Virus record (IMG/VR): IMGVR_UViG_3300036781_000275
Span: 1 to 64,000 of that record
Length of the DNA stretch: 64,000 nt
Source of the DNA: a virus
Strand: one strand, 5' to 3'
Shown: one piece after another, positions 1 to 64,000 of the stretch
Layout of the letters: each line of letters starts with the position of its first letter
How positions within the stretch are numbered: position 1 is the stretch's first letter
The notes under the pieces: generated by a model
Told to the model about the DNA's origin: nothing
The model's database searches: none
Seen by the model: only the letters and a program-made list of their open reading frames with translations
Program-made: the position numbers and the translations under genes

Positions 1-3000
1 TGTATTCGATCCGCGCCAACCACACGTTCGCCGATGCCAAATAGGACATCACGCTCGCGCCTTCCGCGGCGCTCACGCCCTGCAAACCGCCGCTATTCGA
101 GGCGGATGTCGGCGACGCTGCCCCACCGCCACCCCCACCGCCACCGCCGCCCGTGTCCGTGGCAGTCGTCGTCGGGTTCGCCTTCGCCTCGGCATCGAGA
201 AATTGTTGAATCTCCCGATTTAGCTCGCGCTGCGCGTCGGTCAGCTCCTGTCCGGGCGTGACCTTCGTGAACAGCGCGCGAATCTGATCATCTGACATGC
301 CGCCAAAGCCGAACAGATCCCTTAGTGTGTCGACCTGATCGCCGGGCGTCGTGCCAAACACGTCGAACTGCACCTGCAAATCACTGACGGCTTCGTTGAT
401 CTTCCGAATCGATTCGGCGATCGCGTCAGCAGCTGCCTGTGCGGCGCTGGCCTGATCCTCGTACTGATAAATCAGTTTGAGGATTTCTTTGTCTGAATCT
501 GACGCCGCGTCCATTTCCATCTGACGTTTCAGCGCGAGTTCATCGGCGCTATCACCTTCGGCTTGGTAGAGCCGAATCATCAGATTGTTCGTGGTCTCCA
601 GCTTCTGACGCGCTTCCTCGGCCTGCTTCGCTGCATACTCGGCAAAGTCGGCCGCCAACGTCAACGACGGATCGAGTCCATTGTCGATCGCATGCTGCAT
701 ATCGGCCAAGAGCCGGTTCTGGAATTCCAAAGCATCGGCTTCATCGTTGTGACCGGTCGCGCGGAGAATGCGCAAATTCGCATCCTGATCAATCTCCCGC
801 TGCGTCGCCGCGGTCGCTAAGACCACCGCCGTATGTAGCGCAAGCCATTGATCGATCACCGACTGCGGCACGCCGGCCCATGCCGGTGCGGTGCCGGTCG
901 TTTCGATCTGGTGCAAAATATCCGGCGTAAAATTGCCGTGCCCGGTCAGCCCGTTGCCTTGGGCGTCGTAACCGGCTGCTTCAAACTTGTCCTGTGCATC
1001 CTTGGCCGCCGACAGGACGCTCTGCAAGCGCTGAATGAACTGATCCTCGGTGCCCGCCATCGAGTCGGTAATTGACCGCACGGCCGTGTTCAGCGCCGTC
1101 ATTGAGTCGACAAACGCCTGCTCGCGCGCCGCCCACTCCGCCGCAATGCGTGCCTGCTCTGCTTCGAGCGCTTTTGTTTCCGCTAAGCCGCCTTCAAAAA
1201 TGCCGACGATCGCCCCAATGACGGCCCCAACCGGGCCGCCGGCGGATCCGCTCTGCGCGCCCGACGCCGCACCGGATCCGCCGTTGCCGCCGATCGTGCT
1301 GCTCTCGCGTGCGGCATCGGCCGCGGACTCGGCGACCTTCAGCATTGCCTGCACGAGTAGCGCCGTTTGCTGATCTGCTTGGCTTAGCGCGCCAACGATG
1401 CCGCCCACAACGTCGAACACGTTGCGCATCGACCGCTCCCATTCCTTCGTCGCGGCGTTCGCGTCCTTGATCTCTTGCTTGAGTCCAGCATCGAGATCGA
1501 CCGTACTAAACTTCTTCTGGCCAAACGCATCACCGCCCGGCCCGCCTTCGGCGGCCATCGCGGCCTGAAGATCCTTGAAGTTCTGCGTTTGCGCCGTCGC
1601 CGACGTGATCGCAGCCGTGTAGGCGTCCCATACCGCCGTCACATGGCCTGTCGTCTCGCCGGCCTTCGCGAGCGCCGCGTCGACGAGTTCCGCGGCGCTT
1701 TCTGCATCGAGAAACGATTGCGTGAATGCGTCTATCGGATGCACGATGGCATCCGCCGCCGACTCAAACGCCTGCACGGTTTCAATGTTCTTGTTGAACG
1801 CGTCGTCGGTACGTTGGATCTGCTCTTGTTGCTCCTTGAATTTCTGTGTTTCCTTGTCGAGCGAGTCGGCCAGCTCGGCCGCCGTCGACTTCGCGACTGC
1901 CATCTTATCGACGTAATCGTTGAGCGCTTTGACGATCTCCACCGTGTTCCCCACGGCGTTTTTCGTTTTCTGGATCTTCGCATCTTCCTGAATGTTCAGC
2001 AGGGCAATGGCGAGCGTACCTTTGTTATAGCCAGCGTTCAACGCATTCTGTTTGTCGAGTTCCTCCTGCGAAGCCCCCACCGCTTTTTTGATTGACGCGG
2101 CCGTTTCATCCTGTGCTTTTTGATGCGCCACTAGCGATGCCGTGCGCTTCTTCATGGCCGCGTCGGCCGCTTCGTATGCCTTCGTCTGCTCGTCGGTCAT
2201 GCCGTCGAGCGACTTGTAGCCCGTAATGACGCCCGCGATGGCCTGCTCCCACCCGCTCAGCGTGAGCAAATCGGGTTTCTGCGCCGTGACATTCGCGATC
2301 GCGTTCGTGAATTTGTCCCACGTGCTGAGGTTTGTTTTGAGCGCGAGATCCATCGACTGGACTGCCCACCCGAGTGCGTTGATGAACCCGGCGATCGGGC
2401 TCGATGTGCCCGGCGACAGTTCCAACAGATCGTGGAAGTCGTTCTTCAGCCCGCGTAGCGCGCCGCCAAGCGTATCCTTGGCCGCTGCGGCTGCGCCGCC
2501 GAACTTTTGCTGCACCACGTCGAGAATGATGTTCTGCGCCTTCGCCGCGTCGCCGGTCTCATACAACGACTTGATCAGCTCCTGCTGTCCTTCCGTGAAC
2601 GTGACGCCCGTGCGGCGCAGCATGGTCAGGCCGACGCTCGGATCCTCCAGCGCCTTTCCGAGCTGAAGCGCGGCGCTCTGCGCATCGGTGCCCATGCCGC
2701 GCGCGAGATCCGTAACCGCGGCCGTCGCGCGGACCAACACGTCGCCGCTAATGTTGCCCATCGTGAGCAGGAATGCTTCCGCACCCTCCACGGCCGCATG
2801 CGAAAACCCGGTCTGCTCCTGCAAGGCATAGGCGAGTTCGGTCAATTTGGAAACCGACTCGCCCGCCGCGCCGCCCGTCGAGCGAATGCGGGCTTCGAGC
2901 TGCGCGAGCGCATCTTCAGACTCTGACGACGACTTGATGATCTCGCGCGAGAGTGCCCCAGCGCCCAGTATTTCGGTGAGCCCACCAAATGCTTTGCTCA

Positions 3001-3142
3001 ACTGATCGAACGCGTCTTTGATCTGGTTCGCCGCCTTGGATCCGGCGTCACCGGCGTCGCGCGATGCGTTTTTGAAGTTGGCAAAACCGGAGACCGCGCC
3101 GGCCGAATCAACTGTCAGTGAAAGACTGTAGAGATCCGCCAT
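1..3142 (-). CDS. tail tape measure protein (N-terminal part; runs off the left edge)
   Basis: ATG at 3142 gives MADLYSLSLTVDSAGAVSGFANFKNASRD...; Ala/Asp-rich helical sequence; directly follows the tail assembly chaperone; missing from the ORF track, consistent with no stop in the window. Confidence 0.88.
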   Translation of the reverse strand, partial: MADLYSLSLTVDSAGAVSGFANFKNASRDAGDAGSKAANQIKDAFDQLSKAFGGLTEILGAGALSREIIKSSSESEDALAQLEARIRSTGGAAGESVSKLTELAYALQEQTGFSHAAVEGAEAFLLTMGNISGDVLVRATAAVTDLARGMGTDAQSAALQLGKALEDPSVGLTMLRRTGVTFTEGQQELIKSLYETGDAAKAQNIILDVVQQKFGGAAAAAKDTLGGALRGLKNDFHDLLELSPGTSSPIAGFINALGWAVQSMDLALKTNLSTWDKFTNAIANVTAQKPDLLTLSGWEQAIAGVITGYKSLDGMTDEQTKAYEAADAAMKKRTASLVAHQKAQDETAASIKKAVGASQEELDKQNALNAGYNKGTLAIALLNIQEDAKIQKTKNAVGNTVEIVKALNDYVDKMAVAKSTAAELADSLDKETQKFKEQQEQIQRTDDAFNKNIETVQAFESAADAIVHPIDAFTQSFLDAESAAELVDAALAKAGETTGHVTAVWDAYTAAITSATAQTQNFKDLQAAMAAEGGPGGDAFGQKKFSTVDLDAGLKQEIKDANAATKEWERSMRNVFDVVGGIVGALSQADQQTALLVQAMLKVAESAADAARESSTIGGNGGSGAASGAQSGSAGGPVGAVIGAIVGIFEGGLAETKALEAEQARIAAEWAAREQAFVDSMTALNTAVRSITDSMAGTEDQFIQRLQSVLSAAKDAQDKFEAAGYDAQGNGLTGHGNFTPDILHQIETTGTAPAWAGVPQSVIDQWLALHTAVVLATAATQREIDQDANLRILRATGHNDEADALEFQNRLLADMQHAIDNGLDPSLTLAADFAEYAAKQAEEARQKLETTNNLMIRLYQAEGDSADELALKRQMEMDAASDSDKEILKLIYQYEDQASAAQAAADAIAESIRKINEAVSDLQVQFDVFGTTPGDQVDTLRDLFGFGGMSDDQIRALFTKVTPGQELTDAQRELNREIQQFLDAEAKANPTTTATDTGGGGGGGGGGAASPTSASNSGGLQGVSAAEGASVMSYLASANVWLARIEY

Positions 3143-3168
3143 GGTCGGTCCCGGTTATTGCCCGTGCA

Positions 3169-3555
3169 CTATTTCCGTTTCTGTTGTTTCGACGCGAGGA
3201 ATTCGAGGAACGTCCCGTCCACCGCGTCAATCAATGCCAAGTCGAACAGTGAAAGCGTCTGCCGGTAGTTGTGCTCCCACGCCTGAATGTCCTGCTGCGT
3301 AATTCTGCTCACGCCGCCCATCCCAACCTGTCGCTTCGGATGCAACTGCGTGAGAAACACGGTCCGCCATATCCACTCCACCTCTTCCGGCAATGGGGGG
3401 CCATCGAGTGCGGTTTCATCGGGTTCCAACCCACTCTCGATCGCCCCTTCGATCGTTTGCCGCCACGTGAGCAGCGAGTCGTCGCTTACTCGGTCGTTGA
3501 TTCGCCAGTACCACTTGGCGTATTCGACGAGCTGCTCGCGGCAGGAGTCAAAAAA
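3169..3555 (-). CDS. -1 frameshift extension of the tail assembly chaperone (gpGT-like)
   Basis: -1 frame after T TTT TTG (3549-3555) is open to 3169: FFDSCREQLVEYAKWYW...IDAVDGTFLEFL. Confidence 0.75.
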   Translation of the reverse strand, partial: FFDSCREQLVEYAKWYWRINDRVSDDSLLTWRQTIEGAIESGLEPDETALDGPPLPEEVEWIWRTVFLTQLHPKRQVGMGGVSRITQQDIQAWEHNYRQTLSLFDLALIDAVDGTFLEFLASKQQKRK

Positions 3556-3971
3556 TTGGCGTTCTCTCCCATGAATTCGCCGACCTGTCCGCGCAACCAC
3601 GGCCGTACGCGATAGAGCATCGCGATGTTCGCCGGCGTGCATTCGAGCGGCTCACCCTTCCACTCGACGCCCCTCCACCACTTCGTGAGCGCCGTGTACA
3701 GCTCGATCAGATACGCCGTGGTCTCCGCGTCCGTCATGGGCCGGCCGAGCCGTTTGCGCTGACGATCGCGCGCTTTCTTTTTGATCGCTTCCGCCGTCGA
3801 CGACTCCAGTCCCAACAGACCGATCTGCATCGGCGTCTTCCCGTCCGCCGCATAAAGCTGCGACCGGTCGATCGGGCTGAGGACGTCCATCGTGGCCGCC
3901 TCGTCCTGCATGGCGGTCAGATCGAGGTCATCCAGCGTCGGCCGTTTGTCCTGCGTGTTGTCCGTGCTCAT
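3486..3971 (-). CDS. tail assembly chaperone (gpG-like)
   Basis: MSTDNTQDK... lies between tail tube and tape measure genes; contains slippery AAT TTT TTG near its 3' end. Confidence 0.8.
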   Translation of the reverse strand: MSTDNTQDKRPTLDDLDLTAMQDEAATMDVLSPIDRSQLYAADGKTPMQIGLLGLESSTAEAIKKKARDRQRKRLGRPMTDAETTAYLIELYTALTKWWRGVEWKGEPLECTPANIAMLYRVRPWLRGQVGEFMGENANFLTPAASSSSNTPSGTGESTTE

Positions 3972-4108
3972 ACGTTGCTGCCTCATCGTGCGATGCCGGC
4001 GCGCACCGCTGCGCGCCGGGTTCCGTTCCGCTCGCCGTAGAGACGTGTCGCCAGAGAGGAAGCGGCTCCCCCGAGCGCATGGCCGTAGCCCGACACGCCT
4101 CGCCGCTG

Positions 4109-5023
4109 TTACGGCGTGCGCGTGATTTTGAGTGTGGTGTCCGTCGCGTCGACGCGCGCCTTCCACCCGAGCTTTTGCGAAATGCTGTTGTTCGGCCCCG
4201 GATTCGGGTTGCCGAGTTCCGTGATGTACGCCTTCGCAATCGCGAACGCGTACTTGAGGCTCGACACTCCGCCGAATGTGAATGCGAGGGACGTCAGCGT
4301 ATGCGCGAGGAACTTCGCGGTGTACGTGTCGTCCTGAAAGTACAGCATGATCGAGCCTTCGAGCATGAACTGGCCCGGCAGAATGTCGAGCGGGTTCACG
4401 TTTGCAAGCTGCGGCTGGTTGATGATGCCGCGCGTGATTTTGAGTTGCAGCTCGGTCGCACCAGCCACCGACCCTGACCCGCCCTCCTGAATGAGCTGGA
4501 TCGAGTTGATCGGATCCATCACGGCGTTCGTGCCCACCGCCGTGTATGCGCCAGCGCCGGCCGTTGCGCTGGCCGAGATCATCGGGTTCGACGAGCCCTT
4601 CACGGATGCCGTCATGATCTTGCCGAGTGCCACGTCAATATCCAGCTCAGACGCCTGCCATCCCTTGTACGTCTGGAAACGGCCGATGTCCGTGAACGCC
4701 CGCTCCATCGTCAGCGCCTGTCGGGTCGTGCCCACCTTCAGCACGTTCGTCGCCCATGACGCCGCGAAGAGCGAGCCCATGATGTCGTCGAGCGCGCCAA
4801 ACGTGAGTTCCGAATCGAACCCAAGGTCTGCGCCCTGTTCGACCTGCACGATGTCCGCGATTTCCGCGTTCGCCGTGTTCTGCGCGCTGACGATGGTCGT
4901 TTTCTTCGGCGTGTCCGTGATCTTCGTGTACGGCAGTGCCTGCAACGCGGATGCTGGCGTGGTGCCACGCGTGACTTCCTTGATGTAGCCGAGCTGCTCT
5001 TTGTGGGAAATGGCAACGGTCAT
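4109..5023 (-). CDS. major tail (tube) protein
   Basis: 304 aa, N-terminal YIKEVTRGTTP motif typical of tail tube proteins; canonical position. Confidence 0.85.
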   Translation of the reverse strand: MTVAISHKEQLGYIKEVTRGTTPASALQALPYTKITDTPKKTTIVSAQNTANAEIADIVQVEQGADLGFDSELTFGALDDIMGSLFAASWATNVLKVGTTRQALTMERAFTDIGRFQTYKGWQASELDIDVALGKIMTASVKGSSNPMISASATAGAGAYTAVGTNAVMDPINSIQLIQEGGSGSVAGATELQLKITRGIINQPQLANVNPLDILPGQFMLEGSIMLYFQDDTYTAKFLAHTLTSLAFTFGGVSSLKYAFAIAKAYITELGNPNPGPNNSISQKLGWKARVDATDTTLKITRTP

Positions 5024-5043
5024 TGGTCAGTTCTCCGCGTGGT

Positions 5044-5487
5044 TCACTGGATGTACTGGTACTCGTACGTCACGAGCACCGGCAGTTTGTCCCAACCGTT
5101 CTCCGATCTGTTCCCGCCTTTCTGCGCGCTCAACACCATCGGTGCGGCGATCGCGCCGGCGAGCGTGAGCTGCGCCCCTTGAAACGCCACGACGATCGCG
5201 TTCGCGAGTGCCATCTGCGCGTTGTAGCCGTCGCCCAGCGGCACGCACACATCGACCTCGTACACAGACCGCACCGCCACATACTTCTGGTCGCCGCCCA
5301 TCGCGCGATACGTTTCGTTCGACACGAGCGACATTTCCTGAAGCCAGAAGACGCCTTTCCCAGTTTCTGGGTTCGGCTTCGCGAATGCCGGCGACTCGCG
5401 GTAATACGACACCTTCGTGTCGTCGATGCCCGCGACTGTCACCAGTCGGTTGCGCATCATGCCGAGTTCGCCGTCTTGAATGGCCAC
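5044..5487 (-). CDS. tail terminator/completion protein
   Basis: 147 aa immediately upstream of the tail tube gene; EVDVCVPLGDG...ALANAIVVAF pattern. Confidence 0.65.
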   Translation of the reverse strand: MAIQDGELGMMRNRLVTVAGIDDTKVSYYRESPAFAKPNPETGKGVFWLQEMSLVSNETYRAMGGDQKYVAVRSVYEVDVCVPLGDGYNAQMALANAIVVAFQGAQLTLAGAIAAPMVLSAQKGGNRSENGWDKLPVLVTYEYQYIQ

Positions 5488-5498
5488 TCATCGCGTCC

Positions 5499-5930
5499 TC
5501 AATCCTTCGCGTTCTGCACGGCGCGATCCATGATCGCTCCCCATGCCGCGATCCCTGACTTGATCATGCCCGCGTGCGGCTCCACGTACGGCGCGTAGTG
5601 CGCGCTGAAGCCCATGCGCACCATGTCGCCGATCTTGATTTGCGTGAGCGCAGCCTGCACCGACGCATCCGCGGCGGACGCCGCCGAGAGCACCGCCCCC
5701 GTGTGTCGGCCCGCGATGTGGCGCGGATACGGCGCGCTGAGCGCAAACCCGCCCTCGCCGTTCACCTGCACGCTCAGCGAGACGCGCAGATAGCCCGTGT
5801 CGACCGGCGTCGCGCGCGCAATTACTTCGTGGAGCTGCGTGATCCCGTCGAACATGACACGCTTGCCGCGCCGCGCCACTTCGGCCGGCACCGTGAAAGC
5901 CAACGCGTACGCAAAGGCGTCTCCGTCCAT
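5499..5930 (-). CDS. HK97 gp10-like neck/tail completion protein
   Basis: TPVDTGYLR and YAPYVE motifs. Confidence 0.75.
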   Translation of the reverse strand: MDGDAFAYALAFTVPAEVARRGKRVMFDGITQLHEVIARATPVDTGYLRVSLSVQVNGEGGFALSAPYPRHIAGRHTGAVLSAASAADASVQAALTQIKIGDMVRMGFSAHYAPYVEPHAGMIKSGIAAWGAIMDRAVQNAKD

Positions 5931-5933
5931 GGC

Positions 5934-6347
5934 TCATCGCTCGACCCTGATCGTCCACAGCGCCGGCGCGCCCGTTGGCCCAACCGGCGTCGCGCCCGTG
6001 ATCTTTTTTGTTTCGGTTGCGGTCGCGCTCGTCGACATCGTGATGTCCATGCCCTGCTGCGGATTGAACAGGACGTCGGCCGCCGGCACCGTGATCTCCG
6101 CGTACTTCGTGAGGTCTTGCCCGCTCGTTGACGGTTCCTCTGCCCATGCACGTTTCACGGCGTCGATAATGGCGGCCGTGCTCGTCCATTCCGTCACGTA
6201 GCCCGGCGTCGGCGACGCTGGCGGCGCGTACACGCCAGTCGTGCGGTTCATGACGCCGCGCTCGGCCGGCCGCTTGACCGTGACCGTGCCGCGCACGCCC
6301 GTAGGAATGGCGCGCATGCCGCTCGCGACGATCGCCCCGAGATCCAT
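5934..6347 (-). CDS. putative head closure protein
   Basis: 137 aa, position between adaptor and gp10-like gene. Confidence 0.55.
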   Translation of the reverse strand: MDLGAIVASGMRAIPTGVRGTVTVKRPAERGVMNRTTGVYAPPASPTPGYVTEWTSTAAIIDAVKRAWAEEPSTSGQDLTKYAEITVPAADVLFNPQQGMDITMSTSATATETKKITGATPVGPTGAPALWTIRVER

Positions 6348-6350
6348 AGC

Positions 6351-6866
6351 TCAGATCAACCGTGGCTGCGAGGATCCCAGCACGTTGCCGCGCCGGAGAA
6401 TGTCCGCAATGCGTCCATACAGAAACTGCTCCGCGGCGCTCGTGCTATCCGCGCGCCATTCGAGTTCGACCGGCCCTGCCTTCAGGCGCTGAAGCGCCTG
6501 CTCATCACCCGGCAACAGCTTGTCCGTCGCCAGTCCGTTCCCAGCCATCCAGCACTGCAACTCGCCTTGTGCCTGCTTCACGCACGCCGGAATCTCGGTC
6601 AGGCTGTACGCGATACCGCTCGGGTGATAGATGTCGAACCGCGGAAACTGAAGGATCTGCGTGTCCGTCACCGGTCTCCCCATCCACGGGAACTGCGCGT
6701 CGATGATGCGCACCGCGCGCACCATCATCAGAATTTTCCCCGACGATCCGAGCGCCGACCACTGCGCCGCATTGAGATGCGGCGCAGCGTAGGCGTTGGC
6801 CTCGACCAACGTTTGGTAGCTGTTGGTTGATGGCCCCCCGACTGTCGTATCGAGCAGAACCGACAC
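6351..6866 (-). CDS. head-tail adaptor (DnaT-like family)
   Basis: NSYQTLVEANAY, WMG...QILQFPR, IPACVKQAQGEL motifs. Confidence 0.75.
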   Translation of the reverse strand: MSVLLDTTVGGPSTNSYQTLVEANAYAAPHLNAAQWSALGSSGKILMMVRAVRIIDAQFPWMGRPVTDTQILQFPRFDIYHPSGIAYSLTEIPACVKQAQGELQCWMAGNGLATDKLLPGDEQALQRLKAGPVELEWRADSTSAAEQFLYGRIADILRRGNVLGSSQPRLI

Positions 6867-6879
6867 TGGCTACCGCTCG

Positions 6880-7227
6880 TTACGCTGACGGCGCGTCCTG
6901 CGCCGGGTCTTTCGGTGCACCGCCCTGCGCGAGCTTGTCGGCATCCTTGTCGCCAGACACGGTGCCGGCGTTCAAATCATTGCCCGTGCCCACCGGCGTG
7001 TTGCCATTGCCGGCTGCGTCGCTCCCGCTACCAGCGCCCTTCGGCGCGCTCACGCTGCGGCCGGCCGACGCGCCGGCTGCTTTCTTCGCCGCGTTCTCCT
7101 TGGCGATCTGCTCTTTCTTCGCGGCTTCCGCCTTGTCGAGCTGATCCTGCTTCAGCGCGAGCGGATGCGTCTCGTCGATGATGACGGTCTTCCCGAACTT
7201 CTCGATGTGCCGCCTCTGCGTTGCCAT
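6880..7227 (-). CDS. hypothetical low-complexity protein in the head region
   Basis: 115 aa in gene order with RBS-like GAGGGA. Confidence 0.55.
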   Translation of the reverse strand: MATQRRHIEKFGKTVIIDETHPLALKQDQLDKAEAAKKEQIAKENAAKKAAGASAGRSVSAPKGAGSGSDAAGNGNTPVGTGNDLNAGTVSGDKDADKLAQGGAPKDPAQDAPSA

Positions 7228-7299
7228 GGCCGTACGTCCCTCGATTCGAAGTGGAACTGCTCGCTAGCTCCTCTGCTTTCCAGCCCCGCACCCCGCGAT

Positions 7300-7983
7300 T
7301 TACAGCGAGGCAACCAGCACGTACGCCGTGCACGCCACGTTCGTGTTGTGTGCGGCCGTGAAACGCAACGTGTCGCCGGCCGCAAACACGACCTGTGCCG
7401 GGTCGAACGTGCCCGCACGAATGATCGCGTTCACGGTGGCCGTCTTCGCCAACGCGTTCGTGATCGCGGTCGCGCCTTTCTTGAGCTGCACGGTGTCCAG
7501 CGTGGCATGCGCTGCGATCCCCGTGTTCAGGATGAAGAAATCGAGCACGCGCAGCGCGTCGTCGACGATGATGTCCGTGTCAGCAGACGCGTCGAGAATG
7601 TTCTGCATTAGCAGCCGCGCCACGCTGCCCTTCGTGCTCGCGCTGGCAATCGCGGTCCGCGGCGTGAGCAGCGGATCCACGAGCCCCTGATGCCGCACGT
7701 CCGTGATGTCCGTGATGAGCGCGGTGCCCGTCTTCACGATGTACAGGAACGTGGTCGTCGACGAAAACTTCGACGTGTTGCTCGTGATGTTGCCGTTGTC
7801 GTCCACTTCGACGTAATTCGTGGCGCTCGCCGCCAGCGCCACCGTCGCGCCCGGCGTGGACACAGGACCGCGCGCCGCGTCGATCCGCGCGCCGCCACGG
7901 ATCCGCAAGTTCAGGCCCTTGGTCAAGTCGTAATCGACGTCGAACATGCGCGATGCAAAGATGAACTTGTCGTGAGACAGCAT
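7300..7983 (-). CDS. putative capsid decoration/structural protein
   Basis: 227 aa, beta-rich, Thr/Ala-rich, directly downstream of the capsid gene. Confidence 0.5.
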   Translation of the reverse strand: MLSHDKFIFASRMFDVDYDLTKGLNLRIRGGARIDAARGPVSTPGATVALAASATNYVEVDDNGNITSNTSKFSSTTTFLYIVKTGTALITDITDVRHQGLVDPLLTPRTAIASASTKGSVARLLMQNILDASADTDIIVDDALRVLDFFILNTGIAAHATLDTVQLKKGATAITNALAKTATVNAIIRAGTFDPAQVVFAAGDTLRFTAAHNTNVACTAYVLVASL

Positions 7984-8013
7984 CGGTGGGATCGCTCCAG
8001 CAAAAAGGTCGGG

Positions 8014-8056
8014 AAAAGAAACGAGGGGTCGGGGCTGCTCCCCCGGCCCCTCGTTC
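8014..8056 (-). terminator. intrinsic terminator after the major capsid gene
   Basis: minus strand GAACGAGGGGCCGGGG-loop-CCCCGACCCCTCGTT followed by TCTTTT. Confidence 0.7.
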
Positions 8057-8091
8057 GGGAATTCCTACTGGTCCTGCGCGGTCTCAGCCGA

Positions 8092-9234
8092 TTACGCTTG
8101 CACCACGCGCAGTGCGAGCTGCGGATCGAGCAGCTTGACGCCGAACAGCGCGTCGAGCGCCACGACCACCTTCGAGTTGGTCTGGTCGTACCACATCCGC
8201 ACGCGCAGCGCGAGCTGCGTCTTCGGATCCGAGATCGACGACATCCGCGTGCCGCCGAACGACGCGCCCATCGTGGAGAGCGGGGCCATCGCGAGCGCCG
8301 CGAAATTGCGGTGGAACATCAGGTTCTGCCGCTTCGATGCGCCGCCGAGATAGAACGTCAGCACCTCCGCGCCCACCGTCGCCTGCTTGAGCGCCGGCGT
8401 GAATGCCAACGTCGCCGCATTGCCGTCCGCGTCCGTGCCGTCCGTCGAGATCACGTACCGCTGCGCGTCGCCGGCGATCGAGAACGAGTCGCCCGCCTTG
8501 TACGTGATGCCCGCCGTGAAGCCCGAGGCGAGAATCGAGCTGACGCCGATCGCGTTCGCGCCGTCGACGGTGCCCGTGAAGTCCGCGGACACGCCCGACG
8601 TGTGCGTCGGCATGTTCTGGTTCTGGAACATTTCGAAGTCGAACAGGCGGCCCATCGTGCCGCGGCGCACCGCGACGTCCTGCTGATTCGGCTGCATGCC
8701 CGACGCGGCCAGTCCCTTCAGGATCGCGGCTTCCGTCGCGCCGGTCACCCCGAAGAACAGGTTCTCCGAATCTTCGAGCGGCCACAGCAAGTCCGTCGCC
8801 GCGGCGCGCGCGTCCGCGATGTCGTTCAGCGTGAACGGCGTCGCAGCGAGGTAGTAGTTGGGGAGCTGCTTGTAGATCGCCGCGAGTGCGAGATCGATCT
8901 TGTCGGCGAGCGCGTACGCAGCGGGCCGAATGTGGTCGGTGATGATCTGCGGCGCGGAGAGCGTCAGATCCTTGTCGTTCAACCCGAACCGGACGCCCTT
9001 CCACGTGTCGAGATTGATCGACAGCGAGTCCGTGTTCAGATCCTGAATCGACGACGGCTCGTCCTGTGCGGTGAACGTGCCCGGTCGGCGGATCTGGATC
9101 GTCGACCCCTTCTGCTGCACGGTCGGGTCATAGCCGCGATAGACGCGGCTCGCGAAACCGAGCGCCTTTTCGAGCTGAATCAGCGCTTCCTGCGCGAAAA
9201 AGTCTTCGTCGTAATTGCCAAGATTGTTCGGCAT
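8092..9234 (-). CDS. major capsid protein (P22 coat/gp5-like HK97 fold)
   Basis: 380 aa; GSTIQIRRP, IRPAAYALADKID, NLMFHRNFAALA, LDALFGVKLLDPQLA motifs; strong RBS GAGGAG. Confidence 0.9.
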   Translation of the reverse strand: MPNNLGNYDEDFFAQEALIQLEKALGFASRVYRGYDPTVQQKGSTIQIRRPGTFTAQDEPSSIQDLNTDSLSINLDTWKGVRFGLNDKDLTLSAPQIITDHIRPAAYALADKIDLALAAIYKQLPNYYLAATPFTLNDIADARAAATDLLWPLEDSENLFFGVTGATEAAILKGLAASGMQPNQQDVAVRRGTMGRLFDFEMFQNQNMPTHTSGVSADFTGTVDGANAIGVSSILASGFTAGITYKAGDSFSIAGDAQRYVISTDGTDADGNAATLAFTPALKQATVGAEVLTFYLGGASKRQNLMFHRNFAALAMAPLSTMGASFGGTRMSSISDPKTQLALRVRMWYDQTNSKVVVALDALFGVKLLDPQLALRVVQA

Positions 9235-9254
9235 TGTCGGTCTCGCTCCTCAAC

Positions 9255-9448
9255 GGTTGGAAAACGAAAAGGCGCGCCACGCGGACACCCACGGCTGAGC
9301 AGTTGCAGCTCAACAGCAGTGAATCAGCGGAGCGCGCCTTGCGCGGTATCCGTGCCAGCTTTGCCGGCGGGGTCGTCAGTTGTCTTGCACGGGCGGCCTT
9401 TGGCCCTCGTGCCGGGTCACATCGGCTTGGCTTCTGTGACCTTGCTGG
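9255..9448 (-). promoter_or_regulatory. structured 5' leader of the capsid gene with terminator-like element
   Basis: several inverted repeats; AAGGCGCGC...GCGCGCCTTTTCGTTTT just before the RBS. Confidence 0.5.
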
Positions 9449-9453
9449 GAAAC

Positions 9454-9482
9454 ACGATAGTAGGCGTATCCGATCGTGTCAA
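9454..9482 (-). promoter_or_regulatory. sigma70-like promoter for the capsid gene
   Basis: TTGACA-17 bp-TATCGT. Confidence 0.6.
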
Positions 9483-9929
9483 CTACCGTATCCCCGGCAA
9501 CGTGAGCACGTCGATCCCATCCCCGCAAAACACGTCGAAGTCACACGCCACCTCCACCGCCTTTGCGCGCATCGTGTCCGAGCGCCATAGCAGCCACAGC
9601 ATAATCGCGGCCGGATCCATCCGCGAAGAACTTCTCATGAATCGGCACCGGATACGGCTTGCCCTCGTACCGGCTCAAGCTGCCATCGGGAGCCACGACC
9701 AGTGCCCACACACGCGCTCGTCTTCCGTGTCCCCCATGTGGGGCGGCCAGCGGTCGGCGTGCGCTCCTGCCCTGAACCAGTCCATAAACGGTTCACACAG
9801 ATTGCGTCCGCTGAAACCGATCAAATGGTCATTCACGGCGTAAATCTTCGTCGCCGTCCGCCGCATGCCCTGACAAACCGTTCTCCGGTCTGCCGCGAGC
9901 ATGCGGCCATCCCACGCGATGACGGTCAC
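9483..9929 (-). pseudogene. Ntn-hydrolase (HslV/proteasome-beta-like) peptidase with two frameshifts
   Basis: MTVIAWDGRMLAADRR start; continues in another frame (VWALVVAPDG...FFADGSGRDYAVAAMALG), then returns (KAVEVACDFDVFCGDGIDVL*); indels at a GT repeat (9707-9713) and an A-run (9562-9564). Confidence 0.7.
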
Positions 9930-9933
9930 GTGG

Positions 9934-10851
9934 CTATTCTGGTCGCTTCTTGACCGACCCCCCTCGCTTGGCAGCCAGTGCCTTCGCGGCGCGGTACTTC
10001 TCAGGGATACGGAAATCTTCCGCGCTCAGCCAGACGTCGACGCCGCCCTCGCTCTGCCGGCCACCGTTCGCGCGGCCACCCGAGCCTGACGTATCGGGCG
10101 CGGGAAAGTTTTTCGCGAACTTCTTGTTCTCGCGCATCTCGGCGATTGCATCGGCGATCGTGACCGGCGCGCCGTCGAGCCCCTTCGTGCGCACGTTCCC
10201 TTCCGCGTCGACAACACGCGTCACGTAGCCCGTGCCTTCCTTGACCATCTTGAGTTGCTTGATCAGGTGCGGCAACAGTACGTCCACGTCGTCAGTCTGG
10301 CCGGCGAGCCCAGTCATCGCGCGCGCTTCGATCATTTCGGAGTGCAAGCTGACCAGCGCTTCATCGCGCTCCGCGGTGATCGTGGCGATCTGCTTCGCGG
10401 CTTCTTTCTTGACGCGTTCCTGCTCGGCCAATAGCGCGTCTTTGCCTGATGTGTCGACGCCCTTTTTGCGCAGCTCCGCCAGCTCGGCGCGTTCGGCTTG
10501 GATCTCTTCGATCGTCCCGAATTCCTCGTACCGTTTCTTTTCGTCGGCGAGTTTGCGATTCGCCTTGAGCAAGTCGTCGCGTTTTTTGATGACGCCCTGA
10601 ACTTCGCTCTCCTTGTATGTCTTCTCCGCTTTGGCCCCGGTGCCGCCCTCGCCACCGTCACCTCCGTCGCCGCCGGCCGCACCGTCGTCTCCCCCTGCGC
10701 CGCCCGTGCCGCCGCCCGTGCCGCCGCCCGCACCGCCATCGCCATCAGGAGGGAATTTGTAAAACGCCCTCGCATACCACCGACGTCCGCGCATGTCTAC
10801 CACCCGCCGCTGAGTGTGTTTGTCGGGCGTCGGGGCCGCTCCCCGCGCCAC
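9934..10851 (-). CDS. capsid scaffolding protein (start may be 10794)
   Basis: Gly/Asp-rich N-terminus, long coiled coil, C-terminal SGSGG; upstream of capsid gene. Confidence 0.75.
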   Translation of the reverse strand: MARGAAPTPDKHTQRRVVDMRGRRWYARAFYKFPPDGDGGAGGGTGGGTGGAGGDDGAAGGDGGDGGEGGTGAKAEKTYKESEVQGVIKKRDDLLKANRKLADEKKRYEEFGTIEEIQAERAELAELRKKGVDTSGKDALLAEQERVKKEAAKQIATITAERDEALVSLHSEMIEARAMTGLAGQTDDVDVLLPHLIKQLKMVKEGTGYVTRVVDAEGNVRTKGLDGAPVTIADAIAEMRENKKFAKNFPAPDTSGSGGRANGGRQSEGGVDVWLSAEDFRIPEKYRAAKALAAKRGGSVKKRPE

Positions 10852-10876
10852 TTGCTTTCAATCACGAACGGCATGG

Positions 10877-10905
10877 AGTATGCGTGCCCCTTGCGGAAAA
10901 CGCAA
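10877..10905 (-). promoter_or_regulatory. sigma70-like promoter for the scaffold gene
   Basis: TTGCGT-17 bp-CATACT. Confidence 0.5.
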
Positions 10906-10931
10906 CAGGGCAGGACGAGTTTTCTGGCGCG

Positions 10932-12002
10932 CTACGCGGCGCGCTGCTGATCTTCGCGCTGGCCTAACGGTTGCCGCGATGAGGCCGCAAGGAAATCGGC
11001 CCGCCGCGTCGCGTTGACCGGGAGCACGCTGATTACCTGCGTGCACCGGCAGTTGTAGACGCCATCGCCCGGCACCATGACGCCCCCGTCGACCGGATAT
11101 AGCTCGTTGATTCCGACTGTCGTCCCGTGGGCGTCGTGATGCTCGTCGCGTTCACGGCCGTCGAGTGTGGTCACCCACGTCTTCACGATGTCCTGCTCGT
11201 CGACGCCGGCCGCGTCCGCGAAGTTGAGCCACGCGCCGAACTGCGCGTTCTTCAGCGCGCCGAGTGAGGCCGTACGTGACCATGCCTCTGCGCGATTTGC
11301 GAGCAGCTTCCGGCCGTACGCGAGTACCATGCTGTCGATCTTTGCTTGCGTAATCGTGCCTTGCCCGGCAATCAGTTTTTCGAGTATCGAGTCATAGCGC
11401 TGATCACGGAGCGCGCGCGTCAGCACCTTCGGATCGCCAGCGATCGCGTTAATGACGTCCGCGCGAAACGATTGAATCAGCGAGTTGTCGTACGGGGTGA
11501 GCCCGATGAACTGTCGCGCCTCAACCGCCACTTGCCGCGGGTTGATGCCGGCCGCGAGTCCGCGCGAAATTACGTCGACGAACCCGGCGCGCGCCTGCCC
11601 CAAGAGCTGCGGCACCATCTGCTGCACGTAGCCAGCGAGCACTTCCTGCGCCGGCCCTATGTTCGGGTTCCATGTGAAGCGCGCCAGTGTCCCGCCGGCG
11701 GCCGTCACGATGCGCGGCAGATCGGCGTTCGACACGATCTGTCCGCCGCGGCTGAAGGTGTCCGCAATCGACCGCACGATCATCGCGGTTGCCGCGTTCG
11801 ACAGTCCTGAGCCGTACACGGCGTCGGCCGCGGCGAGCACGTTGCCTGAAGCGATCGCGTCGACGACCGCCTTGAACGCGATGTTATCCCTGATCTGCGC
11901 GATCGCCGATTCGAAGGCGCGCCGCACGACCGGCCCGCGCTCCGCGAGCAGCCGATCGAGCCGCGACAGGAGTCGCGCCTGCGTGCCGGTGAGCTGTGCC
12001 AC
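10932..12002 (-). CDS. head morphogenesis protein (Mu gpF/SPP1 gp7-like)
   Basis: KTWVTTLDGRERDEH...HG...PGD...NCRC motif. Confidence 0.85.
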   Translation of the reverse strand: MAQLTGTQARLLSRLDRLLAERGPVVRRAFESAIAQIRDNIAFKAVVDAIASGNVLAAADAVYGSGLSNAATAMIVRSIADTFSRGGQIVSNADLPRIVTAAGGTLARFTWNPNIGPAQEVLAGYVQQMVPQLLGQARAGFVDVISRGLAAGINPRQVAVEARQFIGLTPYDNSLIQSFRADVINAIAGDPKVLTRALRDQRYDSILEKLIAGQGTITQAKIDSMVLAYGRKLLANRAEAWSRTASLGALKNAQFGAWLNFADAAGVDEQDIVKTWVTTLDGRERDEHHDAHGTTVGINELYPVDGGVMVPGDGVYNCRCTQVISVLPVNATRRADFLAASSRQPLGQREDQQRAA

Positions 12003-12003
12003 G

Positions 12004-12300
12004 TTACGGCTTTTTGGTCTCCGCCTGTCGGCCCTTGATGGCTTCGACGAGCGCGCCCAAACACAGATCCTTCATGAACCGGCCGGCGGCGAATTGCGCT
12101 TGGGCTTCCGACATGCCGCCTTTCACGAGTCCGACGAAATACGCGGCGTGCATGAGGCCGAGCATCGTGGTACTCGCGGAGATTTCGCTTGCGCGCTGCG
12201 CGAGGAAGTTCGCGACGACCTCTTCGATCATGTCCCTCGCTTTTTCCCGATTCGCGTCACTCGGTTGGTCACTCATTCTCGACGACTCCCGGTCGTGCAT
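12004..12300 (-). CDS. hypothetical protein (start likely ~12276)
   Basis: in gene order, overlaps upstream stop. Confidence 0.45.
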   Translation of the reverse strand: MHDRESSRMSDQPSDANREKARDMIEEVVANFLAQRASEISASTTMLGLMHAAYFVGLVKGGMSEAQAQFAAGRFMKDLCLGALVEAIKGRQAETKKP

Positions 12301-12658
12301 CGTTGTACTCGCATTCCAGCGTCAACCGTTGATCGGTGTCCACGATGATCGTGATGATCGGCGTCGCGCCGCTCCCAAAGAGCTGCGACATCAAGGACGG
12401 CGTGAGGCCGACCGCATCGAAGTGAATCAGCCAATCACCAACTTCCTGTTCTGGCTGATCGCCGACATACACAACGGTCGCATCACAACCGGGATCCGGC
12501 GAGACGGTCGTTGAGGCGTCGCTCGCCGCGAGAAACGCCGACACCGCCTTCATCATGCTCGGGATGAGCGGCACTTTCGCGCCCGTCGTCAGATCAACCG
12601 TTTGTAGCGGCACAATCAGGTCGATGTCGTTGAGCGGACTTACCGGGATAGTCGCCAT
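12269..12658 (-). CDS. hypothetical structural protein
   Basis: 129 aa, beta-rich, RBS GGAG. Confidence 0.5.
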   Translation of the reverse strand: MATIPVSPLNDIDLIVPLQTVDLTTGAKVPLIPSMMKAVSAFLAASDASTTVSPDPGCDATVVYVGDQPEQEVGDWLIHFDAVGLTPSLMSQLFGSGATPIITIIVDTDQRLTLECEYNDARPGVVENE

Positions 12659-12668
12659 GTGGGCTCCG

Positions 12669-14300
12669 TTACGTGTTCGGCTCGATGCGTCGAATGCGAA
12701 TAATAGGGACCGTGTTGATGACGGTCACGGTTGGCGTCGTATCCAATGCCAGCACCGGCGCTGAGGTGTCGAGTAGCGCGACCGTACGCGAGACGTCGAG
12801 ATACTGGATCGCCGCCGGATCCGTCCGGTGCACGCGCGCCAGCGAGCGCCCGTAGCATCGCGCAAAGGCACGCGCCGTGCCGATCGAGATAAAGCCGGCG
12901 TCGCTGAGCGCGAACGCACGGGCCAGCGCACGCGCGGTGCCGGCCACTTCGATCGTGGTCCGTGCGTGCCCGGTCGCTCTGGAGAGCGCGCGCGCCGTGC
13001 CACGCACGTCGTCCGTGGTCGTGCTGCGGCCGACCGCGCGCGCCAGCGCCACCGCGTGCCCCGTGCAGCCGACGCGTGTTTCCGCTTGCCCGAAGGCTCG
13101 TGCCAGCGCACAGGCGGTGCCGCGAGCCGCGTCGACGTTCTCCGACTGTCCGAGAGCCCGGCCAAGCGCGCGCGCCATACCCTGCGCGGCGACTCCAGTG
13201 GCACCCGGCGCTTCCGCGCGGCTCAGGGCGCGGGCGGTGCCAGCCGTGGCCACCCGCGACGCCCCGTGGCCACTCAGCGCCCGGCTGAGCGCGCGCGCTA
13301 TGCCGGCCGATTCGAGCCGACTGGATCCGGGTCCGCCGAGTCCGCGGGCCAGCGCGCTCGCCCGCCCCGCGCACGGGATGATCGTGGTCGTAAAGCCAAG
13401 CCCAGTCCCGCGCGCGAGCGCGCGCGCTACGCCGGTGCAAGCGACGGTCGTGCCAATGATCTCCGACGTACCAACCGCGCGGCCAAGCGCGCGCGCCGTG
13501 CCCGCGCACGCAACCGTTGTTCCCGCGATCTGCGCCTGACCGTAGGCGCGCGCGAGCGCGCGAGCGGGCGCGGCCAGCGAATACAGTACGACTTCGCCCG
13601 GCGTGAATGCTCTGGCGAGCGCCCGCGCCGTGCCGGTGCATTCGACGAATGTGCCAGCCGTCGCGACGCCATAGGCGCGGGCGAGTGCGCGCGCCGGCGC
13701 GGCATAGCCGACAAGGTTGATCCCGGTCGCGAGCGCGCGCGGTAGCGCGTGCGCAATGCCAGCCGTTGGCACCGTGGTCCCGATGAGATCGCTGAGCCCG
13801 CTTGCGCGCGAGAGCGCGCGAGCGACGCCGACGCATTCGAGCCGCGTGTCACCGGGGCCAAGCCCGCGCGCGAACGTGCGTGCCGTGCCGGTGCACGGGA
13901 TGATTGTGGTCGTGAAGCTGAGCCCGGTGGCGCGTGGTAGCGTGCGCGCGAGACCGGCTGTCGCGACACGCGTCGCGCCCGGAGCGGTAACGCGACTGAG
14001 GCTGCGCGCCACGCCCGCCGTCGCGAGTCGGCTCGATCCAGCGCCGCCGAGCCCGCGCGTCAACGCTCGCGCTTTCCCGGCGCATGCTACGATGTCGCTG
14101 CCGCCGGCCGCCGTCGCCACACCGAATGCGCGCGGCAACGCCCTCGCCGGAGCTGCGTAGCCGACAAGGTTGACACTGAGCGCGAGTGCAACCGCCAACG
14201 CGCGCGCTTTGCCATTGCATGCGACGATGTTCGCCGGGTTGCCGACTTGGCCTTGCCCGACGTACGCGCTATTCGCGCCGACGACGATCCCGTTCGCCAT
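12669..14300 (-). CDS. Ala/Arg/Gly repeat protein (GxARALARAxG repeats), putative virion fibre
   Basis: more than 20 imperfect ~20-aa repeats with internal duplications. Confidence 0.65.
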   Translation of the reverse strand: MANGIVVGANSAYVGQGQVGNPANIVACNGKARALAVALALSVNLVGYAAPARALPRAFGVATAAGGSDIVACAGKARALTRGLGGAGSSRLATAGVARSLSRVTAPGATRVATAGLARTLPRATGLSFTTTIIPCTGTARTFARGLGPGDTRLECVGVARALSRASGLSDLIGTTVPTAGIAHALPRALATGINLVGYAAPARALARAYGVATAGTFVECTGTARALARAFTPGEVVLYSLAAPARALARAYGQAQIAGTTVACAGTARALGRAVGTSEIIGTTVACTGVARALARGTGLGFTTTIIPCAGRASALARGLGGPGSSRLESAGIARALSRALSGHGASRVATAGTARALSRAEAPGATGVAAQGMARALGRALGQSENVDAARGTACALARAFGQAETRVGCTGHAVALARAVGRSTTTDDVRGTARALSRATGHARTTIEVAGTARALARAFALSDAGFISIGTARAFARCYGRSLARVHRTDPAAIQYLDVSRTVALLDTSAPVLALDTTPTVTVINTVPIIRIRRIEPNT

Positions 14301-14311
14301 GCTCGCTTACG

Positions 14312-15292
14312 TCACACGAGTTCGACGGTCGCGGTTTCTACGACCAGCTCGTCCGATGCGTTGCTCACGTTCATCGTGAATTGCACGCTCAATACCCGAT
14401 CGCCGGCATTAGAGTCGACCGCCGCTGCACCCGAAAATGGGCCGCCTGTTGGTAGCGTGCCAGCCGTAGTCGGAAATGCTGGACCAATGCCAGTCGTCGC
14501 AGTCGTACGTGCCCCGATCGGGCTGATGCTGAGCATGCCGACCAACGCCTGATCGGCGTTCGCCTGCGCGCACACGTCGAACGTCAGGAACCACGCCGCG
14601 CGATCGGCGTCCGCGGTCGAGGCGGCTGACGTTACATCGAACATCGTGGTGCCACCGTAGATGATCTTGATGCGCACGGTGGGCGTGCCGCTATTCCAGA
14701 GGAAGTTTCCGCCCATGCGGACGCGCAGCGTCTTCCCCGACAAAAAGAGTCCGCTCGGGATCGTGACGCCAGACCCCGCCTTGTTGAGCGCCTCAATCGC
14801 CGACGATGTGGTGTTCGTGGTCTCGGCGGCCACCGTCTTGAAAATGGTGATCGGCCCCGATGCCTGAATGACGCGCATGTCGACAATCTGATCCGTACTG
14901 ATCGTCGTGTCTGAGGCCGGCACATACACCGCCGCAATCACCACGTCGTTCGCCGTGCGCGCCGGTGGTGCGGGGGTCGCCGATGGCGTGCCGGCGCGCA
15001 CGGCCTTCGTGCCAGAGGAATTGACCACGACGAGATCGATGCGCGGATTCGAGCCGTCCGCTGTCGTAATCGTCACGTTCCCAGCGGTGACCGGCTTGAG
15101 TATGCCGTTCGTGAGCACCGCGCCTTTCGCGACCGCGCATGTCATGTCGGGCGAGCCTTGCGCGGTGACTGCGCAGCCCGAGAGCACGCAATCGGTGCCC
15201 ACCATGCCGGCGGTGAGCACGTCGAGATATGCGCTGAACAGCACACTCTGAAAATCGCTCTGCGCGGTGCCCTTATCGGGAATCGTCCACAT
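14312..15292 (-). CDS. putative fibre/minor structural protein
   Basis: V..GCAVTAQGSPDMT.AVA.G, ADGSNPRIDLVVV, GTP...P.PP, I.D.R motifs seen in phage fibre N-termini. Confidence 0.65.
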   Translation of the reverse strand: MWTIPDKGTAQSDFQSVLFSAYLDVLTAGMVGTDCVLSGCAVTAQGSPDMTCAVAKGAVLTNGILKPVTAGNVTITTADGSNPRIDLVVVNSSGTKAVRAGTPSATPAPPARTANDVVIAAVYVPASDTTISTDQIVDMRVIQASGPITIFKTVAAETTNTTSSAIEALNKAGSGVTIPSGLFLSGKTLRVRMGGNFLWNSGTPTVRIKIIYGGTTMFDVTSAASTADADRAAWFLTFDVCAQANADQALVGMLSISPIGARTTATTGIGPAFPTTAGTLPTGGPFSGAAAVDSNAGDRVLSVQFTMNVSNASDELVVETATVELV

Positions 15293-15301
15293 GGTTCATC
15301 C

Positions 15302-16060
15302 TCAGAGTTTGATCAAGACCTTGACGTATTGCGCGAGCTGCCTGATGCGGAGCGTTGCGAGTGCGCGCGCGATCGCGATCGCCACGCCCGCTGTTGGCAC
15401 CGTCGTTGCACCGGTTGCCGGCAAGTAGGCGACGGCTAAGCCGAACCAGTTCAAATTCACGCCACAGTCCACCGTGAGCGCCGGCGAACTATCGCTGCCG
15501 ATCAGTTTGTATTGCACATAACCAGTGATGAAGCCGGTGCCGTTGTTCTGAGAAAATATCAGTGAGTCGCTAGCGGCCGTGTAGGTCAATACGCCAGAGC
15601 TATCTTCGTTGAGCAGCGAAACCACGACGCCGCCTGCATGTGCTCCTACTGCGCCGCTGCTCTCCGCTTCTGTCGATCCCGTATTTGTGACCGGCGAGCC
15701 GTCGAGCGGCGAGGCGTTGAAATTGGAATACTCGGCTGCCCCAGCAAATCCGAGATCTGAAGAGGGATCCGCTAATAGCGTCAGCGATCCGCTCCCGGTC
15801 ACCGGTACGCGCCATATCTGCTGCTTGAGGTGCCCGCTGAGTACAGAGTTCTCCGCATCCTTCACTGGCGTACCGAGGGTCGCCGTTCCAGCCGTTTTCG
15901 TTATAACAAACGACCCACCAGCACCGGCGGAGTTGAAGCTGGTTCCCGTTACGACAATCGTATTGCCATTCGTTACGTCGACCGACATAACGAGCGGTAT
16001 CGCGGCTACCGTAACCGACCATGCGGCACCCTGCGTCTGGACGCATGCGATAGAAGTCAT
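15302..16060 (-). CDS. putative beta-sandwich virion protein
   Basis: 252 aa, Ser/Thr/Gly-rich; ends with a ARALA-type motif. Confidence 0.55.
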   Translation of the reverse strand: MTSIACVQTQGAAWSVTVAAIPLVMSVDVTNGNTIVVTGTSFNSAGAGGSFVITKTAGTATLGTPVKDAENSVLSGHLKQQIWRVPVTGSGSLTLLADPSSDLGFAGAAEYSNFNASPLDGSPVTNTGSTEAESSGAVGAHAGGVVVSLLNEDSSGVLTYTAASDSLIFSQNNGTGFITGYVQYKLIGSDSSPALTVDCGVNLNWFGLAVAYLPATGATTVPTAGVAIAIARALATLRIRQLAQYVKVLIKL

Positions 16061-16067
16061 GAATCAA

Positions 16068-16760
16068 TCAAAGATTGTGAGCGGCCCACTGGCTGAATCC
16101 GTACTCGGCATTATGCCCCGCGCCTGCTGCTTCCAGATTGAAACCCATCCCCGGTGTCCCATCGGACCACTCGCTATCCGTGGCCGAGCCAATCAGCACG
16201 CCGTTCTTATACAGACTGATCACGTTGCCAATCGCGTCAGCGGTAATCGTATCGCCGGTCACGACGTTGTATTGCGATCCGCTGAATGGCGAACCGCCGA
16301 TGTAGTCGAAGTCTCCGAGATCGCCATGCCATACGACGATGATCGCGTACCCGCCGCCGCCCTGATCCATCGAGAGCGAACACTCGTATCCGCGGTTCGT
16401 ATTGGCGGAGATTGCTGAACGGAGGTTGACGATAGTGCCGGTCGCGCGCTGATTCGCCGAGAACGGCGTCGTCAGAATCGCGGTGGCGTCGCGGAACCCA
16501 CCGCTCACGTCGATCTGCTGGCGGCCGAATGCGAGTCCCGGCGTCTTCTGCACGTTGGCCCATTTGAGCCCCGTCGTGAACCCGCCCCTCCAGATGCCGC
16601 CCTCTGAAATGGGGTTCTCTGTGCCGGCAAACGCCGAGCCGTAGCCCAACAATCCGTTCGCGCGTGCGCGTGCGAGCGCACGCCCAGTTCCCAGCCCGTC
16701 TACAAACGTTTGGCTGGGAACTGGCGCAACGAGTCGGTTTCGAACACGTACGGACGGCAG
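16068..16760 (-). CDS. putative lectin/ConA-like virion protein (start uncertain)
   Basis: GDTITADAIGNVISLYKNGVLIGSATDS..SDGTPGMG; N-terminal GRALARA motif. Confidence 0.55.
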   Translation of the reverse strand: MPSVRVRNRLVAPVPSQTFVDGLGTGRALARARANGLLGYGSAFAGTENPISEGGIWRGGFTTGLKWANVQKTPGLAFGRQQIDVSGGFRDATAILTTPFSANQRATGTIVNLRSAISANTNRGYECSLSMDQGGGGYAIIVVWHGDLGDFDYIGGSPFSGSQYNVVTGDTITADAIGNVISLYKNGVLIGSATDSEWSDGTPGMGFNLEAAGAGHNAEYGFSQWAAHNL

Positions 16761-16761
16761 C

Positions 16762-17388
16762 TCAGATCTGGATGACCAGCGCGGCCGACGCGAATTCTGG
16801 CGTCGCATTCTGTGCGATCGCGAGCGCCGTGTACGGGATGAACATGGCCGCGCCTGATGCGGTCACGTCAACCGCGGATCCGCCCGACGTTGTGGAGAGC
16901 TTGAACGCGTCCGTCGTCAAACCCGACGCGAGCACGAAATACGCCGTGTTCTCTGCGAGCCCTGCTGGCAACACCGCGCCCGGCGCAGCGAGCACGAACA
17001 CGCGCTGATCCGTCGAGAGGCCATGCGCGGGCGCGGTGATCAAATCGCCCGTGTCCGCGGTGCCCACGATCGGCACATCCGAATCGAGCAGCCCGATCCA
17101 CTTGAGCGTGCCCGCCGTCGACGCGCTGTAAATGCCCCAGCCAATCGCGTTGACCGAGCCTGCGTCCGTCTTCTGGCCGCCCGTGCACGCGGAAGAGTTC
17201 GCGCGCTGACGGCCGCCCGCCGGCGACGTCGTGGCTGGTGAGCCGAACGTGATCGCGGCGCGCGCATAGCCCGCGTACGACAGCTCCGTGACGGTGCCGG
17301 CGCGGTAGTCGGTGATCGCGGACAACCACCCCACGTAATGCGAATCGAACGTGTTGAGGATGGCGTCGCGTGCTGATGTGGTAAGCAT
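16762..17388 (-). CDS. putative fibre/decoration protein
   Basis: ELSYAGYARAAITF...ANS...GIYSASTAG and LAENTAYFV..LTTDAFKLSTTSGG motifs. Confidence 0.6.
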   Translation of the reverse strand: MLTTSARDAILNTFDSHYVGWLSAITDYRAGTVTELSYAGYARAAITFGSPATTSPAGGRQRANSSACTGGQKTDAGSVNAIGWGIYSASTAGTLKWIGLLDSDVPIVGTADTGDLITAPAHGLSTDQRVFVLAAPGAVLPAGLAENTAYFVLASGLTTDAFKLSTTSGGSAVDVTASGAAMFIPYTALAIAQNATPEFASAALVIQI

Positions 17389-17440
17389 GAAATGTCTCCG
17401 AAAAGTGTGTGAGCTGTGATCCGATCAAAACACGCGAACG

Positions 17441-19174
17441 CTACGCCGCTTGCTGTCCTTTCCCCGGTGGCGGTGGCGCGCCGCCACCACCGCCCGGCCC
17501 TGCCGCTGATCCCGTCGCTTCGATGTTCGTACCGTCTGGCGTCGTGGCCGTGACGTGTACGCCTTCCGCCTCTGCGATCTTCACCCCCGACTTCGCTTCC
17601 GCGAGCATCCGGTCCTTCGTGAGCGCCGCGAGCTGCGTCAGGAGCGCATCATCGAGGCCCATGTCATCCGGCAACTTGCCGGTGCGCAGCACGTGCTGCA
17701 TCGCGGCCAAATCGATGCCGTCCTTGAGGTAAATCTCCCAGCACAGTTGCACGAACGGCAGGTTGAACTCTTCGAAGAACGACGTGTCGAATTCGAGCGA
17801 GCCGCCGGCCACGGGATCCAGTCCCATGTATGCGGCCATATCGCCCTGTGCGCCTTCGAGTGCGTCCTTGAGCGATTCGACGGCCGCCTTCAATCGGCCA
17901 TTGCGCGACCGTACCATGATCGCGACTTCCGTCGCGGTCATCGGGCTCGCGTCGGTCTTCCCTTCGAGCATGATGCCGCCCTGCAATTCCATGCGGCGTT
18001 CAAGATCGACGAGCCGCGTGCGCACTGCGCCAATGTCAACGCCAGATGTCTCCAGCATCTTCGCGTCGCCGCCCATCGGGACGTCGATGCCGTAACCGCC
18101 CATCTTCACGGTGCCTTCGCCTTTCGCTCTCGCGTCGCGGCCGATGAACACAGGCGTCGGGTTGCACATTTTGTGCATTTTTATCGCGTAATCGCTCGTG
18201 ACTTGCGTGTGCTCGACGTTCGTCTGCGCGAGCCCCCACAGATACGGCTCGCTCTTCAGCATGCCGAGCCGGCGGCCGAGGTACGCGACGCGCAGCGGAA
18301 TCGTCTTGGGGCCGCGCACGGTGCCCGACGTGTCAATCTGGATCGCGGTGCGACCGGTGCGCCGGCCATTGCTGGCCATGACGTCCTGCTCTTTCCAGAC
18401 CTCCCACGTGATTTCGCCGAGCCCAATAGGTTGCGGGTCGCCAACCGGATCGCCATCGTCGTTCATGCCGGTCGTCGTGGCCTGATCGTAAATGACTTCC
18501 TGCGTGAACACGCGGTACTGCTCGACTTCCTTCGTGCCGAAGCGTCCTTTCTTTTCTTCGATGCACTCTTTGATCACGACCTGCGCCAAGCGCTCGATGC
18601 CGCCAATGACCACGGGCACCCACGAGATGATCTGATCGGCGCGCACGACGCGCATGTACGGCCGGATCCCGCGCGTGTTGAGATCATCGAGCGTGAGATT
18701 CGATCCGACTGGCACGTTGGGATATTCCGTCAGAATCGCGACGTGCCCGTCGAGTCCTTCATCGAACGCCTGCCGCGCGAACACGTCGAGGTTTTGGCCT
18801 TCGCCGTCGATGTTCTCCAGCAGCTCAACGATCTTCTTGTCGATGTCGTCGCCGCGTTTGATGCCGCGGGCGAACACGATGCCCATCAGGCCCTGCGCGG
18901 TCTGCTCGTACGCGTCGAACGCCCACGTGATGGCGAGGCGGGCTTGATAGTCGAGCGTGTCTTCAGAGAGAAACTTGGGGAGATATTGCGCCGACTGGTT
19001 CTGCGAGTACGTCGCGTCGGGCATCATGGCGACGGAGCCGCGAAATGCCGGCGTGCCGCGGCGCACGTCGTGACAGAAGTCCCACTTCAGCTTCTGCAAG
19101 TCGTACGCGGCGCATGTCGCGTCTGGCGTATCGCCCGACGAGGCCGCGTCGGGTGTGTCGTTCGAAGATGCCAT
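17441..19174 (-). CDS. portal protein (DUF4055-like)
   Basis: 577 aa; YLPKFLSED..DYQARL, NIDGEGQNL, RPY...IISW, TATE motifs. Confidence 0.85.
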   Translation of the reverse strand: MASSNDTPDAASSGDTPDATCAAYDLQKLKWDFCHDVRRGTPAFRGSVAMMPDATYSQNQSAQYLPKFLSEDTLDYQARLAITWAFDAYEQTAQGLMGIVFARGIKRGDDIDKKIVELLENIDGEGQNLDVFARQAFDEGLDGHVAILTEYPNVPVGSNLTLDDLNTRGIRPYMRVVRADQIISWVPVVIGGIERLAQVVIKECIEEKKGRFGTKEVEQYRVFTQEVIYDQATTTGMNDDGDPVGDPQPIGLGEITWEVWKEQDVMASNGRRTGRTAIQIDTSGTVRGPKTIPLRVAYLGRRLGMLKSEPYLWGLAQTNVEHTQVTSDYAIKMHKMCNPTPVFIGRDARAKGEGTVKMGGYGIDVPMGGDAKMLETSGVDIGAVRTRLVDLERRMELQGGIMLEGKTDASPMTATEVAIMVRSRNGRLKAAVESLKDALEGAQGDMAAYMGLDPVAGGSLEFDTSFFEEFNLPFVQLCWEIYLKDGIDLAAMQHVLRTGKLPDDMGLDDALLTQLAALTKDRMLAEAKSGVKIAEAEGVHVTATTPDGTNIEATGSAAGPGGGGGAPPPPGKGQQAA

Positions 19175-19197
19175 CGTCCCCCGGATTGACGCGGGGA

Positions 19198-19227
19198 ACT
19201 ATGACGGCACGTATGCCTCTCTGTCAA
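19198..19227 (-). promoter_or_regulatory. sigma70-like promoter for the portal operon
   Basis: TTGACA-18 bp-CATAGT. Confidence 0.5.
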
Positions 19228-19336
19228 CGAGCTGTTTGGCAGCCTGAGCCGGTTTGGGCGGCCACTTTGCGCGTTTCGTCCCACCTGAACGCGACGATGG
19301 GCGGCATTTCGGCCGCCCATCTGTCACCCCGGCGAG

Positions 19337-20386
19337 TTACTCCTCTTCGTCCCCGTCCGGTTCCTCCTCCTCGTCTTCATCGTCGCTCGGCTCAACTGGC
19401 GGCTCCTCATCGATGAGCGCCGCAAGGTTGCCCGCGAAATCGTCGGGCATCTCTTTGCGCAGATCCTGCGCGACGGTCGTGTACGCATCGCTCACCAGCC
19501 CCAGCTCGGTGCGCGCCTCCTGCTCTGCGCGCAACACGCTGTTCCATGCGTCGACGTCCAGCTCTTTCATGACCTCGCGTTCCACGAGATCCGCGAGCAC
19601 GGTCGGATCGAGCGCGTCCAGCTCCCACGATTCGTCGCCGTACTTGAACTGGTAATCGTTGAACCGGCTGTCGGTTTCCTTCGCCGGGTTCGGCGGCGGC
19701 TTGTACCGATCTATCTGCGGCATGTTGAGCGCGAGCCGCCGCACCTCGACGCTGCGCGCGCCGAATAGCACGAGGCGATCACGAATGTCGCGCGTCATGT
19801 CGATCCCGCTCGGATCGTGATCGCCGAAATGCAGGATCAAAATGTCACGGCCCGGATTGATGCGCCCGACACCCTTCGGCTTGGTGCCGACGCTCACGTG
19901 CCTCAGTCGCTGCGCTGCGCCCCAGATTTCGGAATCGCTCGTGTAGCCGCGGCACGAGAAGAACGGCAACCGCCATTTGTGCGCGACGCGTTCGAACACG
20001 CCCATCAGTGCGTCTTTCTCGAACCACACTTCGATGTACGTGGGCTGCGTCAGCCACCGATCAAAGCGGAATTGTTCGGCGACGGCCTGCACGATGTCGG
20101 CCGGCGATTCCCACTTCGACAGATCCTGAAGGTTGCGTGTGCGATCGACAATCGCGCTCCAGTCAATCAGGCCAGCGCGCCGGCCCTTGCTGACGATGTT
20201 GCCGAGCCGGTTGTATTCGCGCGCCGTGTTCGGGATGTAATCACGGCTCACGAATTGGTAATAGAGCTGGCGCAGCGTGAGCGTGTAGCCGAGCGCTGCG
20301 TACTCGTCGATGATCTGGTTCGCCTGTACGATCACCGCGAGTGTGGCGTCCTTCATGCCGACGACTTCGTACGCAATCTTCGGCAT
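19337..20386 (-). CDS. topoisomerase VI-A/Spo11-like winged-helix plus TOPRIM protein
   Basis: TLRQLYYQ, EVWFEKDAL, RGYTS, GDHDPSG, WELDAL motifs; acidic tail. Confidence 0.8.
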   Translation of the reverse strand: MPKIAYEVVGMKDATLAVIVQANQIIDEYAALGYTLTLRQLYYQFVSRDYIPNTAREYNRLGNIVSKGRRAGLIDWSAIVDRTRNLQDLSKWESPADIVQAVAEQFRFDRWLTQPTYIEVWFEKDALMGVFERVAHKWRLPFFSCRGYTSDSEIWGAAQRLRHVSVGTKPKGVGRINPGRDILILHFGDHDPSGIDMTRDIRDRLVLFGARSVEVRRLALNMPQIDRYKPPPNPAKETDSRFNDYQFKYGDESWELDALDPTVLADLVEREVMKELDVDAWNSVLRAEQEARTELGLVSDAYTTVAQDLRKEMPDDFAGNLAALIDEEPPVEPSDDEDEEEEPDGDEEE

Positions 20387-20387
20387 G

Positions 20388-21029
20388 CTATTTCGCGTCG
20401 CCGCTCACGCAAAACTGATCCAGCCATGCGTGTACATCCGCCAAGGTGCGTTGATCCGCGTCATTCCATCCTCGCACAACGGACACCATCTCCTCTGTGC
20501 CACCAACTTCCAGCACCGCGCCGGCGAGACAGAAGCAATCGCCTTTGTCTGGCAGCACTTTCTTGTCAGCGCCCTTGATCCAATGTTCGGGGTCAAGCAA
20601 CGCTTTCGCTTTTGTTGCGATTTCGCACGTGGGTTGCGCATAAGGCTTCGGCGCGGCAATGAGACCGCCACCGTGCCAGTCGCCACCGTGCCAGTCGCCA
20701 CCGCGCCAGACGCCACCGCGCCAGTCGCCACCGCGCCAGACGCCACCGCGCCAGTCGCCACCGTGCCAGTCGCCACCGCGCCAGACGCCACCGCGCCAGT
20801 CGCCACCGCGCCAGACGCCACCGCGCCAGTCGCCACCGCGCCAGACGCCACCGCGCCAGTCGCCACCGTGCCAGACGCCACCGTGCCAGACGCCACCGCG
20901 CCAGACGCCACCGTGCCAGTCGCCACCGCGCCAGACAACGCGGCCTCGCGCGTCGATCTCTATGTCGGCGTTTTCGGTAATCGCGCGCACCAGCCATGCG
21001 GGCGCGTTTGAGAGTTCGGAAATTTTCAT
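20388..21029 (-). CDS. (D/V)W(R/H)GG pentapeptide-repeat protein with DUF6197-like C-terminus
   Basis: 18 pentapeptide units; C-terminal WIKG...CFCLAGA...WND...RT motif. Confidence 0.7.
   Translation of the reverse strand: MKISELSNAPAWLVRAITENADIEIDARGRVVWRGGDWHGGVWRGGVWHGGVWHGGDWRGGVWRGGDWRGGVWRGGDWRGGVWRGGDWHGGDWRGGVWRGGDWRGGVWRGGDWHGGDWHGGGLIAAPKPYAQPTCEIATKAKALLDPEHWIKGADKKVLPDKGDCFCLAGAVLEVGGTEEMVSVVRGWNDADQRTLADVHAWLDQFCVSGDAK
20667..20936. repeat. 15-bp tandem repeat, 18 copies
   Basis: unit GCCACCG(C/T)GCCAG(T/A)C. Confidence 0.95.
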
Positions 21030-21054
21030 TGCCTTAGAGAGAAGAATCTGGTCA

Positions 21055-21408
21055 TCACAAACCGTCCGCTTTGCGCATGAGCGTTTTCGCCTGCTCGATT
21101 GTAAACGCGCCACCCATGCGCCGATGAAACTGCTGCACTGCCGCTGCTTCCGACATATGCCTGAACAGTTTGATTTCCTCGGCGTTTGGAGCTGGCCATT
21201 GTGGCTGTACATCTGGCGCGAGCACGCGCACGCCGCCATCGGTTCTATAGACTTCGACCACGTTGATTGCCGGCGTAATGCCGTTGTCGAATTGGCGCAG
21301 TGAGATTAGCCCGCCAGTGCCATCGGGAAAGCTGAACTGCACGATCCGTTCGCCCGGCGCAGCACATTTCTGCGCGCCGGGCGCTGGTTCCACCTGTGCC
21401 AGCTTCAC
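21055..21408 (-). CDS. hypothetical protein
   Basis: GTG start overlapping the upstream stop; FSFPDGTGGLISLR. Confidence 0.5.
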   Translation of the reverse strand: MKLAQVEPAPGAQKCAAPGERIVQFSFPDGTGGLISLRQFDNGITPAINVVEVYRTDGGVRVLAPDVQPQWPAPNAEEIKLFRHMSEAAAVQQFHRRMGGAFTIEQAKTLMRKADGL

Positions 21409-21668
21409 AGTTCTTCCTCGGTGATTGGCAATGGTTCGCCCGTGTCCTCGTTGACCGCGCTCAGCGTGTACGCGTGCCGGTAGTCGAGGCACCGGCTGAT
21501 CTCGTGCCGCGCCATCGCGAACGCATGCTCGCGATCCTGCTCGGACCACGACGCGCTGACCGGCATGCCGTCCGTCGAGACCCAGCGGCGATGACCGCCG
21601 TTCACGGGATCTCGCTCGATGTGCAGCACGATGCTCGTGCGTTGCGTTTCGGTTTCCGTCATTGCCAC
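21405..21668 (-). CDS. hypothetical early protein
   Basis: first gene after an operator-promoter cassette, RBS GGAGTC. Confidence 0.6.
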   Translation of the reverse strand: MAMTETETQRTSIVLHIERDPVNGGHRRWVSTDGMPVSASWSEQDREHAFAMARHEISRCLDYRHAYTLSAVNEDTGEPLPITEEEL

Positions 21669-21669
21669 A

Positions 21670-21780
21670 TTGACTCCGCATTGGAAGTTGTTTGGTCTGG
21701 CCCTGCCCGATGAGATAAAGCTAACGCCTGTTAGGTGCCTGTCAAGCCCTCACGTAAAACATTGATTTTCCCACAGTTAG
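21670..21780 (-). repeat. ~110-bp promoter cassette repeat, copy 1
   Basis: TTGACA-N16-TAGCTT with CTAAC-N4-GTTAG (21721-21734); closely similar to 36133-36238 and 50684-50790. Confidence 0.85.
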
Positions 21781-23186
21781 AACCGCACACGCACTCGGCC
21801 CCATTTCCCGCGCACCGTATTCAGCCGGTAGCGCCACTCGTCGCCGATATGGTCCTCGTTCTCTGTGTTGACGTCGTTGATCTTGATCAAATCGCGCTGG
21901 AGCGCCGGCACGGTGCGAATGAATTGCGGGCACGTGTTCCAGCAGAAAAACCCCGCCTCTTCCATCGCCGATTTCTTCGCGTCCTTGAAATCGTGCGACG
22001 CCATTAGCATCGATCGGCATTTCTCCCAGCCATTGACGCGATGGTTGTCGGCGTCAATCCAATCAACGCCGCGCTCCTTCATCTGCTTCGCAATCGAGTC
22101 GCCGGTTGTGGCGTCGTGCGTGATCGTCGGATCAGCCGGCCCACCGTACACGGTCACACCGTACTTGTCCTGAATTGTTTTGTCTGCTGCGAGCACCGCC
22201 TCTGCGATCTGGCGGTTTGTCCAGTGCACGCCCTCGTTCGGCTTGCCTGACCACCCGTAAATCTCTGCGATGCGAAACACTGTGCCGGGCGGAAACTTGT
22301 ACATGCGCCCGTCCGCCAGCTCGCACGGCGTGCCGTCGCTCTCCGCGTAGTAGCCCACGCTGAACGGTTTCGCCGAGCCCCAGTCGAACGCACGGTCAAC
22401 GTACCACGCCTTCGGGATCCTGAATGGCTGCATCACGTGCACATCAGCGTTCCACAGATCATCGAAGAATCCGCCGGCCACTATGTCCCACCCACCCTTG
22501 AGCCACGCTTTGCGCCGGTGCGGATCCGTGTCGGCGGCCAAGATGTGCGGATACCGCGGGTCCGCTTTGATCAGCGCTTTGTTCTCGGACCAGTGGCCGC
22601 GCACGCGCACGCGTGTGATGCCGCCTTTGAGCCGGATGATCTTGCCGGCGGGCGCGGGATCGATGACGTACGCCTTCACGACGTGGTGCCCAACACCGAA
22701 CGGGTTCGTGGTCGCGCGGATCCGCCGCGGCACGCCCGGATGCGTCGAGCGACAGCACGTGTTCATCGCCTCATAGCACTGCATGTTCGGCCAGTTCGTT
22801 AGCTCATCCCAGCCGATCCACGGGTACTCGTGCCCGTGATAATTCCAGTAGTCTTTCGGCGATGCCATGTAGCGCAACAACAGCTCTTCGCCCGTTGCGA
22901 ATTTCCAAATGTGGTCGCTGGCGTTGTACTTGGCGTCAGGGAAGCATGCCGAGAACAGACGGATCGATTTCTCGATGACGTCGCTCAGCTCCTTGTAGGT
23001 GCGCCGGAACAGGATGCCGCGCCAGTATCGGCCGTACCCCTGCCCGACCTCGCTCGCGAAGTCCGCGAGCAGCGCGACGGTCTTACCGGGTCCGCGCGTC
23101 CCGTCGTAAATCGTCTCTAGCGCCGGCGATGTCAGGAACACGCGCTGCGAGCCGGGTTGCGCTTCCCACGCGGCGAAATCGATCAC
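21777..23186 (-). CDS. terL: terminase large subunit
   Basis: GTRGPGKT Walker A, IGWDELT Walker B, TTNP, FDWGSAKPF, EDHIGDEWRY nuclease motifs. Confidence 0.93.
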   Translation of the reverse strand: MIDFAAWEAQPGSQRVFLTSPALETIYDGTRGPGKTVALLADFASEVGQGYGRYWRGILFRRTYKELSDVIEKSIRLFSACFPDAKYNASDHIWKFATGEELLLRYMASPKDYWNYHGHEYPWIGWDELTNWPNMQCYEAMNTCCRSTHPGVPRRIRATTNPFGVGHHVVKAYVIDPAPAGKIIRLKGGITRVRVRGHWSENKALIKADPRYPHILAADTDPHRRKAWLKGGWDIVAGGFFDDLWNADVHVMQPFRIPKAWYVDRAFDWGSAKPFSVGYYAESDGTPCELADGRMYKFPPGTVFRIAEIYGWSGKPNEGVHWTNRQIAEAVLAADKTIQDKYGVTVYGGPADPTITHDATTGDSIAKQMKERGVDWIDADNHRVNGWEKCRSMLMASHDFKDAKKSAMEEAGFFCWNTCPQFIRTVPALQRDLIKINDVNTENEDHIGDEWRYRLNTVRGKWGRVRVRF

Positions 23187-23821
23187 CGTTGGTCCTCGGA
23201 TGATTCGTCATCAGCCGCGTCGTCTGTCACAGACGGCAGCGGTCGCATACCGAATTCCAGCGGTTTTGACGGCTCTCCTATCACAATCTGCGTCGGGTCG
23301 TCCTTCGATCTCCGCCGGCCGCGTCGCCATTCGCGGGTCACGTGCAGGTGGCACGGATAGCACAACAGACGCAAATTCGCCGGGCGATCATCACCGCCGT
23401 CTGCTACCGGGATAATGTGGTCACACTGCCACGGTGCTGCTGCGAGTGGGCACGCCGGTCCCTGCTCGCCTCGGTAGATCCGGCGCTTCTCGTTGTCCCA
23501 CGAACTGTGCCAGTCGTACCGCATCCAGCCCGGATGTTCGAGCTTGCATCGACGGCACCGCCTGTCGCGCCGCTTGATCGTCTCCGCGAGCGCCTCCCAC
23601 GACGCCACGCACAGAAATTGGTCGACGCACCCCTCGCCACAGAACGTCGATCGCCGCGGCGCGACTTCACGACCGCACCACCGACACAGCCGGCGGCCGT
23701 GCGCGCCGCGTCCAGCCGGCTGCTGCACGTCGAGCCCGCGCCGCACGCGCCACCGCCCCCATGGCGGGATGATGAGTTTTTTTACGCGATCGTGCGGACT
23801 GCCTTCGGCGAACCCGCTCAT
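23183..23821 (-). CDS. HNH endonuclease with Zn-finger
   Basis: CRWCG...FCGEGC, RD..CRRC, DHIIPVADGG...NLRLLCYPCH. Confidence 0.85.
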   Translation of the reverse strand: MSGFAEGSPHDRVKKLIIPPWGRWRVRRGLDVQQPAGRGAHGRRLCRWCGREVAPRRSTFCGEGCVDQFLCVASWEALAETIKRRDRRCRRCKLEHPGWMRYDWHSSWDNEKRRIYRGEQGPACPLAAAPWQCDHIIPVADGGDDRPANLRLLCYPCHLHVTREWRRGRRRSKDDPTQIVIGEPSKPLEFGMRPLPSVTDDAADDESSEDQR

Positions 23822-24459
23822 CGCGCGGGCTCATCATCGAGCGCGTTCACGGCACGCTCCGCTTCCGCGGCCAGCTCGGCCTGTTGGCGCGTCGATACCT
23901 TCTCCCACTCCGCCTCATCGGTAAGGCGCATCGGCAGCTTGAGCACGCCAGCCTTCGCGCGCTCTTGACTGTCGTCTTTCTCGACACTTGCCGCGGTTTC
24001 CTTCCCGTTCACGTCATGCGCGCGACGTTCGAGATCCGCCGAGAGCTTCGCCATGCGCGTCAAGTCGGTGACGTCTTTGATGTCCTCGGGCTTCATGCTG
24101 GCCAGCTTCTGCACGACCTGTAGCTGCATGGCCTTCGCGATCTTGATGTGTCGCGCCGCCATTTTTTTTCGCTCGGCCACCGCGCTCCGCGTCTCTTCGC
24201 GGGCGAGATGTCGGTCGTATTCAAGCGCCCGGCTTACCCAATCGTTTGCCTGTGACCACTTCTTGAGTTGTGGGACACCATACGGCAACCCCTTTGCAGT
24301 GCGTTTGCCGGCGGCGTTCTCAGCGGCGTAAACGATTGTCGCGGCTTCTCTTACGGTTCGTCGTGCGCCGAGATCGAGATAGACCGTGAACGCCCCGAAC
24401 GACCGCGACGATTCACGGTCGAGCGCATCCCATGGGTTGCGTTCGTCGGCTGCCGGCAT
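23818..24459 (-). CDS. terS: terminase small subunit
   Basis: PWD...ES...AF.VYLDLG.RR...WS...WVSRA.EYD; position upstream of terL. Confidence 0.75.
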   Translation of the reverse strand: MPAADERNPWDALDRESSRSFGAFTVYLDLGARRTVREAATIVYAAENAAGKRTAKGLPYGVPQLKKWSQANDWVSRALEYDRHLAREETRSAVAERKKMAARHIKIAKAMQLQVVQKLASMKPEDIKDVTDLTRMAKLSADLERRAHDVNGKETAASVEKDDSQERAKAGVLKLPMRLTDEAEWEKVSTRQQAELAAEAERAVNALDDEPAR

Positions 24460-24500
24460 GACGGACGTGCGCGCGTGCCCAGCGTCGGGCGAGCGCGGAG

Positions 24501-25292
24501 CTACACGGTGTACGGGAGTACGATCCGCCGGCGGCCCTTATTGAGTACGCGTTTCGTGAGCGGGTTTCCTTTCGGGCTGCCGCGTTGAATGGCTTCGCCG
24601 AAGTGCGCGCGCAGAAACTGGTACGCTTCTTCTTCGGCTGTTGGGTGCCGGAATTCGGCGAGCCCGCCTTGTCCGGTGTAGGTCTCTTTGAATCCGCATG
24701 CGAACCGCTGATCGAGCCAGCAGTACCGGTGCAGTGCCGCGTTGAGCAACGACAGCCAGAAATCGCTCACGGGCAGCGAGCTGTCGGGACAGAAGAGCTT
24801 CGAGCCGGCCGCGATGCCGATGCAGCCGTCGAGCACGTAGCCACCGAACGAGTAGGGTCTGAGCTGGCGGTACGAGGCGGGATTCACGTGGGTGGCGAAG
24901 CCGAACAGATACGTGTTCATCATGACGGCGGTCGCGTAGCAGTTCTGAATGATGTCGTACGCTTCGCGGCCGGTCGTGCGGGTTTTGCGTCTGGCGCGGT
25001 TCGGGGTTTTCGAATCGGGCGCTTTGCCCATGTAGAGCCGGAACAGGCCGATGAAGTCATCATCCACCATGCACACGGGCGCAAAGTTGTTGATGATCCA
25101 CGTGCGTTTTCTGGCGATACCGATGATCGAGTCGGGGTGTGTGACGATTTGATCGGCCGCGTGATGCTTGCGGTACTCGTCGTACTGGGCTTCAGGCACG
25201 CACAGCTTGCCGCCGTCGAGGAATTGCATCGTGGTCACGCGGCCGGCGCGCTTGTGCGACGGGATGATGATCGCGCAGTCGGGGCCGTTCAC
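24501..25292 (-). CDS. GREB1/TET-associated-type glycosyltransferase
   Basis: IIIPSHKRA, VPEAQYDEY, GIARKRTWI, MVDDD, GG.. motifs (GT-A fold); GTGA overlap with the ParB-like gene. Confidence 0.7.
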   Translation of the reverse strand: MNGPDCAIIIPSHKRAGRVTTMQFLDGGKLCVPEAQYDEYRKHHAADQIVTHPDSIIGIARKRTWIINNFAPVCMVDDDFIGLFRLYMGKAPDSKTPNRARRKTRTTGREAYDIIQNCYATAVMMNTYLFGFATHVNPASYRQLRPYSFGGYVLDGCIGIAAGSKLFCPDSSLPVSDFWLSLLNAALHRYCWLDQRFACGFKETYTGQGGLAEFRHPTAEEEAYQFLRAHFGEAIQRGSPKGNPLTKRVLNKGRRRIVLPYTV

Positions 25293-26110
25293 AGGTCGGT
25301 CCCCGTGGCAGCGGGACGCAGCTCTTCGGTGAGCGCGGCGAGATCCTCGGTGACGGCTTGCGCGTGTTCGCTCGGCGTGGGCTCTGCTGGTTTCGCTGAC
25401 GGCGCTGGCGCGGGTTGCGCGCGCTGCACGCATCGTTCGAGCACGTCGTTCGCGAACATGACGGCCGTTTGTCCGAGCGAGCCTTTGCGATCACGCATGA
25501 CCTGCGGGTTCAGGAGCGTCTTCAGTCGTGCCCACTCCATTTCCGTACGACAGACCAAGATGATCGCGTTGTAACCCTCGTCCCAGTTCGGCGCGATCGG
25601 ATACGCGACGGCGCTCGGCTTGTCGTCTTTTTCGGTGGGCACGTCGTCACTGGCTTCGCGGATCGTGAGCGCTTCGGCGAGTTCGGTGAGATTGGCGTCG
25701 CCGGCCATCTGGTCGAGCAACGCGGACAGGGCGAGTTCATCGGTCTCGGCCATTTGCCCGATCGCATCGTGTGACGCGATGACCGCATCGGCCTCGTCGT
25801 CGTTGAGATCGGTGAGCAACACGGGCACGTCGCCGGTCGCGAGTTCCTCGTGCCGCAAGTGCCCGTCGATGATCGTGAGCCCACCGTACCGCGGCGAGTC
25901 GTACACGACGAGCGCTGTCGTGAAGCCGAGCCGGTTTAGCGAGAGACGGAGCGCGCTGCGTTGATCCGCGCCGTGTATGCGCCAGTTCTTCGGGTGTGTG
26001 CGCAGCGTCGCGGCGTCGACGAGGCGCATCGCGGTGATGCGGTTACGGATCCCATTAGCCAAGGCCAAGGGTGTGCTGCTGTTCGCGCTGTTGTTGGCGG
26101 GGCTCGTCAT
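25289..26110 (-). CDS. ParB/Srx N-terminal domain protein
   Basis: LRTHPKNWRIH, SL.RLGF, IIDGHLR, VPV motifs. Confidence 0.75.
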   Translation of the reverse strand: MTSPANNSANSSTPLALANGIRNRITAMRLVDAATLRTHPKNWRIHGADQRSALRLSLNRLGFTTALVVYDSPRYGGLTIIDGHLRHEELATGDVPVLLTDLNDDEADAVIASHDAIGQMAETDELALSALLDQMAGDANLTELAEALTIREASDDVPTEKDDKPSAVAYPIAPNWDEGYNAIILVCRTEMEWARLKTLLNPQVMRDRKGSLGQTAVMFANDVLERCVQRAQPAPAPSAKPAEPTPSEHAQAVTEDLAALTEELRPAATGTDL

Positions 26111-26801
26111 GGACCGGTTCTGCGGGGGAGAGAGGTGGGGGCGCGAACGCTAACTGCCGGGCGTGATCCCAGCCATGGCTTCTGACCATGATGCCGAGCG
26201 CGCGGTGCGTGTCGTAATGCCCGGAGAGCATCGAGGGGCCGCGATTATCGCGACGGCCTTCGAATGTGTGATCATCGATCGCGAAAGCCGGCATGCCTGA
26301 CCATGGCATGAGGCACGGGGCGCGAAAAGCATCGGTCGACGGCTTCATGGTGAGCCAAGTCCAGAAAACGTTTCTGGCGCGCGTGGTCATCCAGAATCCG
26401 TAGCGCTTCGCTTCGGCCATCAGGAATTCAGTTTCCGCGTATTTCGCGGCGCGTGCTTCCTGTTCGAGATCGCAGAAGCGATCCGAGAGCGCGCGGATCC
26501 CGTGGTGTGTGTCGCGCGAGCAGAGCGCGGCGAAGTCTTCCGCCTTCAGCTCAGCGAGCGCCGCGGGGAAGCTGGCGAGCGAGGGGAAGGTGTCTTCGAA
26601 AAGCCCAACAGTGAGCGTGGCAGCAATCGTCGAACGGTTCAGCCGGTGGCGCGCCTGAAGGATTCCTTCAGGCCAGCCGATGCGCAGCGCCTTGACGGCG
26701 AGTGATTTCCATGCTGATTCGCTCCAGCCGTCGATAAATCGGATGGGCTTGGCCGCCTTCGGTGTCTTTGGTTCGGAAGTTCGTAACCGCTTTGTTGGCA
26801 C
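26055..26801 (-). CDS. hypothetical protein, weak resemblance to the MgsA/RarA C-terminal-like helical domain
   Basis: KSLAVKALRIG, ED, AIDDHTFEGR motifs; operator at 26833-26846 upstream. Confidence 0.45.
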   Translation of the reverse strand: MPTKRLRTSEPKTPKAAKPIRFIDGWSESAWKSLAVKALRIGWPEGILQARHRLNRSTIAATLTVGLFEDTFPSLASFPAALAELKAEDFAALCSRDTHHGIRALSDRFCDLEQEARAAKYAETEFLMAEAKRYGFWMTTRARNVFWTWLTMKPSTDAFRAPCLMPWSGMPAFAIDDHTFEGRRDNRGPSMLSGHYDTHRALGIMVRSHGWDHARQLAFAPPPLSPAEPVHDEPRQQQREQQHTLGLG

Positions 26802-27132
26802 TGGTTTAGCTCGTGTGAGAGATGCCCAAAAGCTAACACCCGTTAGGTGCTAGCGCTAGTGCCTCAGCGAGCGGAAATAGGCGTCGTCCGGGTTATCATT
26901 CATGGCCTGTTTGGCCTGTGGCGAGTAGTCTGGCCCACTGGCTCCTGATTGGATCGACTGGGCACGCGTCAGCGGCACTGGGCGGGCTACTAGGACGCAC
27001 GCGCAGCCGTCCCCCATGTCGCAGTCCTTGGGGTCGTTGAGGTACGGGCAGCGGGTCGCGCGGTACATGGGGATCGGTGCGGCTCGTGTGGCTCGGTCGG
27101 TGCGGGTCGTCATGGCGTCCGCCTGTGCTGAC

Positions 27133-27148
27133 TGTTTCACGTGAAACT
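27133..27148. promoter_or_regulatory. parS: parS-like centromere site
   Basis: TGTTTCACGTGAAACT = 15/16 match to consensus TGTTTCACGTGAAACA, at a gene boundary. Confidence 0.7.
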
Positions 27149-27556
27149 ATTCGGGCAGGTCCGCGTCGTCGCGGCCCTCGTACGGCAGTACCCACGCCTG
27201 TTCGAGCTGATCGAGCAACGCGAGCGTTTGCAGCGGTGACAACCGCCGGATCTGCTCTGAGAGCTGGTCACGCAGCGTGGTCAGCGGCTGATCGACGTCG
27301 AGATTGCTCACGTGCGCCCACAACAGCCGCGGATCAATCACGGTTCCCTTCAGGGCCTTCGCGAGAAACTCGACCTCGCCGGCCGTTACGCCGAGCTTGG
27401 TACGCTCCTCGCGCATCGCGGTATACGCGCGCAGCAGATCGTGTTTGATCTTCGACGAGAACGCTGCGCCGCCAGCGACGCGTCGCTCCAGCTCTTCACG
27501 CAACCCGCCGCCCAGATGCACCGACGCGTTATCGCGGAGCTTCGTCTTTTCATCAT
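27147..27556 (-). CDS. putative DNA-binding regulator; apparent 1-nt frameshift after the start
   Basis: RBS GGAGAC and ATG at 27556 are out of frame with the long ORF at the AAAAG run (27547-27550). Confidence 0.45.
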
Positions 27557-27584
27557 GACTGTCTCCGCTGTTCCTCACACGCAC

Positions 27585-27613
27585 ATCGTATCAACATACG
27601 GCGTGGATCGCAA
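27585..27613 (-). promoter_or_regulatory. sigma70-like promoter without the palindromic operator
   Basis: TTGCGA-17 bp-TACGAT. Confidence 0.55.
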
Positions 27614-27637
27614 GGGCCTACGCGGCGCATACGACAA

Positions 27638-27667
27638 CGCCCCCGGATCATCGCGGATCCGGGGGCG
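27638..27667 (-). terminator. GC-rich hairpin, possible terminator
   Basis: CGCCCCCGGATC-loop-GATCCGGGGGCG; weak U-tract. Confidence 0.45.
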
Positions 27668-27702
27668 CATGGTCGGCCGTGCGTACTGCGTCCTACCGCC
27701 GC

Positions 27703-30700
27703 TCAGGGTGGCGCTGATTTCGGCGAGACACCGGTATACGTACCGACGTACCCATACTCCTCACCCATAAGCGCACGCGTCAGATCTTCGAACGCCGTGA
27801 TCCAACCTTTTGTTGCATTGCTAAGCTGATCGTAGCTGTTCATGGACTTCCTGAGCGCGCCGGCCGAGCGCCGCATAGCCCATCGCAACCGCCGACGCGT
27901 CCGATTCGCTCGCCGGCGCAACCTGACCTCGCGTCGCCGGGTCACGTGCTCGCCTTCCCGCCGTTCTGCGGCTCGAACGGCGATTCGATGCCGAGACTGA
28001 CCGGTTGAAGCGACTCGCCGAAATTGGCCTGCGACAGCCACAGCTTGCCATGCACGAGCACGTGTAGTCGCTCGCGCAGCGTGAGGCTCCAGCGTAACAC
28101 GGTGGTCCGGGCGTCCGTGTAGGCCGGCAACGGCAAGTACGGCGGCTGATTCTCCGCCCATGTCGTGTTCTGCTCGGGAAATGTGATCGGCTTCATGTTG
28201 ATGAGGGTAAGTTGTGTTTTCGCTGGAACGCGCGCTTGGCCGCGGCCGATTCGCGCTCGCCAACCTCACTCGGTGCAGTCGCCTCACGGATAGCGTCCGC
28301 GATGTCGAACAGCGCGTAAACCAGCGCCGTCGTTGCATGCGCACGGTTGTTGTCTTGATCAGTACCGGAGATGTGCGCGAGCGCGTACTCGGATCTTTTC
28401 CGAGGTGTCATCACTTCGGGGCTCCCGGCGCTGGGGTGTCCTGAGCTAATACCGCGCTGCACCACGGACAAAAGACAAAGCGTTTGCCAGTATAGCCCTT
28501 GTAGCTCTGAGGATTTCTCGCGTGGAGCAACAATGTTGGTGCGTTGAGGTGGTCGATGTTTGCGGCCCAATCTTCACAGTCGCATTTCATTCCCCCGTCC
28601 TCCCGTCTTCTGGGGCAGCACCGCAGAGCCAGTCTTTGCGTGCGCCGGCCGCGTAGTGATATGCACATAGCAATCGGCTGCCGAAGTCTTCTGCTCGGAC
28701 GCCGACGTTCTGACATCGCTCACCATCGGGGCCGATGTACCAGCCGCACGCCGTTGGGGCTATTTGCCGTTGTTCTGCGCTCATCGGCTCGCTCCGTCTT
28801 CCAGAACATCATCTGAAAAATCGGCGGCGGTTTTCATCCCCCGCGCCGCGCGAATGACTTTGTTGAACGCATCGTCGCCAAACTTCTGACGTACGGTAGC
28901 CAGAATACCCGCCGCGATTCGCGCCACATCGTTCGGCGTGCCGTGCGCCATAATCGGAGAGTCGAGCCTCCCATCAATCGCCCCGAGCAGGAACGCGCTC
29001 GCGTCATCGACCACCACCGCCCGGCGCGATTCGTCAATTCCAGTGATCACGATTTTCATACCGTGTCTCCGTCTTCCGGTCGGGGGGAACGGGCGGCGTC
29101 AATGGCAGCAAGCAAACGATCTCTGACGCCATACCGCACTGGCCTTTCCATCGCCCAATCTCTCGTGTACGTGAGCGGATCACACGGGAAGCATTGACCC
29201 GCCTTACTCACCTGCTCATTTCCTCGGCCGCATTTGTCGCACGTTCCGATCATCATACTTTCACTCTGACTGGCCCGATGAGCAGATCAAGGACGACATC
29301 AGCAACCGCGTAAAAGTCGGTGGGTCTCATGCTGACAAATTGCCGCTGAAGTTCCAACGCAATCGCATCACCGACCTGTTTTCTTGTTACCGTGGCGACA
29401 TGGCTTGCTTCAAGCGCATGCATGCTGACGTGATTCTTCGCGCCCATTGTCTGCGCAGCATCCACGAGCGCGCGAATGAAGGGCCGCAGATCATCGTCAA
29501 ACGTTGCTTGGTAATCGTGGCGGCCGTTCTCGCGTAATTCTTGGTTGAGCACGTCGAGCAGCGAGGATTCGCGACTTTCCAGCACAACGCGCCGCTTCGT
29601 GTCTTCGCTTGGCTCCTCTCGCGGGACGCTGGCGGGGGTGGTGGCGCGCTTGACGAGTTCAGCAAGCGCACGCTCCTGCGACGGTAGCAATGACTTGTCT
29701 CGCCGTAGCGCCCATTCTCCATTGCGGACAATCGCCGCCAATTCATCGGCCTTCATTCTGTCGTCAATCATCGTGGCTCAGTAGGATCGGGTTTGACAAG
29801 CGCCTCTCCGCACCAATCGAAGGCCGTGGTCTTCGGCCAGTACGCTTCGACGTACGCCGGTTGAGGAGCGTAGCGATGGCATTTGCCCGTCGTGTGGCCA
29901 GTCTTCGGCTGTTCTTTCGTAGGGTCTTTCTCCCAGAAACAGCAATTGGCGCACCGCACTTTTTCGGTCATTCCGGCTTCTCCTGCGCTGAATGCCGCCG
30001 CATGATTTCTCGCAGATCACCCTGCAAGCGCCGACCATGACATTGACGGCAAATGGCCTTGTTCGGCGATCCGCTCTCTCTGTCAGGGACTTCCTTGGGA
30101 TTCTTGCCGCACAACTTGCACGGCTTGGTGGGTTTGGTCATTCCGGCTTCTCCGGGGTGGCCGAACTTGGATAGGGCGTTGCAGCAGCGACATGCAAACG
30201 ATGCAATGCGTTCTTGAATGCAGTCATCGGCAGACCGTTCTGCTCGCTCTCCATGATCGGCAGGAAATACGAGGCGGCGGCAAGCTGCTTGAAAATGTCC
30301 CCCAGTTCAGACCGAGGAATCAGCAGCGCCGAGACGTCCGCGCAACAGTCATCACACGTACACCGGAGATGGCCCTCGTCGTCGTTGGGCGGATTCACGG
30401 CGAGTTCTTCGCGCAGCACCTTCGCAATCGTGCTCACGTTATTTGGTCTCCGGGGTGGCGGCAAAGAGAGCGAGGACGTCATCACGACGCAGCCATTCTG
30501 TATCGTCAGCGCCAATGTCTGCTGGCAACGCTTCTACCTGCTCTCGCGTGACTCCGTCCACTCGGGGGGCGGCGGTCCGAAGTGGCATGTGCAGCGTTTC
30601 GCTATCGACCGCCACGTTCGCTTGTTCACGCGCGACGATTGGCGCTACCTGCTTCACGGCTTGCTCGATCATGTCATCAACGCCCCACGGTTTCTCCGGC

Positions 30701-33700
30701 GCTCGCGGCCCCTCTACGGGGAGGACGGCGGCTGGTTGTCGGCGGCGAATTGAAACAACAAAGCGCAGAGGGTCGCTCCGATCTTCAACGAGCTGCGATT
30801 CTGAGGGCAGCAGTCCAGTCTCAGCGACCCATGCTTGCACGTACTTTTCGCGTGCGCCAAGAATGGCCGTGGTGACCCTCATCGCCTCGGCTTCGATTTC
30901 CCCCTGCGTCAGTGCAATACGCTGTGCTACCTGTTCTGCGTCCCATTGGGCGTCGGGGATCGGATCAACAGCATCACGATCAAGCACGACACACTTCGCC
31001 ACACTGCCAGTGCCAAGCCTCGCGGCATAATGGAGCGCGCTTTCGTTCGAATCACAGAGCGCGGCAAACCCTTGGTCAATAACGCACCACTGTTCGTCGC
31101 ACAGCACCGCCCTGTGCGGCACTCTGATCGGGGGAGGACTGGCCGTCATATCGTGATCTCCAAGTCCAGCGTTTTACGTGACGGTTTGCGGTTAATCGTC
31201 CGCTGGTCGTCGGCAAACGCCTTTGCGATCTTCGCGGATTTCGCCAATGCGGCGGCGAGTTCTTTCTCGCGCCCCGTCCAGTCGATGAACGTGATCTGGG
31301 GAGGACTCATGGGAGAGGTCATCGGTCGATGATTTGCAAGAGAGTGATTTGCTTCTCGGGGCCACAGTGTTCTGTCTGCGCCTTCGCCTCATCCAGCGTC
31401 CAACGCCCAGCACTATCAAGGGCAGCCGAATAGCCCGCGGCATTCTTACGCCAAAATCGTCCGTGCTCACTGCTCCAAATCACAATCTTCGGTATGGCGG
31501 GGGCTGGCGTGGAGGGGGAGTCAGTCATCTTTTCCTCACGGTGTCGATCGGGATCACGTACACTTCGACCGCGTGCACGGGGAGCTGCGCGGCCGGCACG
31601 TGATAGTCGCCGTGGTTCCACTTGGCCACCTCGCTCGATGCGCGCCGCTGCGTGAGTAGATTACTCGTCATCTCGCCGCGTGCGTTCACGAGCACATACG
31701 CGTTCGCCAGCGGCACCGGGTCGATCGGCGTCGCCGGCGCTGCTCGCGGTAGATGCCAGCCAGAGATCGCCAACGCGCTCAGCACCATCACGAGCGCGAT
31801 TACCGTCTTCAGGGCGAACCAGTACGCGACGTCGCGCGTCTCGGCGCGTTTGCTTGCTCGGATCTCGCCTGTTGTCATTCTTCGCGCCCACGTCATGCCT
31901 CACCTCGCTTGAGTGCGACCACATACGCGTCGAATTCCTTGCTGATCTGATCCATCCACTGGAGATCGAAGTCGGTGGGCTCGGTGCCCGCATCCACGCC
32001 GCCCACGAGCATCGAGAACATGGTCAGCGCGCCTGTGTAGAACGCGCGGCGCATTTCAGTTTGTTGCCCGATCGGTGCGCGCGCTAACTGAATCGCTTGG
32101 AAGAAATCGTCCCATTGCTCGCGCACCGTGGTGCGTTCGCGTGGCGGGATGCCTTCGACGGGTTGTTGGCTCACAGCCCGGCTCCCTGTTCGATGCCGCG
32201 CACGATCCAGTATTCGCGCAACGCTTCGCCCGTCAGATGCCGCGACGGATCCTGCGGCGTCCAGTCTTCCGCGCGGTTGCGATACGTGCGGTCTTCGCGC
32301 GCCGGCCGAGTCGCCAGTACCCACCGTGCGCCCAGCGCGATATACGCGAGCAGGAGCGCCCACGCCACCACATGCGCGGTCATCGTAGCCCCCGCTCGAT
32401 TTGGGCCGTGTTGAGGGCACGCTGACTCTCCGCGGCCCAGTCGATGCCGTGCTCCTCCGCGAAATGCGCACAGTCGGCCAGCAGCGCACGGAACGGCTCC
32501 AGCTCGTCCGGGGTGTCACGCGGTCGCTCGATGAGCCCGCGCACCCGTCGCACCGCGGCGTCGGTGCGCGCCGCGATGCGTTGCCGCGCCCGGAACACCG
32601 ACGCGTGCGTCATCAGCACGCGTCTCACCGGCCGAGCGCCTTCACGGCTTCACGGTGCGCCTGTCGCATCGTGTTCGAGCGGTCCGCGAGCTTCTTGACG
32701 ATCGCGTCCAGCTCGCGCGCTAACTGCTCCTCTGGCCAGTTCAGCGCCTTGTTCAGGTTGCAGCACGTGCACGTCTCCACGCGCCGGTCGAGCGTCGCGA
32801 TGACCTGCTCCACCAGTTCGGCGGCCGTGTTCAGCTTGCCGGCGTTGACGCTGGCGACTCCAATGGCGCTCATGTTACGAACCCTCCAGTTCGGCCAGTT
32901 TGTTTTTGATCTCGTCGACGTTGACGCCTGCCTCGATCTCCGGTTCTTCCTCGGCCGAGTCCGCGGCATCGCTCAGAATTTCCGCGGCGCGCTCGATGGC
33001 CTGCCCGTTGTCGCCCTGCTGCAACCCCTCGCTCATGTTGTTAAACTTTTCCTGCTCGGCGTCAGCGAGATCCCGCAACGCGCCGCCGCATTCGTCCTTG
33101 ATGCGCTCGTTGACCGTTTCGATCTGCTCGACGAGCTTCGCGCGCGCCGCGGCTAGCTCGGTCAGCTTGCCTACGATGTCTTCCACCTGCTTCCGGTCTG
33201 CCTGATTCATGGTCGTTGACTCCTCGTTGTGAGTGTGTGGGTTACATCACGCAGTTGATGCACAGCTCGTCGTCTTTGTAGCTCAGATCTCCGCCGCACT
33301 TTGTGCAGAGGCGGCCCATTTCGTCGGCAATCTCCGTTAGTGCTTGCGCGCAGAATCTGAGATCGGCCCGGCACCCTGTGCTCGCATCGGCGTCGCTCGC
33401 TTCACCGACACTGAGCTGGTGCATGACGCCCTCAATCCGGCCGGCCCAGTTCTGGCGCTTGTTGTTCCCGTTCATGATCGCGCCGCCTTGCGCGCCGCGG
33501 CGCGCTGTTTCCGTTCACTGGTCTTGCGTCGCTTCTCGGCGTAGATGTGCAGCCGCACCGCTTCGAGCAGCGCCTGCCCGTACGGGAGCAAGTACGCCGT
33601 ACGCCGACCGCGCTCGCGCAACCAGATGCCTTCCGGGGCCATCGCGACCACAAGTGGCGTGTGCGCGAGCGTGAGGACCTTCCGCTTCACGGGCTTCGTG

Positions 33701-33914
33701 ATGTCGATCATCGCGCGCCCGCCCCAGTCATTTCTCCGGCGAAAGCGAACCATTCGTTGACAACAGCGGCCGTCGCTGGCTCGCTTGCATCGTATTCGGC
33801 GACCGCCGCAAACACCATGTCGTTGAGTGCGCGCATGACGCGTGCGCATGACACCGGGTTCGCTTCGTTGCTGGTCCGCGCAAAGTGCGCGTCGAACTGT
33901 GCTCTGGTCATCAT
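27703..33914 (-). other. array of ~20 small, tightly overlapping hypothetical early genes
   Basis: consecutive ATGA/GTGA-coupled ORFs, e.g. 27942-28196, 28781-29059, 29253-29771, 29768-29971, 29968-30141, 30439-31149, 31525-31896, 31893-32174, 32171-32383, 33242-33475, 33708-33914; several CxxC Zn-ribbons. Confidence 0.7.
32875..33210 (-). CDS. acidic helical phage protein
   Basis: MN..DRK...EQEKFNNMSEGLQQG.NG motif; very acidic; RBS GAGGAGTC. Confidence 0.6.
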   Translation of the reverse strand: MNQADRKQVEDIVGKLTELAAARAKLVEQIETVNERIKDECGGALRDLADAEQEKFNNMSEGLQQGDNGQAIERAAEILSDAADSAEEEPEIEAGVNVDEIKNKLAELEGS

Positions 33915-33968
33915 TGACTCCGCGTTGGAAGTGTCAAGAGTGCTGCTCTGCCATAAGCCTAACGCCTG

Positions 33969-34802
33969 TTAGCTCGGTGTCAAGTGCTCGGTTTCCGTCG
34001 CGCCGCCCAGAAATGACTCGTACCCGTCCGCCGACTCCGCCGGCCGTTCCTGCTCGGTCAGGCATGCCGGGAGCGCTTCCCTGCGCCCGCACCACTGGCC
34101 GCCACTCCAGCGGAACCCAGCGGCCTTCAGGGCGTCCAAGGTCGCCCGCGCCGGCTTCTCGGCGAAAGTGACTGCGCAGTACTCCGCGCCGCCCGTGATC
34201 GTGAACCCGTTCGGCGCGTCTTCCGCGGCGGCCGTGCGCTGCTGGCGCGCCTTGACTTCCCCGATTCGCTGCTCGGCCGTCTTGATCTTCGCGAGACGGT
34301 TCGAGAGTCGCGCCCGCGGCACCGGCTGTTTTTCCCAGCTATACGCGTCCGCAATCTGCGCATCGATCCGCGCGGCCGTCACGTCGTTCATGCCCGGATA
34401 CCCGACCATGGTCTTGTGTTTGCGCCACCACTGATTCAGCGCCTTGTCGCGCTCCTGTTCCGCGCGCAGCTCGACGACCTTCGCTTCGAGCTGCTCCACC
34501 GCGTCCGGGTCGTCGCTGAAGATGGTGCGGTCCAATTGGTCCGACAGCCCGTGCGCCCGACCGCGGTGATGCGCGGCCAGCTTCTGCTGGGCCACCGCCT
34601 TGTCCATGTTGCTCGCCATGCGATCGAGGTCGCGCCGGTGACGGCGCTCGGAGTGGTGACCCACGAGGATCGGCTGCCCGAGCGGGATCCCCGCGACCGC
34701 GCGGTGCGCTGCGTCGCTCGCGCGCTCTGAGCGCGCGTCAGCCTTCACGGCCCACTCCGCGCGTAGTGCCAGTTTCCTCTCCAGTCGCTCCCGTCGTGTC
34801 AT
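33969..34802 (-). CDS. DUF3560-like protein
   Basis: IPLGQPILVGHHSERRHRR, IFSDDPDAVEQL, LKAAGFRWS motifs. Confidence 0.8.
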   Translation of the reverse strand: MTRRERLERKLALRAEWAVKADARSERASDAAHRAVAGIPLGQPILVGHHSERRHRRDLDRMASNMDKAVAQQKLAAHHRGRAHGLSDQLDRTIFSDDPDAVEQLEAKVVELRAEQERDKALNQWWRKHKTMVGYPGMNDVTAARIDAQIADAYSWEKQPVPRARLSNRLAKIKTAEQRIGEVKARQQRTAAAEDAPNGFTITGGAEYCAVTFAEKPARATLDALKAAGFRWSGGQWCGRREALPACLTEQERPAESADGYESFLGGATETEHLTPS

Positions 34803-35268
34803 TGCTCGTTTTCTCCAGTAGTGAAAAGTTGACCGATGCTTCAGGCGTACCGCTCGTCGAGATTCGACGCGCGCTCGGCGTCATCGGGATTGCGCGCACT
34901 GATCCATTCCCGGCATTGCTGGCACGTGCCGTACCCGTGGTCGCGGCCGGGGTTGTGCGGCCTCGCATCGGCGAAGCGATGGCCGCAACAGCAACAGGAG
35001 TACGTCACGCCCGGTTTCTCCAGTCGGTGGCGGGGGTGAGCGTGGCGACGAAATCGCGCCACGCCGTGCGGTATTCGTCCTGTTCGATCGCCAACTCGTG
35101 CGCCACTTCGACCGGCCAGTGTCGCGGCCACGGCCCGTACAGCGCGGCGAGCGCGTGCCCGATGAAAAATTGTCGACACCCCGTGACTTCGCGCTCGCCG
35201 CGCCATGTGAATTCCGAAGTGAACAGCAGCGCCGACGACAGTGCGCTTTGCATGTGCGTCGCTCCGGG

Positions 35269-35751
35269 TTAGATGCGTTTCGCGCAGACTGGCCCGATGC
35301 CAGCCGCGACCGATTTCGCATCCTTCAGGAGCGCGCCGCAAACACAGCAGACTCCGTACTGGATCCCGAATGCTTTCGCCTGCTCCAGTGTCACGCGTTC
35401 CGTCGCGGTGAGCCGATAGATCGCGCCGGCCGCATAGCGGAATTCCCACTGCACGGTTTCGCCGTTCTCGGTGAGGCGGTCGCCGCCGATCGCGACGAGT
35501 TCCTTCGCGTAAAGGTTGCCGCTTTCCTTCGAGCGCTGGACCTTGAAAAGTCGCGCGTCCGCCGTGCGGTAAATGCCCGGCTCGGTCACTGGATCCGGCG
35601 CGGCTGGCGGAAGCGTCGCGAGTAAGCGCTCAATGATCGCGCTCGCATCGCGTTTCGTGAGCGGCTCGGCGGCCGTCACGGTGCCGCGTCCCTGTGCGAC
35701 GAGTTTCCCGATGAAAGCGCGCTGGTTCGTGGTGGCGAGTTCGAATGTCAT
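35269..35751 (-). CDS. DUF6011-like Zn-binding protein
   Basis: C-terminal CCVCG..L.D..SV..GIGPVCA. Confidence 0.7.
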   Translation of the reverse strand: MTFELATTNQRAFIGKLVAQGRGTVTAAEPLTKRDASAIIERLLATLPPAAPDPVTEPGIYRTADARLFKVQRSKESGNLYAKELVAIGGDRLTENGETVQWEFRYAAGAIYRLTATERVTLEQAKAFGIQYGVCCVCGALLKDAKSVAAGIGPVCAKRI

Positions 35752-35851
35752 GGCCCTTTGTCTCCGCGTTGGAAGATGATTTGTTTAGCCCTGCCCGATG
35801 CCTCAAGCCTAACGGGTGTTAGGTCGGTGTCAAGTGCCGTTGCGTGCTCGT

Positions 35852-36127
35852 TCAGTCTTGCGCGATTGCGCCCGGCGTATCTTGCGGGAATTCCACGGCG
35901 GTCGTCTCATCGATGCCGGCCGCGTTGAGCATATCCAGCGCGCGCCCCGCGTTCGCATTCTCGCATGCGCGCATGAGCCGGCGGCACAGTTTGCGCGTCG
36001 CCTTGTCCACGGTCGTGTCGATGGCGATCTCGCCGAAAAATGAACCGCAATCGTCGATCTCTTCCGCCGCGAGAAAAAGCCGCTGAAGTAGCGCGCTAAT
36101 GCGTTCCTGCGCCGTTGCCGTTGCCAT
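35852..36127 (-). CDS. hypothetical acidic early protein
   Basis: sole gene between two operator-promoter cassettes. Confidence 0.6.
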   Translation of the reverse strand: MATATAQERISALLQRLFLAAEEIDDCGSFFGEIAIDTTVDKATRKLCRRLMRACENANAGRALDMLNAAGIDETTAVEFPQDTPGAIAQD

Positions 36128-36132
36128 GGTCG

Positions 36133-36238
36133 TTGTCTCCGCATTGGAAGAGTGTTGGCCCTGCCCGATGAGGTAAAGCTAACAGGTGTTAGATGCCTGT
36201 CAAGGGCTTACGCAAAACCTTCATTTTCACACAGTTAG
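36133..36238 (-). repeat. promoter cassette repeat, copy 2
   Basis: TTGACA, operator 36179-36192, CATCGGGCAGGGC, CTTCCAATGCGGAGAC. Confidence 0.85.
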
Positions 36239-36243
36239 CCCCG

Positions 36244-36825
36244 CTACTCGCGCTCGCGCCGGCGGTAGGCCATTTCCTGCCTCACCATCCGGTCAGGCAA
36301 TCGGAGACCGCGCGCCTGTGCGACCGCACGTAGCTGCCGCTCCAGCGCCGGCATGACGATCGCGTTCGCGGCGTTGCGCACGCGTTTGTACACGTGGGCG
36401 TTTGGGATCCGCTGATCTTTCGTCATCCACTCTGGCCGCCACCGCTTGTTGCCGATGTGCATCGAGAGCGCCGCCGCCGCGGACACCGAGCGCCGCTTAC
36501 CGGCCTCGCAATGCACCACGAGTCGCTTGGCGCGTCGATGCTGGAACGCGAACCGTGCGATCTCGTTCGCATCGATCACGCTGCACGCGTCGTCATGCTC
36601 GCCGTCGATGTCATCGAACTTCAGCCGCAACAGGTCGTGCCAGCCCTCGCAGAGCACTGGATCCGGCGCGCTCTTCGAGACGATCGAAATGATCACGTGA
36701 TCTGCGCCCGGAATGAAGGTGCGCGCCTCGACCAGACCGCACGTGACGATCTCGGGGAACGGACGCGGCGCGTCCAAGAATTGTTGCAGCGCATGCGCGG
36801 CGTTCACGGCGTCTTTTTTGTTCAT
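36244..36825 (-). CDS. protein-tyrosine/dual-specificity phosphatase
   Basis: LRLKFDDI and VHCEAGKRRS (HCX5R) motifs. Confidence 0.8.
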   Translation of the reverse strand: MNKKDAVNAAHALQQFLDAPRPFPEIVTCGLVEARTFIPGADHVIISIVSKSAPDPVLCEGWHDLLRLKFDDIDGEHDDACSVIDANEIARFAFQHRRAKRLVVHCEAGKRRSVSAAAALSMHIGNKRWRPEWMTKDQRIPNAHVYKRVRNAANAIVMPALERQLRAVAQARGLRLPDRMVRQEMAYRRRERE

Positions 36826-37331
36826 AGCTCGAACGGGAGAAACGGTTGAGTTTTCGACACGTATAGCGGGTGTCGCGGGTTGCCGCTCTTCGTGAGTCCC
36901 AAACAGTGCACGGCGCGATTCGCGTGGCCGTCGCGGATCAGCGCGCTGACCGCGCGGTGTCGATCCTTGAACGTGCCGAGATCGCCCCACGCGACGACGG
37001 TAATTGCCTGCTCGTTGTGAATGAACCGGAGCAAGTTGTCGTCATTCGCCGGCCCCACGGGATCGGGGTGGCCGTGCAAATACGTCGGGTCCGTCGAGCG
37101 CAGCGCGAACAGGTTGAGCATGACGAGTCGCCGGCATTGCTCGCGAATCGCGAAGCCGACACACCGCCTGATCGTCGGATCGTCGACGTGGCCGTCCGCG
37201 GTGGACGGATTGAATCCGATCACGACGAGTGTTGGGCCGGGCGCAAGGCGCAGATCGCGCCAGAGCTGATACCGATACCGCTTGCACGGCGACAGGAGCG
37301 CGCCGCTCCCGAAATACATGGACGGTTTCAC
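36822..37331 (-). CDS. DUF1643 family protein
   Basis: YRYQLWR, NPSTAD...DDPTIRRC, NLFALRSTDP, AWG, G.PRHPLY. Confidence 0.85.
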   Translation of the reverse strand: MKPSMYFGSGALLSPCKRYRYQLWRDLRLAPGPTLVVIGFNPSTADGHVDDPTIRRCVGFAIREQCRRLVMLNLFALRSTDPTYLHGHPDPVGPANDDNLLRFIHNEQAITVVAWGDLGTFKDRHRAVSALIRDGHANRAVHCLGLTKSGNPRHPLYVSKTQPFLPFEL

Positions 37332-37771
37332 CGGGGCCGCGGCTCGCGCGTCGCGTTGAGATGATCCCTGACCAACGTATCGGGAATGTCGAAGAGCCCT
37401 TGCCTGCCCTTGTACGGGATCGGGTGCGTGAGCAACACGAAATGCGAGAACATCCACGCCCACCGATCGTCGTCGTAGTTGCCGAGTAACAGCTCGGTTG
37501 GGCTCAAGCTATCACGGATCGTTTCGACGCGAACGCAACCGTCGAGCTGCGCCAACGCGACGATCGCCCCCAGTGGCACCGTGTGTATGGTGAGCGGCGC
37601 GAGCAACTTCGCGATTTCTGGCCGTTCCGCGAACGCTCGCTCCTCGCGCTGGAATCGTTGCGCAGCGTGAATCGCAATGGCCCCGCGGTGCCGGGTGGAC
37701 CAGTGCCGGGTCTCGTTGCGTTTGATCCCGATCAACGATGCCCACGGTTGCCAGAGCGAGATCGCTTTCAT
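37328..37771 (-). CDS. ASCH domain protein
   Basis: MKAISLWQPWASLI, K.NETRHW.T.HRG.IAIHA, P.P.KG.QGLF. Confidence 0.85.
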   Translation of the reverse strand: MKAISLWQPWASLIGIKRNETRHWSTRHRGAIAIHAAQRFQREERAFAERPEIAKLLAPLTIHTVPLGAIVALAQLDGCVRVETIRDSLSPTELLLGNYDDDRWAWMFSHFVLLTHPIPYKGRQGLFDIPDTLVRDHLNATREPRPR

Positions 37772-38079
37772 CGCGCCGGCCGTTTCGGCGGCGAAGTGAA
37801 ATGCTGGCTGTAGAAATTCTTCAGCTTCGGGTTAGCGCCGATCAATGCGTGCACGCGAGTGATCGCTTGCTCCACGTTGCCGATCTCCGTGAGCAACTGA
37901 TTGATGTTGTTCACGCCGTCCATTTCGTACGGGTTCCTTTTGCGCCAGCCGAACCGACTGATCTTCGAGCCGGCCACGATGACCTCAGCGCATTCTTCCA
38001 TGAGCTGCGTCAGCGCACGCCGCTCCGGCTCACTCACATCGCGCGCGAGTTTCCGGCGCTTGAATTGTTCTTCACCCAT
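37768..38079 (-). CDS. MazG-like NTP pyrophosphohydrolase
   Basis: LMEECAEVI...SKI.RFG...EIGN. Confidence 0.65.
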   Translation of the reverse strand: MGEEQFKRRKLARDVSEPERRALTQLMEECAEVIVAGSKISRFGWRKRNPYEMDGVNNINQLLTEIGNVEQAITRVHALIGANPKLKNFYSQHFTSPPKRPAR

Positions 38080-38384
38080 TGCGCTTACCCCTTATCGTTG
38101 ATTGCCGCGCCCGCGGCCGCCGTGAGAATCCCCTCGACGCGCTTCACAAACTTCGGTTCGATCTTCGCGCGATCATAGCGTCGGTTCCTCTGGGGGCAAA
38201 ATGCTCGCGATGGCGCGAAACCGCGCTGGCGTGAATTTGACTCGTTGCACTTCGGTCCACCGTCCGTTGATCACGCGATGGTAGAGCTTGCCGCCCTGAA
38301 AGCCCCACTCGCCCGTGCCGTCGTGGTGCGGATCCCTGATCGTATATTCGCGCCGGATGTAGAACATGCGCGGCCGTAACGGGC

Positions 38385-38690
38385 TCACTCGTCGTCTCCG
38401 TCGAGTACCACGTGGAAAATCGCCGTGTAGCACGCATCGCAGTGAAACGCGCCTCGATCTTTCTTTTTCTTCCCACAGATCACGCACCGGCCGCGGCGCA
38501 GATATTTGAGCGCGAGCGTGCGTGATCTGTTTTGCGGCGCATCGACCGGTAGCATCGCCTCGTCCTTGAGCAGCTCCGGCATGGAACGCTGAAGGATCCC
38601 GCCATGGTTCGCGCCTTCGCACGCGCAGTGGCAGCGCTGACCCGTCGCGGCCTCGCAGCGCGCTGCCCAGCCCTTCGAGCATTCAGCCAC
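38385..38690 (-). CDS. Cys-rich Zn-binding protein
   Basis: C..A....CHCACEGANHG and CVICG...CDAC. Confidence 0.55.
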   Translation of the reverse strand: MAECSKGWAARCEAATGQRCHCACEGANHGGILQRSMPELLKDEAMLPVDAPQNRSRTLALKYLRRGRCVICGKKKKDRGAFHCDACYTAIFHVVLDGDDE

Positions 38691-39060
38691 CGGCCGTGCG
38701 GCCGATCCCCACGGCGCGCGCCTTGCGGATCGGTACGCGCTTTTTCTTCGTGGCGCGTTTGCCCGTGGCGGCCGTCGTCTCCGGGTCGGCCTCACGAATC
38801 ACGTAACAGCGGGTCTGCTCGTCGATCGATTCGGCGCGCGCGTACGTACCGTCATCGTGCTTGACCATGATCGCGTAGCCGCGCTTTTGCATGTCCTTCA
38901 GCATCTTGAGCGCGCGCTCAACGTCGACCTCGTTCTCGTCGCTGAACGTGACCTCGATGTCGCCCTCGCCCGTATTGAGCACGGACAGCATGCCCGTGAT
39001 GCCGGCGGGCAACGGTTCGCTGAGATCTTCGGCGCTGTCTACGATCATGCTCGCGGTCAT
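38683..39060 (-). CDS. small protein with C-terminal Gly-Gly (possible ubiquitin-like modifier)
   Basis: 125 aa; LSVLNTGEGD, GYAI, ends VGIGRTAGG-stop. Confidence 0.5.
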   Translation of the reverse strand: MTASMIVDSAEDLSEPLPAGITGMLSVLNTGEGDIEVTFSDENEVDVERALKMLKDMQKRGYAIMVKHDDGTYARAESIDEQTRCYVIREADPETTAATGKRATKKKRVPIRKARAVGIGRTAGG

Positions 39061-39091
39061 TGCATCGCTCCGGTTAAATCGGGAATCGCGC

Positions 39092-39799
39092 TCACAAGCC
39101 GCTCTCCGCGGTGTCGAGCGCGTGCTGGTTCGCCTTGCGCCAGAACATGGCCTCATCGCCCCGCATCAGCAACAGATGCGCGATCACGTCGTCAGTCGGC
39201 GTCATCGAGCCGACGAACGTTTTGTCGTAAAACCCGATCGGGTGCAAACAGAGCGCGCAGAGCGGATACGTGTGCTCGCCGCGGTCCTTCAGGGCGAGCG
39301 TCGGCCGGCCTTTTCGGAACACGTAGCTCACCCCGGAGCGCTTGCTCGTCTCGACGAACATGCCGAGCAGCATGAACTGCGTGAACTGTCGGTCCGTGAC
39401 GTGATTCGCGAGCAGCTTGAGCGCGAGCGCCTCGGCTTGCATGTCGAACACCATGGACGCCGCACCCATCGAATTCACCATGAGCGCGATGCGCATCATG
39501 ACCGGATCCCGTGACGACTTCATGGCGCGGCGCTTCCCGGTCGCGGCCGATTCGAGGACCATCACGCACTGCCCGGTCGAGCGCGTCACCCACGAGTTGA
39601 TCACGTGGAACCGTTCCTCCTGATCGTCCTCGGGACGCTCCGGTTTGTCGAACATGTGCTCTAGCCGGTCCTTGTCGGGATAACCGGGAGCAACGGTGAG
39701 CGGAAACTCGGTGGTGGGCATCGGACACCCAGCCCATTCGCCGCGCTCGCGCATCAGGCGCGCCAGTGCGCGGCGTACCTCATCCCACGTGACGCTCAT
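39092..39799 (-). CDS. hypothetical protein with LCLHP motif, partner of the GG protein
   Basis: A..LL..HVT..Q, SKRSGVSY, LCALCLHP, PTDDVIAHLLL...DE..FW.KAN. Confidence 0.5.
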   Translation of the reverse strand: MSVTWDEVRRALARLMRERGEWAGCPMPTTEFPLTVAPGYPDKDRLEHMFDKPERPEDDQEERFHVINSWVTRSTGQCVMVLESAATGKRRAMKSSRDPVMMRIALMVNSMGAASMVFDMQAEALALKLLANHVTDRQFTQFMLLGMFVETSKRSGVSYVFRKGRPTLALKDRGEHTYPLCALCLHPIGFYDKTFVGSMTPTDDVIAHLLLMRGDEAMFWRKANQHALDTAESGL

Positions 39800-39983
39800 C
39801 GCGGTTCCTTGAACGTGGCCACGGCTTTCCGTGTGGCCTCGTTGAATTCGGTGACCGTGTACTCGGCCGGGATCCACGGCGGAGCGATCGGACAGAGGAT
39901 CGTCACACCCCGGCTCGGCGCGTGCACGTTCATGTCGAGCCGGATCCCATCGTACGAGCCGCCGCGGAATTCCATGTCGAGAA

Positions 39984-40724
39984 TCACAGGAGCTGCCCGC
40001 CCATGTATTTCTGGATCATCGCATGATGCGTCACCCCGTCGAGCAGCGCCTTGTCATGGGCGCGCGCGTCGGGCCAGCCGCCCAGTTGCTTCAGATCGAA
40101 CTTCGTGCCCGTGTCGCGGCACTCATCGCGCAGCCGGCGCGCCCACGCGAGATCCATGGGGCGCGGATCGTGACCGCTCTCGCCGCCCGTGATGACCAAC
40201 GAGATCGGGTTGCCTCGCTCGTCGGCCCGGAGTGCCGTGTACAGGGACAGCGGCCCCAAGAGCGGCTCCGCCGAAATGAACCGGCCGCCGATGCTGGGAA
40301 TCTGGTTCAGCAAATCCGCGCGATGCGCGAACCGTTGATTCTCCACGCTCACTCCGAGCACCACGTTCGGCCAGCCTTGACCCCACGATTTCGGCGCGCA
40401 CTCTGGCCAGCGCTCGATTCGCTTCGTGAGGATCATGTACGTGTGTGGCGTGTCCGCGATGATCTCCCACGCCTCATCGCGCCACGCGTCGGCCGCGGGA
40501 TGCAGGAAGTCGCTCATCGAGCACGTAAACACGATGAGCGGCTCTTTCCATTTGCGCGGATCCGCAAACGTGGTCTTCGAGCGCGTCACGGTATCGAAGT
40601 CCTGACCGAACCGTTTCATTTCGCGCTCAGCGTAGCAATGAGCGCAGCCAGCGCTCACCTTGTTGCACCCTCTCCACGGATTCCAGCTCGCTTCCGTCCA
40701 ACCGATACCGGTATGCTTACCCAC
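39984..40724 (-). CDS. phage Gp37/Gp68 (DUF5131, radical-SAM-like) protein
   Basis: IGWT..SWNPWRGC.KVSAGCAHCYA, SMSDFLH, LTKR, SAEPLLG, GGESG. Confidence 0.9.
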   Translation of the reverse strand: MGKHTGIGWTEASWNPWRGCNKVSAGCAHCYAEREMKRFGQDFDTVTRSKTTFADPRKWKEPLIVFTCSMSDFLHPAADAWRDEAWEIIADTPHTYMILTKRIERWPECAPKSWGQGWPNVVLGVSVENQRFAHRADLLNQIPSIGGRFISAEPLLGPLSLYTALRADERGNPISLVITGGESGHDPRPMDLAWARRLRDECRDTGTKFDLKQLGGWPDARAHDKALLDGVTHHAMIQKYMGGQLL

Positions 40725-41124
40725 GCGGTGCCTCCAGCGCGACGCTGGCATTGAGTAATGGACACACCTCCGCATGCGCGAGAATCGCGCGCAGCGTCGC
40801 CACACTTACCTCTTCGTTACCGATCTGCACGTACGGTTCTCTCGGCTCTCGTTCGTCCGCTTTCCCCGTGTGGCACGAGAAAAATTCATCATCCGGCGTC
40901 AGATGCTGATGGTCGATCTCGATTAGCGGGCGATTGTGTTCCTTACCCATGGCGATTGCGCTCCCGTTTACGCGCGCGCTTTTCTCGGGCGCGCTCCAGC
41001 GCCGCGCGATCACCGTCGTTGCGCGGCGTTTTTGGTTTGTACTCGGGCGTCGGCTTCGACGGATCCGGCCGGCCGAGCGGCGTGACGCCGGGATGCACGT
41101 ACCGCTTCTGCGGTTGACGTCGCC

Positions 41125-41541
41125 TCATTGCGCTTCCGCCTTCCGTTTGATTCGGCGCTCCGCGGCTTTCCGCGCACGCACAACCTCTGAGAATGAACCG
41201 TACAGCGAGTTGCGGTGCGCCGGCGGATCATACCAGACGGCACGCCACATGTCGGGCGTTCTCGCCCGGCTGACGCCACGAATGCCGCTCTGCGCCCGTA
41301 CCGGCGTGCGATGGATGCAGTAGCGCCCGCGCTGGCCCTGCCCGTTCAGGCGTGGCCGTTTGCGGAGCCGGGCGGCCAACCGTGTCGCGCGTCGACGCGC
41401 CTCGATCTGTCCGAGTTGCTTCACAGAAAAATATCGTTGATAGGTCTGATGTTGCCGTTGCACGTGCACGCGATAACACCGGAACGGCACGATGTACGTG
41501 ACGCCCGGTGCTATGCGTATGCAGCGCCCATCGCCTTTCAC
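41125..41541 (-). CDS. AP2-like DNA-binding protein
   Basis: two repeats of G(V/I)..V...Y/W.V/A...FS pattern; SGIRGVSR. Confidence 0.5.
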   Translation of the reverse strand: MKGDGRCIRIAPGVTYIVPFRCYRVHVQRQHQTYQRYFSVKQLGQIEARRRATRLAARLRKRPRLNGQGQRGRYCIHRTPVRAQSGIRGVSRARTPDMWRAVWYDPPAHRNSLYGSFSEVVRARKAAERRIKRKAEAQ

Positions 41542-41707
41542 GTCGACGGAGACTCCGGCGCAGTCACCTTGGACCGCCTGCGCCTCGGCGTGGATGGCGT
41601 GAGTAAGCGCGCCATCTTGAGCAACGACGGCGGTTCCTCGACCGACGCGCGGAACACGATCTGCTCGCCGCTCTCGTCGATCGCGGTGACGGTGACTTCG
41701 AAGCGCT

Positions 41708-42187
41708 TCATCGCGTGCGCTTCCGCCATGCCGTCTTCACTGCGTTGCGCTTCGCGCGTGCGGCGCGGCCGGCGACGGTCGTCGGGCGCAGCAGTTTTCT
41801 GTTGCTCACGCGGCTCAGCCGGCGCTTCTCGACCGACGCCAGTTTCTTCGCGACCGCTATCGCCGCGAGTTCGGCGGCCTTTTCCTGCTCTGCCCTGAGT
41901 TCATCCGTGGCCTTGACGAAATCGCGCCGGAATGAATCGGCGGTGTCGCGCATCGTCTCCATGTCGGGCTGGCGCAGCACGGTCAGCTTCCGATCCTTGA
42001 ATTCGTCCAACGCGCGGAACAATACGTTCCGATTCATCGGAGAGAGGAACAACGCTGCGTTCGCCGGCGCGGTGCGGATGGTTTCCATCAGCGACTGCGC
42101 AATGCTCGTGTCGGCCGCCGCGGCGTCGCGCCCGGTCAGTCCTTCCTGTTTCGTGCCGTCAACACTGACGGTTTCCTTGAGTGCCAT
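41708..42187 (-). CDS. hypothetical protein
   Basis: first gene after operator 42238-42251. Confidence 0.5.
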   Translation of the reverse strand: MALKETVSVDGTKQEGLTGRDAAAADTSIAQSLMETIRTAPANAALFLSPMNRNVLFRALDEFKDRKLTVLRQPDMETMRDTADSFRRDFVKATDELRAEQEKAAELAAIAVAKKLASVEKRRLSRVSNRKLLRPTTVAGRAARAKRNAVKTAWRKRTR

Positions 42188-43088
42188 AGCGAATGTGTGT
42201 GCGAAGAGTGGAACAGCGCGGTTCGTGAGCCCATACCCTAACACCTGTTAGGATTCTGCGCAAGTACCGGCCTCGTTATGCGCCCGCGCTCAGCTTTTTG
42301 CTGCGATATTCGACCAGCGCCTGCGCGACGCACCGGTGCAGCGTCACGAGCGGATCCTCGCCGTGCTGGTATGCTCGCGACAGTGCGTCCTGTGTCACTT
42401 CGACGTTCGCGCCGCTCGGCGCATGCGTGACCCGATAGGCCGCATGCAAATAGTCGTACGCGATCGTCAACGGCTGATCTTTCCAGAGCGGATGCGCGCG
42501 GATGTGCTCCAAGCTCGGCGCGAGATGCCCGTACGCCACGCTAACTCTCCCTGATCGGCAGCACCAGTACGCAGTCGCCGGGGTGCCCGCTCCACACAAA
42601 CGGCAACCCCGCCTTGCGCAGCGCCGCGCACACCGCGTGCCCGATCTGCTCGTTCGCGTAGTAGTCGCCGCTGCACATAGCAAACTGAATCGGCAGCGGC
42701 GTCTTGAGCGCGCCGCGCGGCGTCACGGCCTCACGCGTGACTTCCCGTGTCACGTAGATCGTGGTCTGCCCAACCGCGCACCCATTCGAGAAGCGCGCCG
42801 ATGCGTGCTCGTTGCAGCAGATCGTGTCGACCTCCACGATGGGCCGATGCGTCGCGCGCGGAAACGCGTCCTTCATCGGGGCCAGCGCGCGCTTCACGTC
42901 GTCCAGCGTGATCACTGGATCCTCATGGCAAGCCGTCGCGCCGGATCATGGTGCGAATCTGCGTGGGCGTTCGGCCGGCGACCAGCTCGAACAGGCGCGG
43001 CGCGCGCACCCCGTGCTGGCGCGCGACACGCTCGACCCGCGTGCGGAATGTCGCGCGCATCGTGGCGATCTCGCGCAACGCGGCCCGT

Positions 43089-44420
43089 TCAGCCACCGTC
43101 AGATGCAACCGCTTGCTCGCCGGAATCGGCCGCGGGCGGGCGCGGGACGTCGTGGCCTTCGGCCGTGCCTTCCGGCGTGCTGTGCGCTTCCTCACCACTG
43201 TGAGACTCCGGGTTTTGGGATGCCGCTAACCTACCTACGACGGCCGCCGCTGCGCTACGCCGCCGGGCATGGTGCGCGCCGATCGCCTCCACGGCCGCAC
43301 GGTCGCGTGCCTCTCGGCGGACGTCGTACGTCTTGTTCACGCTCCCGCGCTCAGCGTTGCCTCTGACTTGTTGGTGCCAGAAGTAGGTGCCGACCGCACG
43401 ACCGAACAACGGACGCTCCTCCGTGAACGTCTTGAAATGCCCGCGCGCGATATGCAGCGCGGCCTCGATGCGCTGCGCACCCGTCTTCCCGCGCGATTCG
43501 CGCAGAATCTGCTTGAGCGGCTCCACGACGACCGTGCTCCACCGGACCAGTGGCTTGCGCCGATTGATCTCGCGGATCCGGTTGAGCTTGGCGAAGCTCT
43601 CCGGTGTGTGCATCGGCTCGACCGTGACGTTCTTGCAATTCATGAACCCGAGCGTCATCAGCGCCGGCGTGACGAGCCCGCGGAGATAATGCAGCGCAAA
43701 CTCGCGCGTTTCGGCGTTCGCGGCCAGCACGATCAAGTGATCGTCAAACGTGCCGTCTGTTGGATCCGGCAGGATGAGCTTGCCCAGCTCATCGAGATAG
43801 ACAAACACGGTTCCCATCGGGCCGACCACGATTTCGCCGGCCTCGTGGTGCCTGTACCCGACAAACCCGCTGATCGCGAGCATCCAGCGCGCCACGCGGG
43901 CATGGCGTCGCAGCGCGCGCGCCATGTTGATCGTGCGGGGCGGCGCGTTGATGTCACCCATGATGCCCGCGGTGAGCTGATCCGTCAGCACTTCGATGGT
44001 GATGCGGTCGCTCTGGGTCTCCACGAGTGCGGCCGTCGCATAGAGTCCCTTGCCACGTTCGACGTTGCCCGCGCCATTCGTCGTGTATTCCGGTACGCGC
44101 CCCTCGACCCACATCACTTCGAACGGCGGCGCAATCGGCGGCAGATCGGTCCACGCGTGATCGTCCATCGAGGTTCCGTACAGATGCGACCACACGTCAT
44201 CTGCGATGATCGGGGTCGCCTGATTCAGCGACTTGACGAGCGCGCGCGCCGTGTCGTCGCCGACGACCTCGTGATACGGCACGTACCCGCGCTGGATCTC
44301 TGGCGGGCCGGGCAGTTTCGCCGCGGCGCTGTCGCGGGCGGCCGGCCGCGGTACTGCGACTCGGCCGAGGATGCAGGGCGGTCCTTCCTGCAACGCCGCG
44401 AGAATCCGCTCGTGCCGCAC
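43089..44420 (-). CDS. hypothetical protein with H..RGHF motif
   Basis: APPFEVMWVE, FMNCKNV, LHIARGHFK, FWH...RG. Confidence 0.55.
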   Translation of the reverse strand: MRHERILAALQEGPPCILGRVAVPRPAARDSAAAKLPGPPEIQRGYVPYHEVVGDDTARALVKSLNQATPIIADDVWSHLYGTSMDDHAWTDLPPIAPPFEVMWVEGRVPEYTTNGAGNVERGKGLYATAALVETQSDRITIEVLTDQLTAGIMGDINAPPRTINMARALRRHARVARWMLAISGFVGYRHHEAGEIVVGPMGTVFVYLDELGKLILPDPTDGTFDDHLIVLAANAETREFALHYLRGLVTPALMTLGFMNCKNVTVEPMHTPESFAKLNRIREINRRKPLVRWSTVVVEPLKQILRESRGKTGAQRIEAALHIARGHFKTFTEERPLFGRAVGTYFWHQQVRGNAERGSVNKTYDVRREARDRAAVEAIGAHHARRRSAAAAVVGRLAASQNPESHSGEEAHSTPEGTAEGHDVPRPPAADSGEQAVASDGG

Positions 44421-44424
44421 GCGG

Positions 44425-44985
44425 CTACCGTCGCGAAGAGAAGACGGTGACCGGGGAGATCGGCCGCACAAGGTTCGTGATGTTGCGGCCGTCTTCGGTG
44501 CCCACGACGATCGCGCGCAGTTTGAGCGTGGTCGTGCGCGGTTCCGTCGAGGTGTAATACGCGGTCACCACTGGGCCGGATTGGCCCAGCCGGTCAGCAG
44601 AGAATGCGGCGACGGCGAGCGTTGAGTCGTCGAGTTGATTCGCAAAGGCAGTCCAGCCGGCCACGTTCACGGTGACCGAATCGAAATGCAGCGGATGACC
44701 GCTCGGGATCGATGCCGAAATCAGGCGCACATCCAGCGATGCGACGGTCTCGGTGTCCGCTTGCGAGAGGTCGACCACGACCGGGAACGCGTGAGACACG
44801 CCGACTTTCACAGTGGTCGGCGATGGCACGCCGATCGAAAGGCCAATCGAAGGGCCGGTGACATGCGCGCGATCCACGACGACACTGGCAGCGGCTGGCG
44901 GTGCGATGGGATCGCCGGCACACGCGGCGAGCGCGATCACGGCGAGGACACGGCGGATACTGCTACTGCGGCTGACGGAATTCAT
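44425..44985 (-). CDS. putative lipoprotein with cohesin/Ig-like beta domain
   Basis: RRVLAVIALAAC lipobox followed by beta-rich domain. Confidence 0.6.
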   Translation of the reverse strand: MNSVSRSSSIRRVLAVIALAACAGDPIAPPAAASVVVDRAHVTGPSIGLSIGVPSPTTVKVGVSHAFPVVVDLSQADTETVASLDVRLISASIPSGHPLHFDSVTVNVAGWTAFANQLDDSTLAVAAFSADRLGQSGPVVTAYYTSTEPRTTTLKLRAIVVGTEDGRNITNLVRPISPVTVFSSRR

Positions 44986-45566
44986 GCGGTACGCTCCTTG
45001 GGTTGGTTGTGCCGGGTTTTCCGGTGTGCAGCGTGCGGGAGGTTGTCGACCCGTAGCTGCGTCAGGGCCGTAACATAGGGGGCGAAGAGGGTGACGCGCA
45101 TCTGCTCGATGAGCGCGGCCGATGTTTGCGTGCGACGGAACTCGGTGGCGGTCATGCCGCACTCAATGCGCACGAACCGCTGGAAATTCTGCGGCGCAGC
45201 CCACCCCTCGTCCAGCGCGATCAACGAGATCGACCGGCGCGGGTTCGCTTCGAGCGCGCCCGCCATGCACGCCAATTTGATCGCGCTGAGATAGCGCTTT
45301 GGCGATGGCAACCCGAGCCGATCAAACCGGCTCACCATGCTTTGCGGGTGGCTCATGCAGAAGTCGGCGACCATGCCGCGCACCGTCGACCACCGCGTGC
45401 GCCGCGCGGCCATGCCGGCGAAAAGCTGATGCGTGCTCCAGTGCAACGCCACTGTGTCCGCGATCGCGATCATAATGCGATGCTCCATCGGCACACCGGC
45501 GTCAATCGGTTTCGTCTGGCGCGACGGCAGTCGCTGCCCGCACGCCAGACACGTTTCAGAATTCAT
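44982..45566 (-). CDS. AraC-type HTH regulator (C-terminal domain)
   Basis: SRF.RLGLPSPKRYL...SISLIA...PQNFQRFVR..CGMTATEFRR. Confidence 0.7.
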   Translation of the reverse strand: MNSETCLACGQRLPSRQTKPIDAGVPMEHRIMIAIADTVALHWSTHQLFAGMAARRTRWSTVRGMVADFCMSHPQSMVSRFDRLGLPSPKRYLSAIKLACMAGALEANPRRSISLIALDEGWAAPQNFQRFVRIECGMTATEFRRTQTSAALIEQMRVTLFAPYVTALTQLRVDNLPHAAHRKTRHNQPKERTA

Positions 45567-45571
45567 CGCGC

Positions 45572-46258
45572 TTATCTCGTTTGCTTGAGTAGTTCGCCCG
45601 CGTCGAACTCGATCGAGGCGAGGATTTTGCCGACGTAAGCATCGGTCGCGCCGCTCGTGGCGTTCCGCGCACGCTGCACTTCGCGCTGGATCCGCCGCGC
45701 GATCTTCGCGAGCGCGTTTTTTTCAGCGTTCGTCATGCCGCGCATTGCGGGCGCTTCCGGCTCGGCTGGCGTTTCCACTGCCACCGGCTCCGGCTCGATG
45801 GCCGGCTCTGGCGCTGTGACCGTCTCGGCCGCCTCCGCCATCGCGCCGACGTCGGCCGCGCTCATGTCGGGTTCATTCGTAAATACCAGCGGGCGCGCAT
45901 CAACCAGCGCCCGCTCCTCACGGGTCAGCTTGAATAGCGAAGGTGGCGCGACGATTGGCCGATCATCAGGCGTCAGCGCGAACTCCGCACCCGGTGTGGG
46001 CATCGGTCCGCGATGCGATCGACGCCAGCTTCCGACGCTCTTGGCGACTTTGAGGCACGATGTGAGCGGCAACACTTCACCGTAGCTCGCCTCGTTGTCG
46101 GCGAATTTCTTCCGTATGCTCGCCTGTAGCTTGCGCTGTTCGATCTCGTCGGGGAACGACAGCGGATATTCCGCGCCGGCGCTCTTGGCGTGCGGCCGGC
46201 ATGGCGCGAGATATGCGCCAGTGTAGGCCATGATACCGTCGATCTTGCTGTCGATCAT
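45572..46258 (-). CDS. hypothetical early protein
   Basis: follows operator 46302-46315 and conserved leader. Confidence 0.55.
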   Translation of the reverse strand: MIDSKIDGIMAYTGAYLAPCRPHAKSAGAEYPLSFPDEIEQRKLQASIRKKFADNEASYGEVLPLTSCLKVAKSVGSWRRSHRGPMPTPGAEFALTPDDRPIVAPPSLFKLTREERALVDARPLVFTNEPDMSAADVGAMAEAAETVTAPEPAIEPEPVAVETPAEPEAPAMRGMTNAEKNALAKIARRIQREVQRARNATSGATDAYVGKILASIEFDAGELLKQTR

Positions 46259-46337
46259 CGTTGACTCCGCGTTGGAAGTGGGAAGTGTCTACACCCCTAG
46301 CCTAACATGTGTTAGGTAGGGCGCAAGCCCCCCCGGT

Positions 46338-47501
46338 TTAGCCGTCGATCCCCACTACCTCGCCGAAGGGGGCCGCCTCGATGGTTCCGGTGACTGCCCA
46401 GAGCACTGGGAGCGCCGGCGGCTCACTGGGGAAGCTCCCGGCAAGGTCCGTCAGATACACCGCGCAGACTGGCGGCTCGTCCATCGTGTCGACCGCCTCC
46501 AGTGCCGGCGCGAAGTCGGTGCCGCCGCCGCCCATGGGGCGCAGCTCGACCGGCTCGCCCTGCTCGAAGGTCTCCGCCGCGTTCACCGCCGCGTCCGCGT
46601 ACACCACGTGAATGCGCGCGGGCTGTAACTCGTCGGCAATCGCGTTGATTTCGGCCGCGAACTTCGCGAGCGTCACGTCGTCAATCGAGCCCGACGTATC
46701 CACGATCACCGCGATCGCGCCGAGCTGTTCCGAGCGCAGCGACGGCAGATACAGCCGGCGCGCCAGATAGCGAGTGTTCGGGCGCGTCCACGCGTAGTCC
46801 GCCTGTGCGGCTTGCTGCACGAATCGGCGGAGCGCTGATCGCCAGTCGACTCGCGGCTTCACGGCTTGCTTTACGAATCGGCCGAGCCCCGCCGGCAGTG
46901 CACCGCGCGCCCGTGCTGCCGCCGCGGCTTGCTGCACCGCTTCGCGCCACTCCGGTTCTGTGTTGCTGTCTTCGGTGGCATCGGCTGGCGCGTCGCGCAC
47001 TTCACCCGGCTGTTCCTGCTCGGTGCCGTGCGGCTCGCTCTGCTCTGCGTCCGGTTGCGGCGCGCCGTTCTCGTCTGGCGTTCCCTTGCCGTCCTGCCCG
47101 TCTGAGCGCGGCAACCGATCGTAAATCCACTCCGACGCTTTGCCCGTGAACTGCGCCTCGCAGAGCACGCCTTTCGGCAGCTTGAACCCCGACTCGCGGA
47201 GCATCGTGTTGATCGCGTGGTCGCACGCAATGTTCCATTTTTTCTGTTCGCGCCCGTCTCTGCGCCACGGGTGTCCGCATGCGCAGTGCATCACTTCGTG
47301 CGCGATGATGCCGACGATCACGTTGTGTGATTGCGCATCGATAAACTCGGCGTTGTAGCCGAGTGTGCGGCCGTCGACCCACGCCGTTTTGCAGCTCGGA
47401 TCCTCCACGAGCTTCAGGCGAAGCGCCAGCGCGCCGAAAAACGGTTGATCGATCACGAGCGCCGCGCGCGCCACCATCATTTTCTTTTCCGTCTGGTTCA
47501 T
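46338..47501 (-). CDS. metallopeptidase-vWA domain protein (DUF2201-like)
   Basis: TAWVDG, AHEVMH (HExxH), WNIACD.AIN, VDTSGS (MIDAS), GGGGTDF, YLTD. Confidence 0.88.
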   Translation of the reverse strand: MNQTEKKMMVARAALVIDQPFFGALALRLKLVEDPSCKTAWVDGRTLGYNAEFIDAQSHNVIVGIIAHEVMHCACGHPWRRDGREQKKWNIACDHAINTMLRESGFKLPKGVLCEAQFTGKASEWIYDRLPRSDGQDGKGTPDENGAPQPDAEQSEPHGTEQEQPGEVRDAPADATEDSNTEPEWREAVQQAAAAARARGALPAGLGRFVKQAVKPRVDWRSALRRFVQQAAQADYAWTRPNTRYLARRLYLPSLRSEQLGAIAVIVDTSGSIDDVTLAKFAAEINAIADELQPARIHVVYADAAVNAAETFEQGEPVELRPMGGGGTDFAPALEAVDTMDEPPVCAVYLTDLAGSFPSEPPALPVLWAVTGTIEAAPFGEVVGIDG

Positions 47502-47615
47502 TCGCGTTGACTCCACGTTGTGAGTGTCTCGCCTGCCTGATCCCAGCCTAACGCCTGTTAGGTGCGATGGCAAGGGGAGAAGCGGCCGGCGGCCGTCTCT
47601 CCCGATGCCGGTGGG

Positions 47616-48539
47616 CTATTCCTGCTCGGCGGGCGGCTCATAGAAGCCACTCATTGCGTCGAGAATCGACTGGGTGCGCGCCGCCGCGTCTGCCCGGAGT
47701 GTCTCCGCGGCTGACCCCGTTTCACGCAGCAGCTTGGGACTGAGCGTCATGATCTCCCGCGCGACTCGCGTGCGGATCACTTCGAGGTTCGCGTCATCCA
47801 CCACGTTCAGCCGGGCCACGAGGTCCGTCGTGTCCGTGGTTTGCTTCACGATCGCGTCGCGAATCGCGGCGCGCTTCGCCTGACCGGTTGGGCTGTCCTC
47901 GTTGATCGCGGGATCCGCGACGAGTCGGTGAATTCTGGCCACCGCCTCATAGACTCGCGACCATGTGTCCGTCATGGCATCCTTCACGGCGCTCTCCACA
48001 CGGTCCGTGATGGACTTCTCCAGCTCGGCGATTTGATCCGCCGGCAACGCGAGCCGAAAATCGCCCTGCGCTGGGAGCGGCGCGAAGTGGAGCGCGAACT
48101 CGAACTTGCCGCGCACTTCGCTCTCGGCGGGATAGTCCGCCTCGTTGTACAGGCCGTTCAGGCGCACTTTCGCCTGTTCCTTCAGCGCCGTGTAGTCGCT
48201 GACGAATTGATCAACTGCGGCCTCGAAGGCTACACGGGCCTTGCGGAGCTGCTCCGTGTACTGGAAATAGTTGGTCGACGGCAGCAGCCTCCAGCCCTTG
48301 TCAGACCACGGCAGCGCGTTGACGTCGTGGAGTGCGCGCGCGGCCGTCGCGGCGGAAATCACCTTGTTGAGACTGGTATCGGGGCCGCCGAGCAGATGTT
48401 TGTTGTACCGGCCCGCGTCACGCCCCGCGGCGTGCTCAGTGTTCACCTTGTCGGTGACCTTCTTGTCGAAGCGTCGCGCCGTCCATGTCGAGACATGGAG
48501 CTTCACGGTCAGCGCGCGGGATTGAATGTCGATGCTCAT
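47616..48539 (-). CDS. conserved helical phage protein (DUF3150-like)
   Basis: V.LHVSTWTARRFD, LPWSDKGWRLLP, LNGLYNEADYP; coupled to the AAA gene. Confidence 0.6.
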   Translation of the reverse strand: MSIDIQSRALTVKLHVSTWTARRFDKKVTDKVNTEHAAGRDAGRYNKHLLGGPDTSLNKVISAATAARALHDVNALPWSDKGWRLLPSTNYFQYTEQLRKARVAFEAAVDQFVSDYTALKEQAKVRLNGLYNEADYPAESEVRGKFEFALHFAPLPAQGDFRLALPADQIAELEKSITDRVESAVKDAMTDTWSRVYEAVARIHRLVADPAINEDSPTGQAKRAAIRDAIVKQTTDTTDLVARLNVVDDANLEVIRTRVAREIMTLSPKLLRETGSAAETLRADAAARTQSILDAMSGFYEPPAEQE

Positions 48540-49570
48540 TACTTGGTTTCTCCAGAGAGAAGTTGACCCAGCTCGCCAGAGCTGAGTTTGATGAAATCGG
48601 CTGTCTGTGTGATCGCGGGGTTCCGCCGGCTTGCATCGCGCGCCAGCAGCGCCGCGAACTCGCCGTGTTGCGCATCGATCAAGCGTTGCGCGTACAGCGC
48701 GACTCGACCGAAGTTGGTGGGCGTCGCCTTGGTCGCGAGCGCCGTGGTGATCGCATAGAGCGCCGCGGGCTTTTCAGGAATCGGCGCGACGTCGGGATTG
48801 AGCAGCACCATGTCGATGCTCGGCAACTCTTTGAAAAGTTGCAGGAAGCCGCGCAGCTCGACCGCCGCGCCATCGCCAACCGCTCCAGCAAGCGCCGCCT
48901 GCTCCACGGCCGCCGGCAAATTCATTCCGAGCACGCGGGCCGCGTTCGACCATGTGCGCGGCGTCGGACTGTTCGTGAGATCAGCGCTCGCCTTGAACTG
49001 GCTCAGCAGCTCCGGGCGGAAGCGTAGGAAGGCAATCAGCTCGGCCGGAATGTGCGACTGCGTGAATGCCCACTGGCACCACTCATCAAGATCGGCCTCC
49101 AGCTCGACGATCGCCGTGAAGCGCGACTTGACCGGTTCGAGAATGCCGCTGACGCCGGCCTTGTCGGTGCGACGATTCGTTGCCGCGATGAATGTCACAC
49201 AGTCGGGCAATTTGTGCCCGTTGACTCGGCGCGCAAGCAGGAGCTGCATGAAACTGGCCTGCACCGCCGGCGTTGCCTGTCCGAGATCATCGAGAAACCA
49301 CACGGTCGGTGCGGTCGCGTTGATCGCGCGCGCCAATTCGCCGAACGGGAGAAAGTGTGCGGACTGCTCGTCTTTGCCGACCCACGGCAAGCCCTTGACG
49401 TCGGTGGGATCCGATACGGCGGGATGGCTCAGGATCAGCTCGGCACCGACCGCCGTGGCGGCCTTGGCCACGATGTCAGATTTGCCGATGCCCGGCGCGC
49501 CCGTGATGAGGACCGGCTGTCGTGCGGCGATCGCACTGCCCAGCAGGGTAGAAAGTTCCGATGGTTTCAT
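48539..49570 (-). CDS. MoxR/dynein-related AAA+ ATPase
   Basis: GAPGIGKS, FLDDL, AATNR..DKAG, SRF, PTPRTW. Confidence 0.88.
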   Translation of the reverse strand: MKPSELSTLLGSAIAARQPVLITGAPGIGKSDIVAKAATAVGAELILSHPAVSDPTDVKGLPWVGKDEQSAHFLPFGELARAINATAPTVWFLDDLGQATPAVQASFMQLLLARRVNGHKLPDCVTFIAATNRRTDKAGVSGILEPVKSRFTAIVELEADLDEWCQWAFTQSHIPAELIAFLRFRPELLSQFKASADLTNSPTPRTWSNAARVLGMNLPAAVEQAALAGAVGDGAAVELRGFLQLFKELPSIDMVLLNPDVAPIPEKPAALYAITTALATKATPTNFGRVALYAQRLIDAQHGEFAALLARDASRRNPAITQTADFIKLSSGELGQLLSGETK

Positions 49571-49627
49571 GCGTTGACTCCTCGTTGGAAGTGGAATGTT
49601 GTCGTGCTTCGCGTAGCCTAACGGGTG

Positions 49628-49885
49628 TTAGGTCGTGGGCGCAAGGGGGGTAATGATCGAGCGCGGCGCAGTGAAGACCATGAACTGTCGGTGGCCCGTC
49701 TCCAGCACGACGACCGGGCAGCCGTCGCGGTCGAACACTGGCACCGACTGGCTGTAGCGGTACGGCTGGTATGGGTAGAGATGGCTCGGCGCTTCGCCGA
49801 TGGGCTCAGCGCTCAACTCGGCGCAAAAGCGGGCATGCGCCGAGTATCCGCGCAGCGTCTTGATTTTGGTAGGGGTCGTGTTCAT
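49628..49885 (-). CDS. hypothetical early protein flanked by duplicated promoters
   Basis: lies between ~30-bp direct repeats at 49616 and 49922. Confidence 0.5.
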   Translation of the reverse strand: MNTTPTKIKTLRGYSAHARFCAELSAEPIGEAPSHLYPYQPYRYSQSVPVFDRDGCPVVVLETGHRQFMVFTAPRSIITPLAPTT

Positions 49886-50205
49886 GGCGTTGCCTCCACG
49901 TTGGGAAGGTTGATGCGTGAAGCCTAACGGGTGTTAGGTCGTGGCGCAAGTGGGCGCAGTGGCGCGCATCGCGAGCCGCGCGAGGATCGACTCGGTGGAC
50001 TCCATTTCGCGCGCCTCGCCGCCGAAAGTTTTGGCGTAGTCTTTCGCGCGCGCCTCTGTGATGTTGACCATGTGCTGCGAGATGAACTGGCCCGTCCACT
50101 CCCACGTTTTCGGTTCGGGTCCGCTCATGCGCGCAGCGAGATCGCGGAAGTACTGGAGTGTTGCCTCGGTCATTATCGTTGCCCTCTCGTTGGAAGGTTG
50201 GGGGT

Positions 50206-50679
50206 TTAGTGCTGTTCGTCGTTGTTGATCACGACCACTGTGTCCGTCTCGCGGCTCACGATGTCGAAGCTCGTTGCGATGTCGCGAGATTTTTCGGTCA
50301 GAATCTGCGCCGGCACCGTCCGTGCGCGCTGCGCATTGCGTACCATCGCCGTGTTCAGCGAGCAAACCACGTAGCATAGCTCGGTCGTGAAGCCGGCCGC
50401 GCGCGCATCGCGAATGCGCCGCGTCATGCGCTCGGCGTTCGTGCCAGTGCCGTCGATGATCCAGTTACCGGCCTTGCCCGCCACCGCCGCCGCGAACTGC
50501 TGCTCGGCGATTTCCATCGAGTAGTTGTGCAGGGGAGCCGGGTTTTTCGGATCGTAATCCGGGTGTGCCGCTTTGATCGCGTCGGGATCGATCACGGTGA
50601 ATCCTTCGTAGCGCGCCCGTCCAACTGTGCTCTTGCCAGCGGCCGGAAGCCCCATGAGAAAGATCATCGTTGCCGTCAT
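50206..50679 (-). CDS. zeta-toxin-like/AAA_33 P-loop kinase
   Basis: MGLPAAGKST, IDPDAIK, IIDGTG, RN..RAR.VP. Confidence 0.75.
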   Translation of the reverse strand: MTATMIFLMGLPAAGKSTVGRARYEGFTVIDPDAIKAAHPDYDPKNPAPLHNYSMEIAEQQFAAAVAGKAGNWIIDGTGTNAERMTRRIRDARAAGFTTELCYVVCSLNTAMVRNAQRARTVPAQILTEKSRDIATSFDIVSRETDTVVVINNDEQH

Positions 50680-50683
50680 GTCG

Positions 50684-50790
50684 TTGTCTCCGCGTTGGAA
50701 GATCAGTGAGCCCTGCCCGATGAGAGAAAGCTAACACCTGTTAGGTCCGTGTCAAGCCCTCACGTAAAACATTGATTCTGGCACAGTTAG
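50684..50790 (-). repeat. promoter cassette repeat, copy 3
   Basis: TTGACA, operator 50731-50744; shares CCCTCACGTAAAACATTGATT with copy 1. Confidence 0.85.
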
Positions 50791-51242
50791 CGAGTCTTGC
50801 GCCGGAACTGGGTGGGGCGGCCGGGTCGTTTCGTCGGTTCCTTGCGGTATCCCTTGCTCGCCCATCGCGCGACGAGCTGCCGGCAATGATCAAGGCTGTT
50901 CGATATTCTCCCGCCCAACATGACCGCATGCGTGGCGTGCAGGTCATCGAACGTGCCACAGATCGCGAGCACGCCCGCGTCGAGCCGCGCGACGAGAAAC
51001 TCGTGCTGCGCGCGCGTCAACTGTCCCTTGGCGGCCTTCGCTTCCCACCACAGCGCGTGACCGTACTTGTCGTAATAGCGATCGCTCACGCCTTTCGTCA
51101 TGCCAATCACGTGCATCGGGAGCGAGAACTCAACGCGCGAGAACCCGGCACGCAACATGTAGTCGTCGCCGAGCTGCTCCTCGTCGGTCTCGCTGCGCAC
51201 GCGTGGTTTCGCGAAGTCGGGGAGCGGTGGCATGTCGCTCAT
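50787..51242 (-). CDS. VRR-NUC nuclease
   Basis: GVSD...WWEAKAAKGQLT.AQ.EF. Confidence 0.75.
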   Translation of the reverse strand: MSDMPPLPDFAKPRVRSETDEEQLGDDYMLRAGFSRVEFSLPMHVIGMTKGVSDRYYDKYGHALWWEAKAAKGQLTRAQHEFLVARLDAGVLAICGTFDDLHATHAVMLGGRISNSLDHCRQLVARWASKGYRKEPTKRPGRPTQFRRKTR

Positions 51243-51778
51243 TTCAGGCATACGGTCGCTCCCTTTCGCCATGGGGCGCGTTCTCTGAACCGAGCCAGCT
51301 CGGTCTCGCTGACAGCCCACCCGTCGTCGTTCGCAGCCATGACTTCTACCTGCACCTTCACCTCATCGCGTAGCCGATCTAACTGCATCTTCATGCGATA
51401 GTCAGTCTTAAATCGCGACGTAACTCGCTCATCGAGCGCTTTGATCGCCGCCGTCATGGCCGGTTTCACGCCTGTTCCCATTAGCTCGGCGAAACGCACA
51501 GGATCGCGTGACGTCATGCCTGCGAATGCGTACGCCGCATAGTCGCATCGCGGCATGTCCCGTGCAAGAACGCTGAACCTGACTTCGCGCCACTGATCGA
51601 GCGTGACGGAATCGCGCAGCGGCGTGAAACCCGGCACGAGCAGCCGCCGTGGCGCGGCGCGCTCCAGCGCTTCGAGCAAGCTTGGCACTACCAGCAGTCC
51701 AGCGCCGACCGCGGCCGTGATCTTCGCCGACGTCAGCAGGAATCTGCGCCGGCTCTGCACGAGATCAAATTCTCTCAT
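51239..51778 (-). CDS. hypothetical protein with twin-arginine-like N-terminus
   Basis: SRRRFLLTSAK plus hydrophobic stretch. Confidence 0.5.
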   Translation of the reverse strand: MREFDLVQSRRRFLLTSAKITAAVGAGLLVVPSLLEALERAAPRRLLVPGFTPLRDSVTLDQWREVRFSVLARDMPRCDYAAYAFAGMTSRDPVRFAELMGTGVKPAMTAAIKALDERVTSRFKTDYRMKMQLDRLRDEVKVQVEVMAANDDGWAVSETELARFRERAPWRKGATVCLK

Positions 51779-51799
51779 CGTGTTCCCTCGGTGTGAAGG

Positions 51800-51872
51800 T
51801 ATGCCGTGAGGGACTCGAACCCTCGACCTTCCGATTAAAAGTCGAATGCTCTACCTGTTGAGCTACCGGCGC
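51800..51872 (-). tRNA. tRNA-Lys(UUU), imperfect acceptor stem
   Basis: D-arm GCTC/GAGC, anticodon loop CTTTTAA, T-arm GAGGG-TTCGAGT-CCCTC; mismatches C2:A71 and G7:A66; no encoded CCA. Confidence 0.8.
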
Positions 51873-51880
51873 TGACGTGC

Positions 51881-52168
51881 TCAAATGCCACGGATCGAGC
51901 GGAGGACTCGCCGATCTTTCCGTTCGGCGTCAAACAGGTCCACTTCTCGCTGCACATTGAGCCAGAACTGAACTGACGTGTTCAGCGCCTTCGATAGGCG
52001 TAGCGCCACCGCCGCCGTGACCTGTGCGCGGCCTCGCACGATGTTGCGAACACGATGAGCTGGAAACTTCATGCGGGCCGCTAAGCCTTTCTGCGTTAGA
52101 TCAGGATGTTCGCGAATGTAATTGCCGAGCACTTCGCCCGGCGTTGGCGGCCGTACCGGTCTTCTCAT
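51881..52168 (-). CDS. higA: HigA-family antitoxin (orphan)
   Basis: PPTPGEVL, LTQ..LA, IVRGRA.VT..VALRLSKALNTS.QFWLNVQ. Confidence 0.85.
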   Translation of the reverse strand: MRRPVRPPTPGEVLGNYIREHPDLTQKGLAARMKFPAHRVRNIVRGRAQVTAAVALRLSKALNTSVQFWLNVQREVDLFDAERKDRRVLRSIRGI

Positions 52169-52193
52169 GTCGCGCTCCACGGAGTGTGTTCTG

Positions 52194-52664
52194 TCATTCG
52201 CCGCGCACGTCGAGCGGCTTGCCGTCCCGCATGTACCGGAAGAATCTGACACGGACCATCACATCATCACCGAGCCCCGGCCGATAATTCCCCTCATGCA
52301 AAAAGTCGTCCGCTACCGCAACCCACCCTGCGCGATCTCGCCGATTCTCCAGCAACACACTCTCGATATACGCGGCCGTCTCCGTGCTCGGCTGCCGCGT
52401 CCCACCAGCGTCAACCGTGAATTGCACTCGTGATTTGCGAATCACGAGATCGCGTTCTTCGAGTTCACGCGTCGCGCCCAGCAGCGCTAAGTGCTCGACA
52501 TCGCACGTCAGCAACTGCACGCTGCGCGTCATGATGATCTCCGCGAGCTGCGACGCCAGCATCGTAAACTGAATGAAATCAGCGCGGCTCTGTTCGTCCT
52601 GCACGCTGAATACGATGCTGCCGCCGGCGGTCGCGTGAATGGATACGTTCGTGAGAAGTCTCAT
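52194..52664 (-). CDS. hypothetical protein
   Basis: ATG just after variant operator 52676-52689. Confidence 0.5.
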   Translation of the reverse strand: MRLLTNVSIHATAGGSIVFSVQDEQSRADFIQFTMLASQLAEIIMTRSVQLLTCDVEHLALLGATRELEERDLVIRKSRVQFTVDAGGTRQPSTETAAYIESVLLENRRDRAGWVAVADDFLHEGNYRPGLGDDVMVRVRFFRYMRDGKPLDVRGE

Positions 52665-52787
52665 GGCACGCAAACCTAACACATGTGAGGACAGGCACGG
52701 AAGGCTTCGAGGATCTCCACATTCCCACGCGGTTGTTCTGGTAGTGCCAGTTAGTCGACACACCGGAACCAGTAACTGTAATAGTAG

Positions 52788-52971
52788 CGTGGATAAGCGT
52801 GGATAACTCTGTAACTGATTGCGGTTGCTAACGTTGACGCTGATTTACTTCTGTGGAAATCGTGTGCATAACGTGTCGACAAGTCCGGTTGTCCACTCAC
52901 CGTGAGGCGCGCGCCGCGGGCGAGGTGGAGAACGGGAGCGGATCCACAAGTAATCCACCGAGTTGTCAACA
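52788..52971. promoter_or_regulatory. DnaA-box cluster, putative replication origin
   Basis: ~10 TT(A/G)TNCAC(A)-like 9-mers in a lower-GC intergenic gap. Confidence 0.7.
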
Positions 52972-52981
52972 GTCGTGCGGG

Positions 52982-53449
52982 TCAATACGGCCAGCATTCA
53001 ACGCGGCGCGGCACACTGGCCGCTTCCTCCGCGCTCGATGCTACGCGGATCGGCCCCATAGGCACGTGAAACCTGACGGGCTCGCGCTGGCCAGTCGTGA
53101 TGTCGCGCACGAGCACGCAGACCACGCGGCGCGCCAACCACTCGTGGTCCTTCGGGTCATAGATCTTCTCTCCGAATAGCACGAACGGCCGCCGCTCTTC
53201 GTGGTACAGCTTCCTGAGAGCGCTCTCCGCCACGCTGCGCACCATGTGATAAATCGCGTCTTCGTCTGCATTCACATTCGCGAGGAAATCAACCGTGAAC
53301 GTGCATGGCAGTTCGCGCGGAGATCGATCGACCACGTTCCCGCTGAGCTGGATCCAGTACCGTACGGAGAGCACGTTGTCGATCAATTCGATGCGCCGCC
53401 CCAGTTTGCCGACGATGCTATGCTCGCCCGGATACGTACCGACGCTCAC
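52982..53449 (-). CDS. hypothetical protein
   Basis: ORF overlapping the upstream stop. Confidence 0.45.
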   Translation of the reverse strand: MSVGTYPGEHSIVGKLGRRIELIDNVLSVRYWIQLSGNVVDRSPRELPCTFTVDFLANVNADEDAIYHMVRSVAESALRKLYHEERRPFVLFGEKIYDPKDHEWLARRVVCVLVRDITTGQREPVRFHVPMGPIRVASSAEEAASVPRRVECWPY

Positions 53450-53781
53450 CCGATGGCACCGGTTCCGAAAACCCGGTGCTGTGCGCCCAGATTGCCCGTG
53501 GAGAGCCGATCGCGCCCTGACCGGTAGAGGAGTCCCATCTTGACCAGTTCGGCCCGCCGCGAGCGAATGCCGCTCGCCGTCTGTGCGACTAGCGCCACCC
53601 CGGTCTCCCGGTGTTTCAGATAGAGCGAGATGGCTTGCTCGTCCGTGAGCGGCGCTTTCGCGTCGACGAACACGTACAGCACGTCGCGATGCGATTGCAG
53701 CAGCTTGAGGCCGCGATACGGGTCGAGCTGGAGCGGGAGCTGCGCCGGGTCATCCGGCGCAGCAAGTTTCGCGGATCCCAC
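53446..53781 (-). CDS. winged-helix DNA-binding protein
   Basis: PLTDEQ...SGIRSRRAELVKMGL..SG. Confidence 0.6.
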   Translation of the reverse strand: MGSAKLAAPDDPAQLPLQLDPYRGLKLLQSHRDVLYVFVDAKAPLTDEQAISLYLKHRETGVALVAQTASGIRSRRAELVKMGLLYRSGRDRLSTGNLGAQHRVFGTGAIG

Positions 53782-53784
53782 GGC

Positions 53785-54723
53785 TCAGCGCGGACGTGTC
53801 ACGTTGTAATACTGCGACAGCCCCTGCACGTGGTACGGCGCGATGATCCGCGCGAGTGCCCGCGTCCCGTCGACGTCGCCGAAGTTGTACGTGATGATGT
53901 CCTCGTGCTTGCCGGCCAGATAGGCCGCGTATACCTCGCTCCCGTGCATGCCCGCCTTACCGGGCAACCCGAACGCGGCAAGCCACTCGTCGAGTTTCCC
54001 GGTCGCCCGCATGTCCCAATTCGAGAGCGCCATGCGCACGTCGAAGTGCGGACAGTGCCGGTAGCGTTGAAACAACGTGCCAAGCTCGAACGGGTTCGGC
54101 AACGCCAGCGGCACGGTTAACTCGTCTGGCAATACGATGCGCTCACCCACCGGGATCTTCGCGACTAGCGCATCGCGCGTGCGCTTGATCTGCCCGCGCA
54201 GAATGTGCGAGCGCACCACGCCGAACGTGAGGTCGAATGCGCCACTGTACGTGACCACGAGCGCTGCGCCGCTGATCTGGCGCAGCATCGAGTCAACGAC
54301 GCCCGTTTCCTCCTGCTCATCCTTCGCGTAGAAACACACGCGATCGCGCGCGGTCTCGTCGCGCCAAAAGGTTTCCGGGGTATCCGTGAGCACCGCACAG
54401 CTCAGAATGCGGCCCGTGCGCGCCGACAAGCCCAGTTCGCCCACGCGCTCGGCGCGCTCGACTTCGAGCTTCATCATTCGCTCAACCTGCTTCTCGGCCC
54501 ACGTGGTTTTATCCGTCTCGCGCCACGCATCGATCGTGTCTTGCTTCTTGTAGCTCTTCGGTGCCGGCCGGTCCTCTTCGCTGTAGGTCTCCGCGTTGAT
54601 GACGGCTGACCGCTTCTGAATCTCCTCGTCGATGCGCGCCACCTCCGCGTTGATCGGGATCGTCTCGATGTCCACGGTACAGATCGCGCCGCCGTGGTAC
54701 TCGTACTGATTGTCGTACGCCAT
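53785..54723 (-). CDS. DnaQ/PolB-type 3'-5' exonuclease
   Basis: VDIET (ExoI), VTYSGAFDL (ExoII), HFD, YNFGDV (ExoIII). Confidence 0.8.
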   Translation of the reverse strand: MAYDNQYEYHGGAICTVDIETIPINAEVARIDEEIQKRSAVINAETYSEEDRPAPKSYKKQDTIDAWRETDKTTWAEKQVERMMKLEVERAERVGELGLSARTGRILSCAVLTDTPETFWRDETARDRVCFYAKDEQEETGVVDSMLRQISGAALVVTYSGAFDLTFGVVRSHILRGQIKRTRDALVAKIPVGERIVLPDELTVPLALPNPFELGTLFQRYRHCPHFDVRMALSNWDMRATGKLDEWLAAFGLPGKAGMHGSEVYAAYLAGKHEDIITYNFGDVDGTRALARIIAPYHVQGLSQYYNVTRPR

Positions 54724-54800
54724 GTCGTGTGTACTCCGCCGCTGGAGTGAAATAGGTGAGCGCGCAACCTAACAGGTGTTAGCGCTCATTCGCAAGCCGC

Positions 54801-55784
54801 TCAGGGATCGTCTTCCGCAAACGTGGGTGCCAATTCCAGATCGACCTGCTCGGTCTCTAGCGCACCAATAGCGCCCACGTTTTTCACGGCCTGTCGATAG
54901 TACGACGGTTTCAGTTCCGCGCCAACCGCGCGTCGGCCAGCGCTCACTGCGCTATAAACTTCCGAGCCAACGCCCATAAACGGCGTGAGCACCGTCTCGT
55001 TTGGATTGGACCAAAGCACAAGGCACCGATCTATCACGTCGAGCTGCAACGGATGCACGTGCTTCTCGTCTTCGGCATCACGCGCAGCGCGATATGGTAG
55101 TACGCGGCCGAGGCGAATGTCATCCCAAAACGCTGACGCATATTGTCGCCAGATCCAATGCGAGTAGCGGTTCTCGATTTGGTTGCCGGTCCAGCCGCGA
55201 TACCGTAGTAACTCAGCCGGCATCACGCGTTCTCCCGCGTACTCCATAAGTCCCGTGGGATGCGCAATCGGAATCGTGTTCTGTCCAGAGCGCCTGAACA
55301 CAAGAAGATAATCGGCCGACGCCACCGTGCACCGCGACGAATCTTCCACGATAGACTTATGCGCAAGCGCTTTCGTCATGGTGCGATTGCGCACGGCGAG
55401 CGGTTCCTTCCAGATGTGGTAGCGCGCGACGTAGTGAAAGCCGATCTTCTCGTGGAGGCGAATGATGTCACCGGGAAAATCGGTCAGCGAATCGAGTCCA
55501 GTGTTGCCGGTTGGAACGTCCATGCAATGCACGGCCGTCATGCGCCCCGGCAGGGTGAGGCGATGGATCTCCCTGACCACAAACTCGTAGTGGGCGAAAA
55601 ACTCCTCGCGGTTGGCGCAGTTCGATAGATCGCGGTCGCTGGATGAGTAATGGTAGAGCCCAGCGAACGGCGGAGAATAAATAGACAGATGGATGCTGGA
55701 GTCTGGGAGATTCTGCATGACCTCCATACAGTCGCCAGAATAGAGCGCGTACCTATCGGTGATTACCTGTTCGGCAATAGCCAT
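54801..55784 (-). CDS. DNA amino-methyltransferase (N4-C/N6-A, beta class)
   Basis: SPPF motif IV, KHVHPLQLDVI, VLTPFMGVGS motif I. Confidence 0.88.
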   Translation of the reverse strand: MAIAEQVITDRYALYSGDCMEVMQNLPDSSIHLSIYSPPFAGLYHYSSSDRDLSNCANREEFFAHYEFVVREIHRLTLPGRMTAVHCMDVPTGNTGLDSLTDFPGDIIRLHEKIGFHYVARYHIWKEPLAVRNRTMTKALAHKSIVEDSSRCTVASADYLLVFRRSGQNTIPIAHPTGLMEYAGERVMPAELLRYRGWTGNQIENRYSHWIWRQYASAFWDDIRLGRVLPYRAARDAEDEKHVHPLQLDVIDRCLVLWSNPNETVLTPFMGVGSEVYSAVSAGRRAVGAELKPSYYRQAVKNVGAIGALETEQVDLELAPTFAEDDP

Positions 55785-57142
55785 GATGGTATTTGTGTTG
55801 ATTCGCTAAATGTGGATTGGCGCTCGAGCGCCATCTCGTGATTCATATGCTGAACCAACGAGGAGAACATTTGATCGGCGGCCTGTGATTTCCGCTGGAG
55901 ATTCTGCTTGATCCCTTGCCCGCCAGCCGTGGTCACAATGTCAACGGTCACCGGCCGGTTCTGCCCGAAGCGCAATGAGCGGCGCACCGCTTGATAGTAT
56001 GCCTCGAACGAATGCGATGGAAAAAACGTCATGTGCGCGCAATGCTGCCAGTTTAGGCCCCACGCGCCGATCTTGGGTTTCGTAATAAGCACGCGGATCT
56101 GACCGCGCGCAAATCGTAGAAAGGCGTCCTCTTTCTCGTCGTCAGAATTGGCCCCGCTGATCTCTACAGCGTCGGGGATTAACTGCCGAAGTTGCTTGCC
56201 CTCGTCGTTCAGGTGGCACCAGACAACGGCGGGCTCGCCCGTATTGTTTACGAGCGATGCCGCACGCTCACAGCGTTCCGCGAGCGTGCGACGTGCTTCT
56301 TCGCGTTCTTCCCAGAGTCCATGCGCTGGGAGATCGAACAGCATGCCTTCGCGCGTATTTCTAGCATCCACGACGTGCTCTTGCTCGATCAATGGCGGTA
56401 GCACAAACCGCATGTCGCTAAACCCGAGATCGGATGGCCGTCGAATCGCCCGTGCCCACGAGCACACCCACCGCCAAAAATGCTGTTCGGCGTGACCCTT
56501 GAATCGCCATTTCGCCGCACCGCCGTATTGCCGGCCGGTTGCGGAATTGTTCAGATCGTTCTTGAAAAACCGATTCAGCATGTCCATATACCCAAGACAC
56601 CCGAGCGCTTCGCTCGTCGTCCCCAGCTCTATGTAGTCGTTCGGGGCGGCAGTCGCCGTGCAGAGTAACCGGTATTGCATTTTCTTCATGAACGCCGTCA
56701 CGGCCTGTCGTCGCGCGCCGTCAAATGATTTGATCGCGCTCGATTCATCACAGATCACACCGACATAATCAGCCGGATTGAAATGGTGTAGCCGTTCATA
56801 GTTCGTGACTGTGATACCGGCATGGCGGGTGCCGTCGATGGACTTGCGCACTTCGATGCCGAACTTGGCCCCCTCCTCAACGGTTTGCGCCGAGACCGCC
56901 AGTGGAGTGAGAATCAACACACGGCCGTTTGTATGCCTGACCACGTTGTCAGCCCATGCCAATTGCATCGGCGTTTTCCCGAGCCCGCAATCCGCGAAGA
57001 TCGCACCACGTCCCTTGCGGGTAATCCATTCGACGAGTGCCGCCTGAAAATCGAACAGGAACCCGTGTGCTGAGGTCGCCGCGAATCCATCCATCGACCC
57101 AATCTGGGCTTTCGCATCGAGAAACTTCTCGTAGTCCGTCAT
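55763..57142 (-). CDS. SNF2/DEAD-like helicase
   Basis: ADCGLGKT, DESS, TATAAPND, GLNWQ, QAVRRS.RFGQ. Confidence 0.88.
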   Translation of the reverse strand: MTDYEKFLDAKAQIGSMDGFAATSAHGFLFDFQAALVEWITRKGRGAIFADCGLGKTPMQLAWADNVVRHTNGRVLILTPLAVSAQTVEEGAKFGIEVRKSIDGTRHAGITVTNYERLHHFNPADYVGVICDESSAIKSFDGARRQAVTAFMKKMQYRLLCTATAAPNDYIELGTTSEALGCLGYMDMLNRFFKNDLNNSATGRQYGGAAKWRFKGHAEQHFWRWVCSWARAIRRPSDLGFSDMRFVLPPLIEQEHVVDARNTREGMLFDLPAHGLWEEREEARRTLAERCERAASLVNNTGEPAVVWCHLNDEGKQLRQLIPDAVEISGANSDDEKEDAFLRFARGQIRVLITKPKIGAWGLNWQHCAHMTFFPSHSFEAYYQAVRRSLRFGQNRPVTVDIVTTAGGQGIKQNLQRKSQAADQMFSSLVQHMNHEMALERQSTFSESTQIPSWLLPNR

Positions 57143-57927
57143 CCGCGAAACCGTCCGCACTCCGCCATCATATGCGGCTCCTCGATCGGGCATTCGAGGT
57201 GCGCGTGATGACATGTCATGTCGGGATACGCGATCGAAAACGTCACGGTCTCATGGCTCGGATAGTGCGGCTCGTGGCGGCAGTTGTACGGCGCACGCCG
57301 CTCGGTTTTGCCTTCCTCCAACCACACGCCGTGCATCAGCTCGTACAGCACTTCTTCATCGGCGCTGAGTGGCCACGTTGGTACTATCTCATCCTCGGAC
57401 CGGTCGCTCATCTCGCGCGAATGCTCGGCGCAAACAGTTCGTCATGCGATTCGATCTCGCAGAAATAGTCCACCCCGATCCGCCGACGCGCCGGCCGCAA
57501 ACACTGCGTGCTATGCGGCGCTGAATGGTGCTGGCAATACCGGCCGGGAATGATCGGCGGGAGCACGCGCGGCGCATACTCGCCGCGCCGGCGTGACGTG
57601 ATGTAATCGCCCACTGATTCGTATCCGTGCCAGAACATCACGGATCTCCACGCGTCGCAGCGTCAACGATTTGGCGCTCCGTGATCCCCATGCGGCCAAG
57701 CCCAGCCGCCAAACCATGCCGCGCCAGCTTCATCAGCCACTGACGCTGCGTCTCCGACGTCTCGTTCCATTCCTCATCGCTCAGCTCGAACGGCGTCGTC
57801 GAGAACGCGCTGCCATGCGGCTCCTGCTCGGCCATCGCGGCCGCAATATGATCGGGAAGGCACGACGCGCGCATCGCGCGCGCCGCGGCCTCAACCGCGA
57901 CAACTGGTAAGCGGACGGTGCCCATGG

Positions 57928-58401
57928 TCAATCGGGAATGTCGTCGTCGTTCGTGAGTCCGTCCTTCCACGGCTCGGGCGGATCATCGCTGGCGGGGCGC
58001 TGTGAATCGCTCGTCGGATCGAACGCGTGATCCGTCGAATCAAATGCGCCGCCGTCGCCCTCGACGCGCTCTTCGCCATCGCGCTCATCACCGGGGATCG
58101 TGCCACCGGTCAAGTCGATGACCTCGCCGCCCTTCGCGGGCGGTTCGTCGAACGGGAGATCCGGCTGCTCTCCGACCACGTGCGATTCCGGCGCGGGCTC
58201 GTCCATGATCTGCGGTTTGATCTGATCGCGAATTTCCGCCGCGATCGACAACATCGTGTCGTACCCATCCGTGGGCACGCCGAACTCGCTCGCCTTTTTC
58301 TTCTGCTTGCTCAGGGCGCTTTCGTATTCGGCGAGCGCGTTGTTCACGACGTTGCGCTGCCGGCCGAAGAGCCTGAGTACCATTTCGCCATTCTCGTCCA
58401 C
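57928..58401 (-). CDS. hypothetical protein with acidic tail
   Basis: ends DGLTNDDDIPD, reminiscent of SSB-like acidic tips. Confidence 0.45.
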   Translation of the reverse strand: MDENGEMVLRLFGRQRNVVNNALAEYESALSKQKKKASEFGVPTDGYDTMLSIAAEIRDQIKPQIMDEPAPESHVVGEQPDLPFDEPPAKGGEVIDLTGGTIPGDERDGEERVEGDGGAFDSTDHAFDPTSDSQRPASDDPPEPWKDGLTNDDDIPD

Positions 58402-58441
58402 GTGCCGCTCCGTGTTCGTCAGGGGGGAGAAAGAGTGTGCG

Positions 58442-59956
58442 CTACGCGCAGACGCCGACCTCGCTCTGCATTTTGCGTTTCATCGCGATGATCGCGTCAG
58501 CCCGTGCGCCCGGAAACATCTCACGAATCTTCTCCGGTGCCAAGGTCTCGGCCGCGCGGAGATTTGTGGCGGTATCGATGCGCGCTCTTTCGAACGCGGC
58601 TTCGTCTTCGTCCTGTGCGTCGAGCTGTTCCGGCGTGCGATCGCGCAGCAAGTCGCCGAGCGGTGGCTCGCTGGGCAACGGCACCGGTGTCTCCGTGGTC
58701 GTGGCGAGATGCACCACGCAGAACGGATCCTCAACGCCGTCCTTGCACGTGCATTCCTGCGAGAGCGCGGCGGGCGTTGGTTCGCCGCGCGACAGGTGAT
58801 CCGCGATTTGCGCGGCGCTCGCCGAGCCCAACGGTGGAAGCGGCGCGCGGAGCTGCGGAGCCTTGGCGTCTGGCGCTGGCGTCGCGCCGGCCATCGACTC
58901 AGCGCGCAGTCCTGCCGCCGCCCTGAACAGGCCAGTCGGCTCTAGCCCAGCTACCGGGTCTCCGTCCAGTGTCACGACGTCGCCGCCGAGCGATTCGGCG
59001 AGCGCCGCGTCGGCCGCCGCGTTGTTGCGGTCCTCCAGCTCCGCGGAGAGATCCGCAAACACCTGCGCGATGCGCTCGTTGTCGGGCTGTTTCGCCGCGG
59101 CACCTTGAGCGCGCGCGTACCCGTCCTTCAGCACGTCGAGTGGCAGTTCGGGCAGCGGCTTGCCCGCGTGCTCTTCGAGCCCCTTCATCTTCACGAACCG
59201 CGGCCCCTCATATTTCCGCGCCACGACCTTCTCCTCGGCTTTCGCCGACGACAACCATCGGCGAATGTCGCCAGCCACGTCCGGGTCTTTGAGATCCCAC
59301 AGCGTGTCCGCGTCCGTCCCGAACAAGCCCGTGTTGTCTTTCGTGCAATGCGCCGAGTGCGATGGCATCACGTCGAAGACCAGCGCGAATTCATATTCCG
59401 TGCCCTCGCGCACCGTGGGGTTCACGCCGAGCTTGATGGGCTTCTTGCCGCCGTTGTGGTCGACGAGCTGATACTCCTGCTTCGAGCGCGACGTCGCGAT
59501 CACGTGCACGGGCGCTTCCAGAATGTGCCGGATCAGATCGTCCCATTCGCGGCCGAACATCTTCCAATTCGCGAAGCCATTCGAGCCGGGGTTCGCCTTG
59601 TCGTACTTCTCCTTGCGGTCGAGCAAGTCCTGCCACGCGTGATGCAGCGAATCGATCACGACCACTTTGAATCCGGCCGCGACGGCCGCATCGAGCGCGG
59701 CTTTGTACGCGGCCGGCGTGACCGAACCGATGTCGCTGAGCGAGAGATGCTTGAACGGAAACTCGTCCGCGTAGTACAGCATGCGGTCGTTCTCGCTGTC
59801 GATGGCCGCGATCTCGCCCACGTCGAGCCCGCGCGCCAAGTAGAGCGCGCCTTTGCTTTTGCCGGATCCGCTCGGCCCGTTGATCATGGCTTTGAGCTTG
59901 ACCTTGGCTCGTTCGGCGGTGCGAAAGACGAACGCCGTGTCTGGTTTGGCTGTCAT
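58442..59956 (-). CDS. Sak4-like (AAA_24) ATPase/recombinase with long C-terminal extension
   Basis: GPSGSGKS, IDSE, VVIDSL.H.W, REGTEYEF, KDNTGLF. Confidence 0.85.
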   Translation of the reverse strand: MTAKPDTAFVFRTAERAKVKLKAMINGPSGSGKSKGALYLARGLDVGEIAAIDSENDRMLYYADEFPFKHLSLSDIGSVTPAAYKAALDAAVAAGFKVVVIDSLHHAWQDLLDRKEKYDKANPGSNGFANWKMFGREWDDLIRHILEAPVHVIATSRSKQEYQLVDHNGGKKPIKLGVNPTVREGTEYEFALVFDVMPSHSAHCTKDNTGLFGTDADTLWDLKDPDVAGDIRRWLSSAKAEEKVVARKYEGPRFVKMKGLEEHAGKPLPELPLDVLKDGYARAQGAAAKQPDNERIAQVFADLSAELEDRNNAAADAALAESLGGDVVTLDGDPVAGLEPTGLFRAAAGLRAESMAGATPAPDAKAPQLRAPLPPLGSASAAQIADHLSRGEPTPAALSQECTCKDGVEDPFCVVHLATTTETPVPLPSEPPLGDLLRDRTPEQLDAQDEDEAAFERARIDTATNLRAAETLAPEKIREMFPGARADAIIAMKRKMQSEVGVCA

Positions 59957-60097
59957 GCGATGGTTCTCCCTTGCGTCCACGTGATGAGCGTCCTACGTTG
60001 CTCGGTGTTGCACGCCTCCGGGGCGTGTAGTGAATGGCCTGTGTAATACCCTTGCCTTCGGCGGCTCGCACGTCATCTCGTGCGGGCCGCTGTTGCA

Positions 60098-60358
60098 TCA
60101 GACGGCGGCCGGCTCCGCCTCAACCGGTTCAGCGCGTGGAAAGAGATCGTTCACGCTGCGTCCAACACGGTTCGCGATCTCATGCTTGATCGCCGGGTTA
60201 TCCCACTTATCCATCAGCACGGCGTGCACGTTCGTGCGGTGAAAGCCGGTCGCTTTCGCGATGGCTGTCTGCGGCACCCCGTACTCTCGTAGCAACGCGA
60301 ACCGCTCCGCCTGAAGTGGCGTGAGTGCCGGTTTCGGTTTGGTTGGCTTTTTGCCCAT
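60098..60358 (-). CDS. Cro/Ner-like HTH regulator (candidate operator-binding protein)
   Basis: GVPQTAIAKATGFHRTNVHAVL...IA..VGRSV.DLFP; operator at 60380-60393 directly upstream. Confidence 0.75.
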   Translation of the reverse strand: MGKKPTKPKPALTPLQAERFALLREYGVPQTAIAKATGFHRTNVHAVLMDKWDNPAIKHEIANRVGRSVNDLFPRAEPVEAEPAAV

Positions 60359-60402
60359 GGTTCCCTCCGTGCGAGCAATCTAACGGGTGTTAGGCATCCG
60401 CG

Positions 60403-61221
60403 CTAGTGCTTTTGATGTTCCTTCCCATCAACAACGTTGAATCCAATCGCCCAGACAAAGGGATTTGATTCCCACGAATGGCCACGCTTCGCGTTCAGCG
60501 AGTCCCAGAGCGCGGCATACGTCTTTACCGGGTTGTCGAGTACGCCCGTGTTCATGCAGTCGAAGCACGCGAGACTCGTCGGCGGCTGATCAAGATGCGT
60601 ACATCGCGTATACGGCACGCCCTCAAGAATGGCGTCGTTGAGCGTGATGTCCTGCACGCGCTGCGCGCGCACCTCGGTCACTTCGAGCGTGATCCGTGAT
60701 GCCCACCGCGGCATGAAGATCGACGGTGTTCGGCGGATCCCGTAATCTTCGGCGGCATCCCCATCTGGGCACGACGCCACGTACTGCACTACTCGGCCGT
60801 CGTCGTGCGTGGCCTCAGCATCCCGCGCAAAGTGCGCCGGCGAGATGTAGGCGGTCTCTTTGACCCAGAGCTGCGACGCCGGCGGCGTGTACGGGTCACG
60901 CCTGTCGGTGCTCGGCTTCTGATCGTAGCAGCGCGCGGGCGCAATCTTCGGCCGTAGTCGATCGACCACCCCGTCACACCCCATGGTTTCACACCATACG
61001 CAACCGTTCGCGCTCTGATGCACCGGCACGTGCAGATATTCAGCGCCGCTCCCAATGCCGTCGCGCCAAGCTCGCGCGAAATCGGCATGCGCGAAGAACT
61101 GACGGCCCCACGCGCCGAACTGCGCGTTATCTGGCGTGATGACGCGCCGCGTCTGCGTCTTCGTGCCGGCGAGAATCGCGCGCACGCTCTCTGCGCCGAA
61201 GATCATACCGCGCTCTGTCAT
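60403..61221 (-). CDS. ASCH-like phage protein
   Basis: VRAILAGTKTQTRR, LWVKET, PSIFMPRWASRITLEV, W.SNPFVW. Confidence 0.75.
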   Translation of the reverse strand: MTERGMIFGAESVRAILAGTKTQTRRVITPDNAQFGAWGRQFFAHADFARAWRDGIGSGAEYLHVPVHQSANGCVWCETMGCDGVVDRLRPKIAPARCYDQKPSTDRRDPYTPPASQLWVKETAYISPAHFARDAEATHDDGRVVQYVASCPDGDAAEDYGIRRTPSIFMPRWASRITLEVTEVRAQRVQDITLNDAILEGVPYTRCTHLDQPPTSLACFDCMNTGVLDNPVKTYAALWDSLNAKRGHSWESNPFVWAIGFNVVDGKEHQKH

Positions 61222-61579
61222 TTGTTAACGGTCTCTCCGCACGTGCTCCAACAAAACCAGTGATCGCCGTAGTCGACCCAATTGTGATTGCACTCCGCGC
61301 TATTAGGTGGCGGCCCAATGATCATCGCGACTGTCTTCTCCGCGCTACGCCAGCGCTCAGCGTCCACCTTGTCCGCCTCGGTCGCGTCAGACCGCGCCTC
61401 CTCGATCGCCACGATCAGCGCGTCGCGCCATTTCGGTAGCTCGCAGTCGTCGACGTGCTTGCCGCTGCGGCATTTACAGACGCGGGCGCGCAAGATCAGT
61501 CCCTCCACGAGCCCCGTACGGTCGAAGCGCCACGCCTCTCGTTGGCGTGGCGCGGCGACCGATTCCGCCGGCGTGTCGC

Positions 61580-61891
61580 TCACGAGCCGAGCGGTTCCAG
61601 TTCGCCGAGCGGGTTTACTTCGCTCTTCAGCTCGCCGCGCGCGTTTAGTTCGCCCACGCGTACCGGCCTGCCATCGGATGGCTTGTACTCGACGCTGCCA
61701 TCGACCGGGTGGATGTTGAAGTTTTTCGGCGCGTCGATCAGCACGAATTTCTTGGCGTAGCTCGGCGCTTCGGCCTTGCAATTGCGCAGCGCGATCTTCG
61801 CGTCTGCGCCCTGACCCCAGCAGTTCGAGCCCATGACGAGCGCCGTGCGTCCTGCCGGCGCGGTCCAGATTGCTTTCGCTGATTTCACCAT
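61580..61891 (-). CDS. hypothetical early protein
   Basis: follows operator 61942-61955 and conserved leader. Confidence 0.55.
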   Translation of the reverse strand: MVKSAKAIWTAPAGRTALVMGSNCWGQGADAKIALRNCKAEAPSYAKKFVLIDAPKNFNIHPVDGSVEYKPSDGRPVRVGELNARGELKSEVNPLGELEPLGS

Positions 61892-61974
61892 ACCGTTGTC
61901 TCCGCGTTGGAAGCGCGAGTGAATTCTCGCATATCTCTAGCCTAACAGGTGTTAGCTCGGCGCGCAAGGGCCAG

Positions 61975-62403
61975 CAGAAAAGCCGCCCGGTGCGCGATAA
62001 TCAGTCGCGTCCGGTACGGCTTTCACTTCAGGCGTTCACGGTTTCCAATATGACCGCGCATGGCCGGGCACACAAGAGAACGAGCCGCTTAGGGACGAAT
62101 CCCCGCGGCTCGTTGCGCGACAGAAGCTTAGCGCTTCCTGTAAGCCGGTCTCTTGCGGCGGCCCGGATGATTTGCGATCAAGCGCGCTCCCTCGTGAGAG
62201 TTCGTGCGTCCGTGAACCTCGCATGGTTAACGCCTCTGGCCCGAAAGCGCAACGGCCGTAGCACAACCGGGTTCAGCGCTCGCTCTTCGCTGATGGAGCC
62301 GGTGCTACGACCGTTGCAAAAGCTGACCACCTATCCTGAGCTGATCCGATGCGCTCGTCCACGCACAAGCAGGAAGAGGCCGGGGCCTTTTGTCAGTGGT
62401 CAA
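61975..62403 (-). ncRNA. candidate large structured non-coding RNA
   Basis: nested inverted repeats over ~430 nt between tRNA-Met and a terminal hairpin with U-tract; no credible ORF. Confidence 0.6.
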
Positions 62404-62404
62404 A

Positions 62405-62477
62405 GAGCAGGGACCGGACTCGAACCGGCAACCTCCGAGTTATGAGCCCGGTGCGCTACCAATTGCGCTACCCTGCG
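62405..62477 (-). tRNA. tRNA-Met(CAU), initiator-like
   Basis: cloverleaf with CTCATAA loop, GGG 5' anticodon stem, unpaired C1:U72; no encoded CCA. Confidence 0.85.
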
Positions 62478-62524
62478 ATCGTCAATCTATGCGGCTGTCT
62501 GCTGTCTCCACCAGAGCCATTCAG

Positions 62525-62980
62525 TCAGGGCGTGCGCGTGATCGTGATACCGTCGGGACCCGACGAGGTGTTCGAAAAGATGACCGACTCCGTGAGCGGA
62601 TCTTTCCGATAGCTCACGCTGGCCGGTTTGCGTGGTTTGCGACGCCACTCCACCGTGACACCGCCGTGCATGGTCGCGTACAACGCTTCGCCGTGTGCGA
62701 GCACAATGTGGCCGTCAGGATCTTCGCGGTACACCGTGATCCAATCCTGATCGAGATCGTACGCAACAACGCCACTCTTGAGTTCGCGCCCGTATCGGCG
62801 GAACACGATGTCCCAGTCTTTCGTGCCGAAGAAATTCTCGTCTTTCCTGACGTCGAGCTTGCGCGGAATTTCCCGCTCAGGCTGCGCGAACAGTTTCGTG
62901 ATCGGCGAGAGCGCGACCACACCGACCGCCGTAGCGAGTGCCGTGGCGTTGCGGAAGAAACTGCGACGGTCTTGATCCAT
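62525..62980 (-). CDS. hypothetical protein with twin-arginine-like N-terminus
   Basis: DRRSFFRNA plus hydrophobic stretch. Confidence 0.5.
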   Translation of the reverse strand: MDQDRRSFFRNATALATAVGVVALSPITKLFAQPEREIPRKLDVRKDENFFGTKDWDIVFRRYGRELKSGVVAYDLDQDWITVYREDPDGHIVLAHGEALYATMHGGVTVEWRRKPRKPASVSYRKDPLTESVIFSNTSSGPDGITITRTP

Positions 62981-63003
62981 GGCCGTACGGTAGCGCCAGC
63001 CAG

Positions 63004-63711
63004 CTAGAACCGCAACGTCAGCATGCGGAGCTGCACGGGGCCTTGCTTGACCGTGATGTTCGTGGCGCTCGGCTTCTGATCATGCACGGCCAGATAGACG
63101 ATCGTACCGACCGCTACCGCGTGCCCCACCCAGTGCCATGCCGTGCCGGCCGACGCCTGTTTCTTCAGTACCGCGATCTCTCGGTTCCCGTCGTCGACGA
63201 GCCCTTGCAAGGCAAGCCGGGCGCGTTCACCGGCCGCGATCGTACTGGAGTCGTTCGCGATCAAATGGCCCGCCTCGACCAGCCGCGCCTGTAGCGCCAC
63301 GTCCCTCTCGGCGTGTGCGTGTTCTGCCGAGTCACTCGCCGCAACCAGTAACTCTACGTGGTCTCGGAGCTGCGCGGCCGTGCTCGCGGAATCGTGCGCC
63401 GCGGCCAGTGCGGCATCGCGTTCGTTGGCGAGTTGCCTCGTGACGCTATCGGCGTGTGCCGTGGTGCGGTATAGGGCGGCCGTATCGGCACGGTAGATGG
63501 TCCGCGCCTTCGCGTTCACGATGGCCGCCTTGACGGCCGTGTCGACGGCAGCGCGGGTCTCTTTCCCGTGCACGGCTCTGATCGAATCGAGCTGCGCCGT
63601 GAGCAGCTTCCGCGCGCCGACGTCGCGCTCGTGTACGACCAGCATGGTGCCCACGGCCACCGCGACCGTGAGCACCACCGCTGCAACAACCAGCTTCGCT
63701 CCGCTCGTCAC
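63004..63711 (-). CDS. membrane-anchored coiled-coil protein (spanin-like)
   Basis: N-terminal TM, long Ala-rich coiled coil, C-terminal hydrophobic segment. Confidence 0.5.
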   Translation of the reverse strand: MTSGAKLVVAAVVLTVAVAVGTMLVVHERDVGARKLLTAQLDSIRAVHGKETRAAVDTAVKAAIVNAKARTIYRADTAALYRTTAHADSVTRQLANERDAALAAAHDSASTAAQLRDHVELLVAASDSAEHAHAERDVALQARLVEAGHLIANDSSTIAAGERARLALQGLVDDGNREIAVLKKQASAGTAWHWVGHAVAVGTIVYLAVHDQKPSATNITVKQGPVQLRMLTLRF

Positions 63712-63715
63712 GCGT

Positions 63716-64000
63716 TTACGCCTTCAGACCGATCTTCTTGCGCGTCCAGTGGTAGAAATCGGCCATCATGTGGCGGAACGAGTCCCACTCCCGCTCGATC
63801 CACGGCTCGTTCGCCTTGCCGCCCGGCACCGCGGTCGGCGGCACGCTCGCCGCGACACGGCCGCTCTGATCGATCACGACCGCCTTCACGCCCACCGGCA
63901 GATTGTGCGCCGGATCGCCTTCGGGCAGCAGCGTCGCGACGGGCGAATCCGGGTGCTGAATGGTGGCACCGGCGTCCGTCACCGTGAGCGTCGCGCCCAC
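63716..64000 (-). CDS. hypothetical protein (5' end outside window)
   Basis: open to the window edge. Confidence 0.4.
   Translation of the reverse strand: MGATLTVTDAGATIQHPDSPVATLLPEGDPAHNLPVGVKAVVIDQSGRVAASVPPTAVPGGKANEPWIEREWDSFRHMMADFYHWTRKKIGLKA

Follow-up and report, generated by a model that had tools for sequence, protein, structure and literature searches.

Few RNAs in biology are as poorly understood as the large, elaborately folded ones that are encoded beside the tRNA genes of phages, such as GOLLD and ROOL. The phage genome analyzed here raises the question of whether a further RNA of this kind follows its tRNA-Met gene in the form of a stretch of some 430 nt on the minus strand, or whether these nucleotides are better explained as the ordinary end of an operon, as spacer, as the leader of the next gene, as a DNA element or as coding sequence. 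What we observe is an operon-terminal, non-coding stretch with an exceptionally stable and well-defined fold, bounded by the tRNA on one side and by a terminator-like hairpin on the other.

The virus record comprises 73,323 bp with direct terminal repeats and is rated complete; the window, meaning the whole stretch of DNA under study, corresponds to its bases 1-64000 and is 64,000 nt long. The genome has a GC content of 59-68% and encodes tailed-phage proteins, namely a portal protein (PHROG 145) and a large terminase (PHROGs 2 and 979), together with a Dit-like tail protein and a spanin-like protein at 66-70 kb. A replication and recombination block at 54-60 kb includes a helicase, an AAA_24/Sak4-like ATPase and a DNA methylase. 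Nearly all genes, including every neighbor of the structured stretch, are carried on the minus strand. Around 52780-52960 there is a cluster of DnaA-box-like words, and this cluster is more origin-like than the structured stretch. The sequencing runs listed as containing the stretch consist of one DNA run, from a soil metagenome that is possibly the source itself, and no RNA run; within that DNA run the source contig alone was seen, without sequence variants across the region.

The tRNA-Met gene and the limits of the probable transcription unit

The features of the locus are collected in Table 1. The first-pass annotation had placed the structured stretch directly downstream of tRNA-Met, which is confirmed by the coordinates: 61975-62404 abuts the tRNA gene at 62405 on the same, minus strand. 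The anticodon CAT fits Met, fMet or Ile2. In its arms the tRNA shows a C1/U72 mismatch and a discriminator C, and CCA is not encoded; the gene is complete rather than a 3' fragment. Its upstream neighbor encodes a 151-aa protein with a twin-arginine-like N-terminus, for which Pfam and PHROG searches gave no match and a search among 5.77 billion proteins returned the protein itself only. Merely 47 nt separate the stop codon of this gene from the tRNA. The 103-aa protein encoded on the other side of the stretch likewise matched only itself among the 5.77 billion proteins.

Table 1. Features of the tRNA-Met locus and the domains of the structured stretch (positions in the window; RNA nt counted from the first nucleotide after the tRNA).
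Feature	Position	Strand	RNA nt	Description
Upstream gene, 151-aa ORFan	62525-62980	minus		ORF list; codon LLR +0.25
tRNA-Met(CAT)	62405-62477	minus		ARAGORN; Rfam RF00005, 61.6 bits
D1	62323-62403	minus	2-82	9-bp closing helix with GACCAC/GUGGUC core, pair probability 0.99
D2	62249-62317	minus	88-156	long hairpin, pair probability 0.94-0.99
D3	62025-62248	minus	157-380	multi-branched, 224 nt, pair probabilities 0.92-0.98
Terminal hairpin	61975-62024 (hairpin 62024-61978)	minus		18 pairs, two bulges, AAAGCCG...CGGCUUU, then UUUUCUG
Promoter/leader module copy	61892-61967	minus		follows the terminal hairpin at once
Downstream gene, 103-aa ORFan	61580-61891	minus		ORF list; codon LLR +0.33; first gene past the module

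The downstream limit is marked by a module that recurs in this genome and lies within the 85 nt behind the terminal hairpin. In its general form it consists of TTGCGC or TTGACA, then 17 nt of spacer in which the palindrome CTAACAnnTGTTAG is located, and TAGGCT, followed by the leader CTTCCAACGCGGAGACAACG, which lies 25-40 nt past TAGGCT and 2-4 nt before an ATG. The copy at this locus has TTGCGC at 61967-61962, the palindrome CTAACACCTGTTAG at 61955-61942, TAGGCT at 61944-61939 and the leader CTTCCAACGCGGAGACAACG at 61913-61894, just ahead of the ATG at 61891. We take the module to be a promoter of the sigma-70 type, whose spacer harbors an operator, together with a shared 5' leader, the two hexamers being read as its -35 and -10 elements. 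With up to two mismatches allowed, the core 15-mer has 10 matches on the minus strand (65744, which is weak, 61955, 60393, 54782, 49937, 49631, 46315, 42251, 36192 and 35822), most of which precede an ATG with the shared leader. On the plus strand there are eight matches; those at 42238 and 46302 are palindromic echoes of minus-strand sites, and the other six (21721, 26833, 33959, 47548, 50731 and 52676) are probably further copies of the palindrome.

Since the 103-aa gene possesses its own copy of the module after the hairpin, the structured stretch is not the leader of that gene. On the upstream side, no copy of the module occurs between 65744 and 61955, and no sigma-70-like site was found in 61000-63200, hence none between the 151-aa gene and the tRNA. 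Together with the 47-nt spacing, this makes a unit running from the upstream genes through the 151-aa gene, tRNA-Met and the structured RNA to the terminator the simplest arrangement. The co-transcription with the tRNA that had been proposed beforehand is thus plausible, which places the RNA at the end of an operon. Both boundaries of the unit are defined newly in this analysis, one by the point at which the tRNA ends and the other by the terminal hairpin with the module behind it.

The stretch is non-coding. The periodicity of GC at third codon positions (GC3) is flat over 61905-62385, while the flanks show a strong GC3 signal; of the 23 stretches of low periodicity in the genome, this one, with 480 nt, is the longest. 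A codon-usage log-likelihood ratio (LLR) trained on 21 long genes gave -0.12 to -0.37 per codon for the five open reading frames in the gap, among them a plus-strand frame of 191 aa that extends across it. Real genes scored +0.12 to +0.40, the five small flanking genes +0.21 to +0.33, and 16 spurious antisense frames averaged -0.17. None of the five frames in the gap matched a PHROG, and against Pfam at E <= 1 the sole match was a sub-threshold one of the 191-aa frame to zf-C2H2_FBX41 (E 0.064; 13.2 bits, with a cut-off of 24). The earlier statement that the gap has no credible open reading frame is therefore borne out.

Stability and architecture of the fold

A comparison with dinucleotide shuffles had been proposed in the first-pass annotation as a check on the fold. 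The minus strand reaches a minimum free energy (MFE) of -196.2 kcal/mol, against -170.1 +/- 6.2 kcal/mol for 100 dinucleotide shuffles (z = -4.18; 0/100 as stable), which lies outside the shuffled background. In a second test, all of 60 further shuffles fell short of the native fold on each of five measures. Besides the MFE itself, these were ensemble diversity (45 against 99 +/- 33), positional entropy (0.43 against 0.96), the number of MFE pairs with a probability above 0.9 (92 against 47 +/- 23) and the longest helix (16 against 9.5 +/- 1.4).

Because shuffled sequence makes a poor null model for natural DNA, genomic windows were folded as well. For this purpose, 341 minus-strand windows of 430 nt covering the whole genome were used, and their MFE was regressed on GC content. 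The two windows of the candidate rank first and second of the 341, with residual z values of -3.16 and -2.79; the third-ranked window, 27521-27950, follows with -2.55. Another strong intergenic hairpin of this genome is located at 27637-27668.

The fold also differs between the strands. The plus strand gives an MFE of -182.6 kcal/mol (z = -3.06; 1/100 shuffles as stable), so that the minus strand folds more stably by 13.6 kcal/mol. Interior G.U pairs and A.C 1x1 mismatches number 8 and 1 in the minus-strand MFE fold and 3 and 3 in that of the plus strand, although these are small counts and either fold is optimized on its own strand. Read with this reserve, the two asymmetries favor an RNA made from the minus strand over a palindromic DNA element.

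All nine helices listed in the first-pass annotation are present in the sequence, and eight of them have a mean pair probability of 0.92-0.99. The exception is AGGCG/CGCCT, which drops to 0.01 because the MFE fold pairs the neighboring CGGGC/GCCUG instead. The description of the entire stretch of about 430 nt as highly structured holds for D2, D3 and the terminal hairpin and fails for D1. The closing helix of D1 begins 2 nt past the 3' end of the tRNA, and the interior of the domain is poorly defined; folded alone (RNA nt 1-83), it yields z = -1.35, with 19/200 shuffles as stable. Most of the fold signal comes from D2 and the terminal hairpin; D3 is moderately significant.

D2 has a stem of 16-17 base pairs with a U.G pair in its interior; counted as 17 contiguous pairs, the stem includes two G.U pairs. 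It encloses a UCAGCG/CGCUGA helix, and the loop has 9 nt. Folded alone (RNA nt 86-158), D2 reaches z = -5.5, with 0/200 shuffles as stable, and among the 130 minus-strand hairpins of the genome with at least 11 contiguous pairs its uninterrupted helix shares first place in length. The U-run that follows it is weak. D3 is closed by the long-range helix GUUCACGG/CCGUGAAC, which joins 62217-62210 with 62041-62034. Nested within it are the helices CCGGGC/GCCCGG, CAAGAGA/UCUCUUG and AACGAGCCGC/GCGGCUCGUU, the last of which is capped by a GGGGA-UUCG-UCCCU hairpin; three side hairpins complete the domain. D3 alone gives z = -2.64 (1/100 shuffles as stable), and RNAalifold run on this single sequence draws 75 pairs and three branch points.

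The final hairpin with its U-tract was recovered as previously proposed, with a pair probability of 0.95 and UUUUCUG present in the sequence. Taken alone (RNA nt 379-430), it folds at -25.9 kcal/mol (z = -4.3; 0/200 shuffles). The hairpin and its U-run are the probable intrinsic terminator and thereby the 3' end of the unit, as judged from their predicted structure. A simple scan for the terminator consensus did not report this hairpin, possibly due to its two bulges.

Search for relatives

The Rfam scan suggested in the first-pass annotation has now been carried out and matched no family beyond tRNA. At the gathering threshold, the 4227 models of Rfam 15 found only two tRNAs in the whole window; at E <= 10, the 801 bases of 61800-62600 returned the tRNA and two weak matches that overlap it. 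GOLLD, ROOL, tmRNA, RNase P, 6S, T-box, group I and group II introns and small ribozymes were considered as identities for the stretch and set aside, as they gave no Rfam match, within the reach of the models. A pseudo-tRNA or decayed tRNA array was set aside as well: ARAGORN calls only tRNA-Met at its default, 90% and 80% thresholds, and the Rfam tRNA model at E <= 10 finds only the real tRNA. At 70%, ARAGORN makes four further calls on both strands. A retron msr-msd or an att site was rejected on the grounds that the genome has no reverse transcriptase and no tyrosine integrase, with 0 matches each to PF00078 and PF00589, respectively, across the 73 kb.

Related loci were sought in several collections. 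A blastn search in distant mode against 50,697 GenBank phage records produced no match. In IMG/VR, the flanking 103-aa protein has one weak match of 21 residues and the 151-aa protein none. The conserved neighbor gene of PHROG 874 (272 aa) led to 97 loci (20 viral, 66 metagenome and 11 genome), all of them distant, at about 25-40% identity over the full length. Searching for the RNA with nhmmer at E <= 1 gave nothing in 21 and then 91 of the PHROG 874 loci, and blastn in these loci returned matches of 12-24 nt only. Where a tRNA lies upstream of the PHROG 874 gene, a long gap after the tRNAs occurs in a single locus (L012). A 480-nt low-periodicity stretch in locus L003 was considered as an analogue of the RNA and discarded, being by eye a divergent helix-turn-helix gene pair.

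Exact scans extended the search. The 16-mer arm of the stem occurs in four viral loci, in which the second arm is absent and the sequence is apparently coding; we count these as chance matches. Neither the tRNA 27-mer nor RNA words of 18 and 21 nt had a match in viral contigs, and genome contigs gave none for the two-arm D2 pattern or for the tRNA-Met and tRNA-Lys 36-mers. A covariance model of D3, built from one sequence entered twice and hence carrying no covariation information, scored 280.7 bits on itself in 483,854 bases, the next best match having 11.3 bits (E 0.81); it revealed no similarity in the PHROG 874 loci and matched none of five whole viral records.

The phage as a whole has few relatives. 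Its portal protein has none in viral contigs. For the large terminase, a single relative with 54-56% identity is encoded in a Gemmatimonadaceae MAG, on a contig of 39 kb that matches only six of the minus-strand ORFs of the phage, terminase included. None of the 44 tRNA matches in this MAG and none of 17 weak DNA matches fell on the terminase contig; on these 39 kb, the closest phage found thus carries neither a tRNA nor the structured RNA. As no relative has been found, the RNA is not yet callable a new RNA class. For comparison, a screen that reported 10,006 viral candidate RNAs required at least three sequences per motif (PMC10690425).

A possible tRNA-linked RNA and competing explanations

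The comparison with GOLLD and ROOL made in the first-pass annotation stands with regard to context, a phage genome and a position beside a tRNA, and falls with regard to family membership, since no Rfam match was obtained even at E <= 10. In the published accounts drawn on here, both are large RNAs of phages and prophages that often lie near tRNA islands, and both have profiles in Rfam. Many GOLLD members exceed 800 nt, the member env-38 is located downstream of a Met-tRNA, and GOLLD expression increases during lysis. Like GOLLD as portrayed there, the RNA described here is phage-encoded, situated beside a tRNA gene, large and highly structured; it differs in its length of about 430 nt and in matching no model, whereas GOLLD is defined by covariation across many members. 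[quoted passage not shown] The resemblance to it, on the same accounts, lies in a phage or prophage origin, the frequent proximity to tRNA genes and a multi-branched fold; the difference lies in the missing Rfam match, the 430 nt and the three branch points in D3, as drawn by folding methods that do not model pseudoknots. The present RNA is shorter and simpler than either.

Smaller RNAs offer further parallels. RNAC and RNAD of phage T4 are portrayed in the literature drawn on as small RNAs of unknown role from the T4 tRNA region; they too are non-coding, come from a phage tRNA region and are presumably freed by tRNA processing. In T4, however, the region holds a cluster of tRNA genes, whereas a single tRNA occupies the site studied here. 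Both T4 RNAs are much shorter than the RNA of about 430 nt. In E. coli, the 3'ETS-leuZ sponge is a functional RNA cleaved by RNase from the trailer of a tRNA precursor. RNAs of this type are short, single-hairpin sponges that act by base pairing, in contrast to the approximately 425 nt and long helices seen here. By analogy, the mode of production is probably common to the present RNA, GOLLD, ROOL and the T4 tRNA-region RNAs. The RNA is an orphan that its location puts beside the known tRNA-linked phage RNAs, outside every described family.

Our leading reading, which we hold tentatively and at slightly less than even chances, is that of a structured phage RNA linked to a tRNA and set free when the tRNA is processed. 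RNase P would cut the precursor on the 5' side of the tRNA, and an RNase Z- or RNase E-type cut would follow on the 3' side; the latter is expected because CCA is not encoded. In many bacteria, the lack of an encoded CCA is associated with RNase Z-type cleavage after the discriminator. The 3' cut would free the downstream RNA of about 425 nt as a separate molecule. Helices close to the 5' end and terminator hairpins at the 3' end are features that slow RNA decay, and the freed RNA would be protected by both: its first helix would begin 2 nt behind the newly made 5' end, and its 3' end would be closed off by the terminator hairpin. It would then persist as a stable, folded molecule composed of D1, the hairpin D2 and D3 with its branches as its three domains. 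In this reconstruction, we infer the transcription, processing and stability of the RNA, as well as any trans-acting role.

A more specific version, which we consider possible but doubtful, is that of a stand-alone RNA of about 425 nt, cut from the tRNA-Met precursor and representing the first member of a further large tRNA-linked family from a poorly sampled lineage of soil phages. If this were true, the three domains might have a role like that of GOLLD or ROOL in the late phase of infection. More independent layouts of tRNA, big folded RNA and terminator would strengthen the case that phages quite generally make stable non-coding RNAs by way of tRNA processing. As a single sequence with thermodynamic support, the RNA is a candidate for wet-lab work, not a discovery. 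One conceivable activity, antisense pairing with the shared leader and its ribosome-binding site, was tried and dropped: at -13.9 kcal/mol, the predicted duplex is less stable than the average shuffle (-16.7; 200 shuffles) or the average genomic window (-15.9; 170 windows).

Next in likelihood, though in our judgment unlikely, comes a cis-acting 3' UTR and terminator region, in which D2 and the terminal hairpin would stop transcription and protect the mRNA of the operon as well as the tRNA precursor against 3' exonucleases, while the rest would be spacer and no separate functional RNA would exist. The distribution of the fold signal speaks for it, as the two hairpins hold most of that signal and D1 is not significant. 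So does the location exactly at the operon end, ahead of the promoter module, and the genome has the other strong intergenic hairpin at 27637-27668. A GC-rich terminal hairpin, a U-run and a promoter directly behind them are indeed what an ordinary intrinsic terminator or 3' UTR would show. However, here about 380 nt of further well-defined structure intervene between the tRNA and that hairpin, and a terminator region of 430 nt would be a long one for a gene-dense phage, this being the longest non-coding stretch of the genome. In addition, D3 sets four nested near-perfect helices over about 180 nt and beats 99 of 100 shuffles, and D2 is followed by a weak U-run only.

We regard it as distinctly improbable that the stretch is unselected spacer or decayed DNA, for instance the remnant of a lost gene or an insertion, with hairpins that are in part due to chance and in part an ordinary terminator. 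The collections searched yielded no homologue, which counts in its favor. Both flanking genes are ORFans, which indicates an accessory region that changes fast and in which DNA without selection could be retained; moreover, D1 is not distinguishable from shuffles, and the single DNA run offers no natural variants. Against this, the stretch stands at the top of the 341 windows for GC-adjusted stability and none of 60 shuffles is as well defined. Residual protein similarity is lacking as well (no PHROG match, and one sub-threshold Pfam match at E 0.064), and ARAGORN at 80% reports no pseudo-tRNA.

There is little probability that the RNA is a 5' leader or antitermination RNA, comparable to HK022 put or nut-like elements, that governs read-through into the downstream replication genes. 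A structured RNA with a terminator upstream of co-oriented genes would fit such a function, but the downstream gene has its own module copy past the terminator, no promoter-like site occurs within or before the RNA, and no regulatory family of Rfam was matched. Still less probable is an element acting at the DNA level, be it a replication origin, an attachment or recombination site at the tRNA gene, a packaging site or a set of operators. The inverted repeats are visible on the plus strand too (z = -3.06), and the region adjoins the replication module. Yet it contains neither iterons nor significant direct repeats nor an AT-rich dip, its repeat arms differ from operators in being nested and separated by 16-170 nt, and the cluster at about 52780-52960 is the better candidate for an origin; a site of integration is opposed by the complete tRNA gene and by a genome with neither tyrosine integrase nor reverse transcriptase. 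Least probable of all is a protein-coding function, e.g., of the 191-aa frame at 61870-62445 on the plus strand or of a 76-aa frame on the minus strand: such frames exist, but their codon LLR (-0.19 and -0.12, respectively) resembles that of spurious antisense frames, periodicity is flat, neither matches a PHROG, Pfam gives the sub-threshold match for the former and none for the latter, and the 191-aa frame runs antisense through the tRNA gene.

As a practical by-product of this analysis, the promoter and leader module maps the transcription units of this phage.

A tRNA-linked gap on another viral contig

A gap of about 535 nt follows tRNA-Met and tRNA-Arg on L012, a viral contig that was reached through the search with the conserved neighbour gene and that carries a distant homologue of it. 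This gap (positions 1943-2477 in the contig's own numbering) contains a single ORF, of 49 aa, and has a GC content of ~43% vs ~31% in its surroundings, the contig as a whole being 31% GC. Many GNRA-like loops can be recognized by eye, and the fold has z = -1.95 relative to shuffled sequences, 3 of 100 being as stable. Rfam returned no match to the gap, and among GenBank phages homology did not exceed 47 nt. The gap may represent an independent tRNA-linked structured RNA, which occupies the same relative position as the candidate RNA downstream of tRNA-Met in the phage studied here.

Within the latter genome, the region at 27560-27950 ranks second in GC-corrected stability (z = -2.74 against shuffles). 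The perfect hairpin that it contains is most likely an ordinary terminator.

tRNA genes and the small proteins beside them

In the tRNA with CAT anticodon, G29-G31 lie in the anticodon stem, one G.U included, and its sequence features do not separate the initiator, elongator and Ile2 identities. When 185,579 species genomes were searched for exact copies of long words taken from this tRNA and from tRNA-Lys, none turned up. Each of the two tRNA genes is adjoined by a small phage protein with a twin-arginine-signal-like N-terminus, and the two proteins share weak mutual similarity (E 0.035). A 189-aa ORF precedes the helix-turn-helix protein and overlaps its start; searches for family matches to this ORF returned none.

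Features of the phage genome and their positions
Feature	Position	Strand	Remarks
CAT-anticodon tRNA	62405-62477		C1/U72 mismatch; discriminator C; CCA not encoded
151-aa protein	62525-62980		directly before tRNA-Met; twin-arginine-signal-like N-terminus
179-aa protein	51239-51778		directly after tRNA-Lys; PF10399 (TAT signal model), E 1.9e-5
123-aa helix-turn-helix protein	51881-52252		directly upstream of tRNA-Lys; PF01381, E 6e-6
Perfect hairpin	27637-27668		13 bp; between two genes
Promoter-like module	65744, 61955, 60393, 54782, 49937, 49631, 46315, 42251, 36192, 35822	minus
Promoter-like module	21721, 26833, 33959, 42238, 46302, 47548, 50731, 52676	plus
DnaA-box-like cluster	~52780-52960		TTATCCACG twice, GTGGAT twice

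Promoter-like modules and DnaA-box-like words

A promoter-like module, in which TTGCGC or TTGACA is separated from TAGGCT by a 17-nt spacer, is repeated within 21721-65744. The spacer encloses the palindrome CTAACAnnTGTTAG, and a leader common to the copies, CTTCCAACGCGGAGACAACG, often follows the module and stands immediately 5' of ATG. Taken together, the repeats look like a co-regulated set of phage promoters with a putative operator for a regulator.

The words clustered upstream of the genes around tRNA-Lys, within a stretch of low periodicity, resemble DnaA boxes, and this cluster may constitute an origin or a DnaA-regulated promoter.
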